Position numbers and translations under genes: made by a program. A DNA stretch of 62,293 bases, counting the filler, from Stramenopiles sp. TOSAG23-2 (lineage: Eukaryota), in the NCBI GenBank assembly GCA_900128395.1. It is 37 parts of 37 records of this genome, joined end to end, with 100 filler letters (N's around TTAATTAATTAA, not from the genome) between each part and the next. Parts side by side here need not be neighbours in the genome. Positions count along the whole stretch, not along the records: positions 14,357 to 15,359 come from LT654076.1; 36 more parts are not named here. The stretch is one strand, 5' to 3'. Each line of letters begins with the position of its first letter. Within the stretch, counting starts at the first letter, position 1. The notes under the pieces were generated by a model that saw nothing but the letters and a program-made list of their open reading frames with translations, was not told where the DNA came from and ran no database searches. Of this stretch, positions 1 to 62,293 are shown piece by piece.

Positions 1-721
1 TTAAAAGATAGTAAGAAGGATAATAATTATAATCACCAAGACGACAATTCAATCGACGAAGAAACAAGTGTAAAATCACATGATAAACAGCCACCGATAA
101 AAGTTCCAAAAGCCAATAAAAATATATTGAAAAAATCATCGTCATCAACTCATAGTAAAAGTCATATTAAAAAAAATAAAAAATCGTTAAGTAATGAAGA
201 TTTTTTATATATTGATAAAATGTGTTCAAAAGGTATTAAATTGGTAAACAAAGGACAATATCAGAATGCTATAAAATTATTTAATCGATTATTATTGAAA
301 CACCCTGGGCAATATGTTGCATTGGTTACGCGTGGATCAGCATATTCTTTAATGAAACATGATGATTTAGCTATCAAAATTTTATTGGATTGCAAACTTT
401 GCACCATTATCACGTGGTTCGGCAGCTACCGCATATGTCACATTACATGCATCGTTATTATTATTTCATTTAAAGATAAAAAGTAATTCAATACCATCTA
501 AATTTCAATTAGATTTCATCGCATTGTTTTCCTCTAAATCAAATGAATTTATTGATAAAGTTAAGCAAAAATGGTTTCATATGAATAAAAATTTGGAATA
601 TATATCTAATAATAAAAATGCAAATGAGTTATTGTTGTTGCCACTTGTTCAAAATACATTTACAACTTATTATGAGATGTATCAAGCGATTAATGATATT
701 GATCGTAGTTGTGTTGGATGA
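1..721 (+). CDS. TTC13: TTC13/SRFR1-like TPR protein, 5'-truncated, with frame change/internal deletion near 375
   Basis: Frame 1 is open from base 1 and encodes a TPR (GIKLVNKGQYQNAIKLF...ALVTRGSAYSLMKHDDLAIK). Frame 2 (371-721) reads FYWIANFAPLSRGSAATAYV...IPSKFQLDFIAL...LPLVQNTFTT, matching the recalled TTC13/SRFR1 C-terminus (YYFYNLMPLSRGS...IPKG..VDFEA...LPSVSETFPT). Confidence 0.7.
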
Positions 722-1005
722 TAATATATACTATTGTACTTGCATCCGTATGGGTGTTGTATATATAACACCTTTTAAATTATCATGTGACGATTGGATA
801 TGTACCAACCAAAAAAAAACGTTGGTAAAAAATAATCACAACAACAATACTATTCCTATGGATGGTTGCTGCATGCATATAATATAGAATATTTACAATA
901 ATATAAGGAGACAGAATATGAATATAAATAATAAATGATCGTTATATCTATATGCATACAAATATACATATAAACAGAAAATGAGAATTATCATAAGAAC
1001 GGTTG

Positions 1006-1105
1006 NNNNNNNNNNNNNNNNNNNNNNNNNNNNNNNNNNNNNNNNNNNNTTAATTAATTAANNNNNNNNNNNNNNNNNNNNNNNNNNNNNNNNNNNNNNN
1101 NNNNN
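1006..1105. other. Artificial contig linker (first of 36 such N-TTAATTAATTAA-N spacers)
   Basis: A 100-nt block of Ns with a central TTAATTAATTAA (stops in all six frames) recurs about every 1.1 kb up to 29.8 kb and about every 3.26 kb after that; contig lengths fall within each group. Confidence 0.98.
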
Positions 1106-1480
1106 CTCCTCCTCCTCCTCCTCCTCCTCCTCCTCATCTATTACATCTTCTGTATCTCTCCTTCCGCTTACATCGGCCCCGTGTTGAAATGCCCGTCCAT
1201 CTGCTGTCATGAAAGGACCTTGACTATCACCCAAAAATTGCTCAGGAGTCCTGCGGAAGCGTGCAGCCCACGCATCATCGTGAAAAGAAACACCCCTATC
1301 GCGATTAATATCTCGCATAGAACCACCTCGACGCGAAATGTTCGCATTTTCATCGCGGCTCATCATTTCTTCGCCATTCAGGCAGTGGTTGACATTCTCT
1401 TCATCGACAAAACTGTTCGGATTTTCAAAGTCTCCTTCTTCATCCTCTTCCGTCATATCGTCATCTTCCTCTCCTCTTCC

Positions 1481-2110
1481 GAAGATCAAGATAAAGACCG
1501 GGATGGTCAACATCGCCTAGACCATAGTCTTGCCGCTGTGATAGATGCAGTATTGCGAGAAGATGATGAAGCTATGATGGAAAACATACGCGCAATGGAA
1601 GACGAAGAGGTAGAAGAAGCACTTTATGTGGAGGAGGAGGAGGAAGATGCTATGCTCGCAGATGAAGAAGCTATGATGGAAGACATACGCGCAATGGAAG
1701 ACGAAGAGGTAGAAGAAGCAGTTTATGAGGACATGACGACGAGTGATGATGACAACAACGCTGAAGACGAAGAGACAGGTTTCGAAGTTGGATCTGAATC
1801 GGACGATGACTTAATCATCGATGGACATGACTCTGACGATGATGGCGATGAAGATGACGACAGCGAAAATCATTTTGACGATTTCAGCGATGATGAACTG
1901 GATCCCGAGGACGAGAGAGAGATGGAAAGGCTTGTAGAGCGTGGTATGATTGATGAATTTGCTCGAGATGATAGACAACGTATTGGTAATCGAATTAGAC
2001 AAAGGAGTAATCAAATTGTACCAGTCGACAGTGATGGCGGTTATAGTGATGAAGAAGGAGAGGAAGATGACGATATGACGGAAGAGGATGAAGAAGGAGA
2101 CTTTGAAAAA
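1481..2110 (+). CDS. Highly acidic low-complexity protein fragment; its continuation lies inverted at 1106-1480
   Basis: D/E-rich ORF with an internal EAMMExIRAMEDEEVEEA duplication. 1422-1480 is essentially the reverse complement of ~2050-2109, and the minus-strand frame continues the protein. Confidence 0.55.
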
Positions 2111-2210
2111 NNNNNNNNNNNNNNNNNNNNNNNNNNNNNNNNNNNNNNNNNNNNTTAATTAATTAANNNNNNNNNNNNNNNNNNNNNNNNNNNNNNNNNN
2201 NNNNNNNNNN

Positions 2211-3050
2211 TCCTCTAGCATCTGATACAAATGCAATTTTAGTAACTCCACTGAAACCCAGTTCACCAGGTAAACGATTTGAATAATCTCTACGTCCTTT
2301 GCGCTCGCGTTTAGCTCGAGCCTTTTTTATTTTAATCTTTTTACGCCTTTTTTTATTTTTATGTTTACCGTCATAAATATCATCCCAAAATGCATCTTCA
2401 TCTTGGCCACCAGCCCAAAAATATTGACCTTCATCCTCATCATGTAACTCCAACAACTCAGCTGCATTTTCCCAACCCATATCAGCTGCTGACAGACCAG
2501 ACATTGCAGCAAGATCGTCCATCTCATTTGCTTTGACAGCAGATTGGACAGTGAAATTTGATGTTTTCTGAAAAATTTCCTCCAATTGCTCAGTCGTCAA
2601 TTCCTCGCCATTGTTATTATTGCTGCCACTGGTTTTACTAGCACCACCATCCATATCACCACTTTCACCTTCCTGCTGCTGTTGTTCACGAAATTGTTGT
2701 TTTACTTCTTCCAATTTTTGAAATTTTTTCATAATCATATCAACCGTCTCGCCCTCTTCAACATATCCAACATAATGTGACATAGATGGTTGCGAAAAAT
2801 TACTTTCGACTTCGCCTAAATCTTGTAAACGAGTCATTGCTTTTCGCGCTGCTGAACGTCTAGGGCGTCTTGATACTGGTGCAGCGGTTTTTGCATACGA
2901 ACCGCTGAAACTTGCATCCTCATTTTTTCGCTTTCCACGTCCTTTTTTCTTCTTTTTTGTATTTGTAGCTTTAGCATCATTGCCATTGGCTGTTTCAGCT
3001 GTTGTTTCAGTTGCTGGTTCTGTGGGAGTAGTAGTCGTCAATGATGTCAT
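2211..3050 (-). CDS. N-terminal part of a probable MT-A70-family (AMT1/MTA1-like) N6-adenine DNA methyltransferase, 3'-truncated
   Basis: Motifs SHYVGYVEEGETVDMIMKKFQKLEE and LEEIFQKTSNFTVQSA resemble the N-terminus I recall from MT-A70 proteins of early-diverging fungi and green algae. Basic NLS-like patches are present. The catalytic DPPW domain is not in the contig. Confidence 0.5.
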
Positions 3051-3620
3051 ACTATATTTCTTATTCCAGGTTTATTATTGAGAAACGAAATAGATAAATG
3101 ATAATATATTTATAATTATTTACTTTCTAGTTGTTTGTTGTATATATAGATATAGATATATCTTGTTGTATACATGTACATTTTTATTATCCTGTGTACA
3201 GTAGTGGTATTTATANNNNNNNNNNNNNNNNNNNNNNNNNNNNNNNNNNNNNNNNNNNNTTAATTAATTAANNNNNNNNNNNNNNNNNNNNNNNNNNNNN
3301 NNNNNNNNNNNNNNNAGTACATCTCAGGAGATGACTGTAATTGACTATTGTCACTATCTTCAATATCAGCAATTGAGTGAGACAGTTGAAGAACAACATC
3401 GTGGAGTATAATATATATATTGGCGTGGTTCGAGGTACTCGTATTTTTTTGAGGAGAGTATAGGAGTTCTATCACGCCCACGAGTAGAAAAATAAAAAAT
3501 TAACATACGCGCATTCTTCTTATTTTTTATTTCTACTCGTCGTGATAATTCCTACTCTCAAAATCAGTAACTGTGTGTAATTTTTAAAATTGGATTGTTA
3601 TCATACTAGTATCATAAGAT

Positions 3621-4320
3621 TTATTGTGCTTGCTCTTCTTTTGTCTTTTGCGGATTTTTAATTTGTATGTATCGATTGATAATATCAGTTGGGACTTTAC
3701 TCTGTTTTGTTAAATTATCAAAACAAAGTATAACATCACGTTGGGGAATCCAATTATACATCTTTGTAAAAGATCCATATCTTGTTACCATCTTAGAATT
3801 GATTTTCCGAGCATAAACTTCAATGGGATTATCAATACTATCATTACTATACGCAGGTTTAAAAGGCATACTAGTCATTTTTTTCTTATTTTTTTTATAG
3901 TTGTCATAATGATGTACTTGTACTTGGCCTGGATTAGTATGTGGATTCATATCGATAATTCTACCAACTCGAAAAGATCGTTGCTGTTTATCGTCCTCTG
4001 GCAATGCATTGTAAATAATCATTTTACCCGTGCTTATATCCCCTCTTGAACCGACCATCAAATTATTTACAGGTGCGATATTGTTACTTGTAGTAGATGT
4101 TACCCTTGGTTTCGTTTTTAACTGACGGCGACTTTTTTTCTTATCGATACTCGAGTTATTACGGCGTGGTCGAAGAGTTGTCTTTCCTGATGCACTGTTA
4201 TTATTTTTAGTTGATGTGACCCTTGGTTTCGTTTTTAATTGCCGACGACGACTTTTTTTCTTATCAATACTTGAGTTATTATGGCGTGGTCGAAGAGATG
4301 TCTTTCTTTTTTTACGGGGG
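3621..4320 (-). CDS. 5'-truncated basic protein with a ~40-aa tandem duplication; possibly a retroelement polyprotein C-terminus
   Basis: The frame is open from the contig end (PRKKRKTSLRPRHNNSSIDKKKSRRRQLKTKPRVTST, imperfectly twice), followed by a beta-rich domain (SFRVGRIIDM...VQVHHY...FDNLTKQSKVP). The retroelement link is weak inference. Confidence 0.4.
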
Positions 4321-5196
4321 NNNNNNNNNNNNNNNNNNNNNNNNNNNNNNNNNNNNNNNNNNNNTTAATTAATTAANNNNNNNNNNNNNNNNNNNNNNNN
4401 NNNNNNNNNNNNNNNNNNNNCAGGAAGTAATGGTAGGATCGCACGTGGAATTGCATCTAGGCGTGGTAGGAAAAAAAAGAAAAAAAGTGATGCAGATTTA
4501 AGTTTTAATCGTTTTTGGAAAGTTAATGGAAAGAAAGCGGGTGGGAAGTGAGAGATGTAATGATTTCTTTCGCGTTGCAAATAATGTATCTAGATGTATT
4601 AATCGATATCATATTTTTTAATTTTTACCGACCGGAATTAATCTTTGTGAAAGTTAGGTAAAACGCTGAGGTGTTTAAACGTTTTCAACTTTTATTAAAA
4701 CGTTTAAAACGAGGGAGAAATTTGAGATTTTTGGCACGTTGGCGCGTGATCTCTCTTGTAGTGTGTGGTAAATCGATACGAGTAAGGTGTGTGTTTTCGT
4801 TAAAAATTACCTCGTATATTTAGAGATCACTCGATCTTTCTATTACCTAAATTCTTTCAATTTAAATTCCTCTTGATCTCGCGATTATTATTTTTTTCGT
4901 ATTGTTTTCATCCATCAAGTATGAAAATTGATAGTGATGCATAATAAAACTGCACAATATTGGTAAAACTACTCAGAAAAATCATCAAATTTTCCGATTT
5001 TCAGCAGATATATACAATGTGCTTCAATATAGAAGTTAAAGTATAAGAAGGAAAGGAGATGCGGGTGTGTGCATGACCACATGGTGTAGGATATTACCAT
5101 AAACCCTTGTCGTATCGTCCTTATAATCGTATAGTTATATTTATTTGTGTTGTTTTGAGTTGTATGTTTGATTGCCTTTGACAATTATAGAATTTG

Positions 5197-5229
<33 letters not shown>

Positions 5230-5524
5230 GATAAATATATTAATTTAAAAAAAAATAAAATTAGCTAGATTAGCATTACATTTGGAGTACAAACATCTTA
5301 ATTATATATATATATATATAGATAGAAAAGCATCTCCATAACAAATCACAATATGTTCACCAATCATAATACAAATGCATCTCATCATCAACAACAGCAA
5401 CAACTCCCATTTTGTGCGTATACANNNNNNNNNNNNNNNNNNNNNNNNNNNNNNNNNNNNNNNNNNNNTTAATTAATTAANNNNNNNNNNNNNNNNNNNN
5501 NNNNNNNNNNNNNNNNNNNNNNNN

Positions 5525-6528
5525 TTGCTCAACCGCGCCACTGTTGACAATGATGCTTGCATTTACAGATGACTCTGCTAATCGTTCTAATGCTTTTGAA
5601 GCTGATTTTGCAGTTTCCCCAGATCGCGAAAGCCCTTTCATAATGGTTTCAACACCGCCATTTTCCACAATATCCATGGCATTGTCAGAATCAAGAGCTA
5701 AATTAGAAATAAGGGCAGTCATTTGCACAACCTTTTTATCTGAAATATTATCATCGTTCATGCACGCCAAAGCATCTGTTAAATCCTCGCCAGTCACTAA
5801 GGATGAAAGAAGTGCTCCGCCGCTATGTGCTAATTTTGCATCATCGGCATCAACGAAATCCATTGCGCTGATTACAGCATTAACAGCGCCACATTGTCGG
5901 ACATATTCAATGTTTTGCTCGTTATCACCGGCAAAACGGCGCATAAGTGCAAATGCTGGTTTTAAAAAACTCAAATCACGTTTTACTTTGACACCACTTG
6001 TATCATTAGCCATCTCTTTCTCCAGATCACTCAAATCCAGCGTTGAAATCAATGTTGCTATACCGCCACTTTGTACAATTTCATTCATTCCATCTTGGTC
6101 TTTTGATATTTTTTCTAAAGTTGACATGCAATTATTCAATACACCTGAGTTTTTTGTTTTAAACATAGCCATGACTTGAAATATTTTGTCCGTAGTACCC
6201 TTGTTGACAAAATTCTTTGATGATTTCGATGCAATTTTAGACATCGTCAATGTGGCAGACAAAGCACCAGAATCCATATTTCCTGCATTGGCTTGGATGG
6301 AATCTAAACAAGCATCCAAACTTCCAGATGAAACAACTGCTGCTGCGCCTTCCTCGCTTGTTGCAGCCTGGTCCATAACTGAAGTTGCAGCAAGTAATAA
6401 ACTTTCATCTCCTGAATTTGCCCGTACAGCAGCAGTACACGCTTTTAGACCACCATGCTTCAGAGCAAACTTTAAATTTTCATTCCAGTCAGGTAATGGA
6501 GGCGATACCAACTTACATAGGCACGATA
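5525..6528 (-). CDS. Armadillo-repeat protein (internal fragment)
   Basis: Contig-spanning ORF with ARM units (EIVQSGGIATLISTL, VRQCGAVNAVISAM, DIVENGGVETIMKGL, IIVNSGAVEQ). Confidence 0.85.
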
Positions 6529-6628
6529 NNNNNNNNNNNNNNNNNNNNNNNNNNNNNNNNNNNNNNNNNNNNTTAATTAATTAANNNNNNNNNNNNNNNN
6601 NNNNNNNNNNNNNNNNNNNNNNNNNNNN

Positions 6629-7159
6629 CCAATTTAAAATTGTTAATAGAATAATAACAACCACATTTGTTTCTTGTAACAATCGTTTTATAATTACTAA
6701 TGACACATTTTTATAATATAATATACCAATACATATTATTGCAGGTGTAGCAAATATAATCGCTGCAATATGTAATCCAACATTTCCGTCACCAGCAAGA
6801 AGAAAACATATCAACGCAAGGAAAGCAAAAATTCCTACCCCACGTTGCCCCCATTTTACACGCCAATCCAGCCGATCATCCATTTCAACATCTTCACCTA
6901 ATAATCTCATACTTTTACGTCGTACCGTATTATTATGATATATTTCTGCCCAAGAATTTCGACGTGGTGTATTCTTACGATTATCTTTTGGTATAGAGTT
7001 TAACTCCACATCGACGTTCGTAACTGTACTTGCCTTTTTTTTTTCCTTCATTGTTTTGTGTGTAGTATCATCATTCTTGTTCTGTTTGTTATTTTGTTCG
7101 AACAATTTAAGTTTGTTTCTAAGTTCATTATATTCCTCACGTGTTGGTGGATACCCCAT
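6629..7159 (-). CDS. Multi-pass membrane protein of unknown function, 3'-truncated
   Basis: ATG-initiated ORF with a hydrophilic N-terminus followed by three hydrophobic helices. Confidence 0.65.
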
Positions 7160-7329
7160 CTTCGCCTACGTATTATTAAACTTTCAGAATCATATATCTT
7201 CTGTTCATTGCTTCATCTATTTATATCTATTAAATGTATATGTATATCTATCTTGCATCATCTTGCCATCCTTAAATTCCTTGTTCAAGTTAAAGTAGTA
7301 TTTATTAGATTTACTATATTAATACAACC

Positions 7330-7612
7330 AATAACCAGGCCTGTGTACCTGTTAATCCGGAAGTCGGTAGGAAAATATCTAAGTATAATAATTAGTAGTC
7401 TAAATAAGAATCACAGAAATTGAAAGCATTTTGCTGCTAACCCTGTGCTACCTGTGGCTACTGTAACTTTACTTACCACAGGAAAATTCTTTAAAAAATC
7501 GCAAATTTCTCTTGAATATGGTGATTCTTATTTGGACTACTAATTATTGTACTTATCTGTATGATATTTTCCTACCTACTTACGGATTAACAGGTACACA
7601 GGACTGGTTATT
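7330..7612. mobile_element. MITE-like element with ~85-90 bp imperfect terminal inverted repeats
   Basis: 7330-7414 (AATAACCAGGCCTGTGTACCTGTTAATCCG...AATAAGAATCAC) is the reverse complement of 7521-7612, with a few substitutions and one indel; the interior is non-coding. Confidence 0.65.
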
Positions 7613-7984
7613 CGTAATGAAAAATAACCAGTNNNNNNNNNNNNNNNNNNNNNNNNNNNNNNNNNNNNNNNNNNNNTTAATTAATTAANNNNNNNNNNNN
7701 NNNNNNNNNNNNNNNNNNNNNNNNNNNNNNNNATTCAACACGTCTTGTAACTGGTTCAGCGGATTTAAGTGTAAAAGTATATATCATACACAAATTAATC
7801 CATCAAAACTCACAAAACTATATATATAAAACATTATTCAACAGATTTAAACATCGTTACCGTATACAGTAACAGTATATATACATGTCAATACAGACGC
7901 AATCATATCACAAACTGTAAGAAACAAAGTACGTATAAAATATATCATAAAGTGCGACGTAAAAAAATAATACAAAAATTAAAT

Positions 7985-8716
7985 ATGGCTGCTGGACAAC
8001 TCGTAAATGGAAAATGGAGTAAACAACTGACAGGTACAGGTTTGCGTCAAGTAAATGAGAAAGGAGAATTTGTTAGAACAGAAAGTGTATTTCGTAATCA
8101 AATAACAGCACCTGGAAGTGGTGGTATATATGAAGCGGAACCAAACAGGTATCATTTATTTGTACACATTAGCTGCCCATGGGCACACCGTACACTAGTA
8201 ACAAGGGCATATTTAGGTTTAGAAGATTCCATTGGTATTTCTGTGGGAGATTCACGTACTAATGAAGGATGGTGTTGGACAAGCAAAGCTGAACTTATAC
8301 CAATTGAACCATTTAAAAGTTTGCAATTAAATTGTCGCAAAGAGAATAAAAAGTTTCAGTTGCATCAGGTATATACAGCTGCTGATCCAGATGCAACCAC
8401 ACGTGTTACTGTCCCTGTATTATGGGATACAAAAACAAATAGTATTGTTAACAATGAATCTGCAGAAATTATACGTATGTTAAATGAACATTCACGTAGT
8501 TTTGGCGCAAAAAATTCTGAAATTAATCTTGTCCCTTTTCATTTAAGAAAAGAAATTGATGCTTTAAATGATAAAGTTTACTTTCATTTAAATAATGGTG
8601 TGTATCGCAGTGGCTTTTCTAAAGGAGATACAGCATATCATCAAGCAAGAAAGGAAGTATTTGAAGGTCTTGAATTTTTAGAAAATAGATTACAAAAAAC
8701 AAGATATTTATTTGGT
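7985..8716 (+). CDS. Glutathionyl-hydroquinone reductase (YqjG/ECM4, GST Xi class), first exon
   Basis: GEFVRTESVFRN, RYHLFVHISCPWAHRTL, RVTVPVLWD...IVNNESAEIIRML, NNGVYRSGF. GTAAGT at 8717 is a likely splice donor. Confidence 0.92.
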
Positions 8717-8844
8717 GTAAGTTTTCTACATTTTAANNNNNNNNNNNNNNNNNNNNNNNNNNNNNNNNNNNNNNNNNNNNTTAATTAATTAANNNNNNNN
8801 NNNNNNNNNNNNNNNNNNNNNNNNNNNNNNNNNNNNATTTTTTT

Positions 8845-9285
8845 TTACACTTTGACCATCTCCATTATTTCATCTAATGTTAACAATTGTTGTTTACCAT
8901 TTGACATGTTTTTTAATGTTAATTTATCTTGTATCATTTCCTCTTCACCTAAAAATATGACATATTTAACATGATTCTCATTTGCCCATTTCATTGATTT
9001 TTTAATGGATACAGTATTATCTTTTAAATCACGACTGCGATATACAATATATTCTTTGTTTTCATTTATAGAGATGCAATTTTTTAATTTCTTTCTCAAT
9101 TGATATGTCGTTGATAATGAGATGTTTAATAGTTTTTCTTTATTACTAGATTCCATTTTCTTATCGATCAATGGGATTAACATTATAGCAATGTTATTTT
9201 CCTGATCTATTTTTTCATTTCTAACTTTATGTAAAAAATTAGAAGTACTTGTATTAACAGGATCATTGCCATCTATATCTTCCTC
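8845..9285 (-). CDS. Histidyl-tRNA synthetase-type anticodon-binding C-terminal domain (terminal exon/fragment)
   Basis: SIKKSMKWANENHVKYVIFLGEEEMIQDKLTLKNMSNGKQQLLTLDEI is the HGTP anticodon-domain pattern. The frame is open to about 9285, where a possible AG acceptor lies. Confidence 0.7.
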   Translation of the reverse strand, partial: EEDIDGNDPVNTSTSNFLHKVRNEKIDQENNIAIMLIPLIDKKMESSNKEKLLNISLSTTYQLRKKLKNCISINENKEYIVYRSRDLKDNTVSIKKSMKWANENHVKYVIFLGEEEMIQDKLTLKNMSNGKQQLLTLDEIMEMVKV

Positions 9286-9940
9286 TATTATCTATTATCT
9301 ATTGTATCTGATGGCATAGATATTTTCAATGATATGCTGCATAAAACATAACAATTTTCAATTTTCACAATGACATCATTTTGATTTCATAGATACAATG
9401 GTGATAATGCAAGGTTTTTTATGGAAGTGCTATATTTTTCCCAGTGCTGTGTATATAGTATTTTCGATATCGAAAGCCTAATACAAACTCTGAAAACGCT
9501 ATACTACTAATCTCAGTATTGATTCCCGCAAAAAAATCCAAATAGTTGTACCTGATAGAATATAGAAATATATATAGGAAAAAACGTTTGATGCATCGTA
9601 TTTACCTGCTAAAGGTTAGCTATAGCTATTTTGAACTATAAGAAAAAGTTTGAAATTCTCCCGCCACCCTAACTCTAACCCAATGCACTATATGGAATCG
9701 TGAAAATCCTAATCACTATTATTTCTATATCTTGAATTAAGGGAAACAATATTAATATATAGATTTAAGATATTAATACAAATTAAAATATATACTAATA
9801 CAGATGTACATATATCATTTCATATAGATATCTCAATAATNNNNNNNNNNNNNNNNNNNNNNNNNNNNNNNNNNNNNNNNNNNNTTAATTAATTAANNNN
9901 NNNNNNNNNNNNNNNNNNNNNNNNNNNNNNNNNNNNNNNN

Positions 9941-10944
9941 AAACAGCTCCACCTGTTGTAATTGCAACTACGTAATGTCCGTTCATACTCATTCCAATTT
10001 TTGTAGCATCTTGGCACTTCAGACGATCTAATAATTGATTTGACATAGTATTCCATATATGTATATCGCCTTTTCCATCTAACGTTGCGGCATTTACACC
10101 ATGAGCAGAAATGCAACAAGAAACTATGATTTCTTTATATTTTGAGATGGAAGATAAAAAGATCAAATTTTTTCCGTCGTCTGTGTATGCATCAATGTTA
10201 TTATCGTCATTTTCTTTCATCCCTTTGGTTTCTATATCTGCATGCCGCTTCCTTGCAAGGGAGAGATTGGGTAATTTATCTAAATCCCATAAATACAAGT
10301 ATCCATGTTTATAATCATTTCCAAATGTTGTTACAATAAATTGATCTGTAATAGAAAACGAATTTGAAAAATTACGCATATATCTGCTTGTAATACAGGA
10401 TACTTTGATCAGTTGGTGTGTATCTGATGCATATTGCCATATGATGATACCTTTTTGCTGATTTGCGCAGATTAAAATTGGCACTTCTAATGCTTTCGAA
10501 TTATGCCATGATAAAGCGAGGATACAACCCCCAACATTGTGCTGATATATATGCTCATCATCCATTTTCTGGATATTTAATTTGCCATATAAAGTGCCAG
10601 TTGCAACAATATTTTTTTCTTCTAAATTTGCAACGCATACGAGGCCTTTGTTCTTTTGTAATATTCTATGAATTTTTTCCGCTTTTCCTTCATTATTATT
10701 ATTATTATTATCATCGCTATCAGTTTTGTCCATCATATTTATGTTTAAATTGTCCCCATTGGATTGAATATGGAACAGAATGGAATCGTCAACATTCAAT
10801 GACGCTAATATTACATATATGTCATTTCCATCATTTAACGCATTTAAACTTAAGACTTCGGTATTTGCTGGGATTGGAAGAGTTTCTGCTAAGTACATTT
10901 TTATGTTATCTGCATCAACTATGACATTATTTTCTTGTAATGAG
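9941..10944 (-). CDS. WD40-repeat protein fragment
   Basis: VATGTLYGKLNIQ, ILALSWH, GYLYLWDL and AATLDGKGDIHIWNT are WD40-type strands. Confidence 0.75.
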
Positions 10945-11756
10945 NNNNNNNNNNNNNNNNNNNNNNNNNNNNNNNNNNNNNNNNNNNNTTAATTAATTAA
11001 NNNNNNNNNNNNNNNNNNNNNNNNNNNNNNNNNNNNNNNNNNNNATATATGTAGACTCTCTACAAACAGAGAGTTTAAAAAAGATATTCAATTTATTAAC
11101 ATTAGTTGCATTAATAATTGTAGTAAAAAAAAATAAAATAATAATAATATGCCTCATAGCTTACATTATGTAAGCCAGTAAGCTTAGTCTACCACCATAT
11201 ACCACGACGGTGGTATTATTATAGATCTATATTTATACTGAACTGGTGGTATTTGTACGCTTCGCTCGCAATCGCAATGCTAAGTTTATATACAGTGTAC
11301 TGTACTGTAATATGCTCTCAGGTACCCGGAGTAAGTCCTATGAAAAGGGGGTGTGTTTTTCAAAGTTTCAATTATTTATTTGGAGAGCAACGAGAAGACG
11401 GTGGTCATGAGTGCATGATTATAAATAAAAAAATGCCGTACGGCGAGGGCCCTACATTTGTTTTTTAAGGGGTGGTGTGAGTTAGGATGAGGTGATTTTT
11501 GTATATTTGCAGCAATCTGGCAATCGGGCAATCCTGGCGGGCTGGCAATGTTTGTAAAGTCAATAAATACTTTAACTTAGCACAAATTTCACTAATATTT
11601 AGAAATGAGTGCTAAAATCGTAAATAGCGGAAGCTACCATTGTTGTACTATAATTCCTTTTTTATACTGTTGGTTTTAACATTTCACCCTATGTGACATT
11701 TTTCAATTTTAAGACCTGCTGTATACCTACTATTTTATGGTGATTTGTGACATATA

Positions 11757-12048
11757 ACACCTGCTGTGTACCTGGGGCAAAACGGAGAAATATCGCCTGC
11801 TGTGTACCTGGGAAAATTTGGAGAAATATCGCCTGCTGTGTACCTGAGAAAATTCGGAAAATATTGCCTGCTGTGTACCTGGAAAATTTGGAAAATAAAG
11901 CCTGCTGTGTACCTGGGAAATTTGGAGAAATATCGCCTGCTGTGTACCTGGGAAAATTCGGAAAATATCGCCTGCTGTGTACCTGGAAAATTTGGAAAAT
12001 AAAGCCTGCTGTGTACCTGGGAAATTTGGAGAAATATCGCCTGCTGTG
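11757..12048. repeat. Minisatellite, 34-36 bp unit (CTGCTGTGTACCTGG..AAATTTGGA.AAATATCGC), ~9 copies, runs off the contig end
   Basis: CTGCTGTG units start at 11761, 11797, 11833, 11868, 11902, 11937, 11972, 12006 and 12041. Confidence 0.95.
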
Positions 12049-12148
12049 NNNNNNNNNNNNNNNNNNNNNNNNNNNNNNNNNNNNNNNNNNNNTTAATTAA
12101 TTAANNNNNNNNNNNNNNNNNNNNNNNNNNNNNNNNNNNNNNNNNNNN

Positions 12149-12348
12149 TCTAACATCGTAAGAATTGTGTAAACAATATATTGCCCAGCAAAACCACCTG
12201 GTAATGTATCAATGAATGACAGGTTGACAATATTTACTTCAGCCATCGCTTGAGTAACATCAATATTGTTCATATTTTCCTTACTCTCATCGTCATTATT
12301 ATTATTATTATTACTATTATTATTATTAAGTGCAACTATACTTGCCAT
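12149..12348 (-). CDS. N-terminal fragment of an unknown poly-Asn/membrane protein
   Basis: ATG, poly-Asn tract and a hydrophobic segment running off the contig end. Confidence 0.5.
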
Positions 12349-12991
12349 CGTATATCTGCTATTTAATTTATTTAACTGCTGTTAATAAATATATATATAT
12401 TGGTTAAAAATTGGTTCTTATACACTATATTGTATAAACTACGTAGCTACCTTTTCTCTGGACACCATATAGATCTCCAGAGGCTAGTTTTTATTATGTA
12501 TTATATTATTGCAGCTATTATTATTATTATATGACTTTTTTCTTCTTCTTCAGGGAGAATTGTTAATGTTATGGCAAATTTTTGACACCCTGAAGGTGGT
12601 GTATTTTTAAGGGATTTCGTCTAACATTTTTGTGTTATTTATGGTTTTATGCTATCAATTATTTTTTCAGATCTAATAAAGTACGGACTTTCACCCCATT
12701 GTGTCTATGCTAGGACTTTTTTTTGCGCACCTGCTCGTTGATAAATCAACTCCCGACGGTGGCAAAAAATAAGCTAGCATGACACATGGGGATGAAATCC
12801 TAGCCAATTTTTTATAAGTTGGATCCAGTATTGGTAATGCGGCGCCGGGTTAAATATGCGGTACCATACTTGGATTTCATAAATCGTTTTGCACCGCCTT
12901 ATACAGTTCACTATTTACGGCTTGGGGTGATTTTTTGATTGTGCCACTTTCAGTGAAAATGCATTTCGTTGTTGTATGCATGACGACTTAA

Positions 12992-13152
12992 ATGTTTTCA
13001 GTACATATTGGTGGTCTTATGACCAATATTATGTTAGCACTACTAATGATAACTAGTGAAGCAGTACAAATATGGGATGGTGGTACAACCACAACCGTAT
13101 TTGGTGATAACGATTGTAAGCATTTAACGATGGCAACATCTCCGTATATAGC
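12992..13152 (+). CDS. N-terminal fragment with a signal-peptide-like start
   Basis: MTNIMLALLMITSEAVQIW..., truncated by the contig end. Confidence 0.35.
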
Positions 13153-13252
13153 NNNNNNNNNNNNNNNNNNNNNNNNNNNNNNNNNNNNNNNNNNNNTTAA
13201 TTAATTAANNNNNNNNNNNNNNNNNNNNNNNNNNNNNNNNNNNNNNNNNNNN

Positions 13253-14256
13253 TTTTACGGATGGAACTAAATCAACCATTCTGTTTGTACTAGTACTAGG
13301 TTCAGGCAATGCACCAAGTACTTCACAACATGCAGCACCAGCTGCACCACTTATTTTACCAATTAATGCCATATCATCTATTGTTTTTGGCATACCTAGA
13401 CGATGTACGGATGCTACCAATCCACCAAAAAAAGCATCACCAGCACCAGTTGCATCAATTTGATTTATACCCTCAAATCCTTCCACTTCAGTTGAAATCA
13501 TATTTCCATCATCATCAATAATTGCAAGACCACAACCACGTTTACCATCAGTAACTGCAACAAATTTTGGTGATGAAAATGTATTTAATAATTGTTCAGC
13601 AACTCCACCTAATGTGGAATCTAATTCTATACCAACTTCATCTGGATCGCATGATGTACCATTACTCTTTGCTACTGCAAGTAATTCACCAGCTGCCTCT
13701 AAAGTTGGTTTCATGACATCGCACGATTTGACACATTTTAAAAGTTCAGTTAAATTACCTAATGCTGCATCACCTACTGCTACAGATGGTGGCACATCAA
13801 CATCAAGAAAAGAAGATGCTCCAATATTATTTGATATATCAAGCATTTTTTGAACACCGGATAATGGCAACTGAGAAATTTCCGTTGTTGCAATTGTACA
13901 ATTATTTTCTAAAGCACTTTTAAAATGTTTTTCGAAAACCGATGTCATGAAACCAACTTTAGAGGCAGCTGGTGAATTACTTGCAGTAGCAAAGAGTAAT
14001 GGTACATCATTGTTGCAATTGTACAATTATTTTCTAAAGCACTTTTAAAATGTTTTTCGAAAACATCACCAGTTATTTCACCAGTAGATGCAGGTGCCAT
14101 TATGATAGCACGCTCTCCAGCTTTATCCAACAGAATATGCGACACAGAAGTTGCAAATTCATCACCGTGTTTTATATGTTCAATAGATACATTGATATCA
14201 GTTAATTTGTTGCGTATTGTATTTCCTAAATCATCATCACCTTGCTGGTTATATTG
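13253..14256 (-). CDS. PfkB/ribokinase-family carbohydrate kinase, interrupted by a chimeric insert at 13941-14064
   Basis: GDDDLGNTIR, ILLDKAGERAII, VAVTDGKRG and the signature IDATGAGDAFFGG. 13941-14010 is the reverse complement of 13651-13720, and 14011-14064 duplicates ~13887-13939. Confidence 0.88.
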
Positions 14257-14356
14257 NNNNNNNNNNNNNNNNNNNNNNNNNNNNNNNNNNNNNNNNNNNN
14301 TTAATTAATTAANNNNNNNNNNNNNNNNNNNNNNNNNNNNNNNNNNNNNNNNNNNN

Positions 14357-15359
14357 TGTCATTTCCGTTACAATTTCCCGTATTTGTCATTTTCGCGTTG
14401 AATTTTAAACTGCCATGCTCATAATAACACCCGTTTGGATCCGAACTTGCACCATCTTGATTGTCGTTGTACGCCGATGTATGCGGAAAATCTAATTGCG
14501 TAGCAGCAGTATTACATTCAGACATAGAAGTAATTGGAGTTGCACATTTTGAACTTGTTTGTCTTTCATAAGATACCAATAATCGCATTGTACTTGGACG
14601 TACACAACTTTCAAATTTTAATGCAGCAAAGGCACTACCAGTGGAAAATATTGTAACCACACCACTTGTCAATCCTGGATCAGTGCCTCCAAAACTACTA
14701 TTCCCCCATACTTTTACACTTCCATCTGATTTTAATGCAGCAAAGGCGTACGAATTGGAAAATATTGTAACTACACCACTTGTCAATCCTGGATCAGTGC
14801 CTCCGTAATTACTATCACCCCATACTTTTACACTTCCATCTGATTTTAATGCAGCAAAGGCGTACTTAGTGGAAAATATTGTAATCACACCACTTGTCAA
14901 TCCTGGATCAGCGCCTCCAGAAGTACTTTTCCCCCATGCTTTTACGCTTCCATCTGATTTTAATGCAGCAAAGGCTTTTCCAGTGGAAAATATTGCAACA
15001 ACACCACTTGTCAATCCTGGATCAGTGCCTCCCCAATCACTACGCCCCCATACTTTTACACTTCCATCTGATTTTAATGCAGCAAAGGCCCACCAATTGG
15101 AAAATATAGTAACTACACCACTTGTCAATCCTGGATCAGTGCCTCCATAAAGACTACTCCCCCATACTTTTACACTTCCATCTGATTTTAATGCAGCAAA
15201 GGCGTGCCCATTGGAAAATATAGTAACCACACCACTTGTCAATCCTGGATCAGTGCCTCCATAACTACTTTTCCCCCATGCTTTTACGCTTCCATCTGAT
15301 TTTAATGCAGCAAAGGCAGTACCAGTGTGAAATATTGCAACAACACCACTTGTCAATCT
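14357..15359 (-). CDS. RCC1/BLIP-II-like 38-aa tandem-repeat protein with a downstream Cys-rich module (fragment)
   Basis: About 6.5 copies of LTSGVVTIFSxxxAFAALKSDGSVKVWGxSxxGGTDPG at a 114-bp period, followed by CATPITSMSECNTAA...PNGCYY...NTGNC. Confidence 0.85.
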
Positions 15360-16146
15360 NNNNNNNNNNNNNNNNNNNNNNNNNNNNNNNNNNNNNNNNN
15401 NNNTTAATTAATTAANNNNNNNNNNNNNNNNNNNNNNNNNNNNNNNNNNNNNNNNNNNNGATGACGAAGAGGATGAAGAAGAAGATGTGAATATGCGTTG
15501 AGTCATGTGTAGTGATAGAGGAGGAAAAAGGATAGATTTGTGAAAAGGGGTGTGGTGTCTCTTTCTTAAAAGTTTTTTTTTTTCGAATAATATATATATC
15601 ATAATTACAAAAAAAACAACTTTCTCGTACTTATAAACTGTTTTCGTATACTAATGAGCTCCCTTCCTATTTGCTGCATTTAAACCCTATATTTAAATGG
15701 TGTGAGGACGTGAGGACCTTTGAACCAACAACCAACACAACACAAAAAGGAGGTTGATAAATATCCATTTTAAGGATGTGCCACACAAAATCCCAATGAT
15801 ATTCCCATACTAATGCGACACGTGGACTTAACGATCTTTGCAAATGACTTCATTAGAATAGCAGGTAAATACCACCGAAACTTATAGATATGACATTATA
15901 CATAAACAGAAACAAACACATGTGCAGACGAGATAAAAGAAGAGTGTACAGACGATAAATACTTTCTAGTTTTACGATCTCAACTAAATTTACTGATATT
16001 ATAGTCGTCTCTAGTTATTATTTAATATTTGTGAAAGTTTATAAATAATATAGATATATAGTTGATTCATTCACTTTTCGCATATTTGTATCAATAAAGA
16101 AAGTATAACCTTGAATACGTATATATTGCTTTTTCGTCTAACAAGA

Positions 16147-16462
16147 ATGGCATCGTTTACGTTAACAATTGATGAAAATGTTGTTTATTATATTTTGTTT
16201 ACAATCATTGTTGCAGTATTGATTAGTTATGTTATGAAAGAACAGGAAATGGCGAAGAAATTGAAACAGGAGATGGAGTTAAAATTAAAGGAGCAGCAGT
16301 TTGAGATAAAAGCGATGCAACAATTCGTGAATAATAATAATAAAAAGAAAATTGCTGCATATATTAAATGGGGAAAAGAATTTGATGGGAAGATGTCCGT
16401 GGATTTGAGTGGAAAGAATCTCACGGATGAGGATGCATTAGCTATTGGTGAATTATTAAAAA
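16147..16462 (+). CDS. N-terminal TM helix + coiled coil + start of ribonuclease-inhibitor-type LRR, 3'-truncated
   Basis: VVYYILFTIIVAVLISYVM, then an E/K/Q heptad stretch, then VDLSGKNLTDEDALAIGELLK. Confidence 0.7.
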
Positions 16463-16735
16463 NNNNNNNNNNNNNNNNNNNNNNNNNNNNNNNNNNNNNN
16501 NNNNNNTTAATTAATTAANNNNNNNNNNNNNNNNNNNNNNNNNNNNNNNNNNNNNNNNNNNNTTTAACATAATAAAATAAAAAAATTAATGCAGCGGCGC
16601 ATTAAAAATTTTAAAATATCTCTCTCTCTGATGGTGTGTTACACACACTCACACAGTCTAATTTTTAATCTCATTTTAATTTACATTTGAAAGGTGATAC
16701 ATTATATATGTACATGATGTACATATGAATTGTTG

Positions 16736-17550
16736 TTATATACTATCTCTTTGTTCACCTACTGCATGAATAATAACATCTTTATCATGTTTACGACGTC
16801 GACGTATCTTTTCCATTTGTAACATTTCAATTGTTTTCTCGGTATCGATTGATAAACGTTCTAATTCTTTTGAATCAATTTGTGTAATACATTGTTGTAC
16901 CATATTCGAATGTATATTATCAGTTGTATTTAATAAATTTCCACGTATTTTAGGCCAAATTTTAGTTGCAAAATCTTGTTCTTGTTTTTTTAAAAAAGGA
17001 GATGCAACAGAATCAAATAAGATCGTTGCACCATTTGATTGGGGGATTAACATGTACAATAAAACCATTAATTTCGCATAATCGTAAAATGGCAACCATG
17101 ATATAAATGGATCAATGGTTAAATCAAATAGTGTTAATAATGCATACATAACCCAATATTTCAACATATTTGGTGATATTTGTGGTTGTGTATTTTTAAC
17201 AATTTTAAATGTATTATATGCACCAGCTAATAGACCAAAGAAGCTATATTTTCATTTATTTTTTTTTGCGAGGGGGCAATTGTTGTATATATTTATTGTT
17301 AGTAAAATAAATGTTTTATATTACTATTTGTAATAACATAGTATATATATATATATATATATATATTTTAACTGAGTTTCAACATTTTCATAAACTAACT
17401 AAAAGGCGTCTTTTTATAGAAAAAATTGAACCTGAAAATCAAATTAAATGATGTTTTAATAGAAATATACACATTTTGTTTTGTAGAGGAGGGGGGGAGG
17501 ATGAAAACTTATACTTACGTCAATGCTCTTGTAACGATTAATACACCCAT
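16736..17550 (-). CDS. REEP/DP1/HVA22 (TB2/DP1) ER-shaping protein, two exons (17519-17550, 16736-17243)
   Basis: The spliced product MGVLIVTRALTFFGLLAGAYNTFKIV...KYWVMYALL...WLPFYDYAKL...PQSNGATILF matches the REEP1-4 pattern. Intron 17244-17518 has GTAAGT, TACTAAC (17298-17304) and TAG, and keeps the frame. Confidence 0.9.
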
Positions 17551-20500
17551 CTTGTTTTACAAATGNNNNNNNNNNNNNNNNNNNNNNNNNNNNNNNNNNN
17601 NNNNNNNNNTTAATTAATTAANNNNNNNNNNNNNNNNNNNNNNNNNNNNNNNNNNNNNNNNNNNNCATGATATACTTACCGATGATATACTTGAACTGGA
17701 ACAGATTTTTAAGAATACAAAGAATGTTTAAAGCGTTTGTTCATATTGTATAGCTAAGTGAAACCAAGGAGATATTGCATTTTGTTTGGAGAGTACAAAA
17801 AATTAAAAATGAAGAAGAGTGCATAGGATAAAACCAGTGCTGTGTAGACGCATCACTTTTTGGATATAATATTAATAAATGGACCCGATTATTATTATAT
17901 AGGCATTTATTAATTTTCCAAAATGATAATTTTAGCACACATCGGCTGAAAAATCTGGAAGAAAAATATTTGGACCTGCCCTGCTGGGCCTGCTAGATCC
18001 CTTGCATCAAACATTGTATTTATTAATAATTCGAATATTTATAATATAATATAATATAATATAATGTAATATATAATAATAATTTCAATAATAAGGTGAA
18101 TTAGAATAAAATAATATCAACAATCTAAATCATCTGGCAAAATCCATCATGGACCAGGTATTAATATACTTGTATTTTCTCAGCTAAACCCGTGGTGAAT
18201 TATTGCTGGATTGCCAGATTGCTCGATTGCCTGATGATTTATTATAGGATGATTGTTGTTGATGATGACCATTATTGATTTAAAAATAGTATTAAAAATA
18301 TTTATTATTTAAATATTATAATATATCGAAATATACAGATGTGTCAACACTTGAAACATAGATGTAATAATAAATATAATTATAAATTGCAATTGTGTTT
18401 TAATGTTATTGTAGATTATTGATTAAATAATAGAAAAACAACACATATACGCATAATTAAAGTATCGTGATATATATATATTATATTATATTATATTATA
18501 CATTACACTCAAACATGTGGAAATATAATAATAATGAGAAAATGATGATAGTATTACTACTTGTGATAAGTTGTTTGTTTGTTAATATGGTACCATCATG
18601 CCAATGTGTGTTCGCATCGACGAAACTAGCACCCCATGTATAACGATGAGGCTCCATGTGATAATTAGNNNNNNNNNNNNNNNNNNNNNNNNNNNNNNNN
18701 NNNNNNNNNNNNTTAATTAATTAANNNNNNNNNNNNNNNNNNNNNNNNNNNNNNNNNNNNNNNNNNNNTGTGATTATATTTGCTCTAATTTTTCTTTTCC
18801 CTCTTCTCTCTCTCTCTCTCTCTTTTTTTTTTAATATAATTCAATATATAATATCAATATTTTAGATCTATCTTTTTTTCTTTGATTGACTACTATGCAC
18901 ACAGTATTGTTGCTACCATGGTATTATGTGCTGGACGACTGATTGACTTCTGGACTTCTTTGATGATATTATACTACCACCCCGGTGGTACCAGGTATCT
19001 CCCAGATCTCACTGCAACACAGCATATCTTTTCTTCTCACTTTCACCATTTTAAGTAGTATTACCAAGTATACTAAATTTATACCAGTATTATTACTTTC
19101 TGTATATAAAATATATAAAATTTTTGAAATAAAACTATTTACTATCGAAAAATTACTTTTTGACAAAACTATCCGGCCTACCAAATATTTTAATTTGATC
19201 GGGATAAAGACCTGTCCGTAAACCTCAAGTACAAAAATACCTAATCTGGCCTATCAACTATCAATATATCAAACACTACAAAATAACATACTATAGTTTT
19301 AAGTACTCTAACAAAATCATGTAAATTAGACTACGAAATTTATACTACAATTATATAACTAGAATAACACCTCAAACATGAATATTTTTTTGCCAATTTT
19401 ATGAAAGCGTTTTAGTTTTCCATCAGCGAAGATTTTGTAAGTGATTTTACAATAAGTATATGGGCTGTAAGTATTCTAATAGCAGGCCTTAGCAGGGAAG
19501 AACGAAGGGAATCGAGTATATAATGTTTACGTTAGCCTGGTTAGCCCAATTAGAAATTTATTATACTTGTTACAATACTACAAATTCTACTGGGTACATC
19601 ATACAGATAGCATTGATTTTTTTTCACGGTTATTCTTGTCGTTTCCTATTAATTTTTTTCGTAATGCTATATCAATGCTAATTGTAGATGATTTGTTGAA
19701 GCGTTTTTCCTTCATCGCTTTCTCCGATTGTTGATATAGTTTTTTATTACAGGTAAATACCATTGACACGANNNNNNNNNNNNNNNNNNNNNNNNNNNNN
19801 NNNNNNNNNNNNNNNTTAATTAATTAANNNNNNNNNNNNNNNNNNNNNNNNNNNNNNNNNNNNNNNNNNNNGTAATATTTTTTTAGTTGATGTTATTATA
19901 CGTGTAAAGTGTTTAAGTTTGGAAAAGCAGTAGTTGTGAACTTTTCCTATCAAAATTAAAATAATAGTATACTAATAATGTACTTTCGCTTGAAAATGTT
20001 GAAATGTTGAAAAAAATGAAAAAAAACCATTTCGCGAAGTTTTATTAGATTTTTTCTTAATGCTATTTCATCGTAATTGTAGATTTGTAAAATGTATTGA
20101 TAAGCTAAGCCTAATGAATCCTATAATGTATAATGTTATTTCATCTTATATAGCTTCCCTATTTTTTTCAGCAGCCATAATGTCAACACTAATGTTTCCA
20201 CTTCGATTCAATGATTAACATGTAACACCATTAACAATCAGACAGAGGATTTTCAATTTAGTTATAGAAAATAAGATATAAATAGCATTCCAGAGCTCTA
20301 AATTTTCATTTTTACTTGAAACGCAAGCGGGCAAGCATTTGGCACATGCACCAAACTTACAAAATCTTAAAATCTTACAAGGCTGTGTATATACTAATTG
20401 CGTTTGAATAGGCAAATTGATCACCCATTAATATACGTTTAGTACATATATCGAATATTAAAATATCCATTTCCATTAAATATCAATTATACACTAATAA

Positions 20501-20825
20501 TACTTATAATTTATTTTTATAATTTCAATTAAATCCATAAATAGCACAATACAATAGTATTGGTTTATAATGTATATAATGATTCATTTTTATAATTTCC
20601 GGTATTTATTGTTTTAGATATAGCCAAATTACCACAGCACGATTGGACACACAGTGAAAACACACTAGCTACCGAAACCACACATTAATACTTATAGAAC
20701 AATTGAATATAGGATCCATTTGCATACGCAACAAACGGGAAGAAAAATACAAAACAAAAAACAAAGAAGGTATTTGAAACAAACAAATTTTAACACACAA
20801 AGCAAACGAAATATAATACAACATT

Positions 20826-20874
20826 ATGTCAAAAGCGCCAATTAAAGTTGTTGTCAGTGGAGCTGCTGGAAATA
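20826..20874 (+). CDS. MDH1: Start of cytosolic-type malate dehydrogenase
   Basis: MSKAPIKVVVSGAAGN matches the MDH Rossmann start (PIRVLVTGAAGQI). Only 16 codons are present before the contig end. Confidence 0.65.
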
Positions 20875-21413
20875 NNNNNNNNNNNNNNNNNNNNNNNNNN
20901 NNNNNNNNNNNNNNNNNNTTAATTAATTAANNNNNNNNNNNNNNNNNNNNNNNNNNNNNNNNNNNNNNNNNNNNGATAAATTTTTTGTAAATTTTGTTTT
21001 AAAAAAAAGGGCTTATTTCAGCCATAGTGCAACCCATTTTCCTTCAATTTCATTTTTAAGGTTGTAATAAATAAAACTATCATTGTGATATATACTTAAA
21101 TACTTGATTTTCCAATATACAGATTAAGATACTACAGAGAGAAATATAAAAATATATAAATAAAACAAGTTTTTATTAATAAAAAAGTATATTATTAATA
21201 TATTTATAGGATTTTTTATAGATTTAGCTGGTTAGATTTCGATTACTCCGGTCTATTATTTTCTATTATTTTATATTAATACAACAAGTTAAAGTTCTAT
21301 ATGCAAAGTCACCAATTAGTAAGTAATATATATTTAGTAGTTTTGTATAATCGATTTGCATTGCAGAAGGAGAGAGCATAACAATATAAATAATAAACAT
21401 AATACTTACAACA

Positions 21414-21977
21414 ATGACGGTTCCAACAACTATGGCATTATTATTTACACTCATCATGGGGATATTGATGCTACATAATAATAACATTGTAAATGCATCT
21501 TCGGAAGATTTAACATTTGAAGTATTTGAAGATTCCCTTGATTCCATGGCACAAGCATATTTGCCACATTTAAAATATAGTGCGATTATTCCAGGATATA
21601 CTACAACGATGGTAAAAAATATGTTACCTGGTGCGTATACAAAATGCCCTGATTGTAATTTAAGTAGTACTGTAACTTTTATTGCAGCACCAACCATATT
21701 GTTACTAGAAAATGGTGAAAATCATATACATGTAAGAAATGCAGTTGTTAATTTAACTGCCGTAGATGTTAATAATAATGAATATAGTCTATTATTATTA
21801 GATATAAACGGTACAGCAAATGCATTGTTTGGAAATGAAGCAATAGAAGGTCATATTCCAGTAAATATAAAGGTATTGAATACTTCTTCGGTTCTATTAG
21901 CTTCATATATTGGTGATTTACCAATATCGAAAGGTGGTATTTTAGATAAAATAGTTTTTGCCATTGCGTCTGGTAGT
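21414..21977 (+). CDS. Secreted protein, possibly BPI/LBP (TULIP) C-terminal-like, 3'-truncated
   Basis: Signal peptide (MALLFTLIMGILML), then LPGAYTKCPDCNL...FIAAPTILL and long beta strands reminiscent of BPI_C. Confidence 0.45.
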
Positions 21978-23222
21978 NNNNNNNNNNNNNNNNNNNNNNN
22001 NNNNNNNNNNNNNNNNNNNNNTTAATTAATTAANNNNNNNNNNNNNNNNNNNNNNNNNNNNNNNNNNNNNNNNNNNNTTTGCATTTAATCTATTTGGAAT
22101 TTAATTTTAGTTTATACGGATTTCCCAAAGTGTGCCTGGATTCCTGGATTGCAATTTTCGATGATTTAGAATTTAGAAGATATTTTAGATATCATATCAT
22201 ATTTTAAGATTTTTATGTACACACAATTTGAAGAATATATTATATTCTGTACAAAAAGTAATTAAAATGTTCTATAATTTTTTTTAAAAAACACAAATTT
22301 ACACCCTTACATTTTCTTTTGAACATGGAATAAACATACACTTGTTTCATTTTTAACAGCTTTCGCCCAGCCATTTACGAGAGCGTATAATTGTCAATGG
22401 CTGCTAATCACATCACTCCTAATAGTGATTTTTGATCAAAGCTCATCATTATTTTTTTTTATGAAGCCACATCACCATCTTGAAGTAGTCGGCGTCTTTT
22501 GTTTAAATGCACTAGGTGACGGGCAGTGCGATTTTACGTGTAATTCAAAAGAATGCAAGTACGATGAAGGTGATTGCTTGTACGAGTAAATATAGTTTAT
22601 TATATTTGAAAAGCAAAAAGAAAACACAGAAAAATAATATTAATATTATTTTCGCGGTGAAAACATCCCTTAAATTTTTTCCTGCAAAATCGGCCAAAAA
22701 ATATATATATTCCTATGTGTGATGGCTAGCTGTCCCTGAGTATCGCCATCTCACTCGATAGAATATTATTCTTGAGATTGAGTATAATATATTGAGCATA
22801 TTACTTATTTTTTACGAATAGCACGGGAAGTAAAATTATTACGAGCGTATAACTTATATATATGAGTAAGAGAACATTTTATATATACCTTTTCTATTTT
22901 ACCTTCTTTCTCAAATAATCTCACCGCTTGTAATCGTGTGTACTGATTATGTTTACATAATATGATATCTCATAAATTGTCCAAAGCAACATTTTATTAC
23001 AAATACAATACAAACGCAATACACACACACACACAAATTCATAGAGAAGGGATATAATATATATTCGTAAATAAACTTCNNNNNNNNNNNNNNNNNNNNN
23101 NNNNNNNNNNNNNNNNNNNNNNNTTAATTAATTAANNNNNNNNNNNNNNNNNNNNNNNNNNNNNNNNNNNNNNNNNNNNCCTTCCATCTGTACATATTCC
23201 TTGCTAAATAATGTTGCTTGCA

Positions 23223-24155
23223 TTAATCCATCTTCAACTGTTTTGGTGTCATGTATTTCTTTGCTTCTTGAAGTTCGCGTTTCATAAACCATAATGAACC
23301 TTGACCAGCACCTTTGGATGCTCTTGTTAATGCTGCTAGTTGATCTTCAGCAGCTTGGAATGCCTTTTCCGCTGCTTCTTTGGATTCTTTTGCAGCAGCA
23401 GCAGATTTATCTGCTTTTTTACGAGCTTTTTTTGCTTTTCTTACAGTTGCGCCTTGATTAATTTTCGCACGATCTAATGGTAATGGATCTTTAGCTTTTA
23501 ACATTGCTAATTCCTGTTTTGCACGGTTTCGTTTAACGATACCAAGATCCATGTTTGAACCAGTTGCTTCTAGGCTTGCACATTTATCATCATATGCTTT
23601 TTGTTGAGCATTAAGTTCGTCCAATGCAGCTTGTGCCTCTGCCTCACGTTTTGCTGCATTATCCGCATCTTTTGCTGCTTCATCTGCAGCTTGTGCAGCT
23701 GTTTGCGCTTTTGCCATTGCCATATCGACCTCTTGTTGAGCCTTTGTCAATGCTTTGCTGGACTCAGGATCGGACGTTTGTGGTGCGTTGACCAATGCTT
23801 TTACATCGCATTTGTAGTTGAATACAAAAAATTCTGATAGTGCAACATATTTATTAAAGTCAATATCAATGTCTTTCAGTTCTGTTCGCATTTGCGCTAC
23901 AGTTTTTGCACCTTCAGTTTTCTCAAGGAACTGATGTGCTTTGAATTCGTCTAATTCATTCCCATTTTCTCCTTTAGGATCCAATTTAATCATCAAGTTG
24001 CAGTACTCCCAAACTTTCTCACGGGCAGCTTCTTCAGCAAAATAATCAGCCCAAAAAGCATTCAAAAACCATACTGCTTGTTTTTTGTATGGTTTATTTG
24101 TCAACTTCTCAAACTTTTCAGCTGTATCGACACCCATTAATGCAATAGCAGACAT
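23223..24155 (-). CDS. Calcium-regulated actin-bundling protein (Dictyostelium ABP34-like; EF-hand + coiled coil)
   Basis: PYKKQAVWFLNAFW, DIDIDFNKYVALSEF and the C-terminal GSLWFMKRELQEAKKY parallel recalled ABP34 motifs (PFSQQAVHFLNAYW, DVNFDGRVSFLEY, GAIWWMNRDLEEKKKRY). Confidence 0.75.
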   Translation of the reverse strand: MSAIALMGVDTAEKFEKLTNKPYKKQAVWFLNAFWADYFAEEAAREKVWEYCNLMIKLDPKGENGNELDEFKAHQFLEKTEGAKTVAQMRTELKDIDIDFNKYVALSEFFVFNYKCDVKALVNAPQTSDPESSKALTKAQQEVDMAMAKAQTAAQAADEAAKDADNAAKREAEAQAALDELNAQQKAYDDKCASLEATGSNMDLGIVKRNRAKQELAMLKAKDPLPLDRAKINQGATVRKAKKARKKADKSAAAAKESKEAAEKAFQAAEDQLAALTRASKGAGQGSLWFMKRELQEAKKYMTPKQLKMD

Positions 24156-24776
24156 GTTGAACAACTATAATAAAATATAAANNNNNNNNNNNNNNNNNNN
24201 NNNNNNNNNNNNNNNNNNNNNNNNNTTAATTAATTAANNNNNNNNNNNNNNNNNNNNNNNNNNNNNNNNNNNNNNNNNNNNTCACAGCTCACAGCAATTT
24301 CGTCGATTGGAAGACGACTAAAATTACTAGTTTAGCAATTCCATCAAACATAAATTGGATAAAATAGATAGAAAAATAATATTTAAATAAGATATTATCA
24401 ATATTATAAACAATACCATACTATATCGGATATTTCTAATTTACCTCTTAAATACAATGGGGAGTGCGAGGAAGGATCGTCAAAAACAACAACAAAATAC
24501 GCTCAAAAGAAAACAGGGGAAATTTATCAAAATATATACATATACTGTATATCATCAAACAATCTGAATAGATCGATGTTACAAGAAAACATACAGACAC
24601 GACATCTATAGTAACTAACTTGTTTGTTTGAACAATATATATAATTAATATATTTTTGTAGCTTTACATAGCCAGATATAATATATAATATATATAATAT
24701 ATATATAATATATTTTTTTGTTGTGTGTGCAGACTCGTATTTGTTGATTTTTGATTTTTATTATTTTTTAATAAGC

Positions 24777-25283
24777 ATGAAGACAATATTATTCATTTTT
24801 TTACTTATTGTTGCAACAACAACAACACTAGCAACAAATGTTCGTGTAGCAGAGCCAACAACAACAACAACTGAAAATGACAAAGTGGAAGAAACGGCGC
24901 AACCGGAGATTGTGAATAAACCACCAACTGAAAAAGTGAAAGATGATCTATTTGTTGGAAAAAATAATCAAGTGCATAAAACTACCTTGTACAAAGATCA
25001 ACAATATTTAAAAGCACCAGCAAATGTTGCTTTCCCAAAACTTGGTGCATCTCGTTTAATTGTACGACGTGGTACAAAATTTACAGTACAATCTTCTGAT
25101 ACTATTAAAATTGCATTCAATCCATGTGGTGTATTAAAAGAGATGATGAAAGATGATGATGGAAACTGTGGTGTCAAAGAAGCTGTTGATGTTACAAGTA
25201 GTTGGAGAATCAAGTCAAAAGATGATCGAACACATGAAATAACACCACCTGCTAACGCTGCAGTTGGTGTTTATACTTTAAAT
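24777..25283 (+). CDS. Signal peptide + animal-type transglutaminase N-terminal domain, 3'-truncated
   Basis: MKTILFIFLLIVATTTTLA signal; NNQVHKTTLY, LIVRRGTKF and ITPPANAAVGVYTL are Transglut_N hallmarks. Confidence 0.75.
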
Positions 25284-25383
25284 NNNNNNNNNNNNNNNNN
25301 NNNNNNNNNNNNNNNNNNNNNNNNNNNTTAATTAATTAANNNNNNNNNNNNNNNNNNNNNNNNNNNNNNNNNNNNNNNNNNNN

Positions 25384-26016
25384 CTTAAGAATGGGAACAG
25401 TTGAATTAAACTTTTCTTTGATTAAATTTTTGATAGATTTAAATTCTTTTTCATTTAAAACATCTGCTCTAGATATTAGAACGATATCAGAAACCTCTAA
25501 CTGTTCTTCAAAGAGTTCGTCAATGGATGCATTATGGTCAATCTTATTTAACTCATCGTACTGATTAGTTATTTCATTTAAATCATTTATTGGAGAGCCC
25601 TTAAGCATTGACTCTCCATTGACTATGCCAATCACGACATCAAGATATATTGATGTCCTTATCTCAGGCCAATTGAGTGCTTGTATCAATGGTAAGGGTA
25701 AGGCAAGTCCACTCGTCTCAATGATTATTGCTTCTATGTCAGGATTAAAATTTAAAAGTGATTTTATCGAGGGAATAAAATCATCTTGAACGGTGCAACA
25801 TAAACAACCATTATTTAATTCAATAATACAGCCTTCATCTGAATCATCACAACCATTACAGCTTTTAACCAAGTCTCCATCAATCCCAACATCACCAAAT
25901 TCGTTTATTATTAACCCAAATTTTTTATTACTCTCTCTAAGTAAATATCTTAAAAAAGTAGTCTTACCAGACCCAAGAAATCCAGAAATTACAATTACAG
26001 GTATTCTTTTATTCAT
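25384..26016 (-). CDS. cobW: CobW/COG0523 P-loop GTPase, picocyanobacterial, 3'-truncated
   Basis: RIPVIVISGFLGSGKTT, IINEFGDVGIDG, ELNNGCLCCTVQDDF, IETSGLALP, WPEIR, ELFEEQL; intronless. Confidence 0.92.
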
Positions 26017-26025
26017 ATTTGTTTT

Positions 26026-26385
26026 TTAACAACCAAGACTATATTCTGTACTTTCTCCTGTCGAACTATTAGTACCATTTGCTATTTCACATAATTCTTT
26101 TTGTTGTATACGGCTAAGAACTGCATTCGTAAAATCTGCACCATCAATCTTGGCCCCTTCAAAATTACTTTCCATTAATAAAGCATTTGTGAAATTCACA
26201 TCTGAAAGATCTGCGTCTGTAAAATCTGTTGCATATGCTAAAGCGTCACTAAGGTTAGCTCCAGTCATAGTTGCGTTTTGCAATTTACTATTATTAAAAA
26301 CTGCGCCCTCCAAGTTACTTTGACTAAAATCAAATCCATTTAAATTGAACTTTACAAATTCATTACCACTAAGATCTTGACCATG
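26026..26385 (-). CDS. Pentapeptide-repeat protein, picocyanobacterial, 5'-truncated
   Basis: A(D/N)LXX repeats ending in the cyanobacterial LC..A.GTN..TG.ST..SLGC tail; its stop is 9 bp upstream of the cobW ATG (operon-like). Confidence 0.9.
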   Translation of the reverse strand, partial: HGQDLSGNEFVKFNLNGFDFSQSNLEGAVFNNSKLQNATMTGANLSDALAYATDFTDADLSDVNFTNALLMESNFEGAKIDGADFTNAVLSRIQQKELCEIANGTNSSTGESTEYSLGC

Positions 26386-26485
26386 NNNNNNNNNNNNNNN
26401 NNNNNNNNNNNNNNNNNNNNNNNNNNNNNTTAATTAATTAANNNNNNNNNNNNNNNNNNNNNNNNNNNNNNNNNNNNNNNNNNNN

Positions 26486-26536
26486 TTTAAAAGAAAAGTG
26501 GTAACCACCAGCTAGATCCTCGACTGAAGTTGACAT
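26486..26536 (-). CDS. Possible Rab-type small GTPase N-terminus
   Basis: MSTSVEDLAGGYHFSFK ends in a YDYLFK-like motif at the contig edge; only 17 codons. Confidence 0.3.
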
Positions 26537-27118
26537 TCTTTTTCTTCTATATAGTTTTCTATTTTGTCTTATTGTATGTTGATATATATGTGTAAATAAT
26601 ATGTATACGTTTGTATGTTTCACATGGCTATATAGTATGTGTTTGTTTAGTGGCAAAACAAAAAAGAAGAGACAAAAAAATAACTGCTCAAAAAAATAGG
26701 AAGAAGAAAGCTGGAATTGTGCGATAAAAGGTATTTAATAGTAGTGTATAGGGGTATAAATAATTCAATAAGTTTTATTATAATAATTTAATAAATAAGT
26801 AATATTCATATAGTATTAATAGGTTAAATAATACGAAAAACAATATTACAGGAGACAGGAAGTATATAAAATTATATAAAATAAAGTCTGTAGTCATTCC
26901 GCGCCGGTCTGTCTCCCTATCTCTATCCTCATAGTATTCCCATGCTACAGTATAGTTTCTTAGTGTCGTTATTATAAAAAATATTAGGTTGTTGTTGTTG
27001 TTATTTTTTTTTATTGCTTATTGAGCAAAAAAACCCAAAATTAATAATAAAATAAAAATAAATTTTAATAGATAGATAGATAGAAGATATGTAACTAAAT
27101 CAAAACAAAACAGTGTAA

Positions 27119-27478
27119 ATGAAACAAAGTATTAAATTGAAAATAATGAATGATTCATATTACGATGAAGATGACGATTTTACAGATGAGCGCACCCCAT
27201 TAACAAGTGCTGCTGGTGGTATTCATGGATCGTCGTCTTTAAATAGAGACGATCACCATAATAATAATAATTATAAACCAGCACTTAGGGAATATAATTT
27301 ATGTATAAAAATACGACACTCGAAATGGTATTTTATTTTTAATTTATTTGTACTAGTGTTAACAACATTACTAGTTGTGTGGGTTGTTCGATCAAAAGGT
27401 CATAATCCTAGAAGTCGTTTATTTTTCTTAACAGAAACCATCGTTACGTTTGCAGTGGTTGCAGATGTTGTATTATAA
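27119..27478 (+). CDS. Membrane protein with two helices resembling voltage-sensor S1-S2
   Basis: ERTPL motif, KWYFIFNLFVLVLTTLLVVWVV and FFLTETIVTFAVVADVVL. The stop lies 9 nt from the contig end and may be an error. Confidence 0.5.
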   Translation: MKQSIKLKIMNDSYYDEDDDFTDERTPLTSAAGGIHGSSSLNRDDHHNNNNYKPALREYNLCIKIRHSKWYFIFNLFVLVLTTLLVVWVVRSKGHNPRSRLFFLTETIVTFAVVADVVL

Positions 27479-28689
27479 TTAGTAGAANNNNNNNNNNNNN
27501 NNNNNNNNNNNNNNNNNNNNNNNNNNNNNNNTTAATTAATTAANNNNNNNNNNNNNNNNNNNNNNNNNNNNNNNNNNNNNNNNNNNNTTTTTTTTTTTTT
27601 TTTATATATATATAAAATATATGGACGTTTGTTATTTCGTTTGTTTCCTAATAATTGAATGGAATTGAAATGAATGTTCCTATTGACTACATACAAGTTG
27701 TACAATCAAATGAAATCATATATCAAGTTGCATATCTTTCTTCAATAATATAAAGATAATAATATAAAAAATAATTTTTTCACCACCACCACTGAAATGA
27801 AAGATAGCCAGATAATAGCATGGACATACCATTGATTATCCAATCTTCCAAAGTCTCCGTGCTATCCTGGGTTTTATACCATTTTTCCATCTAGAACACA
27901 CCCACATAAATATTGTACTGTACTGTAGTATTAATATGGAACATCATTACAACAACATGCGTGCTGGGCGGGGCGTGCCGGGCGTGTGCACTTACGTACT
28001 GAACTTACTGCTGGGCTTTTTTAATAATAGACCTATTGCCTATATAGTTGAAATGGAAAATAAGACAGATAAGAATGGAAAAAATACATCCTTTGTCGAA
28101 ATACTTGCTGTACTTAGATGTGATTTTACTATACTTTTTCGTGCCCTTTCTTTTTCTTTAGATTTCATTAGATTCGTGCATTCCAGAGGCATTCATAGCT
28201 TTACTTTTTCTGGTGGTAGCTCTAGAGCTAAGTGCATAAACCATGTGAATTTCACAGTTGTTATTACACGATACCCATTACTGTAGCCTTAGCCGCCAGC
28301 TTGGGCCAATAATATAATTTTGGGTGTTGGACCGTCAATTACAGTAGTATGGACACACTATTGATAATGACAAAAAGGTATTTTAATACTTACCACAAAT
28401 CTAAAAAAAAAATGAAAAAGGAAGGCTCATTTTGAAATTTCCTTCGCCTAACAATTTGATCAAGAAGTATAAAAACTTGTAGTTTTAAAAATATATATTC
28501 GATTAGAATGAAACGAATAATGACGAGCCATTATAATAAAGTATACTACATATCCAACATATTCAAGATAGAAGATATAACATACCAATNNNNNNNNNNN
28601 NNNNNNNNNNNNNNNNNNNNNNNNNNNNNNNNNTTAATTAATTAANNNNNNNNNNNNNNNNNNNNNNNNNNNNNNNNNNNNNNNNNNNN

Positions 28690-29691
28690 GATATGAAGTA
28701 TCCAACATAGTCGGACCAATCAATAATTATACATTGACTGAATTCTCCTGTCCCAAAGGTGAGTACGTAAACGCAATTGTTGGAAATCATATTGGTTGGA
28801 TAAACCAAATAGGTATTGAATGTACTAGTGGTAACAGTAGTGGAAATAATAGATCTGAATTGCACGATTCTACCAGATCTAGTGGTAACAGTAGTTCCGA
28901 CAGATTCACAAATATACCTGAACCCCTAATTGAACACTTGACAAATGATGATAACAGAACATATTTAGATCCGGATACACGTCATACATTTAACAGTGAT
29001 TTTAAAGTCAAAAAATATGATGGATTCAATGAAATAAACGCTTATTATGGTACAGTTGGAATGTCTGGGATTAGAATTGGTAATCACAATATTGGAAGCG
29101 ATTTCGAACCACATGCTACACATGTAGACCTTAATACATTGAAATGCACCAAAGGTAAAATATCAGGTATTATTGCTTCATCTGGAGAGGATAATCTTGT
29201 TAATCGACTCGGTATTATATGTGACACAACTCTACGCACCCCTGATACTGACACATCAAGCGCGTTTGAAGGAACAACATACGAATCATGGAAAAAAAAA
29301 TACGATGCTGAAAAACTTCAGTCAGATAATGAACCAAAAGAGAAAGATGATCAACAAGATATAAAAGATGCTCTCGCCGTCGAAAAATCAAATGGTATAA
29401 TGGGTGGTACTAAAGGAGTAGAATTTGAAAATAAAATGTCAGGAGGTTCTATCGTCTTTAAACTTGGTCGTATTAATGATGACGAACTCCGATGGAGAAA
29501 AGATGATTCGGATCACTTTGGTTGGAACATACACAAATGGAATGGTGATGATAGTGAACCCATAAAACCTGGTGAAGCAATTTATATTGCAAGCAGTACT
29601 TCTACAGGCAGAAGAATTTATTTATACGATGGAAAGGCAGAAGCTCATAAAAATTACAGTGATGATACCAAGTTAACATTCTTACAACCAA
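28690..29691 (+). CDS. Unknown protein with a jacalin/beta-prism-like Cys module, contig-spanning; possibly viral
   Basis: Open across the whole contig. Repeated FSCPKGEYVNAIVG...INQIGIEC and LKCTKGKISGII...VNRLGIIC units; no introns or host-style poly-Asn tracts. Confidence 0.5.
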
Positions 29692-29791
29692 NNNNNNNNN
29701 NNNNNNNNNNNNNNNNNNNNNNNNNNNNNNNNNNNTTAATTAATTAANNNNNNNNNNNNNNNNNNNNNNNNNNNNNNNNNNNNNNNNNNNN

Positions 29792-30046
29792 AGTTATGTC
29801 CGTGAATATGTCAAAATGTTCTTTTAATTCAATCTGTGGTCTGAACGTTACCATTAATAATTTATTCGATATAATGAAATCAAAACTTTTCGTTAACTTC
29901 GTTATATTTTGATACAATACATGTTTTGTTTCATCACATAATAATATTTTGGATGATGTTTGAATCCCATCAATCGCAGGAATTATTATTATTAAAAAAA
30001 GAATAAGAAGGAACAAAACATTTACAATACTAATGAATGATTCCAT
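29792..30046 (-). CDS. Signal-peptide-bearing protein, N-terminal fragment
   Basis: MESFISIVNVLFLLILFLIIIIPAIDG hydrophobic start; runs off the contig. Confidence 0.55.
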
Positions 30047-30643
30047 CTTACCATTTGATTGGTTTGCATGGATTACATGATACACACATTACTATTTTCC
30101 AATTTTCAATTGTATATTCTAATTTTTATATATATATAATAATTTTTTTCTTTTTCGTATTATTATTGCAACTATTATTCCCTTATTATTATTATTTGTT
30201 CGTTGTTGCTAACCTGCTGCACATTTGCACATTTGGTGCTTTCTGGCTTTCCAGCTTTGTTGTTGCATTATTTTTTCTTCATTTGAATTCATCATCATGA
30301 TTTTAGTCCTTTACCTTAACTTTTATAATTATTCTACGTATATCGTAGCACCTGCTATGTTGATGCTAGATCAGAAGGCACAAATCGGCATGAAGAGGCA
30401 CAGTTGAAAAATAACTGCTAATATTAGAAATATATAATAAATGTGCAAATATTTTAAAATTATACGTGTGCATACATATATATAGAGAGAAGAGGTAACA
30501 TCAATGTGTGTATAATAGATGAGAATAGTAAATAATATTACGTACTTTAACATTATTAGAAAATTATATATGTATATATAGATGCATAGATAAATAAATC
30601 ACTTTCTAGTAATAATATAGAAGCGTTTGAAAAAATAAATAAA

Positions 30644-32383
30644 ATGGATAGCGTAAGTGAAAGAAAAGTATATAGTCATGCTATGGAACCATATAAGGAA
30701 ACAATTGCTGATTTCATTGACGCATATGGGGAAGGAAATATAGATTATTATGGAGAAAGTTTGAAAATATTACAAGAAAACGAGGAAGAAAAATTAGCAA
30801 AGTCAATTGAAGGGACAATGAACAAGTATTTCCGACAATTAAATGGTTATCTTGATTTACCATATGAAGATCGCAAGTTTCATAATCGAATGGATGTTTT
30901 ACTTTTTATTGCTAAAACTGTACGTGTTGTAGTCAAACAAATAAAACGTTTAGCAACAGCTTGTGTACGAATACATCAACGAAAAATGAGCGAAGGAATG
31001 GAACCATCTAAAATTGATTATTGGTGGTTTACAATCGACGAGGATGAGGATAAAAAAGGCGGTGAACGCATGAAAGACTTTGTTGCACAATATTTTATAC
31101 AGGCAAATTATTTTTACATTCAATTTTTATTAGTAGATGTGGCCATACTTGCAGCTTTACCAGTTGCTTGTAGCGAATATGAATTGAGTGAAGATTTTGT
31201 ACCATTACATGCAATGGTATTAACACGTGATTTCAAGGTATTTGATGATATGCCAATTGATCAATTATGCCAAGATTCTACTTTCTTACGATATTTATGT
31301 GCCATTGGTTTTTCTACATGTGGCGATGTAATGAAATTATCAAATCATGATGCAACAAATATATTCGCATATGGATACAATGAAGCACAACGTGTTGAAG
31401 ATGATGGTATACACGTGGATGATGATGATATACACCATCATGAAGAATCATTACCATTACATAGAGTGTTACATGCATTGTTAGATGTGGAAGAACATGT
31501 GCCTGAAAATAGTTATGAAATTTGCGTCGTACTGGCTGGCATGATTCAATGCGGTTGTGACCCTCATTTACCAAATACACGAATGGAAACTGCTTTACAA
31601 CTTGCATCTAAAGTTGATGGTGTAGTCTTTAGCTATATGATACGGAGAGAAATTGTCGATGAAATGAAGATGATTAAACATAATGATGTTGTAAGTGAAA
31701 TAGGAAAGCAGGTAAAAAGTGGCTTTTTTGGAGACGAAGAAGTTATTGATAAGTCTCCTCGAATACAGAAAAAGAGTCAACGGCGTAGAAAAAAGATAAA
31801 AAATAATAAAACAGAAAGGAATAACGGTGGTGGTGGCGGCAGTGATTTAGATGATTTAGAGGAGGGTGAATTTGTGTCTAGGGCAGAATTTAATGCATTA
31901 AAAAGACAGATGAAGAAAAGTAGAAAAAAATTTAGTAAGATATTAATGATGTTTTCAAAAATGATGGATCTCAATGATAGAAGTACCAATCAAACCAATA
32001 GTAACAATATTGTTAATAGCAATACAAATCAACAAGTATATCCCAAAAAAAAAGGACGTGGTGGGATTGTCGCAAATAAATTAGAGATGAAAAATAAAAC
32101 AATAACAAAAAATAAAAAGAAAGTTCCTGTTAATAATAATGAAAGTAAAGAAATTAGTAAACAAGATAATAATAAAGGTAAAGAAGAAAACAATATATCA
32201 ATGATTGCAAAGGATGATACTGTGTCCAATAAAAATAAAATTAAAAAAACACATAGTAGCAATGTTGAAGATTATCGTGAATTAAAGCAAAATGATGGAG
32301 AAGAATTTGATATTGGTACAGATTCCTCTACTGATGATCTTGCAGGATTGTCTGATGAATTATCATCAGCAGATTCAGATTGA
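30644..32383 (+). CDS. 579-aa unknown protein with a degenerate ankyrin-like pair and low-complexity C-terminus
   Basis: Complete ORF; PLHRVL...GCDPHLPNTRMETALQLA is ankyrin-like. Confidence 0.75.
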   Translation: MDSVSERKVYSHAMEPYKETIADFIDAYGEGNIDYYGESLKILQENEEEKLAKSIEGTMNKYFRQLNGYLDLPYEDRKFHNRMDVLLFIAKTVRVVVKQIKRLATACVRIHQRKMSEGMEPSKIDYWWFTIDEDEDKKGGERMKDFVAQYFIQANYFYIQFLLVDVAILAALPVACSEYELSEDFVPLHAMVLTRDFKVFDDMPIDQLCQDSTFLRYLCAIGFSTCGDVMKLSNHDATNIFAYGYNEAQRVEDDGIHVDDDDIHHHEESLPLHRVLHALLDVEEHVPENSYEICVVLAGMIQCGCDPHLPNTRMETALQLASKVDGVVFSYMIRREIVDEMKMIKHNDVVSEIGKQVKSGFFGDEEVIDKSPRIQKKSQRRRKKIKNNKTERNNGGGGGSDLDDLEEGEFVSRAEFNALKRQMKKSRKKFSKILMMFSKMMDLNDRSTNQTNSNNIVNSNTNQQVYPKKKGRGGIVANKLEMKNKTITKNKKKVPVNNNESKEISKQDNNKGKEENNISMIAKDDTVSNKNKIKKTHSSNVEDYRELKQNDGEEFDIGTDSSTDDLAGLSDELSSADSD

Positions 32384-33733
32384 ATTATATAGATATCGTA
32401 TATATACGTTCGTATATTATATTTAAAAATGCCTAGTTATATACGCTGCTGTTACTCTCTGGCAACTGCAGAGTCTTCGTTCCCAGCTGAGATTTGCAGC
32501 TACCACCAGGTGGTATGCTGCTGTGTACTTCGTACATTTTTAAAAAATATACTTCGTACGAAGTATATAAATGCGAGTATGTGTATATTTTAAAATATGA
32601 TATATGATAATGTGTTTAATTTTTGACTTTTTTTTTTTCAGTATTTTTAATAAATGTATCATATCATACTCGTATGCTTAATATCATATCATACGTCGTG
32701 TATAAAATTTTTACGAGTAATTTTTTATTTTTCTCTCTTTGAATGTAATACACACACACACACACATACACACACATGTATCATTTTTCACACTTCAAAT
32801 GAGATGTTTTTAAGTTTGCAAAATTAGGTTTTTGTTTTTAGGGATTAAATCATACGAGGGGTTCGTATGATACTATGTCACCAGTTTACATTGCCGACTG
32901 CCACTTAAGCTTGTTTTTTTTAACCAAAAAAATTAAATGCATCATTACCTTGTTGCTGTTGTTNNNNNNNNNNNNNNNNNNNNNNNNNNNNNNNNNNNNN
33001 NNNNNNNTTAATTAATTAANNNNNNNNNNNNNNNNNNNNNNNNNNNNNNNNNNNNNNNNNNNNGTATCATGGAAAATAACTTATCGTAAATTTGAAGGTT
33101 AAAATATGAGAATATAAAAATACCCTGAGTACTTAAGTATCATACGACTTATTATTCTAATTATGGGTATATGCATATACGAACGTAATATCATGTACAT
33201 ATTATATATATATATATTAAAAAATTCTCTTACGTATTTAATAAGTTAAAGAGATTTTATTTTGTACTCATAATGTTATATTCACTATATATATATATAT
33301 GTGTATTGAGAACTTCCATGATGAGGACCGGGGCATAAGCATAACGGGATTTTTTAAATACGGAAATCAATATAAGGAATTGCATGAGGATACGGTTATA
33401 TCTTTTCCATTTTATGAAATTACTTTTGACATATTATTATAAGTATTCATCGTTTTTAGTGTTTACATATTATATATATTTATGAGTAAATAAAATCTTT
33501 TTAAATTTTAAGTAAGAGAATTTTTTATATATATGTGTATGTGTAGTTACCAGAAATAATTAATACTATTATGATACCTAAACAGAATTGCATAAAATGA
33601 AAAAAGTTATATATAATATTATATGATACGCGTATATTAAAATTATTCGTACAAAAAGTATTACTCCTTTATTCCTCTCTCTCTCTCTAAACACACTAAA
33701 CACTCGTTCTCCCCCCTCTCTTTTCTTTTATTT

Positions 33734-34996
33734 TTATATTGCAGGATTCCGATGTAAATATGGTAAGCCACTTGCTCTATCTTTTATTTCTTCCCTAATA
33801 CCTTTTTTTTCATCGACCACTGAGATTTTAGGTGGTATAAATGGTTTTTCCGGAATTGCAGCTAGCGGCCCGGCTCCATTTTTGCCCATTTCTTTAGCAG
33901 TTTGTTTAGCTAATTGCGCAAGTGACCTTGCAGAATGAATACCACGCAATGATTTTACGTCAGATAAGACAGATCTTGCTGATGCATGTGATGCAATACT
34001 ACGCGCATCATCATCCTGTTTCTTACCTTCGTCATTTTCACCTATTAAAGCATTTAATGATTCTTTTGTTAATTTTACTTTTTTTACCCTCTTATTTCTT
34101 GGTTTTTGATTTTCATTAGAATCTTTTTCTTCATATTTTGATCCATAATCATTTTCTGCATTGTTTTCCAAATCTGCATCTTCTTCTTCTTCTTCCTCCT
34201 CATTATCGAGTTCTTGTATACGTTGTCTAACAGACTCCAATGCAGCACGGACTTCAAGATCATCCAAGTATTTATCAACGTCCAAATTATTAGCAAAATC
34301 CATCAAATCATCTGCTTCTTCATCTTCCAACTGATCCTTCTGATTCTCTGTGAGTGCCCAAGCAGGTTTTGATTTATTATTATTTGCACGCTTCAATTGC
34401 GCTTTCCCTAAAATTTGCTCTTCCTTTCCTTCATTTTCTTCTTGATTTTTTTGCTCATACATGTTTAGTTTCCTCATTTCTGCTTCGATAGCCCTATCAT
34501 TTATTTCCTCTGCCTCTGCCAGTTTTGTAGCTGCCATTTCTAACGCGTCAACTTCATCAACAGCATCTTCTACCGTGTTGCGCACTTCTGCTCTTAAAGC
34601 AGCTTGCTGCGCTGCAAATTTCCTTCTTCTTTCTTCTTTTGCATTTTCTTCAATGATTGCCTGCTCTTGGAATTGTTCTTTTGCTTTTTGTAATTGTTTT
34701 AACCATTTTTTATGACGTGAAAGTGCAGAGTTTTTCTTTTTTCGATCGATTCGTATCATTGCCCTACGCTCCCTGGATGGATTTAACCCTAATGGTTCGT
34801 GCGGGATAACCGCTGATCTAAATGGAACATTCCCATCTCCACCTGATATTGCTTTATGTGCAGCAGCAGCTACACCACCAAATGGTCTATTACAAAGCAT
34901 AACACCTTTATAATTACCTATTGATACACCAGCTGATGCACCACCACCAAGCGATCCACCATTTGATGGACGTTCAGACATCATCATATCCGCCAT
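33734..34996 (-). CDS. 420-aa coiled-coil protein of unknown function
   Basis: Complete ORF with conserved-looking blocks NYKGVMLCNRP, ALSRHKKWLKQLQ, KPAWALTE and LPYLHRNPAI. Confidence 0.8.
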   Translation of the reverse strand: MADMMMSERPSNGGSLGGGASAGVSIGNYKGVMLCNRPFGGVAAAAHKAISGGDGNVPFRSAVIPHEPLGLNPSRERRAMIRIDRKKKNSALSRHKKWLKQLQKAKEQFQEQAIIEENAKEERRRKFAAQQAALRAEVRNTVEDAVDEVDALEMAATKLAEAEEINDRAIEAEMRKLNMYEQKNQEENEGKEEQILGKAQLKRANNNKSKPAWALTENQKDQLEDEEADDLMDFANNLDVDKYLDDLEVRAALESVRQRIQELDNEEEEEEEDADLENNAENDYGSKYEEKDSNENQKPRNKRVKKVKLTKESLNALIGENDEGKKQDDDARSIASHASARSVLSDVKSLRGIHSARSLAQLAKQTAKEMGKNGAGPLAAIPEKPFIPPKISVVDEKKGIREEIKDRASGLPYLHRNPAI

Positions 34997-36661
34997 GTTT
35001 TATATTTATTTCTGTATGTACGTATGTTTTTAATTATAATTATATATATATATTCTTTTACTTCCTTCCTTCCTTCCAGTCTTCTGATAGTCCGATCTTG
35101 ATGTATATACAGTACATGTATCTGTCTATACTTTCTATTTACAAATGTAAATATAAATAATTATATTAATAGTATAGTATATATATATACGTTGATGAAT
35201 AGTATTATTGGTTGTATTATCCCACTATATAATATTAGTACTGCCGTAACGTTGTTGTGCTAGCCGGGCCGGGCTAGCGGGTGTAGTACCTTTATAGTAT
35301 GAATTAGTACAGATTATAGTACTTGAAATACTTTGAACTAACGAAACGGCAGCCTAGCGTGTATAGTCTAGCAAAGAATACTCGCCTATGAAATCAGTGC
35401 ACGATTCGTAGTCGATATAGGATATAGGAAGTACTGTACTAACCTACGTATTGTAAACCAATAAACCCCTAAACCAAGTTAAAGTTTAAAAAAGTTGATT
35501 TGGTACCTTAAACACCTTAAACAGTTAATATTACACCAAAATTTTTAATAGTCTACCTGGTATACTCTATACTCGGATGAGCTGACTGTGCTGTACTGTG
35601 TACATTACTAGAATTATTATACTCCTGGTGTGCCAGCCCTATAAGGCCAGCCGGGCCAATGTGTGTGTACTGTAGTTGATATCGATGGTACAACATCTTT
35701 GAAAGTGTGGGAAACATCATGGAAACATAATACTTTTCTTAATAATTTCAACAAACCACATAGCTACAGACAGTACATAGCTATGCACCTTTTAACCTCT
35801 ATTATCATTAATTTACATATTAATAGGTATAGAAATTAATACAGTATGAAGTACAAACACTCATCAGCTCTCACACCATGTTTAAATATGTATAAAATTT
35901 TGAAAATAGCACTGGTGCAGCATTAATGTTCTAATAAATAATAATAATAATGCCTATATTTATAGTAGCAACATTAATGAAATTAATGTCACATATATAC
36001 AGTATTGATACATATAACATATAAACACATAATAGTTACAAATGTTGGTTTTAATGTATCTATAACTTAATAATATGAATAACTTGTAAAAACATAGGAA
36101 AGGGACAATATATTTAAACATATAAATTATCATAAAGATAGATACAAACATTTAAATTTATAATATTGCATTGTTGGACAAACATTAATATATACATATA
36201 AAAAACATACAAACAGGTGTTTATTTCAATTTCNNNNNNNNNNNNNNNNNNNNNNNNNNNNNNNNNNNNNNNNNNNNTTAATTAATTAANNNNNNNNNNN
36301 NNNNNNNNNNNNNNNNNNNNNNNNNNNNNNNNNTGCTAAGGCATGCGTATTATTATTTCTTTTTTTTTTTTTTGTTTTTTTTGCAGCCTTTTTTTTTCTC
36401 TTTCTTGCTTTCTTTATTTATTACACATTTTAGTAGTGGTGTATTTATATTATAATAAACTGTAAAACTTATAATTACATGTATGCATATGTGTATATAT
36501 ATCCCAAAGAAGAAAGATAACTTTATTTCTACCCCCAAACAACGTTTTCATTATATTGCAATATATATCATTTAGAATATACTACGGGTAATACATAGCC
36601 TCACCCCTCCATGAAAAAAAAACAAATAATATAATTTAAATTTATACTAATAATAAATACA

Positions 36662-38570
36662 ATGTCGAATAATGATCTTCCAGAAGAAGAACTACTGGAA
36701 TATGAAATACGTAGAGAGGCATATACAACTTCAATAATAAAGAAGAATCCCTTGCCAAAAGAGCATGATAAAAATGACGCAGTCGGAAGATATTTACGCA
36801 GACGCACACACGTACGATCTGGAAGAGCAGTGTTTAAATCCAACATGTTAAAACGTGCTTTTGCTAAGGCAAAAGCTGTCAAAGCACTGCGCGTTATCCG
36901 TAGCATCAAAGGTGGTAAATTCACCACGGAATCGCTTGAACCTAATTTATTACGACAGATGGTATCAGAATTTTCATATTCAACCTGGGCAGCAACATAT
37001 GCCAGACAACAAAAATTAAATATGTCAAATGATCAACAAATTGTAAATGTTAATTTAATAAATAAAGCAGTTCAAGAGGAACGGCATCATGAAAGTAATT
37101 CTAATGTAGGTTTTGAATTTAACAATTTACAAATACCGGAAATGTATAAATGGAGTGCCAATGTACAAAGCAGGTGATAAAGCGGAAAATTTTTATATAG
37201 TTCTAGCTGGTAAACTAATGATAATGATACAACAAATGAATATCGATTTTGTGGTAGCACAAATTGAGGAAGGTGGGCAATTTGGCGAGCATGATTTAGT
37301 ACAGCATTGGCATCATGAAAATGATAATATAGAAGAAAAAGATTGTATAACTGTTGAAGTGAAAGAAGATAACGACGACGTAAAAGGTAATAATGCGAAT
37401 GATGATAAGGATATTCCCAATCAAACGGAAGTTCCATCGGCAAAACCTGTAGATAAGAAAAATGAATCTAAAAGTATAAAGAAAGCTGATGGAATATCTG
37501 AAGCAACAACAGTTGAAAATTTAATAAATGAGGAAAAGATTACAGGTAACAATCAGAAAGAAGAGAAAAAGGTGATAGAGAAGGAAGCGAGCCTAGAACA
37601 ACAAAAAGAGGAAATAGTCTCAGAAAATACGGAAGAAAAAACAAATGATAGTACGAAAAATACCGACGGTAATAATGATGATAATAATACTAAATTAATT
37701 GAAATAGGCGAACAAAATAGTAATGCAATTGAAAATGGTACTGTTAATGATGCAGAGGCAAAACATGTAATAAACCAAGAAGTAGAGGAAGAGGAGGAGG
37801 TAGAAGAAGAATCATTCACTGTACGAACGCATGATATTGTAACTTTAACCCCAGTATTCTGCTTACGAATATCAAAAGCTGAATATTTTCCAATTTATAG
37901 AGATGTTTTAAAAAGGGATTTGTCGAAAAAAATTGCCACATTGAAATCAATGCCATTGTTCAATTTATGTACAAAAAAAGAGATTTTAGTATTGGCAGAA
38001 CATGCGGAAATCAGGCGATATAAAGAACAAGCAATTATAGCCAAAGAAGGACATTTAGCACAGTTTTTATACATTGTATGTGATGGAGATTGTCGTGCTT
38101 TAATGAAGGTAAAAAATGATGCAAAAACAATCAAAGCGTCCGGTAGACGCGCAAGGCGGAATTTGTTAATTGAAATACAGGAATTAGGTGAAGGCATGAC
38201 ATTTGGGGAAACTGTATTATTCAATGAAAAACCACGAAGAGACAAACATGGAAGAAAGAAATATGTTCCACGCTTACGATATCCAGGATCATTAGTATCA
38301 AATGCATATGCAGAAATAATGGTAATACCACGTAAAATATTTTATGAAGGGGGAAAAACGAGAATTATATCAGAACATGCAGTGGGATTAATTAAAGCAA
38401 CAGCAAGACAAACGAAAATGTTGTATGAAAAATCAATTATTGAGAAAAAAATGCATCAAGATAATAAATGGCGTCGGAAAAAAGCAAAGGTATTATTGCC
38501 ATTATTATCAGATACACAATTGAAGTTGATGAAAAAAAATGATGAGTTTAATCAAGGTTATAAAATGTAA
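36662..38570 (+). CDS. Tandem cyclic-nucleotide-binding-domain protein with a frame change near 37150
   Basis: CNB1 PMYKAGDKAENFYIVLAG...GGQFGE...RTHDI and CNB2 LKSMPLFN...IAKEG...LYIVCDG...GMTFGE. ORFs 36662-37177 and 37113-38570 overlap out of frame inside CNB1. Confidence 0.8.
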
Positions 38571-38692
38571 AAAAAAAATTGTACAAGATTCAATACATAT
38601 AGACTCTGTTCTTTATTACAACAAATATATTTTCACACATATTCTATATAATGTACCATACCAAGTAAAAAAAATAACTGCCAAAAATCAAT

Positions 38693-39007
38693 TTACAAAG
38701 ACTCGACTGAACTTTCTTCAGAGTTATCTGAATGTATACTACCATGATCATCATCGTCATCGTCGTCGTCATCATCGTCGTCATCATCGTTATGTAATGT
38801 TGTTGTTTCTTCTTCTTCCTCTTTCGCATTGCGATAACCAATGTATGGTGGTGCTTCTCTATTTTTAATTGCATTCAATACATTTTCAATTTTTTCTTCC
38901 TCTTTTACTAATATTTCCTCAGTATTTACATCTACTTTTGGAAACCATGGATCGGATGCAATATTTGGTTTCAAATTTGGTGTCCATAATGATAATAAAT
39001 GTGACAT
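38693..39007 (-). CDS. ANAPC15: Anaphase-promoting complex subunit 15-like small acidic protein
   Basis: PNLKPNIASDPWF...EEILVKEEEKIENVLNAIKNR...PYIG plus an acidic tail parallels recalled APC15 (PSLFPRVTETLWF...LQSIAEK...VPIG, D/E tail). Confidence 0.6.
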   Translation of the reverse strand: MSHLLSLWTPNLKPNIASDPWFPKVDVNTEEILVKEEEKIENVLNAIKNREAPPYIGYRNAKEEEEETTTLHNDDDDDDDDDDDDDDHGSIHSDNSEESSVESL

Positions 39008-39292
39008 GATATTTACATAAAAGGATAAGGAGAAGGGAAAAAAAAACAAAGAAATGATAATGGTTGTCTCTAATTATATACAATAGAAGAACACAGATAT
39101 CTGTGGTTTTGAAGTTATACTTTCGAATTAATACATATTTCTTAATTCTACTAAAATTAGTTTATTGTATGCTGGTATGCTGGTATGCATGTATTTCAAA
39201 AAAAAAAAGAAGAAGGCCAGAAGGCCTGGAAGGCCCTGGACGGGCTCGTTTAAGCTAAAAGGGGTTTTTTCCCGATGCTGTGTCCATGGACG

Positions 39293-39426
39293 AATGTGCC
39301 CTGAAAAAATTTTCAGGGCACATTTAACCATGGACATAGCATTAGGGCACATTTCAGGGCACATTTCTAGCAAGCCCAGCAAGGACAGCCCTGAAATGTG
39401 CCCTAATGTGCCCTGAAATGTGCCCG
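39293..39426. repeat. Cluster of direct and inverted ATGTGCCCTGAA motifs
   Basis: Hairpin ATGTGCCCTGAAAA-AA-TTTTCAGGGCACAT, plus ATTAGGGCACATTTCAGGGC paired with GCCCTGAAATGTGCCCTAAT. Confidence 0.85.
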
Positions 39427-39596
39427 CAAAATTTATAAACTTATACTAAGTCTGTACACTGATATTATTTTAACCTATCAAAATCCAAATTTTCAGNNNN
39501 NNNNNNNNNNNNNNNNNNNNNNNNNNNNNNNNNNNNNNNNTTAATTAATTAANNNNNNNNNNNNNNNNNNNNNNNNNNNNNNNNNNNNNNNNNNNN

Positions 39597-40239
39597 TAGT
39601 GATAATAGTTTAAATAATGACGAAGCAGTAGATCGTCAACGAAGCTTTCGTTTCAAAGCAGAAAGATCTAATGTGGAACTATTTGCAAATAGTCGCCAGG
39701 CGACACGTATGAAGAAAGGTGGTATTATGGGTGCAGTAGAGGGGGCAGCCAAAGGCGCGGTTAATAAACAGGTTACAAAAAAGGCAAAGTCTATGGGATT
39801 AATATATAGGTTTTATCCAGAAGAAAAAGTATATGCTCAAAACGAGGAGAAAGCTAAACAAATGGTTGTAACTATGAACGATAGAAATAAAAAGAATTTA
39901 GAAAAGTGGAAAAAAGAAAATACAGTATGGTTAGCAGAAGCTAAGAAAAGTATTGGGGGTTACTCATGGGGAGATAAACAATTATGTGGTAGTTGCCATA
40001 TAGTTTTAAATATTGCTTGGCATAATGTCGAACAAATAGAAGATCCAGACGAGGATGATGTTTATAACGCAATTGCTGATGTTTGTGGTGAACATATATC
40101 AGTCGCTGAAGAAGCTTGTAAAAAAATTGAATCTGATTCAGCAACCGTAACAGAGAAATTATTAACATCAAAAGAAGTACAGGCAGTTTGTGTAGATATT
40201 GAATTATGCACACTTAGAACTTTGTCTTCATATCAGTAA
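39597..40239 (+). CDS. Protein with C-terminal saposin B-type domain, 5'-truncated
   Basis: Six-Cys pattern LCGSCHIVL...VC...AC...VCVDIELC. Confidence 0.8.
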
Positions 40240-40348
40240 ATATAAAATATATATATGTGAGTAGAGCTGTTTATAATTATGCACACTTAGAACTTTGTCT
40301 TCATATCAGTAAATATAAAATATATATATGTGAGTAGAGCTGTTTATA
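40202..40348. repeat. 73-bp tandem duplication over the saposin gene 3' end
   Basis: AATTATGCACACTTAG...GCTGTTTATA repeats at 40202 and 40275. Confidence 0.9.
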
Positions 40349-40770
40349 TCATCATCATAAATGATATCATAAAATATTATATTTTATTTGAATTAAGGAT
40401 TTATACTCTCATATGATAGAGGATAGCTTACTAAAATATTAATGACACCTTACCTGGTTTTAAATTAAAAAAATATGAATAATTTTATTATTATAAAAAT
40501 TTAAACCGGGGGTGTGCCAGTGTGGTGGGGAAGTTTTATTTTTTACTCCTCCTTCTGTGAAAGCTTTTTCTACACAAAAAATGTCGATTGAAATTCTTCA
40601 ACATAACGCATTTTTTTACGCGCGTAGTACATTCACAAACACCAAACCACACCACACCACGCGCACTGTATTTTTTCATTTTTTCCACATACCTGCAAGC
40701 TGGCAAGATTAATTTATGCATTATTAGATTTTATTAAAACAACACACGCATAAACTATATATATCAATAT

Positions 40771-41407
40771 TTATCGGGCAACACCAGTTTGTCCAAGTTT
40801 ATTATAATGTTCGCGTATGAAATCGATAAATGTTGTGTAACTCAATTCCTCAATATCATCACCATAAAAGGTATCTTCTAACAATACAATGTCAGATTCA
40901 TTTACACTAACTCCAACTCCAGCCTTAAGTGCACAACTAAATTCATATCGATCAACATGTCCGCTATTATCAACGTCAAAGTTTTTAAATGCTTTTCTAG
41001 CATCAGATTCCTTCCCTTTGGAAAAGAATGCAGTTGCAAATTCATTTAATAATTGATTTAATCTACGTCCTTTTTCCCGATCAGCAGTTTGCTTATTCAT
41101 ATGTGCTAAATATTTCGCTGCTTCTTCTGAATCAAAACTATTTGAATCATGACCTGAATCATTGTATGCTGCATGTGCTGATTTTCCTTTCTCAACGTAA
41201 TCTTTTGGTATCATTGCATGGCAGAATTCTGCATATGAAATTTCACCTTGGCCATCACCGTCATATTTTCGCATCAATGTAATTAAATCAGTATCCGTCA
41301 TGTAAATTCCCATTTCTTCCAACATAATACGGAACTCATCATAATCAATGTAGCCACTGAAATCTTTATCTGCTTTACGGAATGATTTACGAATATTAAC
41401 AGCTAAA
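40771..41407 (-). CDS. Multi-EF-hand calcium-binding protein, terminal exon
   Basis: FRKADKDFSGYIDYDEF, KYDGDGQGEISYAEF and NFDVDNSGHVDRYEF; TAG acceptor just upstream of 41407. Confidence 0.85.
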
Positions 41408-41754
41408 CTAGGAATTATATTTGATGTATATATATGTATGTATGTATATGTATCTTTCCTTTTTCATGTATATGTATGTATATATAAAATCGTATATATA
41501 TTTGTAATTAAAAAACGCTTGCGAAAAAATGTATATTTCATAAAAGGGGTTAATCCATGCTATGCACATGCTATGGCCATATTTCATATACCAGGTATAT
41601 GGACAGTTTCACTATCCTTTCAACGTCTTAAAAACTTTCTCACGTAAAAAATGTTTTCAGGCATAAAAATTTTGATATGAATACGCAATATATAGGGAAT
41701 GGAGTTTTAGTATACCCATTTATATACTTCAATATAGAATATAGTATCATTTAA

Positions 41755-42179
41755 TATTGCCGTTCTCAAAAATCATGCCGAAAACCTTACATCGTTCAAA
41801 ATCCAAAATCTGGTCTTCCACACACTTTTTTTTTAGTTCATTCGTGTGTGTATATACTAATAAGTACAATATACTATGTAGATTTTATGTGATTTTATTT
41901 GTTCATTTTTACATTAAAAAATACAATAGTGTGCCATTATATTTTATATCTTTTTTCAATTTTGACATTTTATTAAATTTTGATGCAATAAAATATAATG
42001 GCACACTATTGTATTTTTTAATGTAAAAATAACCAAATAAAACACATAAAATCTACATAGTATATTGTACTTATTAGTATATACACACACGAATGAACTA
42101 AAAAAAAAGTGTGTGGAAGACCAGATTTTGGATTTTGAACGATGTAAGGTTTTCGGCATGATTTTTGAGAACGGCAATA
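41755..42179. repeat. Fold-back: ~193-bp inverted arms with ~40-bp spacer (MITE-like or amplification hairpin)
   Basis: 41755-41947 is the reverse complement of 41988-42179, with mismatches around 41891-41904. Confidence 0.9.
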
Positions 42180-42334
42180 ACCCTATTTCTATATAACAAA
42201 CTAAAACAAAGATATTTTTTTTTGCACATTCATTGTGCCATTCTTACTCTCATTTTTTTTTGAAAATTGTTATAATTTATATAAATATATAGTTTGTTTA
42301 CGTGCGCTGGTGGTGTAATTATATTGTTGTTGTT

Positions 42335-42759
42335 GTTGCATGTGTTTGTAATTATTATTTATATTGTTTGATAATATACGAGAAAAGAATTATTATTGTA
42401 CATATATATATTACTCAAAAAAAAAAAACAAGAATGACACCAATTATAACAATATTATTAATACGAGTTATATGTTATTTTTGTATCATTGCATCAACAA
42501 ATGCAGCAATCCAAAAAAATGAAAATTGGCAAACATGTGGTAATTTAAAACAAGTTGCATGTGTTTGTAATTATTATTTATATTGTTTGATAATATACGA
42601 GAAAAGAATTATTATTGTACATATATATATTACTCAAAAAAAAAACAAGAATGACACCAATTATAACAATATTATTAATACGAGTTATATGTTATTTTTG
42701 TATCATTGCATCAACAAATGCAGCAATCCAAAAAAATGAAAATTGGCAAACATGTGGTA
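42335..42759 (+). repeat. ~208-bp direct duplication containing the start of a signal-peptide ORF (MTPIITILLIRVICYFCIIASTNA)
   Basis: 42335-42542 is repeated at 42554-42759 and differs in poly-A length. Confidence 0.85.
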
Positions 42760-42859
42760 NNNNNNNNNNNNNNNNNNNNNNNNNNNNNNNNNNNNNNNNN
42801 NNNTTAATTAATTAANNNNNNNNNNNNNNNNNNNNNNNNNNNNNNNNNNNNNNNNNNNN

Positions 42860-44529
42860 GAAAAGAATTATTATCATTTGCTATGTGTAGAAAAAATTTA
42901 ATGAAAAAAAAGAAAAAGAAAAAAAATAATAAAAAAAAATCCAAATTTAATAATAATAATAATAATAATAATTATAAAAAGAACATTGTTGTTATGGATA
43001 ATGATGAATATTATCTTCAAGCACAAATAGCGGTTGAATGTGCGAATATTTTAATATCTTTAATATTAAACAAGGGACAAACACAACAACAACAATATAT
43101 TTATAATAAATCCGAACCATTAAAGGCAGCAGCATTTTTGACATTATGTGAGTTATGTAAGCCGACTACATATTTTTCCAATAAGATAGATGGGCAAAAT
43201 ATTGATATTGTACAATTAACTGAAAGTTTTAATATATCAGTAAATGGATTGATTGATGCTACGTTGAGCACAAAATTATTTGAAAAAATAGTATTACAAA
43301 AAAATAACGTATCCAATCGAGTAGTTGATTCCATTTTAAATTTAATTGATATATTATTACAAAATAGTAGCAGAAATTTTGCAAAGTTACGAACAGCAAT
43401 TTCAAAATCAGAAATTGTTGGTGAAATTTTTTTGCCACATGTCAATAAATTAATACACATATACATGTATAACACTGGTATTGATGCAAGGCATATTATT
43501 ATAGAAAAACGAGCTGCACGATCATCAATTTTATATTCAATGCGAGCATTAGCTGCTTTAACATTTAAATTGAAAGGGGCAAAAGAGGTAATTGCAAAAA
43601 ATGATCCGACTTTACATTTATTGCGTATTTCACAAATCCAATCAAATCCAAATATTTTGTCCGCAATTTGCAAACTCCATGTCAATATTGAAGGTGGGCA
43701 TGGTCAAAATTGGAGGAACAACCATAATACTATTGTTCAAAAACTTCAAACTGTAATTGTGGAAAATATTGTCAGTGATGATACGAATAATTCTCGTTTT
43801 CAAATTTTAATGGATTGCTTTTATAATGGTATAGATGGCTTACCAATTAATCAAGCTTCCAGAGCATATGTAAAAATGCACAACATGTTTAAAAGTTTAC
43901 AAGATCAAAGAGTAAGTTTAAGTATCAGTAGTGATGGTGGTAGCACTGATAAGAAAAGTAATGATGATGATGATGATGATGATTATATTAGTACAAAACG
44001 TATTTCTGGTAATGAGAAAAAGAATGATGAAGTAGCAACAGAAGAACGAAGCAATCGTCACATTAGTAAAATTAACAAAAGTCTTGCCATAACTTCATCG
44101 TCCACAACCATCAATAATAACAACAATGATAACAAAACATATGAGAATAAGAGTATGTTTGGTATGAATAATGGTATCAATAACAATAATTCCAATGCCC
44201 CTGTAAAATTTTGTTGTATTTTATCTGGACAAGTAATGGATGATCCTATAAAGCATCCAATGCATGACATGCATTGCGATAGATCAACATTGGAAATTTA
44301 TAAAATAAAACAAGAGATGAAATCGAAAAAGGATGAAGTTGTATTTTGGCCAAAGTCACTAGAGAAAGATATTCCATTAGATGATGTCGAAACACTTGAA
44401 ACAGATTTGGAGTTGCAAAATGAAATACAAATGTGGAGAATGGAAAATATATTGAAAGGTAGTGAAAAATCGTCATGGCCTTTTGGAAATGATATTGATT
44501 CTAGTAGTACCAGTACTAATAAAAAGTGA
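42860..44529 (+). CDS. Helical (ARM-like) protein with a C-terminal U-box; putative E3 ligase, 5'-truncated
   Basis: APVKFCCILSGQVMDDPI...CDRSTLE...LETDLELQNEIQMW is a U-box pattern. Confidence 0.75.
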
Positions 44530-44843
44530 GAAAAAAAAAAAAAATTATACACCTGTGATGTTTTTTTTATATAAAATATATTATATATATGATATGACCA
44601 ATATATATATATGATATATGAGTAAATTAAAAAATAAGTTATGCATTAATTATACTATATATATAATTTAAGTTTACATGTGTATACACACACATACAAC
44701 ACAAGATATTTTTTAGAAAATTTTAGCGCATTTCACTTTAAAAATATTTATACGGCACACACACTATTTTCTAATTTATAATATACGCGTACGAGTATTA
44801 AATATACGAGTGTAATATTATATGTCTCCTCGTGTCTCATTTT

Positions 44844-45602
44844 TTAATTAAATTGTACAATAACCTTTTGTCCTAATTCATTTAATTCATCTGCTTTATT
44901 ATACGTCATATTTCTTTTATTATTTCTCCTACTTTCACGTTTCATTTCATCACTACCACCACGTTTTAAATTTTCAAAATCGGATTGAAATTCTTTTGCT
45001 GCTGCTATTTGTTGCGACGCAAAATTTTGTAGAGCTTCTAATATATCATCTTTACGCGCATCTTCCGCAGATGTATCTAATACTCCAATTGGTGGAATAG
45101 CTGCACCGCTAACATCAACCATAACATTTATTGTACGTGATACTATTTGTTTCAAGCGTTTCTTTTCAGCTTTTTTGTTGAACGTGACATCATTTTTATT
45201 ACCATTGTTATTTGCTGAGACGCGACCTGCTTGGACATTCGCACTAGATTGGTTCACAAAATCACCTTCCATGTGTTTTGGCACTTCAAGAAATCCACGA
45301 AAAAGTCTCATGGAAGAAAAATGTGGTGAACTCAAAGTGGTACTTAACCACTGTTGCAAATGCTCTTGTCGCAAGCGTACAAAACTAGGAGACATATTTC
45401 CAAAGAATTTTTTTGGCGGTAAAGGTGGTAATGGTAATTGCGGCGCTGCACGACGTAAGCTTGAACATAACGAATCAAATTGCCTATACCTCTTTTGCAC
45501 TTGCCATGTCTTATTGGAAAAACTAACAACCATAACATATTCTGTATGGTTTTCAACTACTTGGTTCCCCACAATTTTGACGTCAATTGAATGTGATTCC
45601 AT
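44844..45602 (-). CDS. PX-domain protein with a LAMTOR1-like C-terminal helix
   Basis: HTEYVMVV...WQVQKRYRQFDSL...LPPLPPKKFFGNMSPSFVRLRQEHLQQWL is a PX domain. EKKRLKQIVSRTINVMVDVSG resembles the LAMTOR1 core. Confidence 0.85.
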   Translation of the reverse strand: MESHSIDVKIVGNQVVENHTEYVMVVSFSNKTWQVQKRYRQFDSLCSSLRRAAPQLPLPPLPPKKFFGNMSPSFVRLRQEHLQQWLSTTLSSPHFSSMRLFRGFLEVPKHMEGDFVNQSSANVQAGRVSANNNGNKNDVTFNKKAEKKRLKQIVSRTINVMVDVSGAAIPPIGVLDTSAEDARKDDILEALQNFASQQIAAAKEFQSDFENLKRGGSDEMKRESRRNNKRNMTYNKADELNELGQKVIVQFN

Positions 45603-46432
45603 TTTTATTATTGTTATTGAATTAATTATTATATGTAATACTTGCTACAATCACCGGAATCACACACACAATTTTTTATATCAATATATATATATATAAA
45701 ACCAATAGTATCTTATTATATATATATATATAACCAATTGTATCTTATTATATTTATATTTTACATGTAAAATACAAATATATATTTATACATATAAAAA
45801 TTAAATTATAATAACTAGTCTAATAAAAATGTAAAAAAATTCAATAAATAATAATAATTATATACAACAGAGGAGTAGACGACGACTATACCTTAACCTG
45901 TATATAGTCTAGAGCTAGCCAGCTACCACCAGTGGTAGTTCTTACACACTATGAAACATTTTGACGTTTGTATCCCTTGCTGTGTCAATGCTATTAATTA
46001 GCAGGTATATAGCATTATAANNNNNNNNNNNNNNNNNNNNNNNNNNNNNNNNNNNNNNNNNNNNTTAATTAATTAANNNNNNNNNNNNNNNNNNNNNNNN
46101 NNNNNNNNNNNNNNNNNNNNGGTAAATATCACGTCGGAGGTGAACTCAGCGGAGGTGGAAATTGTTCATTTTAAAGTGTCACCTGCTCGATATTACATGT
46201 ATGATGTTAATTTGTTTTTACCTTAACCTAAACCTAAAAACAAAACCCGTAATATCTAATATCTATATCTGTGTACAAATAAGGATCAACATAGCACTCG
46301 TTATTATAATATTAGATCATGATCACAGCACTAAATAAATCTCAGTTTTTACGAAAAAGAAAAAAGAATATGAATGCAAATATCCAAACACTATATTATA
46401 CAAACATTACAGATATAGATGTACAGCGATGT

Positions 46433-46598
46433 ACAGACACAGTTGATAGAATATAATAATTAAAAAAATAAATAAGAGACACAACCATGACGAGTATTGC
46501 GAATGACGATGTAGAAACAGACACAGTTGATAGAATAATAATTAAAAAAATAAATAAGAGACACAACCATGACGAGTATTGCGAATGACGATGTAGAA
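46433..46598. repeat. 84-bp tandem duplication spanning the RhoGAP start codon
   Basis: ACAGACACAGTTGATAG...ATGACGAGT...GTAGAAA at 46433 and 46517, with a 2-nt indel between copies. Confidence 0.85.
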
Positions 46599-48034
46599 AA
46601 CACTACGGCGGATACAACGAAAGAAAAACCAACCAAAGAAATCGAAACGGAAGAATATCTTGCAAGAAAAAAATTAGCAAATGAAACAGATTTCACAGAG
46701 TTTGAAAAACAAGTGGTGATAGGAATTACAGATAACATTGTTGTATTTACACCACGTGCTGCTGGTGAAAATCCAGATATGAATCTATTGCTCAACTATA
46801 TGATATTGAAATTAGACAAAGTGGTTGAAAATAAATATAATTTAGTATATTGCCATACAGGTATGAGTTTATTTTCTAGGAAACATTTCTCTTGGTTAAA
46901 ATCTTGTTATAATTTATTAGGCCGAAAATTTAAAAAAAATATCACCAAGTTAATTATTGTTCATCCAAGTTTCATTATTAATGCTGGATTTATGTTTGCA
47001 AGACCATTTATTTCTTCAAAATTTTGGAAAAAATTACATCGTGAATCTAGCATTACAAACGTTGCAAAGATTTTAAATCTAGTACAACCATTAAAAGTTG
47101 CACCTGTCGTATATAAATATGAAGGATTAGATGAACCAAAATTATATTTTGGTGCTCCATTGGAAAATCAAGAAAAAAATAATAATAGCAGTGAATTGCC
47201 AATCTACCTAGAAAGTGTGACTAGTTTTTTATTAAACAATGATGCATTAAATATTGAAGGTATCTTTCGTATACCAGGAAATGCAAAAGGTATTGAACGG
47301 TATATTAATAATATTGAAAATGGCCAAAATTTAGTTGATATTTATGAAAATGAAGCAAAAATGGAAACATTTTCACAAGTAGATCATTTACATATTATTG
47401 GTGGTACATTAAAAGCATATTTACGTGATTTACCAGTTCCATTATTTCCATTTAATTCATATCAACCATTAATAGATTTAATGAAAGAGTTTAATACAAA
47501 TGATAATAGTAATAATATGTCGTCGTCGACAACTAGTGACAATGATATGAAAGCAAAAATGGTACCAAAAGAAATTAAATTTATTGATGATGGTATGGAA
47601 ATATTAAATACATATTGTGATGAATATAATATGAAAATTATTACATAGTAAGTTGAAAATATATATATATATATATACTGATACATCCGTATTATGTTCT
47701 AAACTAACAACACCAAAATAATAATATTTTTACCATATATATCGATACAAACAGCTTACTATGTTTTTTATCGAAATGTTCCAAAGCATCTGCAATTACA
47801 AAAATGCAAGAAAGTAATTTAGCAATTGTATTTGCACCAAATTTATTACGAGCACCATTAAATGCAGATCCTATGGTAGAAGTTTCACAAATGCAAGATG
47901 CATGCAAAGTATTGGAACTGTTTATTAAATATTCAAATGATATATTAAATTTAAATAATAAATATAATTTTCAATTGAACAATCAATTGGATACTGGTGT
48001 TGGTGTTACACCATTACTTGGTGATGCGCTTTAA
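46569..48034 (+). CDS. BCH/Sec14-RhoGAP (ARHGAP1/p50RhoGAP-like), two exons (46569-47647, 47755-48034)
   Basis: YNLVYCHTG...WLKSCY...KKNITKLIIVHPS...PFISSKFWKK (BCH), FGAPL, EGIFRIPG, LKAYLRDLPVPL. Intron 47648-47754 (GTAAGT...CTAAC...CAG) joins in frame to KMQESNLAIVFAPNL. Confidence 0.93.
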
Positions 48035-48077
48035 GTGGTGCAGTGGGTTTGTGTTTTAGAGAGATATTACGAGAGAG

Positions 48078-49139
48078 TTATATAAAAATTGCATTTGGAT
48101 CCTCGAAATATACGTTGTGTGTTTTGAAATTATTCTGTGCTTCGTATTTCTTAAACAACGTTTTTAATTCTTTTAAATTTCTTTTACATCTCATTCGATC
48201 ACCGCGTTTAATACCTGCATGTTTACCATTCGTTGCTAATGCTTTTGCAATTTCCCATGGTGTTTGACCTTTATTCGATTTAGCATTTGCATTTGCACCA
48301 GCTTTTAATAACATTTCTACCATATTTAAACGTCCAGTTAATGATGCAAAATGAAGGGCAGTATAACCTCCTAAGGGACCATTATGTAATTTTGATGCTG
48401 TACTTGCATTTGCTTTTAATAATGCTTCTACGCTACGTTCATGACCTTCCCCTGCTGCATACATCAATGCACTTAATCCAGTTTTCATCGCTTGGTTTGG
48501 ATCTACCCCATTATCAATTAAATATTCAATCACTTCAAAATTACCAGTAAATGCAGCCGTGATTAAAAATGTACGTGAATCGATATCAATATAATCCAAT
48601 GGAAAACCAGTTTTTTTATGCTCAAATTCAAACTCTGCACGTGTTACATTATTACGATTACGCAATTTCTCCATGATTTTATCGACTCCATTGACTGAAT
48701 CTCGGTGCAATACTGATATAATTTCAATATCAAACGTAAGAATTGATCCAAATGGCACGTTGTGATCTTTCATTTTACCTTGTGCTACTAATATTGGTGG
48801 ATCTTTTGTAAGGTCTGAGGATAAGGTGACACGTAATTTTGAATTAACACAAGCATTTAATAGGGATTCACTAAAAGCAGATAATACTTCGTCTTCCCCT
48901 AATATGAAGATAAAAGGTGATCGTGTTGATGATTGATGAAACAAATTTGATGCTTGTGCTTCCGGCCCATTATAACCGATGTATAATAAAGATATACGAT
49001 CACCATGAGAAGCTTTACCTTTTGTACAATCACCAGTAGCTAAGTTTGTAATAGATATGCCATCTCGTAAGCTGGATGTTACAGTTGATGTTAATAATAC
49101 GGATATTAAGAGAATGGTTGCTGTTGTTGGTATGGTCAT
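48078..49139 (-). CDS. Signal peptide + FKBP-type PPIase domain + ankyrin repeats
   Basis: CTKGKASHGDRISLLYIG...PFIFILGEDEVL...ACVNSKLRV...VPFGSILTFDIEII (FKBP), then TGLSALMYAA, GYTALHFAS and GQTPWEIA (ankyrin). Confidence 0.88.
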   Translation of the reverse strand: MTIPTTATILLISVLLTSTVTSSLRDGISITNLATGDCTKGKASHGDRISLLYIGYNGPEAQASNLFHQSSTRSPFIFILGEDEVLSAFSESLLNACVNSKLRVTLSSDLTKDPPILVAQGKMKDHNVPFGSILTFDIEIISVLHRDSVNGVDKIMEKLRNRNNVTRAEFEFEHKKTGFPLDYIDIDSRTFLITAAFTGNFEVIEYLIDNGVDPNQAMKTGLSALMYAAGEGHERSVEALLKANASTASKLHNGPLGGYTALHFASLTGRLNMVEMLLKAGANANAKSNKGQTPWEIAKALATNGKHAGIKRGDRMRCKRNLKELKTLFKKYEAQNNFKTHNVYFEDPNAIFI

Positions 49140-49380
49140 TGTTTTTCCTTCGATTGGTGAGTTGTTGTTGTTGTGTATATTGTTGTTTGCTTTTGTTGAT
49201 TTATGACTAATGGAACTAGTTGTTGTTTTTGTAATAATTGTGTTTGACTTTCTTTCTTTCTTCTTTTGCGTAAAAGAGTTNNNNNNNNNNNNNNNNNNNN
49301 NNNNNNNNNNNNNNNNNNNNNNNNTTAATTAATTAANNNNNNNNNNNNNNNNNNNNNNNNNNNNNNNNNNNNNNNNNNNN

Positions 49381-50685
49381 CCCGTTGCTGTACTTGCTAA
49401 GGCATTGGTTAATGCACCTTTTATACATTGATTGCTACTACATTGTTTTGCCCATCTCCTTACCGCGGATGGACCATTTTCAACATGTTTCCAATTCAAT
49501 TTAACACGTTCATTCCCTCTACAAATACTACTAATACATTCAAAAACATGTATAACTACATGATCAGGAACAAGTATGGTTATATTATTATCTTGTCGTC
49601 CCGAGGTTGATGTTTTTTGTTGATCGATATTCAATATTTTTGAAAATATATTTAAAATATTATGCCCATGCTTAATACATATATTTTGTCCAATTTCATA
49701 TCTTGTAGTCATACTTTCCAACGCTTCGCAAGCGCATGAAACAACAGTCCATATATCGTTTTGGTAAATTTCATTTGGATCAATTACTGCTTCATAAAAA
49801 TCATTTAATTCTATTGCAATAATGTCAATCAATCCTATATCTACAGCATGATCTCTTAATTTTGGCGATTTTCTACATTTATTTGCCAATGAAATAAATG
49901 AAAATCCTTTTGGATTAATACCGGTTGTATATTCAATGAAACTACGTAAACACAATATTGATGAATACTCTAGAAATAAATCTTTTGATTTTAAATCCTT
50001 ATATATCAATGAAGTTAAACCATATACGGACATTATTCTACATCGTTTTACATCAGCATTTAAATAATCTTCTGTATCCTTTTGTTGTGTATCAATATTA
50101 TTATTATTATTATTATTTTCATGATCGTTGTTGTCATTATTAAATTTATATTTATTTGAATATTTATCGACCCAACAACATAATATATATACACCATTTC
50201 GATCAGCGATTGCTTCACGATTTACTACATGTTTTTCCGCCGCTTTCCAATACAAACGAGCTATCCCAATTTTTTCCAACATTATAGTTCCATCCATATT
50301 TTTATCATCACGATCATTGATACCACCATGAAGATTTTCAATGACATTTAATACTCCTGATTTATATATACGATCTTTTACTTTATCATTTGCATCGACT
50401 AATTCCGATAGTGCTAATAATGCTCGACCTCTTAATTTTGGATGTCCATGATATATTGAATCAATTAAAACATCATCAAATCCGTTTAAACGTGTAAATG
50501 CAATTTGTTGATCATAGATATTCGAAACAATTGCACCAAACCATCTACATAATTCTTCTAATAATGTTGGATATTTATCTATTGATGATACATATGCATC
50601 TATAGCTCGTTTTATAATGTCTTCAGTATGTAACAATTGTATCTCGACATTATCTAATGTTAAAAAATAAAGTGTTATTCCATTT
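49381..50685 (-). CDS. Armadillo-like helical repeat protein fragment; 5' end is a probable inversion junction
   Basis: Long ORF with ALLALSELVDANDKVKDRIYKSGVL, NREAIADRNGV and VFECISSICRGNERVK. Confidence 0.75.
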
Positions 50686-51417
50686 ATAAAAATCGTAGAC
50701 TTGGATCTGGTACAAATGATAACACTGGACAACCAAAATCTACAACAGGTAGATCGTTTGGAATTAATACATCAGGTACTGGTGGTAGTACAGGTAATGA
50801 AAATTTCAGTATGATGGGAAATTCGTCAAGTGGAATATTAAACGAAAAAACGCGAACGACGCGGTAACATGTTTACACACGCTATTCGACGAATTTCATG
50901 TAGAAGTAAATAAAAAATTTGAAACCGATTATCAATTACCTAGAAAGAAATAGAAACCTTTCACAATCTACCTAAACACAATGTCTTAAAACAAATACCT
51001 AACAATATTTATTTTTTTTTTAACATTTTGACAAGCCTCATGAGAATGGTAAGGAAAGTAGGAGAAGTGATATGGACAAGTCTTAAGCAGGAGAGTACGT
51101 AAAGGAGTAGAAAATGAAAGGGAAAAAGGTAGGTATGTTTAATTAAATATATATATATATATACATTTTTAATAGAGTTGTAGGGTGTATGTTTAAAAAG
51201 GGGTAAGATGATTAGCATTGAAATAATACTGAGAGTGCTATTTATATGCTAAATATTGATAAAAAAAATAAGATAGAAGATAATAATAAAAAGATGCACA
51301 AAATTCTATTTTATATAAATTAAAAACAAAGTAAAAGATAGGATACAACAACAATCATCATCATCAACTATCATCTCATAATCATTTGAAAAATACATTA
51401 CAAAAGTCACGACAACT

Positions 51418-51963
51418 ATGATGGATCCACAATTGAAATTGTATTACGATCAATTGGAAGTAACATTTTTATTGGCATTTGTAATAGTAGTTGGTGGAAC
51501 GTATTATTTTAATGTGGATGTACGAAAACATAATAAACAACGTAATTTGAATATTATCATATCAATTTTTCTTGGTTTATTATCTGGGACGATATTTTTC
51601 TTTGCTATTGCTGTTTTATGTGGAGCACCGCTTGTTGACAAGCATTATGAGACTGCTTTATGGAGTGCACTGCAAGCTCTTTTTTGTTTTGTCCCTTTAT
51701 TTTTAACGTATGGTGTTGATATAAAATTAATCTATGATATATACATATTAGGAATTGTTCGTTCATCAACGCAAAATTTTATATATTTGACTGGATTATT
51801 TTCCATTTTTGGTAGTATTGTTGGTACATTTTTTATTCCATTAGATGTTAATGAATTATGGCAAGAATGGCCAATTACTGTATTTGTAGGATGTATTTGT
51901 GGTTATTTACTTGGCTTTTTATTATGGTGCTTGAAATGTGGAAAGAAAATTATAAAAAAGTAA
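51418..51963 (+). CDS. PIGF: GPI ethanolamine-phosphate transferase subunit PIG-F/Gpi11
   Basis: AVLCGAPL...ETALWS and GTFFIPLDVNELWQEWPI match the PIG-F signatures (VLFGAP, PLDWDRPWQ.WPI). Confidence 0.9.
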   Translation: MMDPQLKLYYDQLEVTFLLAFVIVVGGTYYFNVDVRKHNKQRNLNIIISIFLGLLSGTIFFFAIAVLCGAPLVDKHYETALWSALQALFCFVPLFLTYGVDIKLIYDIYILGIVRSSTQNFIYLTGLFSIFGSIVGTFFIPLDVNELWQEWPITVFVGCICGYLLGFLLWCLKCGKKIIKK

Positions 51964-52078
51964 AAATATATTTTTTAAACATACAGGTATATCTATATTT
52001 ACAACAAGAAAAATATTTGCGTATATATATTCATTATTTTTTTTTATGAAAAAAAATATGGATACTTTTAAATATTTT

Positions 52079-52117
<39 letters not shown>

Positions 52118-52535
52118 TTCTTTTACGTACATATACACACACATAGATATATACATAATACAACGTATCTAATATATTACAAACCTGTGGAATAAAATGG
52201 TGACAATCTAGGTGGTCGTAAAATATTATGGTGCTTGAAATGTGGAAAGAAAATTATAAAAAAGTAAAAATATATTTAAACATATTTATTACAACAAGAA
52301 AAATATTTGCGTATCTTATTAATATATATATATATTCATTATGATATTTTTTATGAAAAAAAAAATGATACTTTTAAATATTTTAAAATCTCTCTCTCTC
52401 TCTCTCTCCACACAATTCTTTTACGTACATAATATATATATATATATACACATAGATATGTACATAATACAACACGTATCTCTAATATATTACAAACCTG
52501 TGGAATAAAATGGTGACAATCTAGGTGGTCGTAAA
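51921..52535. repeat. ~300-bp diverged tandem duplication of the PIG-F 3' end/UTR
   Basis: 51921-52222 recurs at 52225-52535 with indels and different (TA)n/(CT)n lengths. Confidence 0.88.
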
Positions 52536-53178
52536 NNNNNNNNNNNNNNNNNNNNNNNNNNNNNNNNNNNNNNNNNNNNTTAATTAATTAANNNNNNNNN
52601 NNNNNNNNNNNNNNNNNNNNNNNNNNNNNNNNNNNATGGTAGTAGTGGAGGGGCTTATCATGAGCTTGATGAAGATTTATTGAGTAATATCAATAGCGAT
52701 ATAAGATAAAGAGTGCGTTGGCGGTGAATGGTGAAGATTGAAGAGAGAGAGGAGAGAGGAGAGAGAGGAGAGAGAGAGAGAGAGTGAGAAGAAAGAAAGG
52801 AGGAGAGAGGAGAAGAGAAAAATGACACGGAAATTTCGATATAATTATCTCGATTTATCAAATTTTTATCTCGGCTCGCAATACATTTAATTTAAAATTA
52901 GTTTTTAACACGCACTCGTTTTTCCTCTGCTGCTGCGCATGTGCGCATTAAATATAAATTAAATAATTAAAATTACACTTTTTCCTTTTCTTTATTTCAT
53001 AAGCTAAAATACCCCTTATGGACCACACGGATTAGGAATTTTATAGGAGACGAGGAGTGTGATGCTGTCTCTATCGTAAAGACAATTAGCACTCGGATAC
53101 CATTGGGGCATCATGTGTTCGTATTGTTAGGAATAGGGTTATAATTTCCCCACCGTATAGCACCTGGATACCATGAGG

Positions 53179-53558
53179 AATAATTATTAGTATAACTAAA
53201 TGGAAATATAGTAATAAAAAATATAGATGGGATCATTTATAGATAACACGCATTATATAATGTATTATTATAATAAATATAATAAATGATTGCGATATTG
53301 GGGGTAATAATATTGCAATAAAAAATAATTATTAGTATAACTAAATGGAAATATAGTAATAAAAAATATAGATGGGATCATTTATAGATAACACGCATTA
53401 TATAATGTATTATTATAATAAATATAATAAATGATTGCGATATTGGGGGTAATAATATTGCAATAAAATCGGTAATTTAATATAATGTATTATTATAATA
53501 AATATAATAAATGATTGCGATATTGGGGGTAATAATATTGCAATAAAATCGGTAATTT
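53179..53558. repeat. 145-bp tandem duplication plus a partial third copy
   Basis: Units start at 53179 and 53324; a partial copy starts at about 53481. Confidence 0.88.
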
Positions 53559-53933
53559 ATAATATATACATAGTATTAATTGATATATTTGGTATTTGAT
53601 TTGTTTAGATCCATGTCTGATTTCGGTTAATCATTTGTAGTGCTGTTGCATGCTATCAATAGAAAGATTTTGATGTCTTTTTCTGTCTCTCTGCATCGTC
53701 TCCAATAAATAGGCATGCAGGCTTGGTAGTATACAACATCGTTTCCAATCCAAAACCATCTCAAAAATCATCAAAAATCATCAAAAAATGTTAAATGAAA
53801 TAATAAATCATTACTCGTCAGCTGCGAATTACAGAATATATTCCATGATTGCAGAAGCAAAATAACATATTGGTTGTCTCTCAATTGATACATATATATA
53901 ATAATAAATTCGAGGCAAGACAACAAAACAAAC

Positions 53934-55788
53934 ATGAATATTATGAGAACAAATTTATTTTCAATTATAAAAAAACAATCTTATAAATTATTTACAAAAA
54001 AGAAGATTTTGATAGCATTATTTGTCGTTGTTGGTTTCTTTTTTAATTTAATAATACCAATAAATTCACAAACGGAATGGGATTGTTCTGCTACAACAAA
54101 TGAAGGTACGTTTAAAGTTAATAATGATTGTACCATATCAGGTAGTGATCACGTATCTGTATTGAATACGTTAGAAATTGATGGTATAAATACGGATATG
54201 AATAATTTAATTATTATAACTGCTGCAAGTAAACATCGTCATTTTTATTTGAATAATGCAAATGCTAAGTTAATATTACGTTATTTAAAATTAGTTGGTG
54301 GGGATGTTAGTAGTTATAGTAGTAGTCCTGATGAATATGGTGGATCAATATGTATCTATACAAACGGTGGTGAATTAAATTTATATTCATCTATTGTATA
54401 TAGAAATTGATGGTATAAATACGGATATGAATAATTTAATTATTATAACTGCTGCAAGTAAACATCGTCATTTTTATTTGAATAATGCAAATGCTAAGTT
54501 AATATTACGTTATTTAAAATTAGTTGGTGGGGATGTTAGTAGTTATAGTAGTAGTCCTGATGAATATGGTGGATCAATATGTATCTATACAAACGGTGGT
54601 GAATTAAATTTATATTCATCTATTGTATTTAATAATAAAGCTAGAACTGGTGGTGGAATACGTGCATATGGTGCTAGTATTAGTACGAATAGGAATGCGA
54701 TTATGAATATATATTATAGTATTATTCAGAATAATGAAGCTACTTATCATGGTGGTGGTATTTATATAGGTAATGCTGTTGCTACTATATACAATACTAC
54801 GATTGACAATAATCAAGCTAGTCAGTATGGTGGTGGTGGTGGTATGTCTATATGGGACAGTGATGTAACAATGAAGAATACAATCATATCAAATAATGAT
54901 GCTGGTTATGGAGGCGGCGGCCTCCATATAGCATGGGATAGCACAGTCATCCTCCGTCAATCATCATTTATCAATAATGATGCAACTAATGATGGCAGTG
55001 AAATATATACAGGAGGATCACCAACCATATCATTAATAAATACATATTTCAACAATCCAAATAATAATAATAATATTTATGATTATGGTACACCAACATG
55101 GAAAACATGTTCAAATAATTTATGTACGGAAAAAACATTTACTGGCACATGTCATGAAACAAACAATAATAATTATAATGTTGGAGTTGCATGTGCATGT
55201 TCAATAACTAATAACTTTGATTGCGTAGTATGTGGTATTGGGAAATTAAATCCTTTGAAAAGTCAAACATACCAAACAGCTTGCAAAAAATGTGGTGTTG
55301 GTAAATTTAATAAATTACAAGGCCAATCAAATTGCACAAGCTGTGGTGTTGGCAAATTCAATGATTTACAAGGCCAAAGAAAAAGCTTGCAAGACATGTG
55401 GCGTTGGTAAATATACGAATGTTGACCAATCAACTTGCACAAGCTGTGGCATTGGCAAATTCAATGATTTACAAGGCCAATCAAACGAAAAAGCTTGCAA
55501 GACATGTGGCGTTGGTAAATATACGAATGTTGACCAATCAACTTGCACAAGCTGTGGCATTGGCAAATTCAATGATTTACAAGGCCAATCAAACGAAAAA
55601 GCTTGCAAGACATGTGGCGTTGGTAAATATACGAATGTTGACCAATCAAATTGCACTAGCTGTGGCATTGGTAAATTTAATAGTTTACAAGGCCAATTAA
55701 ATGAAATAGCTTGCAAAAAATGTGACATTGGTCAATTTAATAAATTACAAGGCCAATCAAATTGCACAAGCTGTGGTGTTGGTAAATT
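53934..55788 (+). CDS. Surface/secreted protein: beta-helix (pectin-lyase/Pmp-like GG.I repeats) + Cys-rich GCC2/GCC3-type repeats; broken by a duplication and a frameshift, 3'-truncated
   Basis: Hydrophobic signal/anchor, then NNKARTGGGI, NNEATYHGGGI, NNDAGYGGGGL, then 108-bp units EKACKTCGVGKYTNVDQSTCTSCGIGKFNDLQGQSN. There is a 229-bp duplication (54172/54401) and a 5-nt loss near 55377. Confidence 0.8.
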
Positions 55789-56300
55789 NNNNNNNNNNNN
55801 NNNNNNNNNNNNNNNNNNNNNNNNNNNNNNNNTTAATTAATTAANNNNNNNNNNNNNNNNNNNNNNNNNNNNNNNNNNNNNNNNNNNNCATAATTGTTTG
55901 GAAATTGCAGCCATTTTCTTGTGTGTCGTGCTGTCTGCACGCTTTCCGTAATGCTGTGTACCGCCTATAATATTAAGGTCATATATATCATTAGTGCATT
56001 AGTTATAAATTAAATATATTTCATACTATCATATAAAAAAACAGAAAAGAAAAGCTATGCATATCCGATATACAGTAGTGATGTCACTCTTGGTGAAAAT
56101 GTAAATTATCATGAGAGTAAATTAACAAATAAATTTTAAGAAGCGTATATATTAAGTAAATTAAATAAAAATACACGAGAGTATTTATTTCCAATACGAG
56201 TATATTATATTACGAAGTCTGAAAATAATATCGTATGATACGGTTCGTTAAATTTTAATCATCATCAGCAGCAGTGTAATTAAAAAGTGTGTTCTTTTTT

Positions 56301-59041
56301 TTAAAACGACGATGTCATTATACCACGTTGTTTAGCGATTCTTTGGACTAATTTGCGATTATTACCGTCATTATCAGTTTCATTTTCCATCATACCATCC
56401 TCTTCATTTGCAAGTGATGTTAATTCATCTTTGTTCATTTCAAAAATTTTCTTTAATGGCGTCATTAATTTTCCAGCTTTAACACCAAGTGCTGATAATA
56501 CATTTAACATATATGTAATATCAACAACTAATTGTTTCGCTCCAATATCTGATATAAATCGGATACTTAAAATACTATTTACAAACAAAGCCATTGCACC
56601 TGATGCACTAACAGCTACCCATGCTTTCGAAAAATCATTCCAACTTTCATTCGATGCATCTTCAAATAGTTCACGGTTATCAACACCTAACTCATCAATT
56701 AAATTCTTCCAATCGTTTTTCACTAAATTTTGAACTTCATCGAATGTTATTGCACCTTCTTGCAATGGCTGAAAATCACCAAATTGTTCAAGACGTTGTA
56801 CAAGGGAAAGCAAACTTTCACCAATCAAGGTAGCATATTCAAGAGGTCCACCCAAACCACCAGTACCACCTAATGAACCCACCACAGCTAAGGGATTGTA
56901 TACACTATTGCTATTCATCCCTCCGTCATCATTATCTTCATCGTTTGCTTCTGTTAGCTTACCCCAAACTTTGTATTTAGACACTTGTCCTAAATGATAT
57001 TTTGTTGGTGCAATAGTTATTTCATACATTAAACGTAATGTCCGTTCAATCGAACTATCGATATATCTTATCACGTCAGAAAACACATCGATTTCATTGT
57101 TTTCCAATTTGCTGATGAAGGTATGCAACGATTTTTTTAATTCTTTATTTTTAACAACACGTATAGTTGCAAGACTTTTGGAAATATGTATCATATCATC
57201 GTTTGATTCTTGCAAATACCGCCCATTTACTTTAAAAGACGCCTTCTTTTTGTTCATAATCTCTTCTACACTTTTTTTACCAAGCATGCGACGTGGCTTT
57301 AATTTTTCATTTCCACTATCATTATCATCATCATTATTAGTAGTGGCATTTAAAATTAACTTAGTCCTTTCTATAATTTTTAAATTTGATCGTTCATGAT
57401 ATTTGCCCCATTGTCCTTTTATTTTACAATTAAATGAAATTAAACGTATGCAAAGTTCTAATACTTCCCAAAATCGGTTTTCGGGTGTAGTCTTATGTCG
57501 TTTCTTATTATTTTTCTTATTATTGTCGCCATCACCATTGTCCTCATATATATTATCCAAACGTACCATTTTTCTAATTTCATCACGTATATTATTTTGC
57601 AATGAAAGGATTGTTTTCATCATATCCCGAACAGCATGTCCAAATCCATTAATTAGAGTACCGTGTGTCACATCTAGGCTTACGTTCAGCGATTTATCAA
57701 TCGTATTGATAATTTGAGGCATCACAGAATTAACTTCACGTAAATATTGCAATATATCCCAACTAGTTTTTAAATCGACATCAATGTTTCTTTTGGTGAA
57801 AATATCTTCAATTTTTAGCTTCAAATCTTCCAATACGAATAATTCATANNNNNNNNNNNNNNNNNNNNNNNNNNNNNNNNNNNNNNNNNNNNNNNNNNNN
57901 NNNNNNNNNNNNNNNNNNNNNNNNNNNNNNNNNNNNNNNNNNNNNNNNNNNNNNNNNNNNNNNNNNNNNNNNNNNNNNNNNNNNNNNNNNNNNNATTGAG
58001 AAAATTTTTCTTCAAATGGTTTAAATACATACAGCAAAGTATTTTCTACTTCTATATCCATCGCTGCTAACGTTGAGAGCTTTAGTGCATTTTTTTGTTG
58101 CCCCGATTTTAACCTATCTGTAATTGATATTAATAACATTTCAATTGCAGATATAAATGCCGTAGTAGTTTGATATACATTAACAAAATCATCCATTGCA
58201 AATATGGAAGAGTCCAAACGTTCATTGAAGGATTCTTGAATTGGTATGAAAACATCTTTTAAAATTTGATTGAAAATTGAAAAAATATTGTTTGGGAAAT
58301 GCTTCAGACAACGCTTTGTTTCTACATATAACGATGACAATATGGCTTCATAAAATGATTGCAACCAATTTAAAAAGTCTTTATCAGCATTTGAATCATA
58401 AATATCCCATTTTGATTTTAATATTTTTGACATGTTATTTGCATACATATTAATTAAATCTTCTTGTCCACCTAATGTTTCGTATACTTTCACGTAGTAT
58501 TCAAAATTTTCACTCGATTCATCCACAAGCACCATTTCAACTCGAGGTGATAATTGCTTTTGTAAACTATTTTGCAAAGAATGCAATACTTTCTCTCTGT
58601 CTTCCGCAAGTGGCAAATCTTCCAATAATTTAATACTATTTCTTAAAACTTGATATTGCTCTGCTGCTTTATGTAAATCACCAACATTTAACGCTTCATC
58701 CATTAATCGAATATTTTGATCCCATGATGCACTTTTTGCGAATTTAGTAGATACTTCTGTCATATTTTGCTTTACAATATCTAAACGCAACAATTGATCA
58801 ATAACATCATCTTCACCACCTTCCGCATTATTATTATCATTGTTATTTTTTTCCAATGATGATATTTCTTCAATTACCTTCCCTAATTCTTGTTTCAATA
58901 GGCCAGCCTCTCGTTCCATTTTTGCCATAGATCGATTTAAAGCTGGGACTGATAATACGATATCTTGCATAGTTTCCTCTGCTTTTAAACTCACTTCTTC
59001 CATTTGATATTGTAGCTTCATTATTATCGAATTTACTTCTT
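56301..59041 (-). CDS. COG7: Conserved oligomeric Golgi complex subunit 7, 5'-truncated, with a scaffold gap at 57849-57994
   Basis: MKLQ...EETMQDIVLSVP, LDIVKQNM...W, PLEYATLIGESLLSLVQRLE and GAKQLVVDITYMLNVLSALG are COG7 motifs. Confidence 0.88.
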
Positions 59042-59175
59042 NNNNNNNNNNNNNNNNNNNNNNNNNNNNNNNNNNNNNNNNNNNNTTAATTAATTAANNN
59101 NNNNNNNNNNNNNNNNNNNNNNNNNNNNNNNNNNNNNNNNNTTAATATACGTTCGTATGATACCAAATACATTTA

Positions 59176-60186
59176 TTACACACCAATTGAATTTAACGAT
59201 ATTACATTTGTTATATCCAATTTAAATAATTTATGATTCTCATCATTACAAGAGATTAATTTACGGTTCATTATCTCATCTTTAATCTCTTCCATCAATT
59301 TCTGATTCTCTAATAATATATTTGTTGGGCATGTAAATGCATAACATATTATATTTTGCTGTTCCTTGTTGATTGTATTATCTTGTGAGTTGAACGAAAT
59401 TGTAAATGACGTTAATGGAACATTTGATAGACAATTGTTTGCGGAAGATATACAATAAATAATTGGATAATTCAACATCATACCTTGCAATGCAATCATA
59501 TCAATATCATTTTTCTCATCCAACATCATGTTAATGTCCTTGTTGTTTATTTCAACATGAGAATTATTGTAAGTATTATTATTTTTTACATCATTGTTGT
59601 TCTTCTTAATTTTTTTTACGATGATATTTAATGCTTCGTGATATTTCTTAATTACGTTTATATCAGTTATTCTCTTGGGATCTTTTAATTCATAGCTTAT
59701 ATCAACAAACCCTTGATTGGAAAGTGTATTGTTATCAATCAATATATCTATTCTATTAACATTTATCAGAAACATACTTGTGTTGTTGGTAAAATAAGCT
59801 GCTTCAACATCACTAAAATTGTCAATACTATTATTTACAATTGAAACTACATAAATATGATTTAATTTTAAGCAAGCAATTAATTCAACCAGCTCTATTT
59901 TAGAAAAGGCTCCGTGATCATACAAAAATGTTGTTCTTAAATTATGCACAAGACAATAAATTTCTATTGCTAGTTCATACGCGCGTTTGAACATATAATT
60001 TTTCTTTTTTTTCAATTGTTTTTTACTCATTTTGCTATAATTTTGCTTATCATTATGAATTCTTCCATGGTAATTAATATGTTGTTCCTGTTGTTGCACA
60101 AAATGATTGTTAGACGATGTAAATTCTGTATCATCATTTATAAATTCTAAAATTCTTGCATGTATTTCTTTTACTTCACTTGCCAT
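59176..60186 (-). CDS. C1orf74/UPF0739 (DUF4504)-like protein
   Basis: LRTTFLYDH, LQGMMLNYPIIY, NNCLSNVPL and YAFTCPTN parallel recalled DUF4504 motifs. Confidence 0.65.
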   Translation of the reverse strand: MASEVKEIHARILEFINDDTEFTSSNNHFVQQQEQHINYHGRIHNDKQNYSKMSKKQLKKKKNYMFKRAYELAIEIYCLVHNLRTTFLYDHGAFSKIELVELIACLKLNHIYVVSIVNNSIDNFSDVEAAYFTNNTSMFLINVNRIDILIDNNTLSNQGFVDISYELKDPKRITDINVIKKYHEALNIIVKKIKKNNNDVKNNNTYNNSHVEINNKDINMMLDEKNDIDMIALQGMMLNYPIIYCISSANNCLSNVPLTSFTISFNSQDNTINKEQQNIICYAFTCPTNILLENQKLMEEIKDEIMNRKLISCNDENHKLFKLDITNVISLNSIGV

Positions 60187-60510
60187 GTTTTGCTAGACCT
60201 ATTGTTGCTTTGATTGAAATTTTCTATTTCTATTTTTTCACTTTGTGTTTCTATTATTCCATTTATTGTATTAATTTTACTACTACGATGAGGTTCTATT
60301 GACAACTTGATGACAACAAAACAATTTTTTATATATCAATCCATTCAGTACAATCGAAGGACGATATTACTACTAAAAATAATAATCGTGAAATAGAATG
60401 TAAAAATATGATATAATTCTTAATATAAATTTTGGGTATCTTTATCGTTTCCAACAAACAGAGCATAAAATAAGTTGAATTCTATTCGAAAATCTCTTTT
60501 ATAATATCAA

Positions 60511-61359
60511 ATGGCATCACTAACGAGAGAGAATAATAATAATAGTGATGATATAAATAAACTACAACATGAATTTAATAAAAAAAGTTCAATAAATGAC
60601 AATAATAATACTAAAAACAAGGACAATAACACTAATAAAAGTAATAAACCGTATAAAAGCAACAATAGCAAGTCAGCCTTGCGTGTATGTATAATTTGTA
60701 GACAAAGTAAGAAAAGAAATGAATATTCATCAACGCAATGGAAGAAAGTAAATGCTGGATCTAAATGTAAATCTTGTATTATGTCAAATCAGTCTAATAA
60801 GAATAACCTCAAGTCATCATCAACAAATTCTAATAGTAATAATAAAAATAATAATGATAATCCAACTACAAAACCTCTCATAGTAAAGCGTCGGCCTCAA
60901 ATGCCAGTTCCAGGCTTTGAAGAAACGTTAACGTGCTGTACAGATTGGCCTCAAACAAAAAAAGGAGAACCGCCAAGTGCGCAATCATTAGTATTCATGC
61001 CATTATTTGCTATCATTCATGGACCGTTACCAAATTATTGTAATGAATTACAACTATCAAATGCATTAAATTGGTGGACTGCTGCTTTACCTGCTTTTCC
61101 ATCATGGATTGATCGTTTGATACAAGCAGGTGTAAAAAGAGAATTATTAAAAATAGTATCTAAAAAACAAGATTTGAAGGGAAGGCCAAATGCATTGATA
61201 CCAAAAATAAAAGGTGGTGGGCATGGCAGTTTCCCACATATTAAAGGGAAAGTTCAAACTAGATTATTAGAGATGGATATTATGGTAAGCATTGAAATTT
61301 ATCAAGCTGTTGCTTGTATGTATAGTCAAAAGAAATTATCTGAAGAAGGTGCGCAATAG
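60511..61359 (+). CDS. Protein with an Stc1-like Cys4 zinc-binding motif and an unknown C-terminal domain
   Basis: CIICRQSKKRNEYSSTQWKK...SKCKSC; complete ORF divergent from the DUF4504-like gene. Confidence 0.65.
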   Translation: MASLTRENNNNSDDINKLQHEFNKKSSINDNNNTKNKDNNTNKSNKPYKSNNSKSALRVCIICRQSKKRNEYSSTQWKKVNAGSKCKSCIMSNQSNKNNLKSSSTNSNSNNKNNNDNPTTKPLIVKRRPQMPVPGFEETLTCCTDWPQTKKGEPPSAQSLVFMPLFAIIHGPLPNYCNELQLSNALNWWTAALPAFPSWIDRLIQAGVKRELLKIVSKKQDLKGRPNALIPKIKGGGHGSFPHIKGKVQTRLLEMDIMVSIEIYQAVACMYSQKKLSEEGAQ

Positions 61360-61550
61360 GTAGACAATACAGGGCAACAAATTTTTAAAAAGACATAAAG
61401 GTATATAATATTTATATGCATAATTTCACGCGCGGGGTATATAAGTGTGTATATATAATTCACGCGCGTATGTACTCGTAATACTTCGTATCATATATCT
61501 TTTCTCTCTCGTGTAAAATCTTGTCTCACTTCGTTTCACCCCATTTTTTT

Positions 61551-62293
61551 TTACATCAACAAATTTACCAATGCATATACACTGCCAACTACTGCTATCA
61601 CCAGTATTATATAAACATAACAATTATTACTAAAATGCCAACTAAATGGTGTTTCACTTCTTCCAAATTCTTCCTCACACAATTGTTTTGATTTTAATTG
61701 TAAAAAACCTGGTATTACCATAACTAATATCACCCCAAGTAATCCACATACATTGACAATCACTGTAATATCGACTAATAAACTAGCACCTAAGCAACTT
61801 AACCAAATAAATATCCAACGAGAAAAAACTTTCATTTTTGCTTCTGATAAACATTTCTTCCCACCATGTTTATACGATTTCGAAGGGCATAACATGGCAC
61901 GTGCACTATTTCCAACTGTATCTGCATATAACGTAAATGCCGATGTTACAGACACTACAGGATATAATCTAACGACATAGGAAATGAAAATAGTTACAAC
62001 ATTGCCACTTGATTTAGGATCTTCCGTTCCATTGTAATTTCTCCAATTTAATGTAATTAATTTTTGTATACCATAATGTGGATCCATCCCAAAATAATAT
62101 GCGGCAATTCCACCTAATGCCATGTAAACAGTACATGCAGTTCCCAATGCACCGAGAAAAACTTGTGGTGCTTTACTTTTATCACCAAGTAATTGAACTA
62201 AACCGGGTACACCTTGATGTGCTAGGAAAGCAAATATGAAATTCATAAAAGCAGTGCTAAAACCATTTATATCAAACCAAAATGGTACTTTTT
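61551..62293 (-). CDS. Amino-acid permease (Aa_trans; TMEM104-like), 5'-truncated
   Basis: FIFAFLAHQGVPGL, LITLNW, YPVVSVTSAFTLYA and PFSWHFS, with many TM helices. Confidence 0.8.
   Translation of the reverse strand, partial: KVPFWFDINGFSTAFMNFIFAFLAHQGVPGLVQLLGDKSKAPQVFLGALGTACTVYMALGGIAAYYFGMDPHYGIQKLITLNWRNYNGTEDPKSSGNVVTIFISYVVRLYPVVSVTSAFTLYADTVGNSARAMLCPSKSYKHGGKKCLSEAKMKVFSRWIFIWLSCLGASLLVDITVIVNVCGLLGVILVMVIPGFLQLKSKQLCEEEFGRSETPFSWHFSNNCYVYIILVIAVVGSVYALVNLLM

Follow-up and report, generated by a model that had tools for sequence, protein, structure and literature searches.

The 1003-bp contig described here probably codes for a portion of the head by which a type I membrane receptor of a MAST-4 flagellate binds its ligand, a head in which the face of a beta-propeller is diversified. 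The contig is one of the short contigs that, joined by N-linkers, form the window (the whole stretch of DNA analyzed, 62,293 nucleotides). The single 18S gene in the genome had no mismatches to the MAST-4 FISH probe and three to seven mismatches to six other MAST probes. On the basis of this match the host is considered a MAST-4 stramenopile, a marine flagellate that feeds on bacteria. In the sections of PMC4234645 consulted, five of the seven probe sequences, MAST-4 included, were confirmed. MAST-4 flagellates are described in the literature excerpts consulted as widespread uncultured bacterivores.

The repeat array was located by TRF, which reported 6.5 copies of 114 bp at 14615-15358 with 87% matches and no indels. 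The minus-strand frame from 15359 to 14358 was open throughout and consisted of 6.5 units of 114 bases followed by a Cys-rich part (Table 1). The array reaches the contig end at 15359, so it is incomplete there. Among the six whole units of the window, 24 of 38 codons were identical, in agreement with the invariant scaffold claimed in the sequence-only reading, and pairwise differences amounted to 8-20 of 114 bases (82-93% DNA identity), that is, the repeats were more than 80% identical, as in HNWD-like arrays. Units 1 and 4 were the closest pair (8 of 114 bases different). Two variants that these units share (VVAIF and VKAWGK) had been taken to be private to them; the sharing was seen, but unit 4 of a paralog has both variants too, so they are markers of a blade type. 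The patch triplets TGT, NGH, NWW, TGK, TKY, NSY, and TGS and the tetrads KSSY, SSLY, RSDW, KSTS, DSNY, and NSSF listed previously were all present exactly. The patches had also been described as rich in Trp, Tyr, Lys, Arg, and Asp, which needs a small correction: the commonest residue was Ser (17 of 75), followed by Tyr (15 of 75) and then Asp, Trp, and Asn.

Table 1. Features of the 1003-bp contig, in window coordinates
Feature	Position	Strand	Remarks
Whole contig G000:C5789, 1003 bp	14357..15359	.	between assembly linkers; gene truncated at both ends
Open frame P0001, 334 codons	14358..15359	-	internal piece of a modular surface-receptor gene
Last 6.5 blades of BLIP-II/RCC1-type propeller	14616..15356	-	Pfam RCC1_2, 90.3 bits, 6 stretches
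Unit starts	15356, 15242, 15128, 15014, 14900, 14786, 14672	-	
Patch 1, unit 1	15318..15326	-	turn between strands 1 and 2
Patch 1, other units	15204-15212, 15090-15098, 14976-14984, 14862-14870, 14748-14756, 14634-14642	-	
Patch 2, unit 1	15261..15272	-	loop after strand 3
Patch 2, other units	15147-15158, 15033-15044, 14919-14930, 14805-14816, 14691-14702	-	
Tract near-identical to paralog on C3082	14357..14863	-	5 differences in 507 bases
Sushi-like Cys backbone repeat, its start	14556..14606	-	receptor-family repeat
Cys-rich module, about 70 residues	14358..14555	-	no Pfam match; inserted in backbone repeat; recurs among family members

Each repeat contained five hypervariable codons (12, 13, 29, 31, and 32). 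Across the 15 whole units of the window and the paralog, the five codons defined from homologs (a set of 23 arrays, the window's own among them) carried 25 of the 35 amino-acid alleles, a concentration that cannot be ascribed to chance (binomial P = 5e-15). The presence of a homogenized array with two hypervariable patches was confirmed. Pfam side matches to Stannin, CBS, and RskA were rejected as repeat-inflated noise, and NCBIfam gave no match.

The fold of the repeat was examined with profiles and structure models. The array matched Pfam PF13540 (RCC1_2) against a cut-off of 22 bits, and a profile built from 47 arrays found BLIP-II first (E 4.6e-25). A single-sequence search of PDB sequences returned nothing useful. 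The AF2 model of the paralog domain, made from the 47-array alignment, had a mean pLDDT of 89 and a pTM of 0.85, with low confidence in the first 60 residues, and each of its blades consisted of three strands and one short helix; a single-sequence fold of a metagenome homolog (L093, below) was poor (pLDDT 51) and was left out. BLIP-II was the best PDB match of the model both in Foldseek, with a TM of 0.39 that is expected because BLIP-II has seven blades and the model ten, and in VIA-align (Z 16.0, rmsd 7.2, 236 aligned). A predicted Megaviridae protein matched the whole paralog model with a TM of 0.90. Profile, AF2 model, and fold searches agreed with the beta-propeller proposed earlier, and the repeat was shown, at the level of prediction, to be a three-stranded blade of the BLIP-II/RCC1 type.

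In an up-down meander, the apical turns and the interblade loops lie on one face. In the paralog model, patch 1 is the turn between strands 1 and 2 and patch 2 follows strand 3. The binding surface of BLIP-II is formed by apical beta-turns and interblade loops, according to the sections of 10.1101/2024.08.26.609822 consulted. Compared by structural element rather than by residue contacts, the predicted patches coincide with these binding turns and loops. Topology and homology thus place both patches on a putative recognition surface, as the sequence-only reading had supposed, and suggest that they form one binding face.

A genome protein search gave 15 matches, and the DNA search matched one other contig only, C3082, which carries the paralog. 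On C3082, a Sushi-like repeat and then a furin-like Cys module precede the propeller, which is built from nine whole blades between two half blades and so has ten blades in all. After the propeller come the Cys module also seen in the window, an intron of 117 bases predicted from its GT-AG borders, more Cys repeats, and a Thr-rich stretch. These are followed by a SEA-like domain (judged by eye, with no match in Pfam), a single membrane helix, and a cytoplasmic tail with a WW domain (PF00397, 36.6 bits) in which Pfam found no kinase match. The membrane anchor belongs to the paralog and is reached across the predicted intron, while the window fragment itself carries neither signal peptide nor helix. 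In X8, the one RNA run mapped, cover was low (7 of 30 bins), with none across the array and no display of intron splicing. The backbone repeat scored 0.94 to Sushi clusters (Atlas) with a low recognition value, and each stretch was below the Pfam cut-off, so the name Sushi-like is to be taken as a lead.

A related C-terminal region was found on four other contigs. C4960 is complete, with a signal-peptide-like segment, a helix, and a WW domain, and lacks the propeller; on C4896, the same backbone bears an SRCR domain together with two Kelch propellers. A scaffold-pattern search of public metagenomes yielded one contig, L093, which starts with 275 bases that match C4960 at 98% identity. After this shared start, L093, which has a signal peptide, continues into a furin-like module and a ten-blade propeller at the point where C4960 enters the Cys module. 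In an X8 contig the backbone repeat is joined directly to the Cys module and the cassette is missing. Thus the cassette of furin-like module and propeller, which lies amid Sushi-like Cys repeats, occurs in some members and is missing from others at equivalent places, and family members exchange it for Kelch, SRCR, or nothing. The receptor family has a signal peptide, a membrane helix, and a cytoplasmic WW domain, the first seen in L093 and the second in C3082, which fits the Cys-rich, extracellular module and the signal peptide or membrane helix expected from the first inspection. Beyond this genome, the chassis was found in only 2 of 7999 candidate proteins of similar length.

Related domains occurred elsewhere. 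On L013 (G000:C1293, 1186-1779), a furin-like module followed by a diverged RCC1-like blade lies behind a signal-like segment, and the pairing of furin and propeller may be old in the MAST-4 lineage. L085/L092 (G000:C617) and L086 (G000:C3790) encode a membrane protein made almost entirely of the Sushi-like repeat in several alternating types. P0019 has the 38-residue blade of the window array (79% identity) ahead of a multi-pass membrane region, that is, the cassette on another chassis. L008 (G000:C2733, 2-694) holds a second homogenized array of this blade family; its period is 47 residues and its patch 1 varies far less. On L017-L018 (G000:C689), the contig that also carries the 18S gene, a 4407-codon frame from 6240 encodes diverged blades of the same family and then low-complexity repeats.

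The independent copies were compared with the window. Compared with most units of the window and the paralog, the scaffold of L093 had 4-8 differing bases in 75, and L093 shared none of its ten patch-1 and none of its nine patch-2 sequences with the window or the paralog; five of the nine patch-2 loops were 3-5 residues longer. P0010, a marine fragment, carries this cassette on the same chassis; most of its patches are different. The four copies (window, paralog, L093, and P0010) differ mainly at two patches per blade; the blade number is ten in both complete copies (C3082 and L093). Variation in unit identity and order among the paralogs, which had been sought as a mark of diversification, was seen among the window, C3082, and L093. 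Upstream of the gene on L093, at about 2750-3180, lies a dispersed repeat of about 430 bases, 87-97% identical to many G000 contigs, which is possibly a mobile element.

We analyzed whether the window and C3082 derive from two loci. Four of the 22 listed runs were mapped, including two small DNA runs, X1 and X2 (17 and 21 million letters), which from their size are presumably single-cell genomes; variants of metagenome run X3 were left out because their loose ends suggest other organisms. Both X1 and X2 showed the window and the paralog letter at C3082 position 1458, and a second split at position 1688, one base beyond the end of the window contig. In X2, the depth of the shared flank was about 20-25, that of single-copy parts 7-11, and that of a known internal duplicate 19; X1 followed the same trend. 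Overall the shared flank was about twice as deep as single-copy parts, depth being uneven in amplified DNA. X1 also contains a window-specific patch, and X2 holds a further unit variant found in neither the window nor the paralog assembly. The simplest reading is that the genome has two paralogs, and heterozygosity could also account for these splits. The two versions had 5 differences in the last 507 bases and 57 in the preceding 496, which fits a recent conversion or duplication spanning the last blades and the next module. The four-gamete test was failed by 35 of 78 site pairs, a count to which misassembly would add; with the sharp edge of the tract, these failures suggest that the blades are mosaic, as conversion would give.

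It is very improbable that the two versions are alleles or assembly mosaics of one locus and that the shuffling is mostly a short-read artefact on amplified DNA. Illumina assemblies fail to rebuild such highly conserved repeat arrays, as stated in the sections of PMC12222747 consulted, and no contig of the listed runs bridges the whole array. The adjoining contig (13253-14256) has a carbohydrate-kinase-like frame (by eye) broken by duplications, namely a direct duplicate of 55 bases (13885/14010) and an inverted copy of 71 bases (13651/13940), both exact, which look like an amplification or assembly chimera and lend this explanation some weight. However, the window and the paralog each own patches absent from the other, the window-specific patch recurs in X1, both flank letters and the doubled depth appear in two runs, the listed pieces of X1 and X2 from other parts of the gene, which reach about 1 kb, show no breaks, and the independent L093 and P0010 carry other patches. 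A single locus could account for the unit order, which may be partly a product of assembly, but not for the patch repertoire. Exchange of repeats within and between paralogs was observed, with an order that is subject to assembly error.

Selection on the patches was investigated by counts and by likelihood. Among 17 units, pN was 0.50 and pS 0.39 at six patch codons, against 0.035 and 0.10 in the scaffold. Extra alleles were 25 amino-acid and 3 synonymous in the patches, against 10 and 7 in the scaffold (Fisher P = 0.027). Codon likelihoods peaked at dN/dS of 2, 5, 2, and 2 for the patches and 0.3-0.5 for the scaffold; 2 delta lnL against dN/dS = 1 was 1.8, 4.1, 5.1, and 1.7 in fits that concern five saturated codons on trees violated by recombination. 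For the five longer loops of L093, patch 2 was left out of the fits. The tree length of the patches was more than 20 times that of the scaffold. All patch peaks thus lie above 1 (2-5), but dN/dS exceeds 1 at the 5% level in just two of the four fits; diversifying selection on the patches is likely but not established.

The patches could instead be the neutral aftermath of blade amplification, with a constrained scaffold and exposed loops that drift, without diversifying selection or a special recognition role. That highly repetitive propellers arise continually, RCC1/BLIP-II propellers being 10% of them (the sections of PMC9218822 consulted), agrees with this explanation, as do the absence of a firm excess of patch dN/dS over 1 and the variability of the same positions throughout the family. 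However, drift of loops would not give the fourfold difference in synonymous divergence between patches and scaffold. Whole codons are replaced next to invariant silent sites, the patch tree is far longer than the scaffold tree, and the patches turn over completely between two complete copies that both keep ten blades. We regard the neutral explanation as unlikely.

A dedicated process beyond selection, in which a targeted mutator or a templated exchange of patches other than a diversity-generating retroelement (DGR) rewrites the patch codons, was also considered and is quite improbable. Such a process would produce changes of several bases that hit every codon position, a patch site that uses three different Gly codons, the raised silent divergence, and the changes of patch length in L093. 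However, long-lived patches that selection shields from homogenizing conversion look alike, as proposed for fungal HNWD genes in the excerpts consulted; there are just three extra synonymous patch alleles; and bacterial and viral arrays have the same patches, so no host-specific machine is needed. A DGR itself was rejected. Variation hit all three codon positions, including columns dominated by G or T and one variable column without A, and no template repeat was found, since the genome DNA search returned the paralog alone; as the sequence-only reading had concluded, the changes are not restricted to adenine. The genome has eight RVT_1 matches, none on C5789 or C3082, the contigs being short. 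The preferred reading remains a propeller whose scaffold would be kept uniform, and whose patches would be recombined, by conversion and unequal crossing-over between blades and paralogs, with selection retaining new patch residues.

The spread of the blade family was surveyed. Of the 121 proteins examined, 86 had at least four blades, and variability within the 23 most homogeneous ones was highest at the same positions. The 120 listed long homologs were mostly Calx-beta, cadherin, Ig, or collagen/pentapeptide proteins, those with names coming largely from cyanobacteria and other aquatic bacteria, and the Sushi-like chassis was in none of the 120. In IMG/VR contigs, identity across the whole domain rose to 64%, and some of these arrays also keep the linker and the 38-residue period. 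When viral contigs were scanned with the paralog protein alone there were no hits, because the search patterns included the variable patches; the alignment-based scan found 109 relatives among 203 stretches. In a tree of 45 arrays and 75 columns, 4 of 40 branches were well supported; the MAST-4 rows fell together with rows that are mainly cyanobacterial, within a set of viral and fibre sequences whose resolution was poor, and this tree cannot name the donor of the MAST-4 cassette. The two-patch pattern is family-wide, including cyanobacterial adhesin-like proteins and viral contigs, so it is less unusual than first implied.

The receptor was compared with known systems. The blade is that of BLIP-II (Streptomyces exfoliatus, PDB 1JTD and 3QHY), homologous by profile and fold, with the variable patches at BLIP-II's binding turns and loops, and the same type as in the highly repetitive RCC1/BLIP-II propellers of PMC9218822, as far as its consulted sections go. 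BLIP-II is a small secreted inhibitor of class A beta-lactamases with seven blades, whereas the MAST-4 propeller has ten and is a cassette in a eukaryotic membrane receptor. Assignment to BLIP-II proper was rejected on the ten blades of C3082 and L093, the TM of 0.39, and the embedding in a large receptor.

The fungal HNWD NLRs (Podospora het-d and het-e), as described in the excerpts of PMC12222747, share propeller repeats more than 80% identical, few hypervariable codons at a predicted interaction surface, and shuffling within and between paralogs. Their propellers are WD40, whereas that of MAST-4 is of BLIP-II type and extracellular, with a membrane helix and a WW tail. No cell-death effector was seen in the sequenced MAST-4 parts, and Pfam found no NACHT or NB-ARC match in the C3082 exons, C4960, or L093; on this ground, and because of the signal peptide and membrane helix, membership in the NLR/HNWD group was rejected. 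By analogy, the MAST-4 propeller may work like the fungal sensors of high internal conservation without being an NLR.

The ROCO-LRR and NB-ARC-TPR candidate receptors of Ectocarpus, also a stramenopile, share shuffling at the level of the repeat (PMC3341825, sections consulted). There, diversifying selection acts on the repeat binding domain, whereas in MAST-4 it is only suggested; the Ectocarpus proteins have another repeat fold and are GTPase or NB-ARC proteins rather than surface receptors. In Ectocarpus each repeat is an exon, whereas the MAST-4 array lies in one uninterrupted frame and exon, so exon shuffling of that type was rejected. The plant receptor kinases CRINKLY4/ACR4 (PDB 7A0J and 7A0K) share an extracellular BLIP-II-like propeller with a Cys-rich domain, but have seven diverged blades and a kinase, in contrast to ten homogenized blades, a long Cys stalk, and a WW tail; membership was rejected on the WW tail and the absence of a kinase match. 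Ten-blade arrays in viral contigs and large aquatic-bacterial proteins have the same blade and the same two variable patches on different carriers.

The propeller probably offers a surface that changes fast and binds prey or viruses. The presumed ligands of the receptor are molecules on the surface of prey bacteria or viruses, and binding would be linked to uptake or signalling by the WW tail. The novelty lies in the setting in MAST-4, an extracellular receptor whose cassettes are swapped, the diversification pattern itself being known and the blade family widespread. In the full-text papers searched, no description of hypervariable RCC1/BLIP-II arrays in stramenopiles or of this receptor family was found; gene-level lists in MAST-4 supplements could affect this novelty. 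The term "receptor" was absent from the main text of two papers on MAST-4 and bacterivory that were searched for it, and "RCC1" in the consulted parts of PMC5128809 and 10.64898/2026.02.10.705097 was rejected as a strain number. The receptor supplies a concrete candidate for prey or virus recognition by MAST-4-type cells. With it, repeat diversification of the fungal kind reaches an extracellular receptor in a free-living protist. The candidate domain is small, with ten blades and a good predicted fold, and exists in four natural variants that differ on one predicted face, so it lends itself to expression and to screens with marine bacteria and viruses; it can also be traced across ocean metagenomes.

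A further-reaching reading, to which we give a low probability, is that MAST-4 has a combinatorial receptor repertoire, with cassettes swapped on the Sushi-like stalk and contact codons actively rewritten. The rewriting would then proceed by targeted mutation or templated patch exchange, and individual cells would differ in prey or virus specificity. The module would be one that giant-virus fibres and bacterial adhesins have as well, and the same kind of binder would serve predator, prey, and virus in their competition.

Two other repeats were observed in the window. At 53889-55788, a gene fragment with a secreted-looking start encodes Gly-rich repeats and a 108-base Cys-rich repeat array, with exact duplicates of 229, 145, and 80 bases nearby that resemble assembly artefacts. 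At 11760-12048, a tandem repeat of 34-35 bases in 8.3 copies lies at a contig end.
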